Source: Neodothiora populina
Lineage: Eukaryota
Length of the DNA stretch: 64,000 nt
Direction of reading: 5' to 3'
NCBI RefSeq assembly: GCF_041146345.1
Contig: NW_027191419.1
Location: 620,001-684,000, forward strand
Positions 1-64,000 of this stretch are shown piece after piece. Under the pieces are notes generated by a model. It did no database searches. It had not been told where the DNA came from and saw only the letters and a program-made list of their open reading frames with translations. A program made the translations under genes and the position numbers. Every line of letters begins with the position of its first letter. The stretch's first letter is position 1.

Positions 1-53
1 AAGAAAGTCAAGACCAGCGCCGCCGTGAGCAGCGCGCGTTTGAAAGTAAACAT
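1..53 (-). CDS. 5' end of a probable secreted/ER protein (signal-peptide-like N-terminus), running off the left edge
   Basis: Reverse strand ACC-ATG at 53 reads MFTFKRALLTAALVLTF: basic n-region plus hydrophobic h-region, preceded by a CT-rich leader. Only 17 codons visible, so identity is not assignable (reminiscent of ER cyclophilin B N-termini, unverified). Confidence 0.4.
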   Translation of the reverse strand, partial: MFTFKRALLTAALVLTF

Positions 54-3000
54 GGTCAGAGACAATCAAAGAAAAAGAATAAAGAGGAAGCGCAGGTCTA
101 GGACGAGAGAACTGCCAATCGTTTTTCTGTAGGTATTATAGATGACAGGAAACTGTGTCAAGGGGGACCAGCGAAGAACGGTGAAACAACGCTGATAAGT
201 CCGTTCAAGATACAACAGTATGTACCGTAAGGTGAGCAAAGGTACAAGTATGGTAGTACAGAGATACAAAGACATCCACAGAATGCAGAAGGAATCGGGC
301 AGGGTGCAGTCGAGTATATGAGCAAAATCCACTACCATCAACGCATACGCAACAAGCTTCCACGCGCATATTACTTTAGAACGCTTTTGTATGGAACATG
401 GGGATCACCACGGCCGAAAAGTGGGTCCACAGATGCGACTTGACTGCCACACTGCGCTATAATCCCCGCCTCTCGGACTGGTGATTGAATCGAGTGCTCG
501 ATTGATTGATCGGAGGTTCGTAGGCTGTGAGCAAAGCAAAAATCGCATAAGCCATGCCATACAAGGACAACCCTCGGCCGCACGCAACCAAGGCAGATGC
601 GACTGTGACATATGGCTATTGCTACTGTGGACTATTTTAATCTCTGTCTCTCGTACACCAACGGTTCTGTGGCGCTGTCTACCGAGCCTTGGAGTTCGTA
701 GCAAAAGACAAAGCAGCCGCCACCGCTTTCCCGTTTGCTTTGGCGTGAGATCGCGATGGCCAATGTCTTATCCTTACTGTAGGCCTTACAATATCTTACC
801 TTACCTTACTTTACCTTTTACGCAAGGCTCTTCTCGCTTTCAACAGGTTGTTAATCTCAGAAAAAAGGCGTTGCAGGAGGCACGGTCCACTTTTCCTTTC
901 CCTCACCTCAGATCAAAGCACACCAGCTTTCGTCGTTAGCGGCTCGTCAAAGCCAACATCGACCTTACCAGATGATCTACCCTGTCCGACTACAGTACAC
1001 CTTATCTTTCACTCGCTTGAACGCCAGCTTGCAAAGCTGAGCAGGGATACATATGTTGCAAGGTGGTAAGCTTCGTATATATAAATAATCCTCGTACCTC
1101 CTTCGGTACAGCCAGCCATTCCTCGAAAGGATCGTTAAAATGGCAAGGCGGCGCGGGCTGTACAGTGGACGTGAGAAAGACAACAACATCCGCAGGTGGA
1201 CGCTAGTCCCAAACGAACTAGAGTTCCGGCGACATGCCTCTGGCTAATAGTAGCCGCGATGACGACTGCCTTTAGGCCCAGCCCTAGTGAGCCCCTTGCT
1301 CGTGTTTCGCATCACCTTCTTCTTCTACTAGACAAGCATTCTCGTGTTGTTATTGTTGTTGACATGCAGCGGGACAACGGCTTCCTGATCGCTGGTTGGG
1401 TTTTTGAAACATGTTCCGATTATCTGGTAGTGAACGAATCTCGCTTTCTCTTCTTCTAATCGTTCGACAAAAATATGCCTTAAACACGAATGAATATGCT
1501 TTTAATTATTCGCGCAGTCAAGTGAGACGCACTTTTTCACTTCTCAACGTGCGTTGAAAGCGTGATCAGGTTTATTTTGCTTATCGCCCGCCTAAGCTAA
1601 GCCCTGCATGAAAAGTCGAAGCATTTGACACTTTGTTGAGCAGAAGCTGCCCTCGGGGCAGACCATGAGCTGATCCCATCGACTTTACAATCTTTCAGCC
1701 TTCTTTCTCTTTGCCGTCCCTCTCCAATTCGCCATTCCGCTCATCGATCGCGCACCTTCCCCTAGTCAGGCGTAATATCTCCCTGGCAATGAGGATTGGC
1801 ACACGGCATACTGACTCGAAGGCGTGACTACTGCCACTTTGTGTCGAGCAACATCAGTGCATCTTCCCTCCTCCTCGGTTGATAATATTTATTTCTTGGC
1901 CTGATCGTCCATTGTAACGAGCATACGCGTCCACCACGACCTCCGCGCCTCGCCTCTCTTCGAGCGACGCCGCTTCCTGAGTGGATAATCGCCCACAGAC
2001 CCGAGACTTCGCTCGACTGACGTCGTCCAACATGGCTTGGGTTGGCCTTTGCCTGAAACAAGAACGTGGAGTTCTCCAAATTCCCAAGCCTCCTTTGTCA
2101 ATCCCTTGCCTCTTTAACGTGCACCATGATGCCGGTCAAGACTGTTTCACATGCTTCCCTACCCGCAATTTACTGTATCTCTTGTTCTATCGCGAGTCTA
2201 CGCCCACTTTCCCGAGTTTTATCCATATGTGCAGGAGTGTAAACTGTAATTTGCGCACGCAAAGTCATCCTGTACGACGATGGGCATCTCATACCATGTT
2301 ACAGTCGGCTCATGAGATTGCGAAGACTTTCTCCTCATCACGCCAGCTTGAAGACTTGACGGCAGATTGATTGTGCGAGACAAGGATAAGTATCATCAAT
2401 CCGAAATAGTTAAGTCGCTTGTCCATGTGTCCAGCCGCTTTGGCACGATCGTGACGCTGCATCAATTATGCCTAGCTTCTTATATATGTACGCTGTTCCG
2501 CGAACAAGATCGTCGCCATCAATCGCTTCATCCCCCCTCAGTCTCCGTTGATTCCAGCGATCCCTGCTGGCTGCACGCAGTATGTCGTTTGAGTACAGTA
2601 AATATTTTCCATACCCACCATCAGCCAAGCAAGGTTGCTTAGTGGAATAAATGGGATGGGAGTTTCTCTACCCGCATCGAATACCGCATGCATGCACGAT
2701 ACATACCTATCCCTGTTCATGCATGCATGCATGCACATCCAGCTGTCCGTCTATTTGTCGTTCACTTATCCACCACGCCCCTCTGTATTCTCCGAAGGAC
2801 CCCTCATCTGCAAGCTTATCTTGTCACCCTTTCCTGACTTTCCTTACTCTGTCTACGTGCATACACCAAGACGGGACGTGAAAGCGACGACGACATTTCC
2901 TCCGCATCATGGGGACCCGACATCGATGGTGATGGACGAGCAAGCGAGGCGACAGAGTTGTCGGTATCCCTGTCCGACTTGGTTTGGAAGCACCCAGGGG

Positions 3001-4360
3001 GGCCCAGACACTCCGTCTGCATGAAGGGACGAGTGTGGATTGGGAGTGTCTCTCGCATACATGCTTAGCAAAGCTTGGTGCATTCGTGAAGAGCGTCATT
3101 GTGTCCATACGCCTTATCTCTTTTTAAAGTCTGCTGCAGCAGCTAGACAGAACCTTCCTCTCCCAAAGCAAGGGGGTACCATTTCCTCGTGTGCAAGAAA
3201 GAGAGACAGTAAACCCGCCAAACGCAAAGCAAAGCAAGGTACAGTCGTAGAGTAAGAAGCAGCATAAACACAAATCTATCGCAGTTGTCTCATGCAAGTC
3301 TGCGCTTTCGGAACAGCTGTATTCTTCTACCGGTAGACTTCACATACAACACTCACTACATGCAAAAGGTCAGACCCAGCACTAAACTCTCCGTGGAAGG
3401 TCGTGTAAGCTTGTCATGTACGCCAGGTACTTGAGCGACAATCCTTACCTATAGGCAGTCTACTAACCGCAAACCGCCAACCGCACACCTCACAACCTCC
3501 TCGACGGCACCAAAGACCCTGTCCCTAGCATTCGAGTACAGGAAGCACGAGAAGTATACGCTATGCAACACGTCTCTGACGGCGTGGTGGAGAGGGGAAG
3601 TGTCCACTGAGTTACTCTACCTATTTTATCTTGGCTATTAATACTATCACTACTAGGATACAACAGTGTATTCTGCTGCCCTTGCCTCGAACGGTAAGGT
3701 ATTATTTGGCAAGGTAACGGCTACCATAGGTGGGCGTTTGTCTATCCAGCCTCGTCGTTGTCGTGCACTCGTGGTCAGGGTGGACGCATGAGTTCATCTA
3801 ATGTACTTACTATGTGAACGAGATAGGAATCATATACTCCATGCTCTCACGGACGAACATTGCCCGTCTTTGAGGATCTCTGCTCTGCATGTGGCTACTA
3901 TAGCTGATTGTGCATTTTTGCTCTCCGCTGCGCCATACTGCCTTGGTCTTTCCTTCTTCGGCTCACAATCGCTGTGAAGAACACGGTTTCACTAAATGGC
4001 ATACACGGCTAGGTGTGAGGAGTTGTCTCACTTCTGTCCAGCTGGAGGACTTGTAACATGATGAACATGGTCTACCTTCAGTTTGTCTGTCCTCAGCTTT
4101 GGAGGGGAAAAAAGGATTGGGAATGTTAGGTTTGTTTGTGTTTCCGTTTCTATCATTTCTACCAAGCTGCAAAATGAAGAAAGACAGATGATGGGGGGAT
4201 TGTGTGTGTGAAAGATGTAGAAGAAGAAGAGGAGGAAGAGGAAGAGGCGGAACAAGAAGAAATAGAAATGAGGAGTATAAGGTTGTACGCGAGACATGGT
4301 ATGGGTTGTTGTAGTGACGAAGGTAGTAGTACTAGAAAGAACAAATGGAGAAGTAAAGAA

Positions 4361-7300
4361 TCATTGCCGTGGCGACTGAGGTCGCCCCCAGAAATCGAGA
4401 CTGGCAATGACATCTTCTCCCATCTCGTCCTCGTAAGCGTACAGGATCTGTGCGATGACACATCAGCAAATCGTTCTCTCACATGATCATTGCTGACAAA
4501 TAACAAACTCACCTCTCTCGAACTGGAGTGCAAGAAGCGCACGTTCTTGGCTGTGAGAATACAGACCAAGCCACCAGTTTCCGTAAGTCTGATTTCGATG
4601 AACTCTTGTTCGAATGCCAATATGTACTTGTCGCCCCATGTGGCAAAGGCGGTCGGCGCGCCCTCCCAGTTGATGCGCCAGTCGTTCCTCGCTCGCCAAC
4701 CGTTCTTGTTGACGAAGAACGAAAAGTCGGTGTAGCAGAGCAAGAATTCGGAGGGTGTGCGCTCGATGTAGATTGGTTTGACGTTCTCGCGACGCACGAC
4801 AAAGTCGAGCGAGGTGTCTGCCTGGTCGAGCAATGACTGCGTCTCGAGTGTCTCGAGTGACACAATCTCGAAACCTTTGGCACCTCCCACACAGAGCTTG
4901 GAACGCAAGAAATGTATGCTGTTGGACTCCATAGGGATGTAAAACTCCTGTTTTTCCGTGAGTGGGCTTGCCGTGCGGATCGTAGAGTCGGGTCTTCTCA
5001 CCTTGTACGGTCTCAAGACCTCTTGTCCACCGGCAAGCATCTTCGCCAAGCCCGACTTCTTCTTACCCTTGGTCATGGAATCCATAGGCTCATACACCTT
5101 GACAGTACTGGAAAGAGAAGACGACTTGACGCAGCACACCAGCAACTGTCCATTGCACATTCCAGCATTGAAGTAATTGGCATGACAAATCTTTCGTCCG
5201 CGCTTCGAGGGCGCAGCCTGGCTTTCCTCAGGGTCCAGAGCGTCGAGTGGGTATGAGTACATGACCTTGTCAGCCAGCACCAGCAATATCTGGTGTTGCT
5301 CAAGCACGTCGATCTGAGTAACCATCTTGCAGTCGAGCATGCGCTTGGGCTTGTGTGACGCATCGCGAGGCTTGCGATCTGCGACGTAGACTCCGAAGTC
5401 TGTACCGAGGACGAGTTTTCTTGCGCCATCTAAACAATCAATTAGCATAAATTGACGTGTTGGTATTGCTTGTAAGGGACTCACCAATCGGCACGCAGCA
5501 GTTGACTCTGACTGCAGACGTGAAGAAACCTTCACTAATGTTGGTCTTCGTGAAGATGTTGCTGCGCTCTCGGAGTTTCTCTTGCTGAGAGTGGATGTGC
5601 TCCATCCACTTCTCTCGTTGAATAGGGGATGTACAGTATAGCGTCAATTCATAGCCGCCCTTGCCAAGTCGCTTGAATGTCAACGGGTATCCGTCCTCCT
5701 TTTTGGTGTTGGCAGTGGTAATGTTTCTCGTACCGGGTATCATGCTTGACGAAGGGCGTTTCGTTATGCCCAGTCTGGGCAGAACTTCATCCATCTGGGT
5801 GATTACAAGCAACTCTAAAGGTATCGGTTTTCGGTATACTCTCTGCTCCTCACGTTTGTTCACGGTTTTTGTCCTGACCAGTAAGACTGCGTGATCGAAC
5901 AGATATGCTTGCACATCTGGTACTTCAGCCGTCGGTGCCTTTTTCAATGTACTCTTGAAGACCAGTTGGCGGTTCTCTTCTGTGAGCTTCAGGTCCACAA
6001 ACTGAATGGTACCCCACTTGAGTGACTGGTTGAGCTGCATAAGTTGCTGAATATTCTCAGCTTTTCCAGATTCTTCGTTGACCCTGGTCAGGATCTCTTT
6101 GATGACGGCGATGGCCTTGGGAATGTCCTGCTTATCGGGGTTGCCCTCTGCAGTGGGCTTGACAACATTCTCCAACAGCAAGGGATATCTTGCGAGACGA
6201 GTCGTTGGCTTGGTTAGATAACCGTTCAATTCGAGCTTCCTGGACTCTTTGAGTCTCTCCGTCTCTTCGACAAACTTAGCGAAGGCGGGGTTGGTAGACT
6301 TCTCCTTTTCGAACTCGAATTTACCAAAAAGTTGGTTGGCACCATATTTGATGAACGGGGAGAATTGGCCGACGTATTCTAGGAAGACATCTCCGATATT
6401 CCTCACGATGGGGTTCTGCTGCTGTCTCCGCGTAAGGGCGCTTGCCAAACGGACGTTCACAGAATGGACTTCCTGACAGTTGGAAAATACGGTCCTGATG
6501 AATTTCTCGCGGCGATGCTCCGGAATTGGTGAGATGTTCGGGTTTCGTAGCGGTTTGATCCAGAAGTCCCGCAAGTACTCGAGATCTTTGACGAAATCGC
6601 GTTCGGTATACATAAGCTCGGCAATGACCTCCTGTCTCTTCTTCTCCTTCTCGTCGACGCTCTTGGCGATTTCTTCGGAGACAGTGTTGATCCATAGTCT
6701 CTGCTCGTTCTCCGGCTCGTCTTTTAAGCTTGATTGTGAGCTCTCTCTCTTCAGGCCAGGTCCCAGCTTCAGATTGAGGCGCTGTTGTTGCTCGAGACGT
6801 CGCGGACATGCGATCGAGTAACAGAGGTGATCTCTGGTGCAAGTGGGCGAGTAACACTCGGTAAGTAATGTGAAGACGCCGTTGACTTCGGGAGGCTCGT
6901 CGACCAGAGCTTCCTTGAATTGGTACATCTCGGTGGGCGAATCTCGGAGGCGATGGGCGTAAGCAACCTCGTGAAAGAACTTTTGAGCATCCAAGGAACG
7001 GCCTAACAGCAGCGCCAAATTTCGATCAGAGGTTCGAATAATGTAGGCAATCAGCTCGACGGCGTCGTGACCCGTGAACGCATTCTTGTAGACCAGACTG
7101 TCTTTCTCCCTGTCACTCAAGGCGATGCGCTCGCGGAAGGCTTGCGCGACCTTAGAGAGCAGAGCACCATAGACTAGAGACGGACGTTTCTGGGCGACCA
7201 TGGTGCTACCGGTCATCTGGCTATTCGATCTCGTACTTGACGGTGCTATCGATGGCGAGGGTCGTGGCGACTGAGCTTGGTGTTCGTGGAAATCGGGAGA

Positions 7301-8287
7301 GGCCATCGCGGTCGATGCCATGGACATGGTGCGTGATTGAACGCTGCTCTGACTGGGGGTCCGCGTTTTCGCATCGTGGTATGGATGAGGTGGCTGTTGT
7401 GCCTGAGGGTGAGCGGCGCCCGGTCGGGCATCCGACTGCAGCCCATCGCCCCCGGAGTCTGTTCTCTTCCTGTTCGGTATGATTCTTCCGCTCATTGTCT
7501 GCATGTGATCGTTGTCTCGCGCGTAGGATGACATGGACATTGTTCTTTCGTCGGATGGTCTGTCAGGCACCACGCGGCCTTGAGCAGTTGTTCGCGCCAG
7601 ATGGTTCATGTAAGACGGCTGGCGAAAAGCATTTGCAGGAGCCATGCCGTAGCTAGCAGCGGCGGGAGAGAAGGATGGGCGGGAAGTCGCCGCCATGGAC
7701 TGCGATCTAAAGCTGTCAGAGTTCAATGCAGGAGGGGCGCCAGGAGAAGTACCGGGTCCCTGGGTGTAAGCGCGGTGGTATTGCTGAGCGGGGGTGGGAG
7801 CGCGTGGATCCAGCCTTTGGGGCGCACCATATGGTCGACGGTCGGGTCTCAAAGGTTGTGGAAGAAACTGTGGCTGAGGTTGGCGCTGAGGTTGAGGATG
7901 CGATGACTGGGGACCTCTGGGAGGATAATCTCCGTTGACAGCAGGGCCCATGTTGGATCTCGGCGAGGGATATCCATTGGCAGGTTGTCGCAGAGGAGGA
8001 GCCCTCTGCATGTACTCGGCTGTCTGGCCCGACATGGTCGCCGCTCTCTCGGTCAAGTGTGGTGGGGCCTGTGAAGTCATGGTCTGAGACCTGCCAGCAG
8101 TGGATGGAGGTGCGCCGAAAATGGAGTTGTAGGCGGCATCACGCTGGTACGATGAGGCAGTATCAGGTCCACGAGGGCGAGCATGGGCGTTGGGTTGAGC
8201 TTGAGCTTGAGCTTGAGGGTAAGCATGGTTGGAACTAGGAGGTGCTCGCCCGTAGCCGTTGCCCTGAGGTGCATTGTACTGCGCCAT
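4361..8287 (-). CDS. rom2: Rho1 guanine nucleotide exchange factor (DEP-DH-PH-CNH)
   Basis: P/Q-rich N-terminus, DEP (FTGHDAVELIAYII...LGRSLDAQKFFHEV), DH (KRQEVIAELMYTERDFVKDL...KPTTRLARYPLLL), PH and CNH domains. Exons 8287-5485, 5429-5002, 4947-4513, 4447-4361; all introns GTGAG..AG; ends IASLDFWGRPQSPRQ*. Confidence 0.96.
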
Positions 8288-8445
8288 GTAATAGTTGCAG
8301 TCGACGCTACTTTATCTGGAGCCCGCTATGGGGAGGACATCCGACAGGCTCGCTAAAGCCTTAGCACCTTGTAGCCAGAGTCGCGAGCTGGCTAGGACAA
8401 GCGATCGAATACCAAAGACCGGATGTGTAAGAAAAGCTCGGTTGG

Positions 8446-8523
8446 TGGTGATGATGATGATGATGACGATGGAGATGAAGATGGCAATGTTGAAGATGAT
8501 GATGATGATGATGGCGGTGGTGG
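8446..8523. repeat. Imperfect (GAT)n/(GGT)n microsatellite upstream of rom2
   Basis: Two interrupted GAT runs flanked by GGT units, read directly. Confidence 0.85.
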
Positions 8524-9382
8524 AGGGGGGGAAACGAGAGCAGAGGAAATGGGAGAAGGCGGAGGTGTACTGAATAAGAGAGGCCTCTCCTGTCGCGGAA
8601 TAATGGACTCGGACGAGACCGAAACCTGAGTGCTTGACACGTTCCCCTTGTGTTAGTATCAGCAAGAACAGTTGTAGATGTCGTCGCCGTCGCCGTCGCT
8701 GTCGTCGTCGTTTGTTCGTCAAGCGCTCGCCGTGTCCTGTCTCAAAGCGGCCGGCTGTTTCCGATATCCGCTTCTTCAAAGGGTTTCGTCAATTATGGTA
8801 CCTTAATCCGCCAAGCTGACCGTACACATAAAGATAGGATGCGTGATGCTGTCGAACAGAGAAAATCAATACCAGTGATGAGACATGAGGAGTCGCCTCT
8901 CTGGCTCGGCGGGGAATGGATACAATCAATCGAGTCAATCAAGGTGTTGATAATAGGATCAAGTCTGTTGAAACAGCGTCTATGTGTTGCCAATTTTGGC
9001 TGATAACGAAAGTGAAGATCATCGGATCAACAGCGAAAACAAGCCAACACGGTGAGAGTGAGATAGTACAGGGGACAAGACAGGGCAATGATTGCTATTA
9101 GATAGAACGCACGTTTCGACGACCCTAGGAAGGTAAGGTACTTGACGTACGGCAGGTAATCTGTACTGTAGATTTCAGAACTCGACTCTGCTTTTGCTAC
9201 CTTAGATACAGGAATTACTGTAAATATTACTGTCCCCAATGATACCAGGAACCGTAGAGTACAACTTCGTTATTCGTTGTGTCCAGCCTGTGCCTGTGCC
9301 TGTGCCTGTGACCAAAGCAGCTACATTACTTCTCACCATGGAAATACCTCGAAACCTCGATGCTATTGGACACTTCAATAAT

Positions 9383-9451
9383 ACTTCCGCTTCCGCTTCG
9401 ACTTCGACATGGACATGGACATGGACATGGACTTGGACTTGGACTTGGACT
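9383..9451. repeat. Compound hexanucleotide array ACTTCC-GCTTCC-GCTTCG-ACTTCG-(ACATGG)4-(ACTTGG)3
   Basis: Eleven hexamers in continuous register in the rom2/vma11 divergent intergenic region. Confidence 0.9.
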
Positions 9452-9539
9452 AAAGTACCAGCTTGCCTGAGGCGTCCGTGCGTTAATCCAAAGCCAGGTC
9501 TTGGGGTCATACGTCGGTCGGTCGGTCTTCTTGGCTGTC

Positions 9540-9588
9540 ACTGCTGCTACTGCTACTGCTATTGCTGCTGCTGCTGCTGCTGCTGCTG
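9540..9588. repeat. (CTG/CTA)n trinucleotide microsatellite
   Basis: ctgctgctactgctactgctattg(ctg)n, read directly. Confidence 0.9.
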
Positions 9589-9756
9589 TATACCTTACTG
9601 GCTCACCAAGGCATTGAGCATTATCCATCCTTCGCCTTGCCGCAGGACCACCATTCACCCCCTTGATCGATTTCTTGAGGTCTTCGCTATCTTCTCGCCT
9701 CATATCAGACCCTGCATACGACTGCACATAGTGCGCCACCTCCTGCGAGCTTCAAC

Positions 9757-10614
9757 ATGGCTGTCGACTCGGAATACACACCCAAGTTCGCGCCTTTCTT
9801 CGGAATGGTAACCATCAGTCAGAGCCATATGAGGTTATACTTATAATACTAACTGCTTCTCAGGCCGGCATAGCTTTCGCGGTACGCTTTCGACGAATCT
9901 ATACCGCCACTTGGCCGCATACACATGAGACTTCACGCTGACACGTCTGCGCCTCGTAGATGATATTTGGATGTAAGACTCGCAAGGCCGATTCCTCCGT
10001 CTATACCTTGCGAATACGACTGACACACTCAAAGGCATAGGTGCAGCATATGGTACTGCCAAATCAGGCATTGGTATTTCCGGTGTGGGCACATTCAGAC
10101 CGGATCTTATCATGAAGGCATGTTCCAGACTGGACGAATATCCTCACATCCGGCGCTCTAATCTCCCATAGTCACTTATCCCCGTCGTCATGGCCGGTAT
10201 CATTGCAGTCTACGCTCTTGTCGTTTCGGTGTTGATCGCCGGAAACATTCGTCCTCCTCCGGACAAGCACTACAGCCTGTTCGAAGGTTTCATGCATCTC
10301 GCCTGCGGCTTGTCAGTAGGCTTGACCGGCCTGGCTGCTGGCTACGCTATCGGTATTGTTGGAGACATGGTGAGCTTTTTCCGACCGCAACACTGTTGAA
10401 ATAAACACTTACAGTCTGCAGGGCGTGCGTTCGTACATGCAACAGTCCAGGATCTTTGTCGGCATGGTCCTCATCCTCATTTTCGGTGAAGTCCTCGGTC
10501 TCTACGGGTGAGCATCTGTTCCAACAGCACTAGAACTCACTAGAATCCCACCCACTAATTCATACGTTCAGGCTCATTGTCGCTCTGATCCTCAACACCA
10601 AGGCTGCTGGCTAG
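9757..10614 (+). CDS. vma11: V-type ATPase proteolipid subunit c'
   Basis: Seven exons: 9757-9807, 9864-9881, 9960-9972, 10035-10117, 10172-10369, 10422-10507, 10572-10614. Spliced product [69 protein letters not shown]...[28 protein letters not shown], with the proton-carrying Glu in FGEVLG. Confidence 0.95.
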
Positions 10615-10862
10615 AGTGCCCTCCAGGACATTCAGATCTGCTAGAAACAATGCATACCAAACGAACATGAGTCGAGGGAGACGCAGCGCCGTATACCCGT
10701 ACTCAGGCGCCGCCGCCTTGTCATATACAACGATTGCCTTCGATGTATACAAGAGCAAGGGATGTAATATTTATCAACACCATTCAGAGTCACGCAGGGC
10801 GATCTTTCTCGCAGACATGTATGAAGTCACGCTTCTTTCAGCCGCGATTATGTATAGCAGCT

Positions 10863-11527
10863 CTAAAAATCCTGTATTCCAGTCTCACCTGTACGGCTGA
10901 TTTCCTCACCTACAAATTCGGCCGCCTCTTGGTCGAAATAGTCATCTTGCCTTCGCCTAGTTTCCTCCTCCCAATCATCATACTCGTCGTTGCCGTCGAC
11001 CTGGCCGTAATCGAAGTCATGATCCTGCCCTCTCAGGAACCTCTGCTCCATGGCGTATCGCCACTTATCCAAGCCTTGCTGGCGGTCTTTCGGCCGGTCT
11101 TCTTCATCTTGCTCTACAGCGATAATGGACCCAGCTGCGTCGCGCTTGTACACTAAAGGACTGTTTGGGTCCGGGTTTTGCAGGGCGGCAACTTTTGCTT
11201 CTGATCGCATGATATCTGCTTCCATTATGCCCGACCAACCTTGCTTCTTGCCGTATGCCTCTCTCTCCGCCGTGGTTTGAAATCGTCTGACCATACGGTC
11301 ATATAGTAGTGGGTCTTTGGCAAATGTTACTGTCAGTCCTACAAAGCAGATCATGGCTGGTGAGAATGACCTGCAAGCTCTAGAGTTGCCGAGTCGAAAT
11401 ACTCGGCATGCTTCTCGAGATATTTCCGTCGCCTTGTCTTGACTTGTAGACGCGCCGTACGCGCCTCTTCACTCTCATGTCTGCTGTCTGAAGACACCGA
11501 AACAGTGTCTTTGGGGAAATGAGGCAT
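10863..11527 (-). CDS. CCDC97-like (DUF2052) conserved protein
   Basis: Exons 11527-11371 and 11314-10863. Motifs RRRKYLEKHAEYF...LELA/DPLLYDRMVRRFQT and FLRGQDHDFDYGQVDGNDEYDD...QDDYFD...GETGIQDF* fit this family. Confidence 0.8.
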
Positions 11528-12010
11528 CCTCGCAGAAAGCCCACACAGACATGAACACGGCTGGTACTGCGACAGCCCGAGTGGAAGTAATCGTTCTATC
11601 TCAGTGATTAATTATCAAGATTCTAGGTACACATGCGGCAAGGTGGGCCGTATCGATGTGTCTCGTGGATATTCTTGGCAAAGCTCCGAATACGGCCAAG
11701 ACCGAGGCTTGCACATCATCGATTGCGTGGGGTGGGATGGCCAAAACAGCCTGAACCCTTGAACTCTAAATCCCACAAGGCTACAGCGAACCTCTAGGCT
11801 TCCACTTTCGATGTTCGAATAACTGCATTTGGCCCCCAATTCTTTGCATTTCACCCAGAGCCGAGAAATATATCGTTCTTATCTAATTATGCGAACAACT
11901 ATTGTCGCAAGTGCAACTCTAGATCTGTTGAAATCGTGAAGACGACATGAGATCTAGCTGAAACCACGTTTACTCCACAACAAGCAGGTGTGGAAGCGAC
12001 ACTACGAATC

Positions 12011-15000
12011 ATGCAGTCGATATCACACTTCGCAGGGGATCTGACCTTGCTCTACACGGAAACAAAGAAAAAAGCTCTCAATAGTACAGGCAAACATGAA
12101 ACGATACCGGCATTATCACATCTTGACCGTAGACTCAGAATTCAGAAAGACCGCCTGGTCACTTGGGGTCTCGAATGGACGGACCAAGAAAAGGGCTCCG
12201 GTGGCGACATCGATGCATCTGTCGCTGAAGCTGGTATGACAGAGACGGTCACCAGCGTTCTGGGCAATATCCAAGAAGTTCTCGAGCAGGCCGAAAACAT
12301 CAAGTCATCGGTCTCTGCTTGGTCGACTCCCGAAAAGTCGACACTGTCTGCGAGTGACGAGACAAAGTATGGCGAGCTTCTGAAAGACCTCAGCTCCTCA
12401 ATCGATATACTCTACGAAATTTCAACCACAAGACGGGCAATCGCCGCCGGGTCTCATCCGACTTTCTCGAGCGACAGGTACGAAGATGAATATGCTCCCG
12501 GAACAATAGTCTCCGGAACCACGCACAGAAAGCAACCCCTCCGATCACCAAGCTTCGCAGCTTCCGAATTGACCCTCGTCAATCCAGCGTTCGCAAGACC
12601 AAATCTGTCTCCTTATGCGGGACTGCCAGCGAGTCTAAACCCTCAAGCTCTGGAACTGCCTGCGGAGGCGCCACCTCCCTACGATACCTTTGGTGTACCC
12701 TCAGCGACTCGCATGATCGGCCGTCTGATCAAGCCATTGGCTCCAGAGAGTGTGCAAGCGGCTCTTCCAAGCTCTTCTCATGAAGCATATGTTCTGGTAG
12801 AGTATGCCAATTATGACTCTCTTTATCACGCGACTGGCGTACCACCCCCTTTGCAACGACTCGAAGGCCTTGCCGCTGCTCTAGCTGCAATACAAGCGAA
12901 GCAACAGCAATCTCTGATTCTACTTGGCTACTTCGAAGACCCCAGCCAGCCTCGTATTGGCTTGGTGTATGACTTTCTCGGCGCAATACACGATCGCTCC
13001 CGCGTGGATCAGTTAGTTCCGGTCAGCCTGCTGAATCTGGTTCAGACAGCCAACAAGGGAGGCAAACCAGCCGACGTTGCTAATGCTACCCCCTTCCTGG
13101 AAGATCGATTCAAGGTTGCACTCCGTGTCGCAGAGAATCTGAGAGACTTGCACGTAGAAGGCTATTCTCATGGTAATCTCAATAGCGGTAGTGTGGTCTT
13201 CTTCCGACAAGGTCAAAGCTCGCAGCTCCGGAGGGGGGAGCTGCATCGGCCGACGCTCTCTGCCTTTGACATGTTTTCCCGAACAAGAGTCGAACGCACT
13301 AACGACGCTCCTACCATGAACATCACCCGACATCCACTTGACCACAACGGTGATCAGAGCTACATAAAGGCCGTACAATTTGATTTGTACGGACTGGCGC
13401 TATTGCTTCTCGAGATCGGATTGTGGGTGCCTTTACATGACTTGTACAAAGCCAAGTATACTCTCAAAGACTTCAAGCTGCGGATTGAGAAAATCTGGGT
13501 TCCGAGGCTGGCGGCTAAATGCGGCTCGCTTTACATGCGCGCTGTGCAGACGTGTCTCCGCCTTTCAGATGATCCAGAAATCGACAAGATCAACCCGGAT
13601 GTCATATATGAGAACATCATAAGGCGTCTCAAGCGATGTTGTTACCTCGATGAAGATGAGATGATCATGCCGGAGACGGACATGGTGACTCCGCAAGATC
13701 AGGTGGCACTCTGGCACAATCTGACCTCGAATCGACCATTGCAGGGTCAGATGCAGAAACACGTACCGAAGACGTCGAACACGTTGAGTACCCCAGCCAT
13801 GTCCTCCGCCTTCTCGACCAGATCAACTTCGACAATCAGAGATGAGCCTGACGTGGCGGATAGAACCGCATCTGCGACACGGGGTATCACAAGTAGAGGT
13901 TCGACAGTCGAGAAGCCACCTGTACCATTCCGTGAATATCGACAGAAGGTCGTTTTTGTACAACGTCGATGGAGGGAATGCTGCAGACATATCAGGGAGA
14001 GAAGGAACAGGCCTGCTGCGTCTGACCGTTCTACTGATATTCTGCACGGTGGTCCTCACTTAGAGCGACGGTTCAGCGCGACAGAAGCTCGCCGCAGCTC
14101 CGAATCTCTAAGAAGATGCCAAGTGTTCCCCATCAAGCTGCCTCAGCCAGCCCTGGATGATTGGCATACCAACCTGGGTATGCGTTTATCCCGTATCGTT
14201 GAGCGAGCCTTGAAGGATTCGTCCGAGTCTTCAAGTATCGATCTCGTCGGCCTCGGACATGATCTGTGTTCAGCGAAGCCTACTATATTGGTCACTTGCG
14301 CGAGCACAGCCAGAGTCAAAGCAGCATTAAAACGCAAGTTTGACTACGACAGATCCATGTTCGACTTGAAGGTCCGTAAGGGACGCATCGCTCTTGCGAG
14401 GGGAAGCAGAGCACGAGACAAGTTGGCGAGTCGAACGAACAGCATAGGCGGAGACAACGATGATGGTGAAAGGTATTTGTTCTGAGTTCTTTTAGCGTTT
14501 TTGCTTTGGTCTGCTCTATACCCAACCATGTTTTCTTTATGCCCCGCGGGGTGTTTCTTCTTTTATATTTCAAACGGAACCATATGCCGAGAGAATGCAA
14601 GAAATGACACATTTGCCTTGTGCACACGTCCGCGCGAAGACTTCACAGGCGCTTCCCCTGCTTTATCCCGCCGCAACAATACCTGAACAATTAGATCTGC
14701 CCGAGCCGGCGGCTGACTCGCCTGTCCATAGTGATGACGCTGCACCGTTGAATCCCTATTTCCAGCAGCGACCTTTGTGCGGCGCTTCGATTGGGGCATA
14801 TCTGCCTAGTTATGGTCACCTGGACCCTGTGTCGTACGGAGGGGTTGTAATGGTGGAGCGTGGGGGACAAGTGAAACCTTATGGAATGAGTGTACATCAC
14901 ATGCTTGACCCTCCAGAAGGCGACGACGGTGACAACTCCGCCATGTCTTCGTCCACCAACACCAACACCGACTTGGACGAGAGTAGTTCTATCAGTAGCA

Positions 15001-16133
15001 CGCTGGAGTCTTCCGAAGAAGACAGCGATGAAGATGGCGGATACGTATCCTCTGACTTCGAAAGCGACATCTCGGACGATGAGACTGGCGTCGCCGCCGG
15101 CCATGGCAGAGCCTCACATCGAGCTGAAGCTGGCGATAAAGCAGGCGTGACCATTGACATGTCTCCAGCGATTCAAGTCACGCAGCCTGCATTTCGCGAT
15201 GCGTGGGATATGCAATTGCATGCCGACGATGCCCCGCTCGAGGAGTTGGACGAAGACCACCTCGCGTCATACAGATTGGGATCTGTCTTTGCTTCCTCCG
15301 GGCTAAGACGTGTCACTAGAGGAGGCATGCGTCACGAAATCGACTGGGCACTCATCGAACTTGACCCACCTCGATTGCAAAACTACAACTTGGTTCAAGG
15401 AGGACGTCGATATTACAGTGACGCCAGCTCAGGCACAGACGCATGCAACAAAGTCACTGTTCAACCGGACCTAAAGACTCCTGTTTGTCGACAAGAAGGA
15501 GTATATGGACCCAAGGACGATCTCTATCCCATGAACATTGTAGCTTCGCAAGAGCTGGCCGGTCTAGACGTGCAATGCTTTGGGCGGACAAGCGGACTTG
15601 CGCGCGGCACGATCAATGCATACATGAGTTTCGTCAAGATCCGCGGTCGTCGCACATTTAGCGCATGCTGGAGTGTCATGGGAGGATTCGGGGTAGGTGG
15701 GGATTCGGGTGCGTGGGTGCTGGACAACCGGACGGCAGGACTGTGCGGTCACGTGCTCGCGGAGAGTAATGGCATGGCATACCTCTGCTCGATGCAGGTG
15801 CTCTTCGAGGATATGAAGGCAACGCTGGGAGCGAGTGCGATCTACCTTCCTGGCGGAGAAAGCAATGCGGTAGTCACCAAGGGCGCAGTCATCGTTCACG
15901 GGGATACTCGAAGCACCGCGACACAATCCGGACCTACCACTGCACTCGAAGCGGACATCGCAGGATCTATCGCTGGATTGGAGATCACGAGGGATGGTGC
16001 AGGAGCAAAGAGTCAGTCACTGTCAGCGAGGCGGAGCAGATATACCGGGGTCAACGGCAAAGCAATTAAGGGCAAGTCGAGTCATTGTGTCAGACTGGGT
16101 CAGGGGCGGCAAGAGACTGCCGTGAGGACATGA
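12011..16133 (+). CDS. HeLo (HET-s/LopB) domain + kinase-like pseudokinase + trypsin-like serine protease fusion, about 1287 aa
   Basis: Exons 12011-14472 and 14732-16133 (donor GTATTT, branch GCTGAC, acceptor CATAG; 3864 nt, frame kept: ...DDGES/DDAAPLNPYFQQRPLCGASIG). HeLo-type motifs RLRIQKDRLVTWG and DETKYGELLKDLSSSIDILYEI; kinase-fold motifs LGYFEDP..RIGLVY, HGNLNSGSV, FDLYGLALLLLEIGLW; protease motifs GMSVHH, IDWALIEL, GRTSG, GGDSGAWV. The true start may lie in an unidentified upstream exon. Confidence 0.8.
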
Positions 16134-18081
16134 ACAGGATTGGAGACTCGATCTTGCATAGGACCAATTGCATAATGCGGTATAACAGTGAAAGGCCAAG
16201 ACGACGACGTCAGGATATGATGTAGGCATTATTTTCATTTCGTAACTTACTGTCCAACAACAGAGTCTACGTCTGCAGTATGTGAGTGCAGCATGTACGG
16301 AGACAGAGGTAGATTGACGCCAGCATCAACCCTCTCGAAAACAGTATCCACATGTCCACGTGGAAACCACACGCATGGCCCCGAAGCCTAGGCAGAAGCA
16401 TAATATAGTACGACACAGTGACAAATGCGGAAAGTGGATAAACAATGTAGAAAGGATCGACCGCGAAGGAAAATGAATCGATGCTGTAGTCGCTAAGCGG
16501 GTTCAAGCTTAGTCCGACAATCAGTCGACAGTCGACGAGCCAAACCAAGCCAAGCTCGGCGACAAGGGTAGGGAGGCCGGCTGGCCCAAAGCGCAAGTCC
16601 GCACCTTTGCCTTACTGCTTTAAGTCGAAGTGGATATCATTTTAGTCCAATGGTGCTATCTATCTATTCTACCGATAGTAGTGTGGTGCTCTAATAGTCA
16701 GTAGTTGGTGCAAGAGGGGCAAGGAGGAAGGGGAGACCAAGGGGCGGGAAGGCGGCCACTCGAGTGACAGCAGCGCCACATCGGTCAACCCCTGAATAGC
16801 AGAATGGGAAGGGGGGCTTAGAAGAGGGCTGGCTGGCTGGCGGGCTTTGTGGGTTGTTGTTGCAGAGGAGCAGCATTTAGTCAATCAAGAATAGAATAGT
16901 GTCTGGAGACATGTGGACCCGATGCACCTCAGTCGACTTTTCCTTCCCGATGGGGCTCTGGCGCTGTAAGGGCAATCATCATACCTTAGCTTTCTAAGGG
17001 ACGGATCTGGCGATAATGGCCCGGCGGCCTGCTTCGTAGTCGTATTCGTAGTAGAGTAGCCGTCGTCTTCGTCGTCGTCGTTGTCGCGTCTAGGCGTTGC
17101 TCGTCTCATGGCCGAGGGTGTCTTCTTGTCGAGATGATATCTCATGATAGTGACAGGTAACCACCCATCCGCAGAATATGAACCGACTGCCAAAAAGAAA
17201 AGCAATATTATGAGTAGCGAGTACAGGTGCGGTACTATTGCTACACTGTACAAGCAAATTCACAAGAATGGAGTTTTTGATGATCCACAAGCTTTCTGCT
17301 GCTTTGAGACAACAATAACAACGATAACTTGCCTACACTCTATTCTTTACTTATTCGGTATCTACAATCTAAAAGTCGGGATTGCTTTGGCTGAGGTAGC
17401 GAAAAAGAAGAACATTCGTCTTGGACATTTCATTCCAGAGAGCAAAAGCAAAGGGTTGGTTAGGTTGGCTTATGCGAGTGCGAGAGGCGAGGCTCATTCA
17501 AGTCTTCCAGCACAATAAGCTTCTCATTGAATCCCTACCGACCGTTGTGTTTCCAAGTCCAAGGGTCTTTTCTTTGCTGGTGTTGCCCCTTGCCATATTT
17601 ACTACTGCTACTTCTTCTGCTGTACTTGGTGTCACGTATTCATTTGCTTCTTGGACTTCGTTCCTTCTCTTTTCCCCTTCCTTTTGATGCAATCGAACGC
17701 AACACGAATGTTATAGAAAGCCGTCACGAATCCCAATCCAGTCCAGTCCGCTCTACGCTGTTGCCTTGACCCGCTTTCCGCACTTTTGGTCATTCGTCAT
17801 TCGTCATTCTTCCTTCTCTACCTTTACCGAGATCGTTTCGTCCGTCACTTTTGCCCGTATCGGCTATATTTGGACATCCGCAGACCAAGGTACTGCTACT
17901 GCTGCAATCTCGACATCCACACTCGCTTTCGCTTTCGCTACACCTGACTCAATACACTTTGCTCTCGGGGCCTGTCCGAGGGAAGCCGTGCGAAGCTCAA
18001 CAACAATAACATAACGTCCACTCTCCGAGTCGCACTGGTATAGGTGCTTTGCGATCCGAGGGCTCAAGAGCTTCCACAACC

Positions 18082-19459
18082 ATGGTGGAAGACAAATACA
18101 TCGGGTTGGCGCTGGCCGTCACCTCGACCCTCGCCATTGGCACGAGTTTCGTCATAACCAAAAAGGGCCTGATGCAGGCCAGCGAACAACATGGCTTCGA
18201 GGGCGACGGCTACTCATATCTCAAGAGTCCGGTGTGGTGGGGAGGAATAGTCACCATGGTCATTGGCGAAATCGCAAACTTCGCCGCATATGCCTTTGCG
18301 CCAGCGATTCTCGTGACGCCTCTGGGAGCGTTGAGTGTCCTCATCGGGTGAGTGTTTTGGTCCCTGCAGTCGTGTTTCTCTGATCTGGCTGACCATTATT
18401 CTGCAGAGCTGTACTCGGCGCATACTTTCTCGACGAGCGGTTGGGAACCCTCGGCAAACTGGGATGCGCAATGTGTCTGATCGGAGCCGTGGTCATTGTC
18501 CTACACGCCCCTCCGGACAAAGATGTGCAGACCATCGACGAGATCCTCAACTACGCCATTCAGCCCGCCTTTTTGTTCTATTGTCTGCTGGTCATCGTCT
18601 TCGCTGTCGTCATGATATACAGGGTCGCTCCGCGCTATGGACGCAAGAACCCTTTGATCTATCTGTCAATCTGCAGCACTGTCGGTTCCGTGTCCATCAT
18701 GGCCGTCAAGGGTGTTGGTGTCGCCACGAAGCTCACCTTTGCTGGAAACAACCAATTCACTCACCCGAGTACTTATGTCTTTATTCTCGTCACTGTTGTC
18801 TGCATCCTGACGCAGATGAACTACTTCAACAAGGCGCTCAGCCAGTTCAATACCAACATGTGCGCATCATGACAATTCTGCTGTCTTGCGATCCCAGCTG
18901 ACGTCTTTTTCGCAGTGTAAATCCTCTTTACTATGTCACCTTCACCACCTGCACCCTCGTCGCATCCTTTATTCTCTTCAAGGGCTTCAACACCACCGAC
19001 GCGGTCAACACCATTTCCCTGCTCTGCGGCTTTCTCACCATCTTCACCGGCGTTTATCTGCTCAATTTGTCTCGCGAAGATCCGGACGGCCAGAGTCATA
19101 TGGGTGGGGGAGTAGACAGAGACTACGATGTGGATGGCATTCCTACCGACGGTGTAGCCGCATCATTGACCAGACGATCTATTCAAGCGCGACGAAGCAG
19201 CGATCTACATCGAAGGTCCACTAGCGGCAGCTTTGCATACGTCGGTCGACGGAGCGGCGACAACTCACGCGAGGGATTGATGCACAACTACGACCTCGAG
19301 TCGGCGAACGGCGACCGCTTCGGACTCGGCGAGCTTTCAGAAGAACCGGACGAGAGCGACGGCGATCACAGGAGGAGTTTCGGAGACGGACAACTCAACG
19401 GGGGTGGTGCCAATGGCAAGATCAAGGTCGAGCGCGTGAGGCCTACCAAGTTCCGGTGA
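18082..19459 (+). CDS. NIPA2: NIPA-family magnesium transporter (DUF803)
   Basis: [13 protein letters not shown]...[25 protein letters not shown]...LHAP...QMNYFNKAL...[11 protein letters not shown]. Exons 18082-18347, 18407-18859, 18916-19459. Confidence 0.93.
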
Positions 19460-22400
19460 CCTTGAGATGCGAATGGTTTCGATACTCTGGCTGACATGGG
19501 CGGCCCAGTGAATGCTGGCAGTATGGACTTTTCCCGGTACCCCGAATTGAGTCCTCGGTGGAGCTGCGCTCGTGGACGATGTTTTGCGCGAAACAGCTGT
19601 CTTCTCCAGACTGTGATTCGTGACATTGGAGACTACGCATGGACTCTCATGGCTGTGTGGCTGACGAGCGGCGCATCTGTTGCCAACGATATACTCCCGG
19701 CTCCGCGATGTAATGCGCACTTGGTTCTCTAGTCTCCACGAAGGTCTAGTCGGCGTCTGTTCCACGCACGAAAGTCCATCACGTTACGCACCGAGGGCAC
19801 CGCTGTTTCTCGACCTTGCCTTTCGACGTTGGCGTTCAGACGCCACCTACAGATCTCGCGATAGATGGGCTTTTTGTTGCACAGGAATGTCTTTTTTGTG
19901 TCTGTTTTGATATATATTTTGCACTGGAGAGAAAAAGGATGATATCCCAAAGGGCGGGAACTGGAAATTTGGTCACAGGCGTTTTATTTGGGAATAATAA
20001 TGGCACACATGCGAGACTCTGGTGGTGGTGGTGGTGGTGAGGCATTCGGGTTCAAGGAAGCGCCAGGCTTCATTTCCGTAAAGAGACCACGACTACAGCA
20101 TCGCTGTGTGGTCGCTTTGCAGCATGGAAGGAGACCAGAAAGAAAACCAACGCTGGGGATATATGAGACGTCGTGATGAGGATCGAGGAGGAGGAGAGGA
20201 TTAGACGCACAGAAGGGCATCAGGTGGAGAAAGAAGAAGAAGACGAAGAAGAAGAAAGCCACCTCCTCATTTTCTTTGCTGCTCTTTTTGCCACGGTGAA
20301 AGAGAGGGCAGCACTCTTGCTTCTGCCTTTTTCTTTCTCCTTTTCTCCTCGATATCTCTCGAAAATGTTTCCTGTCTACTTTGTACATATGAAGAATACG
20401 CATGCATGAAAACGGTGTTTATGAATTTTGTTCTTTTCTTCCTCTCTCTCTTTCTCTCCTTCACACACACACACACCATATGATCATTTCTCTTCTTTGT
20501 CTGTGTCTTCTCGTTTGTTGTCTGTCATCGTCTTCTATGCTTTGCTGGCTTTCTATGCTTGCACATAACCTTCGTATCTTGGTTCTTGAGTTTCGTTGCT
20601 ATATCTGCTATCCCCTTTTATGATCACATCTTTGTACTGTCCCCGAGATCTTGAATTGATTTATAGCGACCATCATTCATCTCTGCTATGCGTCATCTAC
20701 AACATGGGCACAATCGCTAAAGCTTGAACAGAAGGGTTGTGCATTTCGTCACCGAGGGGCGTAAAAGGCCAACGCCTCGAAAAGAAAGGAGAGGTTTTAT
20801 TTAAATATCTTACTACTCTAGTCTGCTCTCTCAATGGAAGCATAAAGGGTGGAACTTATCTACTGGGTGGTCTTTCTCCCTTTGATTAGAATCCATGTTG
20901 GAACTTTCCCTTGTTCTAAAGCTGTACAATATTTTCGTAGATGGATATAGAGAGTTCAAGGACTAATACTCTTCAGCTTAGATCTTCTTCGTCAAATGCA
21001 GAGGGTGTATGAAAAAAAGTAAGATGGATCAGAACGAGGCAGGGATGAACGAGCTTTGTGCTATTATGGAAGAGCAACAGAGGTTAAGAAGGAGAGAAGA
21101 AAGACAAATGAAATGGAGAGACTAACGAGTAGGTAAAACATACACTACCGCTTCTAACTGGACGTAGCAGCTGCCTTCGTGAAGCTCTTCTTCGGTTCGA
21201 AATATACACAATCTGGTAAAATGGCAACATACAACCATACCTGTTCCTCCATCTCCTCAAGACCCAACTCTACCCCACCTTGTAACTTGGCCTCAAGCTC
21301 CTTTATCTCTTTCTATTTCTTCCCTCTCTTCGTGTATTAGTGAAAGAGAATCTGAATGACTCGAGTCTTCCAACACAGCTCAAAAGAGGACTCGAAGGGA
21401 AGCGGGCGACCCTGTCCTAATCCATCTCTTTACCATTGGGGTTACAGTGTATCCCTCCGATTGAGAACCACAATCTTGCTATTATACGAAGTCTGGAAAT
21501 CAAGAGCCGTGTGCTAATGCTCCAACACTTGCATGTGCTACCACAGTGCTGGAAACTGGTGGGTCGACAGGTATATGGATGCATGCAACGCGGCCTCCAT
21601 GCAGTCACAGCACGATCTATTCGTTCTGCCTTCTTCCCCACGAAACGACATGATCAGTCTCAAAACATTGGTCGCTGATCATATTCAAGACGTGATCGAA
21701 CAATAGACTATAAACATAATATACCTTCGAGGTTTAAACCACAGCTCTCCAGATCCAACCCCAAGTACTCTATCCTCACACACCAAAAGCAAACGATCCA
21801 GAAACGATCATACCTTAAGAATCACGCAAACGAAATCATCGAGCCCATCGACCTTTCAATCCAAGATGGACTCACAAAGTCAAGCTACTGTACTATAACT
21901 TCCCTGATCATTTTCCCTAAACTCTACAGCTCCGAATCTTGATGCTTCGACCAGTCGAACCCTCAGACTTTCAGGCTTCACACTGTCAGACTTTCAGACT
22001 TCGCAGACTTTGCCCCAACCAACCTCCACCAACGACCTATTTTCAGCAGGGTGCAGAGTCGCGAGAGTCCCACAATTTCAGACTTTCGAGTTCCGAATCT
22101 CATAATTCGCAGATCTGGAGTAGCCTCCGGAGACCGATTTGCTCAATACTCGAGACGACAGACCCCCTCCCCAACCTCCCCCACCTTCCAATCACGAGAA
22201 AGATGCTTTGGATTCGTCTGCTTCGTTGCCTTTGGTTGCTCCGGACGACCCTGACCTCTACTGTACATAACCTTTGCACCTACCCATTTCTACCCACGCC
22301 AGGTGATGACAGAAACACGAGACCACGTATTAGACAGAGACGCATACGGCTTGGGTGTCCATGCACTTATCCCATTCCTTGATCGTTTAGGATTGGCACG

Positions 22401-22921
22401 GAAGGAGCAGAAAGACAGGGTGAGGCGAGTCTTATGTCTTCATTTATTTGCTGTTTTCTTTCGACTGAGAGTATGATCTGATCATAACAGGGAAGAGGAA
22501 AAGAGTGTCTTGTTATAATTGTTTCATTTCGACCAATACCCCTCGTTTGTCATAAAGACCTCTAAATCCTAATCCTCCAAACTATCGTTCCCTACTCCAT
22601 CTAGTACCACTAATGTTATTCTATAAAATACTGTAACGTCGTACAAGCCTTTTTCCATGTCAACAGATATGACGCCTTTCTTGTGACAAGCAAAGAGAAC
22701 CGAAAAGAGAAAAGAAAGAGCCTTTGAAAAGACTTGACAGCTGATAAAAAAAAAGGGGGTTGTGTGTGTGTAGGGAACGGGTATATAGCGCAGACGCTTT
22801 ACAAGAGAAGAAGAATGAGAATATGAAACCGAACCACCCAATGCTGCTAACTCGATGAAACACCCAATCAAACGACCCAGGATGCTATGCCAATAAGAAA
22901 AAGACGAAACAAAAGAAATAA

Positions 22922-24555
22922 TCATCCAAGGCATTCGAAACCTAGCGCGTCAAACACATCTTCCGCGAAGTCATGGTGACGCCCATCCAGAGACATTCGA
23001 TGGCAGCCGTCGACGTCGACAAACGTGTCTAATGAGACTACAGCGTCGAAGTATCTCGATGGCTGCTGTCGTAGTTCTTGTGCGGTCGCGTTGACGGACT
23101 TCCCTGATGATGAAAGTGGAGGCATCAGGGTTGCGGAAGAAAGGTTGTCGACGTCATGTCTGTCGTTGCTTAGATCATATGCAAGCGAGTTCAACTGAGA
23201 CAAGTGATGAGGAGAAAAGTTGTCACACAGGTCAAAGGACCCGTCCCTTGGAGACGGCGACGGCGAAGAGGCGGCAGTAAGTGCAGTGAAGGTTGGCGAG
23301 ACCATGTCGAGAGGACCTGCGCCGGCAACGACGGTCTGGGTGCTGATGAGATCACCATGTGCCCACTCTTCGTCGCCTTCTTGGATTGGCTCACAGCTCT
23401 TCCATGACGGAGATGGTGATGCAGATGTGGGTGCTGGAGAAGGGTAGGAGTGTGCAGGCTGAGGGGGTATGACTTGGTTTGGGTTTGCTCTCAGAGGGTT
23501 GGGATGCGGGAACGACCAGAAGCTGCCGTCATCACTGTCGACGTAAGTGAGCGATGTATCGGCTCCTGGAGTTTCACCAAAGGAAGCCAATGCGGAAATG
23601 CCTAAGCCGATGGGCGTTTTCCTGCCTTGCGAGCTTCCACGTCTAGTTGCCGGGCGATCATCAGAAACGAAGCCAGGCATAGGACCGAATGGACGTAGCA
23701 CAGGTAGAGGACCGTCGGCATCTGTGACACTATCCATATCCGCACCCGAACTGGCGAAAGCAGTACCGAGAGCTTGGTAAGCCGGTGACTCCCCACGTAA
23801 GCGCTTGAGAGACTTCTTGCCCGCCGAGTCAAGTCTCTGCTGCGGCACAGGTGACATACGCACCGGTCGTCGAACCGGGCCACCACGTTCCATGATCGAC
23901 GGTGTGAATCCACAGGCCTTCTCCCGCAATGCCTCATAAGAAGAGTAGTATCTTGGCAAGTTGGCTGGGGGCTGTCGTTGGACCTTCCTGTAGCGATCTG
24001 CGGGATCGCGAGTCATGACGGGTGTTTGCAGGCTACAAGCCATGCTAGCTGATGCACTTGAAACGCGCTGAGGAGGTTCCACCACCTCGACCGGCACCTC
24101 CAAGACATTGACCATCTGTCCAGGTAGCAGAGGACATGCCGCTGTGCAAGACTTGAACAGATCGTAGCACTCCTCTAGGTCATCCGTCTTGAACTACAAC
24201 GGGTAGACACGTCAGTATCACATTGTCAATGCTCCAACACGGAAAGTCACTTACATAATACCAATATCGGCCTCCTTGCATCAAAGCGCCTTGTCTTGGC
24301 TTCGATCTCATTGTTGATGTGTTGCCATCACAAATGATGTTCTCAAACTTCGGACATGCCGTCCAAGATCCGCGTCCTCTGTGAGCATCTGCTTGCATTG
24401 GATAGGCAATAGTGAAGTTGTCCCATGAACCGTAGATGTCAACTGAGCGGACATCTTGTGGTGTTTTACTATGCACAGTGTAAGTATTGGACGAGAAAAT
24501 GAGCAAGGTAAGCAATGACGTACAACCAAAAGGTCATGAGCGTAGTCGAATCCAT
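22922..24555 (-). CDS. Uncharacterised fungal protein with N-terminal AMPK-beta glycogen-binding (CBM48/E-set)-like domain and disordered tail
   Basis: Exons 24555-24524, 24468-24255, 24193-22922. Spliced N-terminus MDSTTLMTFWFKTPQDVRSVDIYGSWDNF...GALMQGGRYWYYFKTD...CPLLPGQMVNVLEVP; GSWDNF and the terminal N-x-L-x-V resemble this CBM fold. Confidence 0.75.
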
Positions 24556-27173
24556 TGTATGGATGTCAAGCAATGCTTTTGTGAAAGTGTGTTGACAAGA
24601 GATGAATTGATATGAATCAACAGTCTCAAGAGATCCTTGTTTGTGGGATCCGACAATGATATTATATGGCGGGATAGTCGAGACCTTATCAATGCCAACA
24701 GACTCTAAGCATCTAGAGGCAAGATGTCGCGATCAGGGATGAGTAGAGTTGCAGCTGTGGAAACCAGGCTTTTTAACTCCGATCCTAATGCACGGCACCG
24801 GGTCTCGAAACGGTCGCACAGCAGCTCTAGGCGTTGCGCCTCGTTGAGAAAACGAATCAAACCGTTCAGGCACACCGAGAATACCACAACGGCCGTTGTC
24901 GAAATTGTTTCTTTTCTTGTCTTTTTGTCTTTGGGGCAGCGGTAGGAGGAGCAGGACTTCCAATCTATTTTTCTCAGGCGAGCAAATCCGCAGGTGTGCA
25001 GATTGCTGAATATAAGACAAAACATTCCCACGCCAGGATGGTAATCAAACCAAACTTGGAAATCTCAGATCCAGATCTGCCGGCTGCAATCGAGGGTGAT
25101 CTCCCCTATCCTGCCCAGGGCTGGGGTGGGGGGCACGGTGCGAGAGGGCCGCAGCGCAATCTATAGGCTTTTTAGGACAAGGTGGAGGAACTCATTAAGG
25201 CCTTAGCTTTGGGAGCTACAGGCTCGGACAAGCCCAGCGCCAGCCAATGGAGTACGAATGCGGCACCGATGGATCGCGGTCCGGTTTAGACTAAGGCTGT
25301 GAACCACTGTTGTTTTAGCTCATGCGATCATCGTCTATCAAATAGTAATCATGTCAATCTATCGGAGAGAGAGGGAGGTGTCGTAATTTGACAGGAGATG
25401 CTACCCATACAGCATCTTACCACACACCACGCTCAGACAGACATGACGATTGTAGCTGCGAAGATGAGGCAGCTCGTGCTCAGCCTCCGAGGGCCGAATC
25501 AAATTAATCTAGACGTCGCTTCTTTTACTTGAATAGAGGAAGTGGATGGGGGGATCTGCCACAAGTACAGATCCTTCGACGATCACATAGCAACAAGACC
25601 TCCCTTGCTTCACGCGCCGAAGTGTACGAGGTGTGCGGGATAGACAAGCCAGTCTACGGCACGAAATAGCGGAGACTATGTGCAAGCATGCATATATGCA
25701 TGCAACACCCAGCCACTCGCGTCAAATCTCCGCTCCCTCGGCGACAAGCGACACGCGAGGGAGATCCATGCAAGTTACCCGCGAGTCAAGCCAAAACTTG
25801 GTTTGCAGCTAGAATGGATTGCGCACTTGCTATGTTCGTAAAGTGCGTGTGTGCCTGGCCTAAGGTACGAAAGCATCCCAGCCCTCGAATCTGCGGTTTT
25901 GGCCCTCGCTAAAGCCAAGTCTATTTCCCTTCGATCTCTACAATCAATCGGAGTGCCTACTTTCCTGCTTTTTGCCTATAAGTGCGTTTCATATTGCAGA
26001 AATCTCTCAATATGCAATTAGCCGATCAAGATTCCCACGATCGATACGTGGCACTTTTTGTGTATTCTCTTGTGAAATTTTGTTTTGGAGATAATGGAGC
26101 GAGCGTGACATGTAGCCATCGAAAGCGACCGCCAGTCTTGTCCGCACAAGAAACCATAACTCCAATGGACTGACATCTGTCCGTTGGCGGGTCAATAAGC
26201 GCCAGGGGTAAAAAGAGGTGAGTGAGTGGGGATTGTCCCTGTCCCGGGACGCAGGCTTGCTTGCATGCATGCATGGCATGGCAAAAAAAAAAAAGGTTTC
26301 ACTCAAATCGTCGCCCGCTGTGGAGTGTCCGTAGACTACTAGGATATCTTGGGAATAAGATCCGTCTATGGCGCTGTCGCGGCATACAATGAGGCGTGAT
26401 CAGGCCCGGCGCCGTCTCATTTGCACCATGTGTTAAAAAGAAGATCCACCCTTCCCCCCTTGCCCGGCGACCTTAGTACCTTGTTCAGAGTAGTAGATTC
26501 GCAAGTAGTGCATCTATCGATAATATATCGCCATCCTTGCCCGCCGCGCTGCGCGCCGCATCGCGCGTCCCGATAATCCGGTGCTGGTGGCGTGTGGCCT
26601 TGCCTAGCATCCCTTTTCGGTCAAACCCGATTTGTAGCTCGAGAGTGGATACAAATCGTCTTCATACGGGAGTGCCGAAGCGATGGGCCAAGCCTTTGCA
26701 GATCGTCAAGGACCGGTCACTACTACTCTGCTTTCTGTTTGCTGCATGAGGAGGCATTACTTTATATGAGATAACCGTACGCCTCGCAATCTATCGTGAT
26801 GTCGGTATTTGCATTTGCTTCACCCACTTTTCTATTTGGGTCTTTCTCGTGCAAGCTACGTATTTGGAAGAGGCAGCAGCAGCAGTAAAACCCAGTCGTC
26901 CGGTTTGCTGCGACTTGACTGCAGCGAATGCGAATGCACCGAAGGACATTGTGCAGCATGCACGATCCAGGTCGCTCCGCTTCTCCATGGCGCCAAAACT
27001 CCCGAGCAAATGCGTGCATGTAAATACAAATCAAGACGTAGGCCTTCCCGAAGATCAGATTATATGTTATCCAATATTATGCCACAGGGGTAAATAGAGC
27101 GGCGGCACTCCACATCCGTTCTTTCCTTTCCTCGCCATGTTGCATCAGCTTGAACATGGCACTCCAGACTCGG

Positions 27174-28239
27174 CTACTGGTCTTTCTTGGCCGGGAGACC
27201 CTGCTTGGCACGCTCTTCGAGATCGCCTTGCGCCAGCCATTTACTGGCTGCTTGTATCTGCACAATGTTGACCCCCTGTTTGAAGGCCATGACTGGGAAT
27301 GAGACAACAGTAAGGATCCAGGGAATGGTGCTGTCCATCTTGTTGGCACTGCATGGCATCTCGTCAGCATGAGCTCGATTTCGTGACAGCTACCAGCACA
27401 CTTACCGGGCCATCTCCATCGCACCTGCAGACCAGGGGCTCTCGAACAACGTCGAGGGGTTCGGCGGGATCGCTGGCGAGCCAGGAACCAAGGTCGAGGG
27501 TTCGGGCTGGAAGAGGGAAGGTGTAACGGTAGGTGAGGAGAAAGCGAGGAGGTAAAGGCCGATGAAGAACAACTCGTTCAGTGCGCAGCAGACGAACAGA
27601 ACATTCTGCATCTCGAATTATCAGCCAAGTCCAGTCCCGTCACTCTTTTACCTCTTCGAGACTCTATTTGCCCACTCACCCTGTTTGAATAGTAAAGATG
27701 CATGATCTTGCTTCTCTTCTCGTCGATGTTCTTGTGGCTCTGGCCACTACCGCCCATGGCAAGGGTCGCGTACATGTGCATGTAGTGACTGGTAAAGTCC
27801 AGACTGATCAGGAGCTGGAACCAAATGCTCCACCTGGGCTTAGCGGTAGACAAGAAGACCAGCAGACATGTTGTTGTACATCTGTCCGTGACCATGTCGA
27901 GAACTGCACCGAACTTTGTCGACTGGTTGTACTTGCGTGCTGCGTAGCCATCGAGGGCATCCAGGAGGCAGGACACGCTGTATAGGAAAGAACATCTACG
28001 GGGATGCACAGGCATGTAATAGAGGGACACGATGGCGAGAACGACACGCGCATAGCCTGATGAATAAATCGCGTATTAGTTTTCTTTTCTTTTCCCCCTT
28101 TTCATCTAGCTCCTCCTGTAGGTGTGTGTTGCCTACCGATAAGGTTGGGCACGAAGAGGAAGATGTTCTCCTTTGGTCCAGTGGCCTTTGGCGCCGTCGT
28201 GATCCCATTGGTCTTCTGTAACCGTACGTTTTCCGCCAT
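27174..28239 (-). CDS. pis1: CDP-diacylglycerol--inositol 3-phosphatidyltransferase
   Basis: ENIFLFVPNLIGYAR and the CDP-alcohol phosphotransferase signature DALDGYAARKYNQSTKFGAVLDMVTDR. Exons 28239-28137, 28056-27680, 27605-27406, 27348-27174. Confidence 0.96.
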
Positions 28240-29443
28240 GTTCTGGGTTTGTCTGGAGCTTGTGGTTGTCGAGGGTGACTTTTCGTGCTGCTGAGCAAGC
28301 GATAGACTACGGTAGAGTCACGATCGCAACTCGGAACCGGGCGGAAGCAAATCGGTGGGTGTCCTTTTCTTGCAAGTATGTCGCCTGAGTTCTACAGTGA
28401 GCGCCTGCACTTGGATCGGGTTGAGGACTGAAGTTGAAGAGATGGGGAATGATGCACGGGGCAAGGCAGAAGCTGTGAGTTGGGGATTTCTCGATAACAG
28501 AAGCAGCAGCAGCAGCTCGGGAGATAACGCGTGACGTGCAGCCGTGATTTTATTTTCTCGCAATCAAGGCGTGTTGCAAAGTTGGCAGAGATAAGATAGA
28601 ACAGTACAGTAGTCTGGCAGATCTGAGCTACTTATACTTGACTTGCGATAAGACCATCAGTACAAGTCTATTGCACTACTGTTTCTACAATTACTCGCTT
28701 GACGACGTGTCCCTGAATATAATATTATTTCGGCGGGCACGGGGAAGACTTCTCGGCTTATCGGCTCGTCATGTCCTGGCGCTGCTTCCGAGACCACCTT
28801 ATATTTACCTCAGGCATCGTTTTAGACAAGCCCGTTTCCACTCCTCCAACCATCAGCACCGCCAATAGTCTTCGATCATTGATTTGCCCGCGATATCCTG
28901 GGCTTCGATTGCATTATTCTCGACGCTCCTTTCCTCATTGCAGCTGTTCTATCGCTCTATGACCTTCAAGAATACGCCACACCCACTTATAGCTGAAGTG
29001 TACGCATGAAATCCTTCGCACGGCAGGTACTTCAGACATGTCTTATCTAGGTGCCTTATCCAGCAGTTCAAAGAACACCTCAAGCGCTGAGAGGGCATAG
29101 TATCATGGTACAAGGTTGGCAAACCTAGTCTATGATTCATATATACGTCAATATTTGCATTAATCGTATTTTATGGACACCACCCCTAATGTTTACTCTT
29201 TTTGGAATGATCCCTGGCTCAAGCAAGCGATGACTTGCGAGCGTCCGTGACAGACCATTACGCCGAGCTGTATTTATTCCCTTGAGGTACCTTCGAAGGT
29301 CGGGCAACCAGGCTGAGAAGCCGCGCTATCATGGAAGCATTCATGTGATATTGCCCTCCGCCCTGATGACTCCTGTGCAGCGCAGTCGCGCCGTCTCACA
29401 GGCGAAGTAGAAATAAAAACTCGTACAAGAAGCTGTCCCAATC

Positions 29444-32400
29444 CTAGTGGGAGTCAGCTGCAAGTCCAAGCCGGTATCCCTTGTGCACGCTTCCCGAAAA
29501 TCGGCCTGTACCTCCCGGCAAACAACCATCATACTCGGCCTCTTCGGTCTTCTTGACATTGTCCCAGCCCATCCTCATCCCCCAGGCAAAGAGCAGTGCG
29601 TTCTGTTCGCGCTCCAACATGTGCTGCACTATGCGACCCAAGTACCTGTCGGTGCTGCTGAGCATCGCCGACTGTAGAGCGCTGCGGCGACGCATGAAAT
29701 ATGTGGACGTGAAGCGTTGACTCATCATTCCCTCGAAAGCTGTCTGGTCGAAGGGTGCGTTCTGAAGCAAGACGTATCCGCATGAATTGAACGCGATGGA
29801 ATGAAGCTTCGTCCTGCCCTGTGGCGCCGCTGTGTCGAATTCTTCTGACGGCCGATACATCTTCAATGTCGGCCCAGGGCTTATCTGGTCGATCACGTCC
29901 ACCCACGACCCTTCCTGATGTCCTTCATACCACTGTGGGCTTCCTTCAGGATCTTGACCAGGCAAAAGCGGTACGACCGTCGCAGCAGCTGGACCGCCAC
30001 CACCACCTGCCGTCTGATGTAGCTCCTGCCTACCCAGACCCTGCCAGTCTTGTCTCCGATTTGAACCAACGATCCCAGTCGTATCTCGTCGACCTGGCCA
30101 GAAGCCACCAGGAACACCACCACCGAGGACTCTACCGCCAGCGAGCATACCGAGAGTCTGCGCAATCTGACCTAATGTCATGCCGGCTGGGTGATTGGAC
30201 CACATACGACCAAGTTGATTGTTATGGATTCCGTTTTGTGTCATCATGTGTTGCATCTGTTGTAGCATAGTCTGAGCCCAGACAGGGTGAGGCTGCCCTT
30301 CTTGAGGACCTTGCCAGAAGAGAGCGGCGAACTGTTGTGCGGCTGCAGGAGTATGCACATACGGCTGGGCAAGCGTCACGCCAGGCTGGAAGCCCCATAA
30401 AGGTAGCCAAGCAGCTTGTCCGTAGACAGCATTCTGATTGCCTCCGTTAGCTACAGTGAACCTTGGATGTGCGGTTAGTGAGACTGAATCGAATGTGATT
30501 CCCTTGACTGCAGCAGTCTTGAGATTCTTGACGAAATTGACAAGCGATGGAGGCGAAAGCCAGCAGTTCGATAAGGTAAGATGCTCCACGTGTGCTAGTG
30601 TCAGCATATCCTGATCATTCTCAGTAAATTGCACGGTACTCGGCAGTAGTGTGATAGGTGCAGGTAGTATGTGATTGTTTCTTCCATAGCAGCCTTCCTC
30701 GTGCTCGCCACCCGCTGCCCAGCCAAAGTTGATCTTTTTGATTGAACGTCTGATTCCAATGTAGTCCTTGAGCAGCGTGTAGAATGCATAGTGTGCCTTT
30801 GAAGGTTTGACATCAACAGTCTCCACAAACCCAGCTTCATCTTGCTCAATGGTACGCCAGTCTGGGGTGACAGCTACAGTCAAGTCACCTAGACTGGGTA
30901 GAGCTCCCCAAAAGTCGTGCCTGTAGAGTAGCGGTACGTGGCGACTAGATATTCGAGCCAGATTAAGGGTTGTGACGTTGCTGAAAACAGGACCGTTGTC
31001 GACAATAGCAAGCATATATGATATCAGAAAGGCCTTCTGAGCCCACTCAGCTTCGAGTAGCCATTCTTTCTGGTGCTTATCAAGATTTGCTGGTGCAAAT
31101 GGCTTGTTGACTCTGGTCCCAGAATCGGCCTCGGCTAGACAGTTTGCAAACATGTCGGGAGAAACAAGTCTCGTCTCAACGTCCTCGATGAAGGGAGGCG
31201 GAGAGCCTAGAGGCTCATGCCTATCGACTTTGACGTAGAGAAGTCCAGTCGGTGGCTTGTGGTTTGCATCGTCTGAGCCGGGACCATCATTATCCATCGA
31301 GTCAAGTATTTTGGGATCCAGATTGGCCCACATGTTTGTGTTTTGGTACGCATTTTCAGACAAGGCTTGTATGTTGCTCGGACTACTAGCGAGCCCACAG
31401 AACTGAAGACGGCCTTCTATCAGCTCGTCTGCTTTTCCGACGTTTGAGTAAGAAGAATCGAGAATGTCCCAGAGGTATTCTCGTTGCTTTTGCTGGGCAC
31501 TGAGCACTCCGTGAGAAGAATCGCCAAACACCGGCGGGTCTCGTTGCAAGATCCGGCTTCGCATTGATTTGTCAGGGCCCGACATCCAGCCCAGACCAGA
31601 ATCCAGGGACAGTGCCAGGTGTCGAACTTCATGTAAGTATGAAAAGGCCAACTTCATCTGTGATGTCTCATCGGCCGTGCGTTCAAGACCCGCGAGTTTC
31701 TCGAACCGCGTGTATTCGGTAGTGGGCCAGTCGTAAGATCCGAAATAGCTGTTGAGCTGGTCCAACGCCTTTTTCTGGGGAGGGTTGGATAAGGAATCCT
31801 CTCTGATTTCGAAACTCATGCCAAATCTTCTGATATGAGAGCCGAATCCCTCGAATACACGCAATCCATGGCCTTTATACACTTTATCCTCTGCATCCTC
31901 CCTTGCGTTCTTCCAGTGCAACTTCATGTTAGCAAAGGAGCTTCCCTGATCATCTACACTACCCTTCCCATCCAGATCACGCTTGATGCACCTATCTTGC
32001 TCGATCATCTCGTATAGCTCTGTATTGAATGGCACTACAACAGTGTTGAACAGGGAATGTGAAACGCCCCGTTCAAATTCTTTACTGACCAGTCGCATTG
32101 ATTTGATATCGTCGCGAGACAGATGCTGTGTGATAGCTTCGAACAACTCCACAGGCAATTCGCCAGGCACCCAACGTGCTCGGGACGCACTGCTTAATCG
32201 CAGCTCCATGGAAGTTGCATGGTCAGGGTGAACAGTATAATTCGGAGAAGAGGTTGTTGATCTGCTAGTATGTGCGTTAGATTCGCGCTTGAGAGGAAGG
32301 CATCGTGCCGACTTGATCACGGAAGGTGCCCCGCCTTGTGGCTTGGTTGATTCGAGATCTTGAATATCGTAAAGGAACAACACTGGTGGTACATTGAAGC

Positions 32401-32881
32401 GCTGTGTTATTCTTCGTCGTAGTGTTCTAGGGATGTTACGAGGTCCTTGCCCTATTGAATTATTGACAGCCGCTGCAGAAGCATGATCTGTGGCTGCTAA
32501 TGGCGTATGCTGATGCGCTTCGTATAGATCTTCATCATCAGAATCGACATTGTGGTCAGATGGATCATAGTGTCGCCCAAAGGCACTATCCATTGATTCT
32601 AAAACTAAGTGGTCTTCGGGCATGATGGCGTCCAGAGGAATGGACGGCCGGCTGTAAGAACCTGCATCATGTACGGCTATCGGAGGTGCTGAGTGTTGGT
32701 GCTCTGCACGGGACTCTGCATCGACACCGGCAACATATAGAGTCGGTCGGGCAGGATCCATCTCAGGACTGGATGTGACCTGTGTATGTCTGTCGGAATT
32801 GCTGTCGGAGACCGAACCAGCTATATCAAGGCGGCGTCGTCGACGAGGTCGCTGATTGATCTCTCTTGTTGGAGAAGACAT
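29444..32881 (-). CDS. F-box protein with dispersed LRR-like segments
   Basis: Single long ORF with F-box motif LPVELFEAITQHLSRDDIKSMRLVSKEF (about 32070-32160) and LxxLxL-type segments (VRHLALSL, VTTLNLARI, VEHLTLSNCWL). Start taken at MSSPTRE; another ATG lies at 32890. Confidence 0.85.
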   Translation of the reverse strand: MSSPTREINQRPRRRRRLDIAGSVSDSNSDRHTQVTSSPEMDPARPTLYVAGVDAESRAEHQHSAPPIAVHDAGSYSRPSIPLDAIMPEDHLVLESMDSAFGRHYDPSDHNVDSDDEDLYEAHQHTPLAATDHASAAAVNNSIGQGPRNIPRTLRRRITQRFNVPPVLFLYDIQDLESTKPQGGAPSVIKSARCLPLKRESNAHTSRSTTSSPNYTVHPDHATSMELRLSSASRARWVPGELPVELFEAITQHLSRDDIKSMRLVSKEFERGVSHSLFNTVVVPFNTELYEMIEQDRCIKRDLDGKGSVDDQGSSFANMKLHWKNAREDAEDKVYKGHGLRVFEGFGSHIRRFGMSFEIREDSLSNPPQKKALDQLNSYFGSYDWPTTEYTRFEKLAGLERTADETSQMKLAFSYLHEVRHLALSLDSGLGWMSGPDKSMRSRILQRDPPVFGDSSHGVLSAQQKQREYLWDILDSSYSNVGKADELIEGRLQFCGLASSPSNIQALSENAYQNTNMWANLDPKILDSMDNDGPGSDDANHKPPTGLLYVKVDRHEPLGSPPPFIEDVETRLVSPDMFANCLAEADSGTRVNKPFAPANLDKHQKEWLLEAEWAQKAFLISYMLAIVDNGPVFSNVTTLNLARISSRHVPLLYRHDFWGALPSLGDLTVAVTPDWRTIEQDEAGFVETVDVKPSKAHYAFYTLLKDYIGIRRSIKKINFGWAAGGEHEEGCYGRNNHILPAPITLLPSTVQFTENDQDMLTLAHVEHLTLSNCWLSPPSLVNFVKNLKTAAVKGITFDSVSLTAHPRFTVANGGNQNAVYGQAAWLPLWGFQPGVTLAQPYVHTPAAAQQFAALFWQGPQEGQPHPVWAQTMLQQMQHMMTQNGIHNNQLGRMWSNHPAGMTLGQIAQTLGMLAGGRVLGGGVPGGFWPGRRDTTGIVGSNRRQDWQGLGRQELHQTAGGGGGPAAATVVPLLPGQDPEGSPQWYEGHQEGSWVDVIDQISPGPTLKMYRPSEEFDTAAPQGRTKLHSIAFNSCGYVLLQNAPFDQTAFEGMMSQRFTSTYFMRRRSALQSAMLSSTDRYLGRIVQHMLEREQNALLFAWGMRMGWDNVKKTEEAEYDGCLPGGTGRFSGSVHKGYRLGLAADSH

Positions 32882-33748
32882 AGCGCACATCAATATATTG
32901 CGAGACGGTGAAAGTAAACAAAGCAGAGTCCACTCCACGGAAACATCAAGTGAAAGTGACAGGGGAACGAGTGCGATGCTATCTGAAAGGGTGAAGCAGA
33001 TTCAAAGCTCTCAAGGAAATGGCGAGTAATTGTGGTTATGCGGGGGGACTACGTGCAGGTCGAGGCTTGCGCGGTCCGTCAGGAAGGGAATCTACATGAC
33101 AGTGTGGCCGCTCATCTCAGTATCATTCCCAGCTCATCTATGCTGAGGTTTGTTATATTGTAGTCTCGCGTAGAGCAGTGGTATATAATCTTGAGTGAGA
33201 GGCTGTCGTTCCCCGCAGCGGCGTGTACAACTTGGGGCAAAGCCCGCTGGAACAGCAGTTCGCCCCCACCAAGCAATCTTGGCATGCATATTAGTGAACT
33301 GCATGCTTCTGACGTTACGAGATAAACCCTCCGATCCTCGTTCTCAGCAGCTTGTATAGCGATTTTGTGAGAAGCAAGAGCTATTCTCTGATGCCAGGGG
33401 TCACGATTTCTGACACCCTCTGTGGTAGCAGATCCATGAACCTCAGAGACCATGGGTGTACATCTTCCATCTCAGACGTTCCATACGCATTTTTAGACGA
33501 ATTCATGCTAGCGTCTGAATCAAGAGTCCACAGGGATCTCACAAGTCATGTCGCAGTATCGCGTTACAGAACGATATGTCGCCTCGAGTCGCTCGTGTTA
33601 TACATACAAGTTTGCATTTTGCCGTAATCTATCTATGTCTCATTCGTGAATGGCAAGTCATCCTTTCCCAATAACGCCTTTCGGATATTATCCATTAGAA
33701 GGAGGGTATCATAATCGTCATCAGTAATTAAAAGCGCCTGTAGAAATA

Positions 33749-35043
33749 TTACGAGGCGGCGGAATAGACCCTGAAGTCGGCCCATTCCCAATAGGCTTCG
33801 CTGAACGCAGTGGCATTGGATGTCACATACTCCTCACACGTGCCGGGGCAACCGTACTGCTCAGAGTACACACCAGTCGAGCCTGCCCAGGAACCGCAGA
33901 GATCAATGTTGGCAATGATCGACTGGTTCCTGAAATGAGAGCTGATGTCGCAGTCTGTGCTGGGGAAATCTGCCAAAGGCATACCCCAGGTGGTGGGATC
34001 TGGAGAGGAGTCGTTGCCACTTGCAATATCACCAGGAGTGTTGGTGCGGTTGAAGAACCAGACTCGGATTCCTGCGTCTCTCAACTCCATAGCGAAAATC
34101 TTCAGACTCCAGTCAGCATACATTTCGGACAGCGTACATTAATGAGGTAATGCTTACCCCGCCACCGTTCTTGTTGAGGGCTTCACCATACGTCTCTGGA
34201 GCTCCTTGCACACCACATCCAGCATTGTCGTCGGTGCCGTTCCAACAGTTGTTAGCGAGTACGCCACCATACTGCTCACGCTTGACGTCCATGGTGCATC
34301 CCTTCTTGGTGTGCAAAGTGGATTGAGCACCTGTGTTGCCCTGCTCGACTGCTTCAACGACATCGATTTCACCTATAGTACAGTATTAGAAGATATGTGA
34401 TAACGGACTTGATATTCCAAGGACCTACCGTTCTCGGGCCAGTAAGTAGGGTCTGCAAGCCATAGGGCGGGCCAAGTGGAGCATCCGTAAGGCGAGTGAA
34501 TGACGTCGAAAACAAAGAGTCCAGTGTGGTACTGCTTCTTCGAGACAATTCGCACAGAGTAGCGTCCAGTGTTTGCGTTCTGGTCGGTTGTGTCCACTTT
34601 GAGCACCGCTGACGTCGACGTGGCATATGTCAGATTGTACTGCGATGAATTTGCAGTTGCTTGAGGAACATAGCTGCATCACGTTTAGTCAGGAACATTG
34701 GTACCTCTCGAGAGCTTCTGAAGACAACTTACTGCACGAATCCTTGAGCAGGGTCATAGTCATGGAAGTAGTCGAAGTTGTCGAAAAATTCCTCTCCTTC
34801 GTAGCGGTCCTCGATTGAATAGACTAATCTGCTGTAGTTGGGATAGGCATGCTTCTTCGTGCCAACGACTGCCCCGACGATAATTCCAACGATGATTCCG
34901 ATGACAAGTGCCACTCCTAGCAGTTTGCCCCACAATGGCCATCCTAATGGGTTCCATTTCGATCTTGCTGCAGCAGGCGCATTTGTAGTGACAGCAGTGT
35001 ACTCGGGAGGACTGCCTGAGGGGAAAGCCTTGTTCTCGTGCAT
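33749..35043 (-). CDS. Glycoside hydrolase family 16 endo-1,3(4)-beta-glucanase-like, type II membrane-anchored
   Basis: Exons 35043-34733, 34673-34429, 34372-34158, 34099-33749. Motifs DPAQGFVHYV, GRYSVRIVSK, PYGCSTWPALW, catalytic GEIDVVE, NIDLCGSWAG; single N-terminal TM helix LLGVALVIGIIVGIIVGAVVG. Confidence 0.93.
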
Positions 35044-37522
35044 TTTTTGCTTATGATTGTAGCGACAGACTATAATTGCTTTGATGACTGAAGGGTGGAT
35101 ATGGCCCTTGGAAAACAGTATGAGGAAGAGAAAAACAAAGGCTGACACAGGGAAATCCTTCTCTGGGAACAGGCGATAAATAAGGAAGGCACACGATCAC
35201 CGACTTACCCTGTATTATCTGCATCTTACATGCGTTGGGGGGCAGCAAATCGTTATTAACCCAGAGAAAACAGCAGGTTCTCGAGAACGTTGCTTATGAC
35301 GCGTCCTCTCGCAAGCACACATGTCTAGGAGTGGTGCAGATACATCACTCTGTTGAGCAATTCGAGACGGCAGGCCGCGCACGCGGCGTTTGCAAAGCTT
35401 TACGTCTCCAGTTTTTCTCGGGTTCAACATAGCAACGACATGGGTGTTGCATGTAGATCTCCCACTACGATAAGGCGTTTCTATTTTCGACGCTCTGCAT
35501 GCTCGTATGACTAGTCTCGAGTTGACATTTTCACGAGCTGTGGGAGACTTGATGGGGTTCCTGGGAGTCCCCGTCCTATTAATACGGTGGTCGCTGGCAG
35601 CTGTGCAGTCAGCGCACCCACATTCAAAGGCCAAGACTGACGTCGCAGCCCTTGGCACGAAATCGTGGCTTGGAGGATCAGTGAATCCGTACGTAAGTTA
35701 CAGGTAAGGTAAGCTACGGTATGTGCTACGTGTGCGGTGAAAACTTAAGGCACGACTCTGGCTTATACAATGGTCCGAGTTCTTTAGAGAAAGGCAGCGA
35801 GCGCCGCCAGTGCACGCGTTCGTATACGTATTGGAACGAGCACAGAAGCTTAGTGTCGAACAGGACAGTGGCAACGATCTTCCCCTCGCGTTCCTGAGTC
35901 GCAGCAACGCTCGGCCGAGAGCCGCCCTCTCAATCACGACTTTGAGAAGTTAGCGAAGCAAAGCTATCTGTCTGAGCATTAATACCAGGGCGCACCACGA
36001 CTCAGAATCTCCGTTTCACCACGTCAAGCATATGTCGCGTGCCGCAACTCCCTGTCGCTCTGGCTACTAGTAATCCCTGGTTTCATTAACCGCCCATTAA
36101 CTAATCTGTGCATCATGTTCACCAAAGACTGAGTATCTTGGCATTGCCTGAACGTAGTATTCAGTATCCTAGTAGAAGTGTCTCAGGGATCCTGGCAGCA
36201 GAAGTGATATGATTGTGTCGCCAAATGAGCTGTATTGATTAGGGTACATGCGAACAGCCGAAGGGTGCTTGCTAATGTGATAGGAAGTGTTGACGGGGTA
36301 ATGGATATCGCCCGCCTGTCTTTCGCTCAAGCTGATACCCGGAGCTCGTGGATAGTGTCACTTTTTTTCCTTGCCTCTGATCACGTACGTGCCCAGATGA
36401 GTTGCCAATTCAACTCCCCCGTGTTGCCGATATAAGATAGCTGCAGTCCTTGCAGTTGGCATCCAGAAAACATCTGAAGATAGGATATGTTATGGTAGAC
36501 TAGACCTATAAAGCGCACACACAGCTAACCCAGGGTCGATACCAATTCAGACCAGAGAGTTAAGCACAACGGGTGCCCAGCGACGATGCTTAAAGGCCAG
36601 AGAGGTTGGCATGCTTTCATATTAATCGACACCAAGTGAATATCGAGAGCACATTCATGCGCCAGTATATCTCGCAGCTATGAAGCATCTACTGTACGAC
36701 GATGTGCTTGTATGCCACGACTGTACTGCGTCCCGAATGATGTAATTCATGGCATAGTTGATAAGGTAATTTAAATTAATTGAGTGTTGATCATCGTACA
36801 GTACCGCTTGCAGCACTGTGTTTGCACTCACTTCTGGGTGTCAAGGAGACAAGCGCATGTTGACCAATCACGTGCGAGAATGTCATTGCGATTGTTCCTC
36901 GCTACTAGATATATTGACGTAAAGAAACCGAGCCCCCCGTAGCTAGACGTGTGATGGTTGACATACATTTGCACACAGAACAAGAGAATGCATCTACAGC
37001 ACGATTCTGTGTCTGGGGTGGTCCTCAAATGATAATTAGCGATGGCCAAGTCCGAGATAAGAGCGTCAGACCTCGGCATCAGCTCTTATCTCGTGTTTCT
37101 GGACTGATTGCGCTTGAGTTTATAAACAGGAGATCCCAAGTCTCTCTTTGTGGGTGATGCATTTTTGGACTTCTTGCGACTCCACTTGAGGCACGATATC
37201 CTGAATAGCTGAATAGTCACAAAAAGCTCCGGTGAGTGCTGCAAGTGATCCTTTGGTGGAATAGATAGTGGATCGCCGAGTCAGCAGTTGTGAGAGGCGC
37301 TGGACATCCGAGTAGACCACCATCTCACAGACCAGATCCTGGCTCTCGAGGTTTCTTCCCTTCGTATCACGCACATGAGTTCTTCAAGAAATAGTGATAT
37401 GTCACTTGATCTTCTGGATATTGTTGTCTCCGTGTTCCGATCGTCACGATGCATCACGATAAGGCCATTTTACTGATAAGCTTGCGTCAGATAAAGTCAG
37501 CGACTGACCAAGTACCACTACA

Positions 37523-38465
37523 ATGGCGACCACCACAGACCAGGAGGCTCCCAAGGTGACTTTGTACTGGTACGGCGATATCCCCAGCATCCGCAGTGCC
37601 CCGTGGGATCACATTAGCGTCCTAGGCATGAGCACAAGAGAGCCAATCTAACCACATCACGTTTCCTATAGGCTAGAGAAATCCCGCTCGCAAAGAATCG
37701 TCTGGCTGCTCGAGGAATGCAAGATCCCATACGAGATCAAGATCTTCAAACGCTACGAGAAACGCGCAGACCCTGAGCTCAAGAAGATCCACCCGCTGGG
37801 CAAGTCGCCCGTCGTAGGCATCCAGCCTCCAGGCGCAGCTCAACCCATCATCCTCGCAGAGTCGGGACTGATCACAGAGTACTTCACCGAGCACTTTGCG
37901 CCGCACTTGGCTCCCAAGCGATATGCGGAGGGCGGCAAGGAGGGACCAGGGCTGGAGACGGAGAGCTGGTTCAGATATCGCTATTATATGCATTACGCAG
38001 AGGGTAGTCTGATGCCACCAATGGTCACCAACCTCATCTTCAACAGTAAGTGGAAACCCCTTCTCGAATCGCACACTTCATATTTACTCAACTCCCTGCG
38101 TGACCGCCACAGTGCTCAAAGGGCCCTCAATCCCCTACCTACTACGCCCCATCACGCGCGGCATCTGCGACAAAGTCGACACACTGTATTTCAAGCCCGA
38201 GTACGCAACGAACTTTTCCTTCCTCGAGTCTCAGATCGCCACGTCTCCAGACAACGGCTCTTTCCTGTGCGGCAAAGACCTCACGGCCGCGGATATCCTC
38301 ATGACGTTCCCGCTGTCTGCGGCGAAGGAGAGAGGGTTTATGACGAAAGACAGGTATCCGAAGTTGTGGGGGTATATTGAGATGATGGAGGGGTTGGAGG
38401 GCGCGAAGGCGGCTGTCAAGAAGATTGAGGAGATGACAGGGGAGAGCTACAAGCTTGTTGATTGA
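37523..38465 (+). CDS. Glutathione S-transferase, Gtt1-like
   Basis: Exons 37523-37569, 37672-38045, 38113-38465. VTLYWLEKSRSQRIVWLLEE, LKKIHPLGKSPV, LAESGLITEY, HYAEGSLMP, LTAADILMTFPL. Confidence 0.93.
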
Positions 38466-38694
38466 GATCAGAGATCTTTTCATTCTATGTTATGCTGCCA
38501 GGTGGTTTGGGATGGCAAGAGCGGATGCAATTATGCTCTCGTGAAGACGGGCGGGCTCATTTGCTCAATTAGGTAACGCTATAGAAAGAACAAATCACGA
38601 AGGTTCAACGTAGTCCTTATATTTGACGGCGATGATGTTGAATAAACATCGTCAACAGCCCCTTCTCTCCTCTACAGGTGTCCACATTGCAATC

Positions 38695-41498
38695 TCAATC
38701 AATAACCATGCAACTTTCCTCATCACTAGACTCCCCCTCAAACCTCTCTGCTGCACCTCCAACGCCTCCCCGACTGCGACTCGCACTTTCCAGATCAAAC
38801 ACTTTCCACGCCTTGTAATCGTCCCCAACAACAACAGCGACAGCAGCCCCAGCTTTACCGCTAACGATCATCTCTCTGGGCACAAACGCTTCGGTCGTGG
38901 GGAACGTGTGGATTATGAATCTTCGCAGGTCGTTATTATCGTTCCCCGCTTCTAAATTATCGTTATCGTCGGCGCCACTGGTGGTCAAGATATTGGGTAT
39001 GCCTGAAAAGGGATGGTCTAGTGTTGCATCGTAGGTGAGGCGCATGAGATGGTGTTGTGGTCTTCTTTGATGTTTCGTGTTCTCTTCGTCGTCGGAGAGA
39101 GATATGAGGACGATGATGGAGGTATCGTCGAGGAATTTTATGGAGTGGACTGTGGTGTTCGGGGGTAGGGTCAATGTCTGAGTCGTCTCGGCGGCTGAGG
39201 GAGATTCCGAGGATGCTTTGGTTTTGGTTGTGATGGCGTGAATGGACACTGTCTCGGCTGCTTAGTGATGTGTTGATGTAGGAAAGCTGGGAAGGATGGC
39301 TTACTTGTGTTTCGTTCATCGTGTGGAACGGTCAGGACTATTGTTCGTGATGAGGACGGTTTCTGTATTACACACAATGTCAGCTTTCTTGTTGACCAGA
39401 TCTTCTGCATCGAAAGAGGAACTACTAACCACAAGAGCCATCCTCATATCGAACACTTCAGACACTGCGGCAACGTCAAGCCTGACTTCCTCGATACTCG
39501 GAGTAGCCGAGTTCTGCCACCGCAAGATCTGATGATGAGCTGTCTTGCATACGGTTTTCAGATGTGTCGAAAGAGTGTGTAAAGACAGCAAATCCTTCCG
39601 CGCCGCGTCGCCAGTCCTGGCTTGATGGATTGCCCTTATCAATTCATCCTGACTGATATCGCTGCTTATGCTCTCGCCTGCCTGTGCTCGCACAATAGGT
39701 TCCAGCCGACTGTTACTAAGTGCGCCCTCCAAGTAAGTCAGAATACGAGGGTAGTCCAGATTAGATGCTTCTCTCTCAGCCATATCCTTTGCGCTCACAC
39801 TCTCTGGGTCGGCAGCAGCGATATCTATCACATGTCTCAACCATCTCGAGAAAGCTCGGAACTGTCGCGACTCCTCGCCGAGAATCTGCACCGCTTCATG
39901 GACGAGGAGCTGCTGCATGCGAAGGGCATCTATAATCGACGTGAAGACCTCGGGAGACACATCGAACTTTTTGCTGCCTTCATAGTAACGCGCCAGACCA
40001 CGAAGATTTGTCGTTACAACGATGCATCTCTCGAGGACGGGGAACAGGTTGGTCTGGAAGATCTTGCCCAACTCTGTGTGTAGAGTTGTCATTGCGTGGT
40101 CCCATCTTTTGTGGCCCTAGGCATTGTTAGTCGTAACCTTGATGTCGTTTCGTAGAATCATTTACCCTTTCGGCAAGTTCGTCCTTGAGCCACTCGAGGA
40201 TAGTGGGAGTAAAGTTGCCCGTCATGGCGAGATGGAAGAGATTTTGATCTAGAGTGCCCTCACCCTTTTCCTCGAGCGTCTCATTCACATTTTCCATGAA
40301 CCGGGATGGCAGGTTCGTGTGGGTGATCCAGTCCGCCTTCGCGCATAGTATGCTGTAGGAGATATAATTGCAGAGGTCTCTTACTTGTGCCGTTCTCGAC
40401 ACGATCAAATGTAAGTGTGAACCACCTGTACTCAAGAGGGGAATGTCAAACAGACTGAGAGAAAGGTTCATGTAGGGACGGTTGCCCTCTTCAGGCTCCA
40501 CTCCATGGGATGCAGCATGAAGCAAAATATGATACGGCGATCGTGGATGCGATGCATATTGTAAGTATGTTTTGAGGGTTTCAGACGCAGGCAGTGGCTC
40601 CTTGTGTGGTAGTCCGACCTCGAGGATGTCGTCCACGACAAGCCGCACCTGCCCTCCTTCATATCCTATAAGCATGACATCGGCAGCCAATCCATCTTTG
40701 TGCTGTAATGAATCAAAGTAATCATCTAGAGCACTTTGTGAAGCAAACATATCATACTTCCCACCTGCGTTGGCACGTGCTAGTATCGGACTGAGCCTGG
40801 GTAATACGGACTCGACGTTAATTAGAGCCAGCTGTCGAGGTAAATCATGGAGCATCGAAGCTCTGCTCTGGGCGTCACTGTCGGCGCCATCGTCTTTCAG
40901 CAGACTTGAGGTAGGATCGCCCTGGAGTTTGTCAAACCACTCTTCGGTGGATGGTTCCACTTTCTGTGTCGAGCCCTGAGACTTGGATTGCATCGTTACA
41001 TTCTGCCCAGAACGAACGTTATCGGTCAAAGTAGTGCCCCATCCCAAGCAAGTGATTTGTCCCGGGCGTGTTGTTGAGCCAGATGCATCACTCGCGAAAG
41101 GATCATTGCCACCTTGGCGAACGAGTTTGCCGGTCTCTCCTGATACAATATCGACATTGCCGGTACTGAGAGCTATAGCCAGACATTTACCTGATTCTAT
41201 CAGCTATCTGGCGGAGTACAAATATGCCATACTGCGCATATCTTAGTTCTTGGAGAAGACACATACCATCGCGGATCCACTCTAGTCCGACGACTTTGCT
41301 CGAGGGGCTTCTACGTTTCACGTTGAACGCGCGTTGGCCACCGAGTCGGTACACATCAACAGACTCTTCGCTGTTGACCACGGCGAACAAATCAATCCGT
41401 GGGCAATAAGAGAGCAGGTGAGGCCGGATGGGTTGCGATAGAGTCTTTTCAGCATGTATGGACAGTCTTGGCTCCGCCGAACGCGTTGATATATCCAT
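38695..41498 (-). CDS. apc4: Anaphase-promoting complex subunit 4
   Basis: Exons 41498-41267, 41190-40166, 40116-39430, 39362-39305, 39248-38695. N-terminal WD40 part (YCPRIDLFA...VYRLGGQR...WIRDGKCLA) and Apc4 helical domain (LFHLAMTG...EWLKDELAERGHKRWDHAM; EESRQFRAFSRWLRHVID). Confidence 0.9.
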
Positions 41499-41910
41499 TG
41501 CGGCTATACGTCGTTTCGAGGATCACTTTTCTTCTGTCACTGTTCGATTGACTTGATCAGGGAGCAATAATGTCCTTGCATCCGAATATGTTCGGAGGCG
41601 GGATGAAGACCACCCCGAGTACAGCACTAAAATCTGGTTTACCCAAGTATTGTGAGTTCTGTCGACACAGGCAAAAGTCGCTTTGTTGGCACGTACATGA
41701 CACAGCGGACTGTAATTCATGCACTGAGATAGCGCAGCCAAGCATTGGTCTGGTTGTGATGTGAATACATCAGATGTGGATTTATGGATGTAATAGATAA
41801 ATTCATGACCATTCCACACGCGTTCTCACGTGATCAATTTATTCGGTTTCATCTACGGAAGCGCTACATGCTGTTCTTTTCCACACTACAAACGCCGACT
41901 CTACTGATAT

Positions 41911-43641
41911 CTATACCACCTGGTACGAGTCCGAGACCGATTTCACGTCAGTCGCGAAATCAACATCCTGTCCCATGCTCAATAATGTCACCGAGGAGAC
42001 CTAAGAAGTTGTGTCAGCTATGATCAGTTGAGAATAAGTGGACACAGGTACAAAACATACATCGATATCCACAAATGGCCGGGTCTTTGAGAAGCGAACA
42101 TTCATCGGGAAGAACTCGGAGTCGCTGGATGCTTGAGCTTCAAACTCAAAGCTACCTGTAGCGTTGTCCTCATCGATGTCGCCAATAGTCCAATCTATGG
42201 AGTCTCCAGAAACCTCATAAGCAGCGTCGAAGCTGGACACCGATGGCTCGCTGGTCTCGTAAGGTATTGAGACAACTACATCCTTCAATGGGTCGCTACT
42301 AGTAAGTTCGTATTCCAGGGTGATGTTGTAAGTATTTGTGGATGTCTCGTTGACCCAAGTGGTGAAAGTGATGGGCGGATCGCTGATTTCGCCAGGCTTC
42401 GCTGCGAGTCTCCAGCGCATGACTGCGATGGAGTTATTGGCGGGGAAACCCTTGCTTGTATCTGCGAGCTGGACGATGCGGTTGTTCTTGAACATGGCCT
42501 TGTCGACTTTGGGATGGGTGTTGAGCTGTGCGCCCCGGATGTCTCCAAAGGCGAGATTGAGTTTGACTTGAGTGAGGCTTGGATCAGCGATGCGCAACTG
42601 AAGATCACCCTTGACCTCAAAAGACTCGAGTGAGCCTTCTCTGCTGACTTTTGCGGCAATGGTTTCGGCGATGGTGATATGAAGAGCGTCGCCCGAGGCA
42701 GCGGCGGCGGCGGACGGGACTGGAGGGCTGACGGCGGGAGTGGAGGGGATGAGAGGTGACTGGACTTCGGCCTCTGGACCGAGATCGCCTCGAACCTGTT
42801 CGAACATGCTCGTGGTCTTTGTTTTCTTGCCCAACTGCATACCCTTGCCGCGAGATGGCAGGGTCCTGTGCTCAAGGTTAGTACTGAGGGAATCAAAATG
42901 CGATCAGTCCAGGGGGGGACTTACTTCTGGAAGGTCTTGTTCTTCTCAGCATTGTAGGAGTCGTAGCTGTCTGTCATAGCAGGCTGAGTGGGCGGTGGAG
43001 TATAGGTGGGATAGGTGGGAGTGCGCGGCATGCCGCCAGGGCCTCCTCGTCCCGATCGTGACAATTCCTTGCGCTGCATCTCCAGTTGCTTTGCCTTGCG
43101 CTTGCGCTCCTCTGTAGCCTCCAACTCCTTGTTCCTTGCAATGATATCCTGGATGCGCTCCTCGTGGGACTCCATGTCAAGGAAGGTCTTGATCTGGCTG
43201 AGGGTGAGGTTCTCGCGGTAACCCATGGTGACAAGCTCGTCGAATGCGCTCAGCAGCTCGAATGCATTGCGCAAGATCTCCCTCTCGTCCAGACTCCTGC
43301 AGATGCTGGTGACGACCTGAGCAAAGAGATGTAGCGAATCAATGTCCTGCAGGATGTTGGACTGGCGGTTGGTGATGAGGACCATGTATAGCTCGTCAAG
43401 GGGTTGGTAGACGAATCGAACGTTGTCTTGCTCGACCGTCGTGTGTTGGGTGCCGCTGTCTTGTAGCTTCGGCAGAGAGGCAAGGAGAGCCTCGACTCTG
43501 GATCTCTGCATCTCTCTGAATTGACGCGAGAGGACGGCCTTGCCACTGCGGGTGCAGATGGATGCTGCTAGGACAACCTGGTGGCTGCCATTAGCTGTGT
43601 GCGCGCTCCTGCCGTCTGTTGTGCTGATCCAGCCTCACCAT
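41911..43641 (-). CDS. ret2: Coatomer subunit delta (delta-COP)
   Basis: Exons 43641-43639 (ATG only), 43577-42925, 42865-42061, 42000-41911. MVVLAASICTRSGKAVLSRQFREM..., DMESHEERIQDII, C-terminal mu-homology domain. Confidence 0.96.
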
Positions 43642-44066
43642 GATTGTATGCGTTCAACGGGACACTGCGCAGTTGCCCTCAGTTGTCAATCCAGATGTCG
43701 TGATTCAAAAGACGCGAGAGAGACGCAACAACAGCCGTGACTAGGTATCAACAATTATTACACCAGCTGTCTCCTTGAAGCCATCTGTACTCGACAAGAT
43801 GCAGCCACTTGGAACACAACACGGAAGGGGGTCCAACGTCGCGCCAAGACTCTACCTTGCTTGCACCTCTGTCGCGGGCATTCTTCGGTTGCTACTCCTA
43901 CTCTGCTTGCACTTGCTATTCCAAGACATGCCTGCCTGCTCCGTCGCTAAGTTGACCCCATATACCAAAGCTAAGGCACCTGTAATCATCGCACAGCAAA
44001 GGATCAAAGTGGGCCCGATTCTTACGTCGTCTGCCAAGCACATGAGCATCCACTGTTCACAGACAC

Positions 44067-44072
44067 TATAAA
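44067..44072 (+). promoter_or_regulatory. Candidate TATA box of the LURP-one-like gene
   Basis: TATAAA followed about 50 nt later by a plausible 5'-UTR intron 44120-44170 (GTATGG..GCTCAC..TAG). Confidence 0.45.
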
Positions 44073-44402
44073 GAGGCAGGGCGGCGGTGCAAGTGATCGT
44101 ATCCTGAAGTGGCAGCAAGGTATGGATGTACTGTAGCTCACCCGTCGATATGCCCTTTTGCCATTCGTAGGTAGCCTCTTCGTTGACTTTAGATCGAAAT
44201 CCTTCTCGTCGTTGCCGTATCGACTAAGTGGAGCTTGTCCTTCGCGGTATGCCACCTACTACATTGTTGGTAGTGCATCACAACGTTCTTTAACCACGAG
44301 GCAACCTCTTCTCCGTTTCAATCCCTTTTTCAACAGACCAGCTCATGTCGCTTCTCAATCTACGCAAGCGCCACCAAGAAGTACCCTGTTATCTCAGCTT
44401 CG

Positions 44403-45052
44403 ATGGATCTCACACTGGTCCACGGCCACAGCCGAAATGTGGCAACTAGTATGAAAGTCATGTGCCATGATCGGACATTTAGAAATGTTACCGTTATCGA
44501 CGAAGATACTGGCCATGTACTGTTCACAGTAGAGAGCAAGGGCGCGAAATCGCTTACTTGGCGGCGCGTGGTCATGGACGCATCTGGTCAGAAGATATTC
44601 GAGCTGCGTCATATGGGTTATGCCTTGAAGAATGACTGGGCTGTCGAAGACCCGAATGGAGTCAGACTCTGTTCACTGAAGCATCCTAGTATCCTTGCGC
44701 GGAACCGTGGTGACCTCGATGCGACTGTCCATCAGAACGTGGGCGACGCAGGCAGCAAGGACGTGTCTGTTCAGATAAGACCCAGAGACCAAGCAGCGCT
44801 CACAACGATTATCACTTGCGGAGACTCGAAGTTTGCTACGGTACACCAGCTAGAAAACAATGACATTGCCAGTATTGACACCAAACCTGTTGATCGTACG
44901 GTGTGGAGAGCTCAAATCACCGCAGGGACTGACCTTTCTTTTGTGAGTCAGACAAACAAGCTCAGATGGTTACTTGAGTTGGCTGACCGATCACACAGGT
45001 GCTGATCGCTGTTCTCTGTTTGGCCGAGATGGCGCACGTATGGAAAAGGTGA
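44403..45052 (+). CDS. LURP-one-related / tubby C-terminal-like protein
   Basis: Exons 44403-44942 and 44999-45052. Pattern LFTVESKG...RRVVMDASGQKIFELRH and terminal WRAQITAGTDLSF/VLIAVLCLAE fits the LOR/scramblase-like fold. Start codon uncertain. Confidence 0.75.
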
Positions 45053-45772
45053 CGGCATTCTTTGAGCGAGTCTCAACTCATGTCATCAACGTGTTCCGAG
45101 TCGGAAAGACATGGTACTATCAAGCAGACGGAAGCTAGATTTGAAAGTGCGACTTGTCTGTGTCATGCCTCCCAATTTGAATCATGTCATGATCTATGGC
45201 ATCAAGGGCTCAGGGCTGCTTGTATTCATGTAACCATACCTAATTACCTACATTACATTAGATAAATCATGGAAGAAGTATGGTCACTGCGCCAAGCCCT
45301 TTCATGTGACGCGCGGGGATGTTCTTCGGCTGAAAGTGTCGTCAAAGCGAAACGAGATGAAAACGGGCAAAGTGGAAGGCGCCTGCCTGCCTTTGATTAA
45401 TCAAACCCACGTCCAATTCACCCCGTCGCTTCTCCATCTGCAACACCACCTTCGCATCCCGTCTAGCACTCTCGCCCTTCTTCAAAAGCTTTCCATCAGA
45501 CGACCTTTCACACGCCCTCCATACTAGACACGCGTAATCAACTCCTTTTGCAACCTCTGCATTTGTAGAAATAAATACCACTTTCGCGCCACCGCGGCAG
45601 TCACCTCCGGAATCTACAAATTGCCACACTCTCCGCTTGTCCAACTCACCTGACACCGCGACTGCTTCTCTACCTTTCACGCCCTGCGCTTGACAGACTC
45701 GCGTACAAAGTATTCATTCATCAGAATTGCCCTTGGTTCCTTCTTGGTTCCACTCCACCTGCCCCAGCCGTA

Positions 45773-48530
45773 ATGGCTGCAACCATGGCTCAATCTACAT
45801 TTGGGCTTCAACCCTCCACCAATGATGACACCATGGAGATCTCTTCCGATCTTGGAAACGTCGACGGTGACATCGACATCGATTTGGACAGTGCTGGCGA
45901 GCAGATGCAATTCGAAGACGATGATCAAATGGTAGACGATGTAAAGACGGATCCCATCACCCATCACGATGACGATGTCATGATCGACGATGAAGTGACT
46001 AGCAATCCTGGGGACCGCGAGATGCAGGACGACTCTGTTCTACCACCGCAACAAGAGCACGATGAGGAACTCCTTGACTTTAGTGACGATGATGATGACA
46101 CATACGCCAATCGTGCACCTCCCATTTCTGCGCCTGCAGTGCCCTCCCTCTTGTCTGCTGCTCAGTCTCATGTCGAACCTTCGGCACCCATCATACAAGA
46201 GCCTGTGCAAGATCATGATACAAAATCTATCCAAGAACATGTAACAGAAGCCTCACTAGCCACCGTGCAGGAACCTGAGGATCAGGTGAGCTCGGAGGCT
46301 GCAGCTGAGCTAGTGACGGAAGGTGCTCCTGTCGTGGACCACATCTCACAACATGATGAGGAGCACCAACAGCCCCAGATTGTTGTAGCTCCCGAAGACC
46401 AAGCACAGCCTACCTCTCAAGATGCAGAGTCTGTTCATGAGGCTGCCCATATTGGCCACGACGGCCATGCCGAAGCTCATGCTGTCGGCAGTCCTGAGCC
46501 TAGCGTACATCAAGGTGAAGAACGTTATGAGTCAGTGACAGAAGATGTGAATGAGCAGCCAGGCGATGTAGACTCGTTCGCCGAAATTGTCACACAGCCG
46601 CTCGAGCAACCTGCAGAACCCCATGCTGGGGGTACCGCTGAGCCTGCCACAAACGATGATACTTCTGACAGACCCGAAGCTGGCCAGACTGATGGCTCGG
46701 GACCAGACTCACACGAAGTGACGAGGACGCTCAATGTAGACACTGCACCTACCAACCATGGTGACGCGGATGATGCACCTGCGTATGAGCGCCAGCCAAA
46801 CTCTCCCACTGCTACTGGCCTGCACCCGACCGTGGTGGAGTATAATGAGAACGAGATATATCTGTTTCCATCAAGTGACCCGGAAGCAACTGAACAGTAC
46901 CTGCTTGGTAATGAAAACCTTGTAACATCTAGCCTGGGAGATCTGCTGCAGGCATGTCGGTCTGTACTTGCCGAAAGCATTTCCGACGATGAAGAGCTAG
47001 TACTTGGTGTGCAAGAGTTGGACTTGTACGTTAGCGAGGTGAGTTGCAAATCATCCCAGTATGTCCGATCAATGTATGCTAACAGCCTTTGTAGGATTCT
47101 ACTCCAGCATTTTCGATCAGCTTTCAAGAATTGCTCGATGTTTACTTGCAGCTGCACAAGCACGATGGCATGGTCCATCCTCCCCCTTCCGCGTGACCTT
47201 GACCACTAAGACAAGATTCACTAATCGCTTGAATATGATCACACAAGCAATAGCCGAGGGCAAAGGCTTCTCGCAACTTGACTTTCTGCAGCAGTACGAA
47301 ATCGATGAAGCTGCCGGTTTCCCAGAGGAAGAAGACTTTGATGATGACAGCTATCACGAAATAGGTGCCGGTGATTTCCAAGATGGATCCGAGGCCGATG
47401 GAGAGCAAGCCAAAGCTCAAGAAACCAACGCGTATCCTGAGGAGTCCAACAATGACCAGGATCAGAACGACTCTGTTGAACAGCACGTCGAGGAACACGA
47501 CGACCCGCAAGAGGCGGGAAATGAAGTAAGTGAGTATACCGCTGAAGGAGACCAAGAATACATCGAAAACGTGGAACAACCTGGAGAGCCGGCACAAGCC
47601 ACAGACGCTCAGGATGACGCTCAGCACGACAATGTAGAACCCGAAGATGTTCAAGAGGAAGCTGAGGCGCCGGTACAACACAACGATGCCGAATCTGTGG
47701 AGCCTTATCAAGAGGATCACCATTCGGGCCAGGAAGAACCTACTTTCGAAGCCGCCGATGAGGAGCCACACTCCGATGTATATGGTGAGGATGATCTCAC
47801 AAGCTTCTATCGCGACGAAGACCAAGACAGTCTAACGCCACGTACAGCAGCTGCTGAAGGTGAAATGGGGCTTGCGGAAGCCGACCTGGAAGGTGAATAT
47901 GCGCACCATGATGCTGAAGACATCCCGACTCCACCCCAGGATGACGACTTCAACGAGGAAGACTTTGCGGAAGAGGAGACTTCCTATGAGGAGCACAAGG
48001 TGGAGCAAAATGAGACCGAACACGGTTCATACGTCGGCATCGGACGCGATGAAGACCGCAGAGACGATGGTCATAATGGGGCCAACCCCAGCGATGCTAA
48101 TGTTGCCACGAGCGATGATGCAAACAGAAGTCAATCGTCCAACGAGCAAGGTGATGCACGGACCGATGTCGAAGGTGACACCACTGCACAAGATGCCGAA
48201 GACGAACGTCAAGCCCAGTACGAGCACGATCTCGACGAAGCATTTGACGATGACCACGTGGGCGAGACCGAAGGGACCGCACGCGAGCCAACAGGCGAAC
48301 AGAATGACCCGCACAAGAATGGCGACGTAGCATCGATGCATGATCCAGACGAGATTGATTTTGACGATGACGAGGAATTCAACGACGACCAGAATCCGGC
48401 TCAAGGGAGCGACAAAGAGACTGCGAGTGAGAAGATGTCACCATCGATCAAGCGATCGTTCTCTGAACGCCATGAAGCGGCAGACAGCACAGAGGACGAA
48501 CAGGCGCTGAAGAAGGTCAAGTCTTCGTGA
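45773..48530 (+). CDS. Highly acidic protein with central DUF2420 (Rmr1-like) domain; apparent 1-nt frameshift at 47182-47186
   Basis: DTMEISSD..DIDIDLD N-terminus; domain LHPTVVEYNENEIYLFP...SLGDLLQACRSVL...LDLYVSE/DSTPAFSISFQELLDVYLQLHKHDG. Intron 47039-47094. C-terminal bipartite-NLS-like KR...KKVKSS*. The frame breaks in a C5 run (see findings). Confidence 0.8.
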
Positions 48531-49302
48531 GAAAGGCACCGTACCTCGACTGCAGGTCTAGATGACGACGGCGACGAAGAGGCATCTGACAAATCAGATG
48601 GCCAGTCTTCGCGGCTATGAGTAATTGCCGAAGTTGCAGGCCTCGTGAACAAGACCCTGGAGACTCACAGCCACAGCCAAAAAAAAACCCCATCATCCCA
48701 CACATACCTGACATGTTTTATTACCATACTGACTTACAGGCTTCCACTCGCCGGTATTGGTCTGTCGAGCACTTGAACTGCTGAGGGGCTTGAAGACCCT
48801 TGACACCGGCGTGCTACAGGTAAGGACTCATTCTCCGCTTCTACCCCCAACTCCACCCCCGCCAACCACGTTTGCGACATGCCCATATATCCTTTCCCCG
48901 AGGAGTGGTAGAGTATGGTGGACGAGGATACACAAAAAGCCAGCACATTTCTTTACTGCGATTGCACGATTCTCACATGGTCAACGGCGTCTTTGCTTGT
49001 GCATGGCGGAGGGATGGGAGAAAAGGGACAGACAGGATACCCCCGGGGCATTTGAGCATAATCATGATTCGATCTAGCATTTCTATTCAACAAGATGGGC
49101 ATCAAGTTTGGTTCTAGCAGCGACGCCATGAGGATCTTGGGGCGTGTTGCCCAGATGTAGTTTTTTGGGGAGCATACCTTAGTCAGAGGAGTGACATGGA
49201 GTCTCATTGATAATTGCCAATTTCAACTTTCTTGATTCGCAGATTGCAGCAAGTCCGCGTAGCGTGTCTTCATTGCATGATTGTGTTTCGAGGGGAAGCT
49301 GT

Positions 49303-49893
49303 TCAATCTTCCTTTCTCTTCTCGCCCTCTTCAAGAGTCAACTCGCCCAGTCCAGCAAGATACTCTCTGACAGTAGCGACGACAACCATGTGGTCCTGAT
49401 CCTGCTTGAGCCCGCTAACGACGACAACGGCAACAACGCCCTCGACGCCCTTGACCCTGACGGGCCAGCCTCCACCATGAATGGCGTAACCCCCGGCCTT
49501 CTCACCCGCAAGTCCATACTTGGCCGCGAACGCGCCCTCGTCCCCCTCAAACTTCCTAGACATGAACCAAGTACTGCAGCCGAACCGCAGCACCGTCGCC
49601 TGCTTGCGCGCCACCCACGAGGCGTTATCAGGCGTCGTGCCGGGCTTCGTGGCGTTGAAGAACAGAGGGGTGCCGTTCGCCAGCGTGATGGATATGCATG
49701 TCGCCGAGGGGAAAGAAAGCAGTTTGTGGCGGAGCAGGCTGCCCAGCGTCCAGGCTGTTGAGGCGTCGAAGGAGGGGAATACGAGCGAGGTGTCTTGCGC
49801 GGTGATTGTTGCTGGGTCTGTTGGTGCTGGGGGCAGTTCGGTCGGGGTGACGCTTGGAGGGGCGGTAGTCGTGGTTGGGGCTGGGGCGGCCAT
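49303..49893 (-). CDS. DUF336 / heme-degrading-like (YBR137W/UPF0303-type) protein
   Basis: Intronless 196 aa. FPSFDASTAWTLG, GTTPDNASWVARKQATVLRFGCSTW, YAIHGGGWPVRVKGV, VVSGLKQDQDH. Confidence 0.88.
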   Translation of the reverse strand: MAAPAPTTTTAPPSVTPTELPPAPTDPATITAQDTSLVFPSFDASTAWTLGSLLRHKLLSFPSATCISITLANGTPLFFNATKPGTTPDNASWVARKQATVLRFGCSTWFMSRKFEGDEGAFAAKYGLAGEKAGGYAIHGGGWPVRVKGVEGVVAVVVVSGLKQDQDHMVVVATVREYLAGLGELTLEEGEKRKED

Positions 49894-50661
49894 TTTCTTG
49901 GGGGTTTAGGTGGGTGGGTGACGTATGGGAGATAAATGTAGATTGGTTTGTAAGGTTGGTTTTGCAAGTAAGGTAGGATTGATTGATGAGGTGAGTCTCC
50001 GCGGGGGGGCACAGGAGGGATCAGAGGGGGGAAAAGATGGAGAAAACGTGGGATGGGAATGGACTTGTTATATATCTGGTAGTCTCATCCGACTGTCTTT
50101 CCAATGGAACCGCGTAGACTACTGTATTCTTGTTTCTCACCACCGGCAGAGGTCTCTCTGTAATTCGGAAGCACCCTTTTCTCTCATGAGAAAAGCAGAG
50201 ACCTGGGTGCGAGATCGCCACCGCACCTAGGCATGACCTGATCCAAGGGTCGAGCAGAGCACCCTGTCACCCTGTTGCGCACAGCAGGTGGGGCGGGGTA
50301 CAGGTATGGAGTGGAGCGGAGCACTGATGAATCACTGAATGGGCGAAAAGACTGCGCTTGTACCTTCCCTTGCTTATTTTCCTCTTTTCCTCTTATGTTC
50401 TTATCTCTCAAAGGCGGTGAGAAAGATGCAGGATGCAGAATGCAGAGGTGCGTGCCAGACACAGACAGACAGACGCGGGGCAGAAAAGAAACCTCCGGCT
50501 TGGCGTCGACGTTCTTTCCTGATTTGTCTGCGCAGAGGGAAACGCTGTTTCTGGAGAAATTTGTCGGCGGAGAATAATTTATTTGTCGGATTATCTACTC
50601 TGCCTTACTATAGCCCCATTCCAGCATAGTCTTCTTCTCGCATCGACGACAAGCACACGCA

Positions 50662-53172
50662 ATGGCCAGAGACGACGACTTCGTCCTGACGTTGTCGGAT
50701 AACGAAGATTTCCCCGACGAAATAGAAGAGGAAGAGGAGGAAGCTGCACCCGTCGCCGCTCCTTCGTCCAAGAAGAGAAAAAGAGACGGAGAGGGCGCCG
50801 CCGTCGACAAGAAAGCGAACAAGGCAAAGAAACAGAAGCAGAAGAAGGGAGCAGCAGTAGCATCAGACGATGACCAAGACGATGATGAGCAAAACACAAA
50901 GGCTTCGGCAAAAGACGACGGCGCCATAGACCCGACTTTCGAATTCGCACTCAACGACGGCGTCACTGGAAACCTGCAGGACTTTGACGGATGGACCAAG
51001 GACGACAACGTCGACCCCGCCAAGAAGGGCGACAGAAAAGCTGTGGACATTGACGACATCATCGCCAGGAGAAGACAGAGTCGGAAGGACGACGAGGGCG
51101 ATGCTGCTGCCGCTGCCGCTGCCGCTGCTGCTAGCGACGACGAAGACGCAGACGATTTCTCTGGTTTCGACGGCGTGCAAGACGACGACGACGACGACGA
51201 CGATGAACTCCTCGCCGAAGACGCTTTCGGCATGGGCGCCGAAGCTGGAGAGGATTCTGCCTCCGAGTCTGGAGATGAGCAAGGATCCGACGCCGAAAAC
51301 GACAGCGACGCAGACTCGGATGCTTCTGGCGAGGACGAGGGCGGAGAAGACGAGGAAGAGGACGTTGCCGCCCCTGTCGCACATCCAGACGATGTCGCTT
51401 CGGACTCAGACAACGACATGGACGAAGAAGAGGATGCCCGCGAGGTCGAGAAGCGCGCCGCTTTCTTTGCCCCTGAGGAAGAGTCTGCTGGCGCCAATGG
51501 GGCTTCCTCCAAGCCCGTCGGTTCCTTCCAGGAAATGTCTCTCTCGCGTCCCATCCTCAAGGGTCTTGCCTCCGTCGGTTTCACAGCACCCACTCCTATC
51601 CAGCACAAGGCCATCCCCGTCGCATTACTCGGCAAGGATCTTGTTGGTGGTGCAGTCACTGGTTCCGGAAAGACTGGTGCATTCATCATTCCCATCCTCG
51701 AACGTCTGCTGTATCGACCTAAGAAGGTCCCCACCACTCGTGTCGCCGTTCTCATGCCTACCCGTGAGTTGGCTCTCCAATGTTACAATGTAGCTACGAA
51801 GCTGGCCGCATTCACCGACATCACCTTTGCCCAAGCAATCGGTGGCCTCTCCTCGCGCGAACAGGAAGCTGCTCTCAAGCTGCGCCCGGACATTGTCATT
51901 GCCACCCCCGGTAGATTTATCGATTTCATGCGCAACAGCTCTGCTTTTCAAGTCGACACCATTGAGATTCTGGTTCTCGATGAAGCAGACAGAATGCTCG
52001 AAGACGGTTTCGCAGACGAGTTGAACGAGATTCTTACCACGATCCCCAAATCCCGCCAGACCATGCTTTTCTCCGCCACCATGACCAACTCGGTCGACTC
52101 GCTTGTCCGCGTGGGACTGAACCGTCCAGTGCGTCTCTTGGTAGACGCCAAACGCCAGACCGTCGCCGGTCTCACCCAAGAATTCGTGCGTCTCCGTCCC
52201 GGCCGCGAAGACAAACGCGTGGGCTACCTCCTACATCTCTGCAAGCACATCTACACGTCGCGCACCATCATCTTCTTCCGACAAAAGAAAGAAGCCCATC
52301 GCGTGCGCATCATCTTCGCTCTGCTGGGTCTCAAAGCCGCCGAGCTGCACGGAAGCATGTCCCAAGAGCAACGTATCTCAGCCATCGAGTCCTTTCGCTC
52401 AGGCACCGTCTCCTTCCTGCTCGCCACCGACGTCGCCTCTCGCGGTCTCGATATCAAAAACGTCGACGTCGTTCTAAATTACGAAGCCCCCCAATCCCAT
52501 GAAATCTACCTTCACAGAGTCGGTCGCACAGCGCGTGCCGGCCGCAGCGGACGCTCGTGCACAATCGCCGCCGAGCCCGACCGAAAAGTCGTCAAGGCGG
52601 CCGTCAAGACGTCGCGCGAGCAAGGCGCCATCATCAAATCGCGCATCATCCCGTCCACGGACGCCGACGCCTGGTGCGACAAAGTCGACTCGCTGGCCGA
52701 CGAGATCGAAGCCGTCATGCGCGAGGAGAAGGAAGAAAAAGTCCTCGCCACGACGGAGATGCAGATGCGCCGCACGGAGAACATCATGACGCACCAGAAC
52801 GAGATCCTGGCCCGGCCGAAAAAGACGTGGTTCGAGAGCGAAAAGGACCGCAAGGCAGCCAAAGCGGCTGGACGCGCCGAGCTCAACGGCGCCGGCGCCC
52901 CTGGCAGCGGCATCATCGGCAAGGACGGCAAGGAAGTCAAGGCCCCCAAGAAGAAACTCAGCAACAAGGAGCGCAAGAAGCTAGAAGACAAGGACGAGAG
53001 GCGGGAAGGCGGGGGCTGGAAAAAGGGCAAAGACGAGAGGATGGGGAAGGGCGTGCTCGACAAGGCCAAGCCGTTCGGTATGGGCAAGGGGAAGCCCAAG
53101 GCCAAGGGCAAGCCCAGGTCCAAGACTGCGCCTAGGGGCGGCGCGAAGATGAGGAAGGGGACCCATAGCTAG
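50662..53172 (+). CDS. drs1: ATP-dependent DEAD-box RNA helicase Drs1/DDX27
   Basis: Intronless 836 aa. Acidic N-terminus ([10 protein letters not shown]), Q motif (PTPIQ), [38 protein letters not shown]; Drs1-type tail [12 protein letters not shown]. Confidence 0.95.
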
Positions 53173-53620
53173 CTATGTCTTGTTCTGATATCTTCACATT
53201 TTCTTCACCAATAAAACTCATTTGATATTCTCTTTTTGTCATTTCTCGTTTCCTCTCTTTCGGAGACTAGTAGCTACCGAACCGTCTCTGTCTCTCTCCC
53301 CTTCTGACTTTGAATAGAAGAGACAACGGCGTGGACAAAAAGTATATCCACGGGGACTTTGGGACCCAGAATCACTTCGCAAAGAAGAAAAGGTTGTCAT
53401 ATACACCCAGGATACAGTAAGCAATAGAAAATACACATCCGGACAAGAAGAGGCCTTTGCTCATGAACTCCATCATCGCTCGTCGCCTTGCAGCTAGATC
53501 GCAAAGAAAGAAACGGCAGTGCTTGTGCTTCTCCCTTACCCAGCTTAAGGTAGTAGTAAACTTCCCGTTTTCCATGTGGCGAAATACGAAAAAAAAAACA
53601 AGAAAAGAAAAAGACCATCA

Positions 53621-55272
53621 TCACTCCTTCTCGCCACCACCGCCAACAGCGTTCTTGACTCCATTCCTGACGCCCTGCGCCACGCTCTCGCCGACACCCC
53701 TGACGCCGTCCGAGAAGCCCGTCACGCCCTCTCCGACTCTCCCCCCGAATCCACTGACGCCCTCGCCCACACTCCCCATGACGTCCCCGGCGCTGGCTCT
53801 GACTCTCGCGAACTCCCTGCCGGCTTGCTCTGTGATACTGTCGATCTCAGCCCTGACGCCCCCGCTAGCATCGGCTACAGAGGCCGAGACGTCTGCTGCG
53901 GAAGAAGGGATGCGTTCCGTCACGCTCAGAAGAGCAAAATAGGCGCTGATGATCAGGACGTGGATACGGTCTTTGAGCGCCATTGAGAGGCCGTGGCCCA
54001 GGAAGCCTTTTGCTACGTCTGCGGAGAGGCCCGAGTAGAGCCCTGCTAAGCCCTCGGTTTTGTGGATTGTGATCAGGGAGCGGATCACGGCCATGTCGGT
54101 CACGTTGCGCTTGATTAGTACCAGGAGGTTTTGCGCAGAGGCTTTGTTCATGCGTGGAGTGTTTTTGCTGCTGGTCGGGTTCTCTTTGGTTGCGTTGCTG
54201 GTGTGTTCTGGCTGTTTGGTATTTTCTGCTTCGAGAATTGGGAGTCCGGACGGCTGATGACTGGCGGCCGTTGGTGGAGAAGAGACTTGAGCTCTGGACT
54301 TTGCTAGACTAAAGGGATAAGTGATCGTAGATGCAATAGCCTTGCTGATGGCTGCGACCAGAAACAAAGTCTTGGGTCCAATGACCTCTGCTTCTTTTCC
54401 GAGTAAGCCCGCTCTCCTCTTACGCGCGAGCAGGATGCGTCGAATGAGGTTCTGCAACAAGAACGTGATCGCTGGGTTGAGCGTCAGGATCAGAGACGCC
54501 GAGTATCCTGCCCAGAACCCCGACAATCCCTTTTCCGAGCGGATCTGAAGCGCGATATCCTTGACACTCAGACTTCCCGTTCGATCCATCGGTATCGTTG
54601 CCGTTGGATCACGAGCAGAAACCATCGCTGCAGTCTGTTTTCGCGTGACAATCTGCTGCATGGGCGTCGTGACAAACTTGGAAATCGCTCCGGCCACGAT
54701 ACCGACTCCCAGCTCGTTGATCACAGGCAGCGATTTTGTTCCTAGTCTGTTCTGCTGGCGCTGGCGGAGGGCAGAGTAGGCTAGAAAGAACAGAAAGCTG
54801 TCGATTATGCTTTTAGTCGTATCTTCCTACACGTCAATGCTCAGCAACAGTGATCTGAGAAATCCATCGCAAACGACCTTACCTTCCATCCGTTCCAAAA
54901 GGCACTCAACCCGCCTTCATGCTTATATATCTTCTCTACGGCATCCTGCAAGCTCCTATACTCGGCATCATCCGCATACTGAGCCGCGGACGCCGTTTCT
55001 CCAGGTCCTTTCAGTTGCTTCTGCACCTGCAGACGCGTGATGACCAGATCCAGCGGATACAAGACAATATGAGATATGGCGGTCCCAGCCGATCCAGCAA
55101 GAGCATGACCCAGCGCAGGCAACCCTATAGCACTCCCCGACTGACCCGCCCGTTCTTGTTCCTGGATCTTGTGATAAAGCTCAAAGGCATCCTCGAAGCC
55201 ATAGTTAGCAGAGTGAAACAGAGAAACGGCAAGGAAGTTTCCAACAAGCTGAGAGTTATAGACACTAGCCAT
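53621..55272 (-). CDS. ant1: Peroxisomal adenine nucleotide transporter-like carrier (mitochondrial carrier family)
   Basis: Carrier signatures LPALGHALAGSAG...YPLDLVITRLQVQ, TTPMQQIVTRKQ, LILTLNPAITF, TYPFSLAKSRAQ. Intron 54882-54827 and a probable in-frame intron 55245-55192. Confidence 0.85.
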
Positions 55273-55830
55273 TTTTTCTTCTTCTTGATTTCTTATACGG
55301 CTGCTGGGTCTGTTCAACTACGATCAGCTTGGATTGAGCGAGTAAGAACCACAGCAATGGGCATATCTAACTTAATGTGCTTCTTTCGTAAGGCCAAACA
55401 CAACCATGCGTTCTGCGGGGTGACAGGTACGTATTGCGGAGAAGCTACGTGAACGGATGGAGGCGATGGCGTTGCTTTGACCAGGGTACTGGGCAAGTAC
55501 AGAGTCGTCTACGAGTTACTTGCAGTACTTGGAGAGGTATGCACGAAGATATAAGGTTGTCTTTATTATGCCATCATGGTTGTCATTTCGGACCCTTACC
55601 CCGGATTGTTCGAGGGCCTCTGGGCCGAGGTCAGCCATGATGTCACATGCATGCAATGCACCACCGCTATGCATGCCCGCTATTCGTTTCTCCACCGATC
55701 AAGGCTTGTAGGTATGCAGAATACGATTGTAGATGGGAAAAGAAAGAGAACGAGCGGAGCCTTATTGTGTAGGGAAAGAAGAACAAACGGAATCCCTTTT
55801 TTTTTTTTGAAAGAAACAAAATCTATCTAT

Positions 55831-57491
55831 TTAATGCGCAGCAATAAAGAAAGTATTCGTGATCAAGCATACCACCATGACAAGCACTCCGTAGATGGCC
55901 AATGCCAGACTGAGTCTCCGTACAAGCGTTCTGCGTGCCTGGGGTCCTGTCCAGCTCTCCTCTCCTTCCTCGTCGGAGACATATTCCTCTTCGTCGTCGT
56001 CTCCCTTCAGCAATCGCTGGTGATGGGGCGAGTGTGGAGAAGATATCTTGTAGTAGAACAAGCCCGGTAGAATAAAGCTGATGGCAGTGCTACCCGTGCT
56101 GCCAACATATGCAAGAACCATCTCCAAGGAGGAGACGGTCATGGCAACGATGTAGCTCAGAATGATAATTGCGGTGGTAATGGCAGCGAAACGAGTTTCG
56201 CCCATCTCACCCCTGGTAGCTTGAGTCGCTGGTGACTGCGAGAGAAGTGAGGCACGTGAAGGAGATCCAGATGCATTGTTCTGATTGGATCTCCTGGACG
56301 AAGATGGTCTCCACTTGAGAACAGCGTCGACCGAGGCGCGACACGGGTGGACCTGGAGAGGATAGGAGAACATGACGAGCACAACGATTGCTGCTTTGCC
56401 AATGGTTGAAGCAACAGAAGGGATGTCTAATGGACAAATCAGCGACATTTCCTAGACAAAATGGCAAGTACAACTTACACTGAGCGACGATGTTGCCAGC
56501 GACGTGATCTCCAAATGAAAGATAGCCAGTAATGGCAACAAGCAAGTAGATAGATCCGGCTGATCCTATGCTGGTCATGACGACCGATGTGGTCTGGAAG
56601 TGGGAGTTATCGCTGATCTCATTCAAGATGGAGAACATCTGTCAAGGTTAGTATACAATGAAGATGGCAAGGTAGATGTGTTGGAGCAAACTCACATTCT
56701 GATGGCAAGTATAAGCAAAGACGATAACAGGAAAGCTTGCAAGCGTGGGGACTATACCCTTCCACTGGACAAGATGAACTGCGCCTCTTTCGGCGAGAGT
56801 ATCGCCTTTGGCAAAATGGTAGACAACTAAAACGACAAGGTAACCAATGGAAATGAGTGCAATTACACTTGTATATTTCAAAGAGTCGAGTCTCCGGAGA
56901 AAAGACAATGGAATGACGACGAGCCTGAACAAAATCATTAGTACAAGAGGAAAGGCACGCGACACTACTGGCCAATACGAACATGAAAACAGTGACCCAG
57001 AAGTGACGGTCGACGAGGTACTCGGCAGGCGGCGAGTCGGTGAACCCTCGCACAACTCCAGGCATGAGGTCTCCAATGATGATGAGGTAGCTGATGCCAA
57101 CACCAAAGCATTTAATCGCGATGGCGGCATCGAAGAAAACAGCGGCATTCGGGTACGTGATCTGGCTGAGAGCGAAGAAACTGGCAGAGCCGCGGTCGAG
57201 ATATTTGGCACAACGAGTTTGCAGATAGAGTCCGAATCCAGATGTAAGTCCCGACCAGACTATGACGAGAACACCAAGAGTGACTCCCATATTAGATAAA
57301 GCACTGGGCATTGCCAGCACGCCAGCCCCAACGATTGTGTTGACGAGGTTTATGACACTGCTGGCGAAGCTGGCCGTGCCAACATAGCCGCCATCTTTTC
57401 CTTTCCTAGGACGCCTGTTCGAGGATGCTGTACTGGTAGGGCGCGAGCCTTGATCACTCGCGGCGGAAGGGATAGCAGAGTATCCTGCCAT
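55831..57491 (-). CDS. avt6: Vacuolar amino acid transporter (Avt5/Avt6, AAAP family)
   Basis: SSVINLVNTIVGAGVLAMP, AIAIKCFGVG, FAYTCHQN/MFSILNE, GSTGSTAISFILPG. Exons 57491-56983, 56924-56696, 56638-56479, 56426-55831. Confidence 0.92.
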
Positions 57492-58195
57492 GTTGCGAGT
57501 TATCTATCGGGTGAGCTTACAGGCTCATAATCCGTAAGCCGGTGTTTCCTGATGCGCTGTGACCTTGAGTGCTATGTAACTTTCGAGGAACGAGTCAAGA
57601 CCAAGGGTGGGCAGCCGAGACTGGGCGACAGTATATGTCGTACGGGGGACAGTCCTTCGAGGATATGGATGTCGTATGTCAAGGCGGGCATATTGAATCC
57701 TTGAGTGATTGCGAAATATGGCGCGTGCAGACCCTCGTACCCATCCGGCCCGGAAATAGAGTGTTGGTCCGCCGCTGTGGCGCTGTGCTGTGGGTGCCAA
57801 GCTTCCTGTCTGGGCCACGAGTCATTCATGAAGGCAAGTCCAGGGTCACACACTCCCGAGACACTTTATTTGTGCTATGAGAATCTCATCACCTGAATAA
57901 AGACCATCCAGCCCGACTGACCATCTTCTTGCCTTCCTGAGAGATGGGAAGATGTGCCTTTAATTTCTACCCCTTTTGGACCAGACAAAACCAGCATGCA
58001 GGATAAGACGTCCCGAACATGGCCTACCTCAGAGCAGCGATTGGAGCATCTGAACTTTCTACTGTACTGCACGGTATGGTACATTTACCGTATGTGCGAT
58101 GACCAAGGTAGAAGAGGAATCTTCTTCAGACCCGTCTGCGTGATGAAACGCTAGAAGACGGCTGATTCAACAGGCAGAGGCCAGGGACTAATACG

Positions 58196-58247
58196 TCGAG
58201 GAGGTTGTGCTCGAGGAGGTTGTGCTCGAGGAGGTTGTGCTCTAGGA
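58196..58247. repeat. 15-bp tandem repeat (TCGAGGAGGTTGTGC)x3 plus a partial copy
   Basis: Three exact copies 58196-58240 followed by TCTAGGA. Confidence 0.9.
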
Positions 58248-59513
58248 CCTCTCCCATGCTGTTGTACAGAGGTTGCTTGATGGGGTCTCGACACAGCCCC
58301 TACTGGATTCCAGCTCGCACAGCCGTGCAGAGAACGTCCTAGAAGCGGCGCCATTTCCACCACAGTTGTGAGAGCTACTTTCCGCCTGGCACTGAGGACT
58401 GGTATGCAATGAAGTACCCTTACACATTCATAATGACATGCGAACGCTTTCGACATGCTATTTGTTAGCCATGCTATTGGTGAAAACAAATGGTAGAGTA
58501 TAACTGGGCAGGTGGTTAAATACATTGTCGAAAAGTCCAGGTGCCTGTTTCGATCTTCGATCTAGTAGCTGTGTGCTATAGTACACTTTACAAGGACGTG
58601 CTAGCTCTTGCACGTATTTGATGAACTTTACAATTGGACAAGTTTTGCTTCTACGTGTAGGTAGTGGGGAAAGGGTTCTGGACCTCGAGTAGAACACCGG
58701 ATTGTATCAGTCTTTCGGACTCTGAAGATCGATTGTCGTCAAAACATCTTGCATGGACATGTTTAGTCGCCAGTCACAGCTCTACGCTTCCGGATCGTCG
58801 TAAGCGCAATAAGTGAAAAATGTTGGGGTTCGACTTTTACTTGGGGAATTTGGCGAAAGCCCGCGTACAATTATAACCCTACAAAGACGCTTGAATGACT
58901 TGAAACACCGATGCGCTGTTGGTGCAACATCTCCATCTGCATTCGACATGCCTCTTGTCTTCCTGCCGCTCCGCCTTGTGTGAAGGCTTTATTTCTTACG
59001 CATATTGATCGTTTGCGACCATCTTTATAGTCCTCGCTGTGCGAAGAGACCTTCCATTCACTTCAAGTCCCTCGTTTTACAACCGACCGTTGCCAGTCCC
59101 TGCTTTTGTTCTTTACCTCTTTCTTTATCCCCCTTAGATTTTCCTCAGGTGAGAAGAGCGCGCGCGTACCTCGAGCCGCTGTACCCTTAAACGCCTCCCC
59201 CGTACTCGTACTCGTACCTCTGTCTCTGCTGTACAGCGTTGCAGAAGGACTCTGGTCGTTGTTCTGCCAATTATTTTGCATCCTTTGAACAACCCACTAC
59301 ACTCTGCCTACCGTTCTTGCCTCGGGACACATCAAATCAAATTCGCTCGTTCTCATTGTCGCTCGACCAGTACGCGTGTGATTGTCTACCACTCATCCAC
59401 GCATCACAATCTCCCGTCGACTACACACACCGGACCAGGCTGCCTCAACGCCTTCACTCATTTAGCACATCATCCTTTGCCATCCACTCCCATCGATCTA
59501 CGAGTCGTAATTC

Positions 59514-60642
59514 ATGCCGCCATACAGCTCGGTGACCTCTCCTTCTCTTCACAAAATGGAAGCCCACCGCCGTGAGGTTTACGGAAGCCGCAAGCGCTTC
59601 AACATGGGAAACATTGCCGGCGACCCCTTTGCGCTTGCGACTGTGTCTATTGCCATTGTACGTGTTGCCTTTTTAGCTTTGTTCTCGTCGCCTGAGATGT
59701 GCCACTAACACACTATCAAGATCGCATGGGTCATAGCCTTTGTCAGCTCCATTATCGCACAACTTCATTCCTCTTATCCCAACTACTCATGGTGGGCCGT
59801 TGCCTATATGTTTTTCTGCATTCTAGGCGTCTCGATTACGGTGGCTTCCGACTCCATCTTGACTTACCATGTTGCCGTAAGTCTTGCCATATTGGAAGAT
59901 AGATGGATAAACACCTGGCTCACTCGTCGCAGATTGTTGGATTTCTAGCGGCTGGACTTGTCTTCACAACATCTTCCGTCAATTCTCTGGTATACTCTTC
60001 CGACGGCGCTCACGAAGCAGCAGCAGCAGGCTTCATCTTGCTATCTATGGTTGCGGTATGTCCGTCGGGAATAATGTCTCGCAAGTGTTCCATCTGATCA
60101 AACGATAGATTGTCTGGATCTTTTATTACGGCTCGCAACCCACCGCCGCTCCGAGACACGCCATCGACTCGTTTGCTCTTCACAAGGACGGGCGCATGAC
60201 GTCTCGCTCTTCTCGCCAACCCGCACCATCAACCTACAGACCGGAGACATCGATTTCACAACAGCCGCAGATGTACACGTCTGCCCAGCTCAGCGGCTTC
60301 GAGACTTCTTCGCCAGTCACTGGATATCCAGGTGGAAACTTGGGTGCCATGGACGCCAGACGCGACAGCGATCGATTCGCAAACAACCAACAGCAAAGCA
60401 GCAATCTGGCCTCCCACCACGCTGCCATGGAGAGACCGGAGTCGACCGCAGTGCCTACCGAATACCCGTACAGAGCAAAGGCGATATACAGCTACGAAGC
60501 GAATCCAGACGATGCAAATGAGATATCCTTCTCCAAACATGAGATCCTCGAAGTCAGCGACGTCAGCGGAAGGTGGTGGCAAGCAAAGAAGGAGAACGGC
60601 GACACGGGTATTGCGCCGAGCAATTATCTCATTTTGCTTTGA
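59514..60642 (+). CDS. sho1: High-osmolarity signalling protein Sho1 (4 TM + SH3)
   Basis: Exons 59514-59657, 59721-59876, 59933-60055, 60109-60642. [32 protein letters not shown], and SH3 [23 protein letters not shown]...[11 protein letters not shown]. Confidence 0.97.
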
Positions 60643-61764
60643 GGATTTGTACGGTTGCCTGCGCTCTTCCGGCACAACAAAAGAAAGAGAAGATGATCCT
60701 TTGTGTTAAATTATGCTGGACATCACAAGGCGAGAGCAGACTAAGGTACGAACCGAGTCACCTGCAGCCATGCAGGGCTTCGCAGACCTCTGCATACACT
60801 TCTCCATTCACGACGTTTATTTGTTTTCTTTTTACATCCGCTGCCTTTGGACTTTTCTAAACAAAAACGGAACCCGCGCTCTGGCTGCCGAGTGCTCCAA
60901 GGTAGACGCGGACACGGGCCCAGAAACGGACGTCAACAGTGGACTGCTGGGAGTTGTCTGAGTAAAAAGCTATTCGAAGATGAGGACTATCCGGATACGG
61001 TAGTTCATTCTGGGATATGGGCAGGGTGCAGGCAATGATTGGGTCAAATGTTTTTTCTTTAGCGACAGGTTCGTTTTACAATTGTCATGACATCAACAAA
61101 GACTTTGACAATGGCAAAGTTCGATTTCAGGTGCTTACACTGAAGGGTGGGGGTTTTTCTGCGGGTGACTGATTGGTTTTCTTGTTTCCCCTTTTCTTTT
61201 CGTTTCCGTAGCTGTATAACGTTCATATCCTGATGTTCACTCGAACAGACATCATTATCGGTAACTCGAGGTGCTATATGTTTGCTCATGAATTCTTCTT
61301 TCGCCGAAACCACGGGGGATCTGTCCCACGCCAACCTCTCCGGGTCTTTCTAGGTGGATACCAACAACAACCGGGACAACGGTGGATAATTAATTGACAA
61401 AAAAATCGACAGAAACCGGCATGTTCGGCGGGATAGGCCAGCCATTGAAAAGGCGCACTTGACGCCGACGACGCATCGATGGGACTAAAAGCCAATGATG
61501 TCAGCCTCAGCCATTTCCAACGTGCCAACCCAAATGCCAGATCCCCACCAACACGCTTCCCGCATCATCATCGCCGCCCACACTAAAGATTTGTTGCGCG
61601 TGGATTCGTTTACTGCTTACCTTACCTTACCCTACTTTGTACCCTAGAAAAGTGTGAAGTGAGGTACCTACTTTACCCTTGATGTTCTGGCGCGGCAGTA
61701 CAAAAGTCGTTTCAATAACGCCCCGGTGTCCGGCTTTGCAACTCCCACTAGACACTTGCAGTTG

Positions 61765-61765
<1 letters not shown>

Positions 61766-61795
<30 letters not shown>
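61766..61795. repeat. (CAG)10 microsatellite
   Basis: Ten perfect CAG units upstream of the kinase gene. Confidence 0.95.
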
Positions 61796-61797
<2 letters not shown>

Positions 61798-62226
61798 CTG
61801 TACTTTACTTATAGCAGCTTCAGCTTCGGCGACACTGTAGTCAAACAAGTCATAGTAAAGCAGTAGTCAAAACCGCTGACCATGTCGAACTAAATCCTTC
61901 CAAACTCTACCCCGCCGAAAGCCTGAGGTATCCGTCACACTCCCCCCTCGTCCAGAGTTGCTTTTGAACTTCTTTCGTGCTATCCGGTCCCGCCCAACCA
62001 CTTCTTGGATTCTCCGAGGACTGCTTCATTTCGCGACCGAGATCGAATATATAATTCCACCATATCCGGCGCATTCGTATACTGCAAACGAGTCGCGCGT
62101 TTACCGCACGCGCGTTTCTCACGCCAATACTGCGGTCACTCGCGTCTAGCCGACATAGTATTGTCATCTACTGCTCGCGCGCAGCAGCTGCAGCGGCGGC
62201 AATAACGACGACGACAATAATCGACA

Positions 62227-63863
62227 ATGCATCACGTACTTCCCAAATTGCACCTTACCTCGAGTCACGGTAATCACGACAAAGGTGGTGTCAAGCCCAG
62301 ACGTAAGGAATCAAAGGATCAGATTCGAGCGCGAGACGAGGAGAAGAACAGACTTGCCGCGTGGGAGGCAGAGAAGACGACGCTGGAGTGGGATCAAATA
62401 TGCGTTGATCCCAGCAAGAAGCCAGTCGGACATAGCTCCAAGATCTTGCGCAGGGACGATTTTGACCTGCTCAAGACACTAGGCACAGGTGCGTCTGCAA
62501 TGATATGGCGCATGATGGATGACGGAATGCGTTACCCCACAAGATGCATCAAGCAGAAGAAGAAAACCATGAACCAGACCGAGCTGACTTTGCCGGCGTT
62601 CAGGTACATTTGCCCGCGTCTGGTTGACCAAACTAGCGAGCCCGAAGCAAGGGGATGAAGACAAAGTCTTTGCTCTGAAAATATTACGAAAGACCGATGG
62701 TACGGTAGAGATCTGTTTGCAAAATATATTACGAGTTATGAGAGCAAGCAGGCTGACGTGCTTGTGCAGTGATCCGGCTGAAGCAGGTCGAACATGTGCG
62801 TAACGAGCGCAACGTCCTTGCAGCTGTCGCAGGCCACCCTTTCATCACGACATTGATAGCGAGTTTCCAAGATCAGGATTGCCTGTACATGCTGGTGAGG
62901 CCGAACATCTTGACTTCTCCCAGTCTCCCATTACGCCCATGCTGACAGTTCATGGGCAAAGCTGGATTACTGCCCCGGCGGCGAAGTGTTCAGCTATCTT
63001 CGACGAGCCCGGCGCTTCAATGAGCCAACCTCGCAGTTTTATGCTGCCGAGATTGTTCTGATACTCGAGTTTCTGCACGAACAGGAGGGTGTTGCTTATC
63101 GCGATATGAAGCCTGAGAACATCTTGATCGATGCAGATGGACACCTGAAACTAGTCGACTTTGGTTTTGCAAAGAAGGTCGGAAACAGTAGGCTTCGCCC
63201 ATCTCCCTTGCTACTAAGCATTTATGACTGATATCTGTTCCAGGAGAAACATACACTCTATGCGGTACACCGGAATATCTCGCGCCTGAGGTCATCAGGA
63301 ACACTGGTACGTCACAGAAATCAACAGATGCAAGTAACTTGTTGTATCATTATCATCCTGCTGACTTCTTACATAGGTCACGGTGTTGCCGTCGATTGGT
63401 GGGCATTTGGAATTCTCATTTACGAATTTCTTGTTGGGCAACCTCCGTTCTGGGATCAAAACCCCATGAAGATATATGAGCAGTAAGCAAGCCCTCGCGG
63501 CCCGAACGTTGACTATCGACGTCCACTGACTCGGTCGATAGAATTGTCGAAGGCAAGATTCGATACCCTTCTGCCATGTCTCCCGATGCTCGCGATATTA
63601 TCGCCGGCCTCTGCACAGTCGACGTTTCAAAAAGACTTGGAAATGTTAGAGGAGGCGCAGGTACAGTCAAGGCACATCCCTGGTTCAAGAACATCAACTG
63701 GGATGACCTCTACCACCGCAAGACGCAAGGGCCCATCGTGCCGCATCTGCGTGGCCCTGCAGATGCACGAAACTTCGACGACTACGACCCGGAACCCTTG
63801 AAAAAGGACGACTACACAAAGGAAATGCAAGAGAAATACGATTGGCAATTCAAGGACTTTTAA
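62227..63863 (+). CDS. pkaC2: cAMP-dependent protein kinase catalytic subunit, secondary (PkaC2/PkaB/PRKX-like) type
   Basis: Exons 62227-62488, 62604-62699, 62770-62894, 62962-63187, 63244-63306, 63377-63482, 63542-63863. LGTGTFARV, VIRLKQVEHV, YRDMKPEN, DFGFAK, TYTLCGTPEYLAPE, C-terminal FKDF*. Confidence 0.92.
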
Positions 63864-64000
63864 TGACGACACTTGTTCAAAGACTTACGATCTCCCATGA
63901 GGGCGAGTTGTTTTGCATTAATTTACGACGCCGAGCAACACGACACAGCTTCCCCCCATCCGCGGCAGGATACATAAACGGATCAGCAATTGCGCAGATT

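Follow-up and report, generated by a model that had tools for sequence, protein, structure and literature searches.

A probable Neodothiora populina orthologue of the Aspergillus signalling protease SltB, combining a HeLo-like bundle, a pseudokinase, a middle module and a chymotrypsin-fold protease

The gene at 12011..16133 (+ strand, start to stop codon) of the window, the 64,000-nucleotide stretch of Neodothiora populina DNA analysed here, encodes a SltB-type protein of 1287 aa in two exons, and we put at about 0.85 the probability that it is the orthologue of Aspergillus nidulans SltB, the endoprotease that signals in the Pezizomycotina-specific Slt cation/alkaline-pH stress pathway, acting by the mechanism proposed at the end of this text. 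A preliminary description of this DNA had recognized four parts, namely a HeLo-type N-terminus, a degenerate kinase, a folded middle module and an intact trypsin-fold protease, and had known of no described mechanism. The four-part reading was borne out, and all the positions it gave are correct, those of the HGNLNSGS loop, the His, the Asp and the GDSG Ser included. A mechanism, however, has been described: in the accessible text of PMC4985261, SltB (AN6132) is a 1272-aa protein with a pseudokinase and a chymotrypsin-like protease, which cleaves itself intramolecularly and then cuts the transcription factor SltA, leading to cation and alkaline-pH tolerance. Dual-tagged SltB gave two fragments, S1142A abolished processing and tests in trans pointed to an intramolecular event, which matches the cleavage in cis suggested in the preliminary description; the autoprocessing was mapped near residue 692 by gel mobility (PMC4985261).

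The start Met at 12011 lies within an ORF at 11951-14485 (+), and the protease is encoded by a second ORF at 14496-16133 in a different frame. The two are joined by a splice at 14472|14732 in P0003, a deposited N. populina 'hypothetical protein' (1287 aa) that is the product of the window gene, with 100% identity across the entire exon 1. Exon 1 (12011..14472, +) gives aa 1-820 and two bases of codon 821, its translation equalling P0003 to ...GGDNDDGE, and exon 2 (14732..16133, +) supplies the last base of codon 821, aa 822-1287 and the stop codon. The 259-nt intron (14473..14731, +), which went unmentioned in the preliminary description, has a GTATTT donor, a CTGAC branch site at 14713-14717 and an AG acceptor, and carries an in-frame stop at 14483-14485. 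We infer the junction from P0003 together with homologues whose reading frame continues uninterrupted across it.

The case for SltB orthology is made through an Aspergillus congener and the residue numbers quoted in papers. The A. crustosus homologue P0493 (1266 aa) has 10/10 published SltB landmarks at a constant +7 offset: its M685, K686, K696, K700 and W715 correspond to SltB M692, K693, K703, K707 and W722, and its H1026, D1029, F1119, S1135 and G1149 to SltB H1033, D1036, F1126, S1142 and G1156. P0003 and P0493 are collinear across both halves (E 1e-79 and 7e-45; identity 28-36%). Via this homologue, the HEID-Asp, the F(-16)-GDSGAW-G(+14) pattern and the basic and Trp landmarks before the middle module (MID) can be matched between P0003 and SltB, which share a length class (1287 versus 1272 aa) and the order of pseudokinase first, chymotrypsin-like protease second. 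The two differ in intron position: the single A. nidulans intron lies near nt 3413-3480, according to the accessible text of PMC4557415, versus gene nt 2463-2721 here. Named homologues come from Pezizomycotina classes only; the expectation that homologues would be found annotated as HET-s/LopB domain proteins was confirmed. The SltB distribution is likewise described as Pezizomycotina-specific, with sltA and sltB always co-occurring in the Pezizomycotina genomes surveyed (PMC4557415).

The chymotrypsin-fold serine protease, recognized by VIA and Foldseek, spans exon-2 residues 8-380 (14754..15872, +). Among the 409 full-length family members aligned to the protease HMM, the catalytic Asp D1025 of the HEIDWAL motif (15342..15344, +; equivalent to SltB D1036) is Asp in 409/409 sequences and the catalytic Ser S1146 of GDSGAW (15705..15707, +; equivalent to SltB S1142) is Ser in 369/371, while both histidines of the invariant VHH motif, H876 and H877 (14895..14900, +), are His in 407/407. 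This conservation of the triad, a check proposed in the preliminary description, is far beyond chance, and the protease core, the MID and the active site are all strongly conserved in the family. H876/H877 come after strand 46-54, the place that His57 takes in proteases of chymotrypsin fold, and in the complex model described below residues 56-57 (exon-2 numbering) touch the peptide bound in the cleft; the catalytic His is probably H877 (or H876) rather than the published candidates. The accessible parts of the published SltB descriptions contain no mention of the VHH histidines, of a HeLo domain or of the MID. Between the catalytic His and Asp lies an acidic, Ser-rich, poorly conserved insertion predicted to be disordered (14910..15137, +; pLDDT <50 across most of exon-2 residues 63-125), and the C-terminal tail (15873..16130, +; exon-2 residues 381-466) is also poorly conserved and predicted to be disordered (pLDDT <50).

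The folded-looking stretch from SIDLVGLG to KPTILVTC noted earlier is the confidently predicted MID (aa 700-794; 14108..14392, +; pLDDT 88-96), a beta-alpha-beta-beta-alpha-beta module whose HMM lies directly upstream of the protease in 71/71 four-domain representatives. It is preceded by a disordered linker (aa ~685-705; 14063..14125, +; pLDDT <50 at aa 673-699) homologous to the SltB autoprocessing region near residue 692, onto which SltB M692, K693, K703, K707 and W722 map via P0493. In the predicted complex the MID docks on the active site of the protease, an arrangement that we did not find in print for SltB: the complex scores 0.87 versus 0.40 for the best of 3 controls, a value that is the model's own confidence, obtained without alignments, and that may echo solved prodomain–protease complexes. 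The mark for this score is reached by 51/78 solved complexes and 2/108 mismatched pairs, and on eukaryotes by 39/65 solved and 2/126 unrelated pairs; contact agreement between runs was at least 61% and partner pLDDT at least 75. The linker at aa 791-801 (GRIALARGSRA; 14381..14413, +), in or just before which V788, K790, I793 and R797 are conserved, is predicted to lie within the substrate-binding cleft, with modelled contacts to protease residues 54, 56-57, 204, 320-326 and 341-350 (exon-2 numbering). The MID–protease contact fits the published C-terminal product, which begins near residue 692 and hence holds both MID and protease. The cleft-bound segment at aa 791-801 is nevertheless at odds with the published cleavage near SltB 692 (about aa 690-700 here); either the complex model or the gel-mobility mapping is incomplete.

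At the N-terminus, AF2 predicts a HeLo-like bundle of five helices at aa 10-24, 33-57, 67-73, 77-102 and 114-145 (aa 10-145; 12038..12445, +). Pfam HeLo (PF14479) scores 20.0 bits on this protein over aa 37-109, below the 23.2 cut-off; in family scans it exceeds the cut-off in 3/7 (P0003 included), 20/38 and 0/12, and its signal family-wide spans profile positions 8-202. Reading the SltB-type N-terminus as a Pfam HeLo domain gives an MLKL-like architecture, which we did not find in print for SltB. A PPPY motif follows (aa 221-224; 12671..12682, +), a candidate binding site for a WW-domain, Rsp5-type ligase, with P221, P222 and Y224 invariant in family alignment A1. PPxY is present in 96/96, 110/114, 58/73 and 0/120 full-length members of four search sets, the Dothideomycete- and Eurotiomycete-type sets having it and the set lacking it being Sordariomycete-type; this conservation in two fungal classes was also not found in print for SltB. 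Three homologues contain an inserted WW domain, and some family members carry WW or WD40 insertions.

The pseudokinase (aa ~200-546; 12608..13648, +), identified by AF2, Foldseek and VIA, overlaps Pfam DUF7580 (28.1 bits; cut-off 27) and is predicted with pLDDT 82-97 for most of aa 231-540 and with lower values near aa 351-360 and 421-450. Foldseek matches it to JAK1, IRAK4 and HER3 at E ~1e-7, and VIA matches reach Z 19.1-15.7 (best Z 19.1, rmsd 4.1, 266 aligned). In profile searches the loop HGNLNSGS (aa 387-394; 13169..13192, +) lines up with the kinase HRD loop, the HRD Asp being replaced by Asn and the downstream Asn by Ser; in the family alignment H387 never varies, and conservation of G388/N389 is at least 90%. 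The beta3 Lys position holds Glu or Asp among the variants seen, and the DFG position is (S/A)FD in the family. This protein has HGN, and an Asp is kept in the loop (HRD, HKD or HQD) in 15/74 representatives. Judged by these motifs, the TKL-like kinase fold is catalytically dead. Downstream, AF2 predicts a basic helix with an IQ-like pattern (aa 640-665; 13928..14005, +), in which R655 is invariant and Q651/W654 at least 90% conserved; Pfam IQ matches on homologues are sub-threshold (2/38).

Substrate and regulation could differ between the two lineages, since the N. populina and Aspergillus proteins are only 28-36% identical, and the protein could be a self-processing protease of the same family that has diverged to a substrate other than SltA, or to extra substrates. 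The lineage differences in PPxY, in HGN versus a retained Asp and in WW/WD40 insertions fit such a divergence, and the SltB authors leave room for further functions of SltB (accessible text of PMC4985261). We nevertheless regard it as unlikely, given the co-occurrence of sltA and sltB in every genome surveyed, the strong conservation of protease core, MID and active site, and the finding of essentially one protein per species among the named matches (an informal count). SltA-dependent autoregulation, known from A. nidulans, is not visible here, because the upstream region holds 1 SltA-type AGGCA site versus 1.3 expected.

The preliminary description had framed the protein as a candidate cell-death or signalling module. 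On the cell-death account, an MLKL-like executioner would be freed when proteolysis in cis releases the HeLo-pseudokinase, and the HeLo domain would then attack membranes; a role in SltA processing could coexist with it. Animal and plant MLKLs do have an N-terminal HeLo/4HB-type bundle and, behind it, a TKL-like pseudokinase whose catalytic loop is degenerate, the family consensus HGNINSSS aligns with HRNISSSS of mouse MLKL in the profile alignment, and the rat MLKL pseudokinase is matched by VIA (Z 16.2, rmsd 4.5, 243 aligned). The structural match is, however, no better than to many other kinases and the sequence match is weak (E 0.089); MLKL also lacks a protease and is switched by RIPK3 phosphorylation, and we know of no membrane role for SltB. 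The Pfam HeLo signal that recurs at the same place is shared with HET-S/HELLP, but this protein has no C-terminal prion-forming/amyloid motif, no NLR partner and no hydrophobic N-terminal helix. Its N-terminal helix MQSISHFAGDLTLLYTETKKK is charged, unlike that of toxic HeLo domains, as the preliminary description had cautioned. In animals, the repair of MLKL damage by ESCRT-III is a well-known theme, and we count it in favour of a death role. In the accessible parts of the literature, loss of function of sltB or sltA rescues near-lethal ESCRT nulls (PMC3244986), some fungal HeLo-like domains occur in kinase or pseudokinase proteins (2025 review, PMC12881547), and the N-terminal half of SltB is freed by autoproteolysis, an N-terminal GFP tag inactivating the protein (PMC4985261). 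Against this, all GFP-tagged SltB forms are cytoplasmic and free of membrane association, and sltA and sltB nulls show identical, non-additive phenotypes (PMC4985261). SltB processing in A. nidulans is constitutive and cells are not killed, the gene neighbourhood holds no NLR, amyloid-motif or gasdermin partner, and searching the PDB with the family profile retrieved no HET-S or MLKL four-helix-bundle chain. The gene, conserved as an orthologue in different classes of Pezizomycotina, is neither a patchy immune-type gene nor a polymorphic incompatibility gene. The cell-death framing is not supported by these data, and such a role is improbable and speculative.

As judged from related sequences, the HeLo-pseudokinase-MID-protease fusion is real and is one gene. 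The domain order is found in 71/145 representatives among the matches listed, and a single uninterrupted ORF spans the four domains at 45 of 79 related metagenome loci; at 14 they are divided among collinear ORFs, and contig ends truncate the other 20. The preliminary description had rightly raised the possibility of two genes. The worry that annotation had wrongly fused two adjacent independent genes (HeLo-pseudokinase-MID and protease), which the different frames, the 259 nt with a stop between the halves, an in-frame ATG at 14595 that could begin a protease-only ORF, the weak GTATTT donor and a junction resting on protein and homologue comparison rather than RNA might encourage, is excluded to near certainty because 45/79 related loci are one uninterrupted four-domain ORF, in addition to which 0/59 complete loci reorder the domains or put them on different strands, the junction-flanking residues are continuous in homologues, the 46 residues upstream of the acceptor lack conservation and the acceptor has a canonical branch site 15 nt ahead of it.

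Other known proteases were compared with the SltB-type protein. The highest VIA scores are to alpha-lytic protease and the streptogrisins (alpha-lytic Z 17.0, rmsd 2.5, 183/198 aligned). These enzymes depend on an N-terminal pro region that places its tail in the active site, with which the title of PDB 1boq agrees, and this resembles the predicted MID-linker arrangement; however, they are secreted bacterial enzymes of ~190 residues, with 15-18% identity and without the large acidic insertion. The top Foldseek match to the protease is rice NAL1 (NARROW LEAF 1; E 1.4e-6; VIA of its protease domain 190-452, Z 16.0, rmsd 3.2, 208 aligned), an intracellular chymotrypsin-fold protease that targets transcription regulators and, in the accessible text of PMC12012508, has a small alpha/beta ATP-binding domain just upstream of the protease and touching it. 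The family has no Pfam Nal1_C match and no detectable sequence relationship to NAL1, which lacks HeLo and pseudokinase. Another chymotrypsin-fold protease that signals in the cytosol is S. cerevisiae Ssy5 (Pfam Peptidase_S64), which carries a large N-terminal prodomain; it processes itself, its prodomain stays functionally attached, and latent transcription factors are activated by its endoproteolysis under the SPS amino-acid sensor (accessible text of PMC3145550 and PMC4985261). Similarity to Ssy5 is marginal, with Peptidase_S64 sub-threshold in 3/38 and 1/12 family members and unmatched on this protein in the Pfam scan, and the Ssy5 prodomain is not described as HeLo-pseudokinase.

By analogy with published SltB, the N. 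populina protein would be made as a zymogen whose protease cleaves intramolecularly within the disordered linker that precedes the MID, parting the HeLo-pseudokinase from the MID-protease. Both parts would stay functionally interdependent, and the complex would cleave the C2H2 factor SltA to an active short form that turns on cation and alkalinity tolerance genes. We further propose that the MID may be a protease-associated, prodomain-like module, that aa 791-801 may fill the active-site cleft as a pseudosubstrate or second processing site, and that the HeLo-pseudokinase half may be a regulatory or scaffolding prodomain. The dual-tag and Ser-to-Ala experiment proposed in the preliminary description is already published for SltB (accessible text of PMC4985261). 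In summary, the gene is not an undescribed one; it almost certainly corresponds to SltB of Aspergillus, an already studied protease that cleaves itself and signals in salt and alkaline stress.

The gene at 12011–16133 (+) appears in the DNA as two long open reading frames (ORFs) in different frames, 11951–14485 and 14496–16133. A database search with the first ORF recovered P0003, a deposited 1287-aa 'hypothetical protein' of N. populina, with 100% identity across the whole query. Comparison of P0003 with the DNA placed an intron of 259 nt at 14473–14731, with a GTATTT donor, a CTGAC branch site at 14713–14717 and an AG acceptor, and this length gives the one-base frame shift needed to join both ORFs. 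A frame-keeping intron, 14473–14593, was rejected, as it adds 46 residues without counterpart in P0003 or the homologues. The 259-nt intron is long for a fungus and has an in-frame stop at 14483–14485; it also holds an ATG (14595) that shares the frame of exon 2. Hypothetically, retention of the intron would yield an 824-aa HeLo–pseudokinase–MID product, and the internal start at 14595 would yield a protease-only product. One sequencing run (X1, probably DNA) gave a single 172-nt contig at 15047–15218 and nothing at the intron.

The question of one gene or two was addressed by scanning the protease alignment against metagenome contigs, which yielded 79 related loci, whose stop-to-stop ORFs were searched with HMMs built from our own alignment, one per conserved region (HeLo, pseudokinase, MID and protease). 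All four lie in a single uninterrupted ORF at 45 of the 79 loci and in collinear adjacent same-strand ORFs, as in the window, at 14, with 20 loci truncated by contig ends. At the five closest of the 14 split-ORF loci (51–52% identity), the break falls at the same position between MID and protease as in the window. Because 45 loci have all four regions in one ORF and 14 have them collinear, the comparison indicates that 12011–16133 is one gene, the splice itself being placed by the comparison of P0003 with the DNA. A representative search with the protease domain gave 414 clusters at E ≤ 0.001; among the best 150 of the 414, 71 of 145 representatives have all four regions, and the rest are short pieces or apparent merged calls. 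P0145, P0158, P0172, P0201, P0206, P0222 and other homologues were considered as alternative fusions and rejected, their Pfam domains being unrelated or none, and look like merged or partial gene calls.

Upstream of the gene lies a Rom1/Rom2-type Rho1 GEF gene (4159–8311, −) with DEP, RhoGEF, PH and CNH domains (Pfam E 6e-16 to 5e-68), which is syntenic in four of the closest related loci. Divergent to the gene is an ORF at 10863–11468 (−) with a CCDC97-like C-terminal domain (E 3.7e-21), and a CCDC97-like gene adjoins the SltB-type gene in six related loci (L002–L005, L014 and L019). On the other side, two adjacent ORFs at 18335–19456 (+), the second of which matches the C-terminal end of a NIPA-type transporter (E 9.8e-14), are probably one intron-containing NIPA magnesium-transporter gene.

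The size and domain order of P0003 match the SltB group (~1250–1300 aa, N-terminal pseudokinase, C-terminal chymotrypsin-like protease). SltB of A. nidulans (AN6132) has 1272 aa, with a pseudokinase and a chymotrypsin-like protease, and is reported from Pezizomycotina only (Mellado, Arst and Espeso 2016, PMC4985261; Mellado et al. 2015, PMC4557415). The named homologues found here are likewise all from Pezizomycotina (Dothideomycetes, Eurotiomycetes, Sordariomycetes and a lichen-associated, Lecanoromycete-type fungus). Landmarks were compared through P0493, the 1266-aa Aspergillus crustosus homologue from a search seeded with a Eurotiomycete member, using the residue numbers published for AN6132. 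The ten landmarks examined in P0493, M685, K686, K696, K700, W715, H1026, D1029, F1119, S1135 and G1149, correspond in 10 of 10 cases, at a constant offset of +7, to SltB M692, K693, K703, K707, W722, H1033, D1036, F1126, S1142 and G1156. P0003 is collinear with P0493 across both halves (E 1e-79 and 7e-45) and keeps the landmarks W718, H1022-x-x-D1025, F1130 (Ser−16), S1146 and G1160 (Ser+14). Thus, we consider the gene to be the SltB orthologue, with a probability of roughly 0.85. The upstream region (11469–12010) holds one SltA/ACE1-type AGGCA site (11522) against 1.3 expected, and 76% of equal-sized windows have as many or more.

The preliminary description had stated that no mechanism was known for such proteins; autoproteolysis of SltB and its cleavage of the transcription factor SltA have in fact been published, and the dual-tag and Ser-to-Ala test it proposed has already been done in Aspergillus (PMC4985261). 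Dual-tagged SltB yields two parts, the N-terminal one with the pseudokinase and the C-terminal one with the protease, and SltB S1142A shows neither self-cleavage nor cleavage of SltA from 78 to 32 kDa (PMC4985261). Diploid tests indicated that autoproteolysis is intramolecular, which agrees with the earlier suggestion of cleavage in cis (PMC4985261). The 692–1272 fragment co-migrates with the natural product, yet is inactive (PMC4985261), and sltB nulls show sensitivity to cations and to alkaline pH (PMC4985261, PMC4557415). By analogy with SltB, the N. populina protein would be made as a zymogen, its protease would cleave it in cis within the disordered linker that immediately precedes MID (pLDDT <50, aa 673–699), and both halves would afterwards be required for the cleavage of SltA. 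That an unnamed 'hypothetical protein' can be assigned to a known stress pathway as its SltB-type signalling protease is ordinary as a finding, and the family and its core mechanism are already published; the remaining value lies in the HeLo link, the reassignment of the catalytic His, and the predictions on MID and PPxY.

The AlphaFold2 (AF2) model of exon 2 (59 homologues) has a two-barrel core at residues 8–380 (exon-2 numbering), which a disordered acidic insertion interrupts; the tail beyond the core is disordered as well. With VIA-align, the model matches alpha-lytic protease (Z 17.0, rmsd 2.5, 183 of 198 residues aligned) and the protease domain of rice NAL1 (Z 16.0, rmsd 3.2, 208 aligned), which is also the best Foldseek match (E 1.4e-6). 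The two-barrel fold, the His-Asp-Ser order and the GDSG nucleophile motif are those of clan PA. The His-His pair at 14895–14900 (+; H876 and H877), the Asp at 15342–15344 (+; D1025) and the GDSG Ser at 15705–15707 (+; S1146) are highly conserved among 409 full-length members, with His at both H876 and H877 in 407 of 407, Asp in 409 of 409 and Ser in 369 of 371. In the complex model described below, the His, Asp and Ser regions all contact the same bound peptide. The structural match to NAL1 is limited to the protease domain; Pfam Nal1_C has no match in P0003 or the scanned homologues and was only an ESM Atlas lead, beside Peptidase_S64 and Trypsin_2 (shares 10–35%). Peptidase_S64 (Ssy5; cut-off 23.6 bits) has no match in P0003 and reaches only sub-threshold scores of 11.6–14.3 bits in 3/38 and 1/12 homologues. 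A single-sequence PDB search with the C-terminal half gave only two chance-level matches (E 0.56–0.57, a respiratory complex I subunit).

The literature leaves the catalytic His of SltB uncertain, and the fold and conservation found here point to a different, invariant motif, VHH. The chymotrypsin strands FCGGSLI...WVVTAAHC are mirrored by the motif CGASIG...YGMSVHHM. Since the VHH motif mirrors these strands, directly follows strand 46–54 of the first barrel (exon-2 numbering), is invariant and contacts the cleft-bound peptide in the complex model (exon-2 residues 56–57), H877 (or H876) is most likely the catalytic His, as judged from conservation and modelling. His925 and His939 were proposed as candidates in 2015 (PMC4557415), and His1008 or His1033 in 2016 (PMC4985261). 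The 2016 model spanned only SltB residues 900–1192 (PMC4985261), and the VHH motif therefore lies outside it. The equivalent of H1033 is His in just 314 of 409 members and Gln in 87, a variability that fits the partial phenotype reported for H1033A (PMC4985261). For H1008, the equivalent residue is conserved as well (406 of 408), yet its position is non-canonical and it is absent from the contact residues.

Between the pseudokinase and the protease, AF2 predicts MID as a beta-alpha-beta-beta-alpha-beta module at aa 700–794 (block pLDDT 88–96), for which an ESM Atlas search returned only unnamed Ascomycota clusters. Prediction of the MID–protease complex scored 0.87 against 0.40 for the best of three controls. 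Among solved complexes, 51 of 78 attain this mark, as do 2 of 108 mismatched pairs; for eukaryotes, the counts are 39 of 65 solved and 2 of 126 unrelated pairs. The runs had at least 61% contact agreement and a partner pLDDT of at least 75. In the predicted complex, MID strand 740–745 pairs with protease strand 299–303 (exon-2 numbering), linker residues 793–796 lie against protease residues 342–344, which are 17–19 residues past the Ser, and further contacts include protease residues 54, 56–57, 204 and 320–326. Chymotrypsin-fold enzymes bind the substrate backbone at 17–19 residues after the Ser. The prediction supports, but does not show, a prodomain-like or pseudosubstrate arrangement in which MID and the linker after it dock against the protease, and agrees with the published C-terminal SltB product, which contains MID. 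The cleft segment, aa 791–801, does not coincide with the mapped cleavage region; possible reasons are a second cleavage site, an autoinhibitory role of the segment, or an error of the model.

The AF2 model of exon 1, built with 62 homologues, has a mean pLDDT of 73, with parts separated by disordered linkers and a confident two-lobed domain at aa ~200–545. This domain has a kinase fold, matching JAK1, IRAK4 and HER3 by Foldseek (E about 1e-7) and kinases by VIA-align from Z 19.1 (rmsd 4.1, 266 aligned) down to 15.7; Pfam DUF7580 overlaps it at 28.1 bits against a cut-off of 27. The rat MLKL pseudokinase (Z 16.2, rmsd 4.5, 243 aligned) is at rank 35 among the matches listed, below CRAF, JAK and IRAK. 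Its motifs mark the domain as catalytically degenerate: VLVEY stands at the beta3 position, with Glu for Lys and no Lys in the variants printed for 105 aligned members, the catalytic loop has HGN for HRD (HGNLNSGS at 13169–13192), and the DFG position reads AFD. The catalytic-loop Asp is kept in 15 of 74 long representatives (HRD, HKD or HQD; e.g. HRDVNSNN, HKDVNSSN). Because the loop is still HRD, HKD or HQD in these lineages, the motif comparison shows descent from a TKL-type kinase, and the 'deadness' of the kinase appears to vary in degree between lineages.

At the N-terminus, AF2 predicts five helices over aa 10–145, and Pfam HeLo (PF14479) matches aa 37–109 at 20.0 bits (E 6.5e-4), under the gathering cut-off of 23.2. 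The HeLo score exceeds the cut-off in 3 of 7 members (P0003 itself included), in 20 of 38 homologues and in 0 of 12 Eurotiales/Onygenales-type proteins, and a match falls on the same N-terminal stretch in nearly every scanned family member. Furthermore, many Sordariomycete homologues come with a precomputed HeLo label and are named, for instance, 'HET-s/LopB domain protein'. The HeLo assignment thus appears sound at the level of the family. The matches listed in fold searches with the 820-residue model (Foldseek, VIA wide) were all kinases, so that these searches in effect covered the kinase domain. The family profile found no HET-S, MLKL four-helix-bundle or protease chain among PDB sequences; its best match was a weak one to a kinase (E 0.023), and mouse MLKL was second best, but at E 0.089. 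A single-sequence PDB search with the N-terminal half gave no match. The hydrophobic Gly-rich membrane-inserting N-terminal helix of toxic HET-S/HELLP-type domains is absent from P0003, whose N-terminus, MQSISHFAGDLTLLYTETKKKALNS, is charged, and the conserved family pattern there is L-T-x-L-Y-x-x-x-K-K-x-A. The preliminary description had read HeLo, pseudokinase and protease from the DNA alone, with the caveat that such a helix was not evident. Its domain reading is upheld, its positions for the catalytic-loop remnant, His-His, Asp and GDSG Ser are correct in the DNA, and the caveat was justified, the N-terminal helix being charged and not hydrophobic.

The protein has further candidate regulatory elements. 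A PPPY motif at aa 221–224, on the N-terminal side of the kinase domain, is invariant in the family alignment A1. PPxY occurs in 96 of 96 and 110 of 114 sequences of the Dothideomycete- and Eurotiomycete-type sets, but none of the 120 Sordariomycete-type sequences has it. The motif may recruit an Rsp5-type ligase. It gains support from WW domains (Pfam, E 2e-10 to 2e-11) inserted in the pseudokinase–MID linker of three homologues (P0109 aa 612–638, P0120 aa 610–637 and P0121 aa 604–631), and from the ubiquitination of SltB at K257, K690 and K693 cited in the 2016 paper (PMC4985261). A PY motif is mentioned in the available text of neither SltB paper (PMC4985261, PMC4557415), of which supplementary alignments S2 and S4 and Fig. 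6 may show some motifs. In the metagenome-derived homologue P0264, the same linker holds WD40 repeats (aa 575–747, E 1.5e-28). Together, the predicted position of MID on the active site and the PPxY motif would offer testable handles on the restraint of the protease. A long conserved basic helix at 13928–14005 (aa 640–665) is IQ-like, with Q651, W654 and an invariant R655, and Pfam IQ matches it below threshold in 2 of 38 homologues. The helix may bind calmodulin, a prospect worth noting given that calcium remedies slt phenotypes in A. nidulans.

Animal cells use ESCRT-III to repair the damage caused by MLKL. A more speculative reading, which we consider unlikely, holds that SltB is a fungal equivalent of MLKL that carries its own activating protease. 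Here, constitutive autoproteolysis would free a HeLo–pseudokinase fragment with its own membrane or endomembrane activity, and this activity, besides SltA-dependent transcription, would explain why loss of sltB rescues ESCRT nulls; loss of sltA would also rescue, because SltA drives sltB expression. The order of a HeLo or four-helix-bundle domain followed by a pseudokinase is that of MLKL-like proteins, and the catalytic residues are absent (Glu for the beta3 Lys, HGN, AFD). Loss of either sltA or sltB does rescue near-lethal ESCRT nulls in A. nidulans (PMC3244986), and some fungal HeLo-like domains occur in kinase or pseudokinase proteins (2025 review, PMC12881547). The sltB57 allele maps to a conserved stretch between the pseudokinase and protease domains (PMC4557415) and suppresses vps nulls with proteolysis and cation tolerance unaffected; such separation of function fits a second function of the N-terminal half. 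The cell-death module proposed in the preliminary description finds nothing in support, as SltB fusions are cytoplasmic without membrane association (the N-terminally tagged form is, however, non-functional) and processing is constitutive (PMC4985261), and a scan of the neighbourhood in the window detected no NLR, amyloid-motif or gasdermin partner near the gene.

Our search found no publication connecting SltB with HeLo or MLKL, or a HeLo domain with a trypsin-like protease, and the words 'HeLo', 'HET-s' and 'prion' are absent from the available text of the SltB papers (PMC4985261, PMC4557415), whose authors called the >600-residue 'Psk prodomain' enigmatic. If this prodomain starts with a HeLo-type domain, as the family matches indicate, SltB would join the domain logic of MLKL to a protease, a connection that we regard as suggestive; were the MLKL-like reading true, the rescue of ESCRT nulls would parallel the countering of MLKL damage by ESCRT-III in animals.
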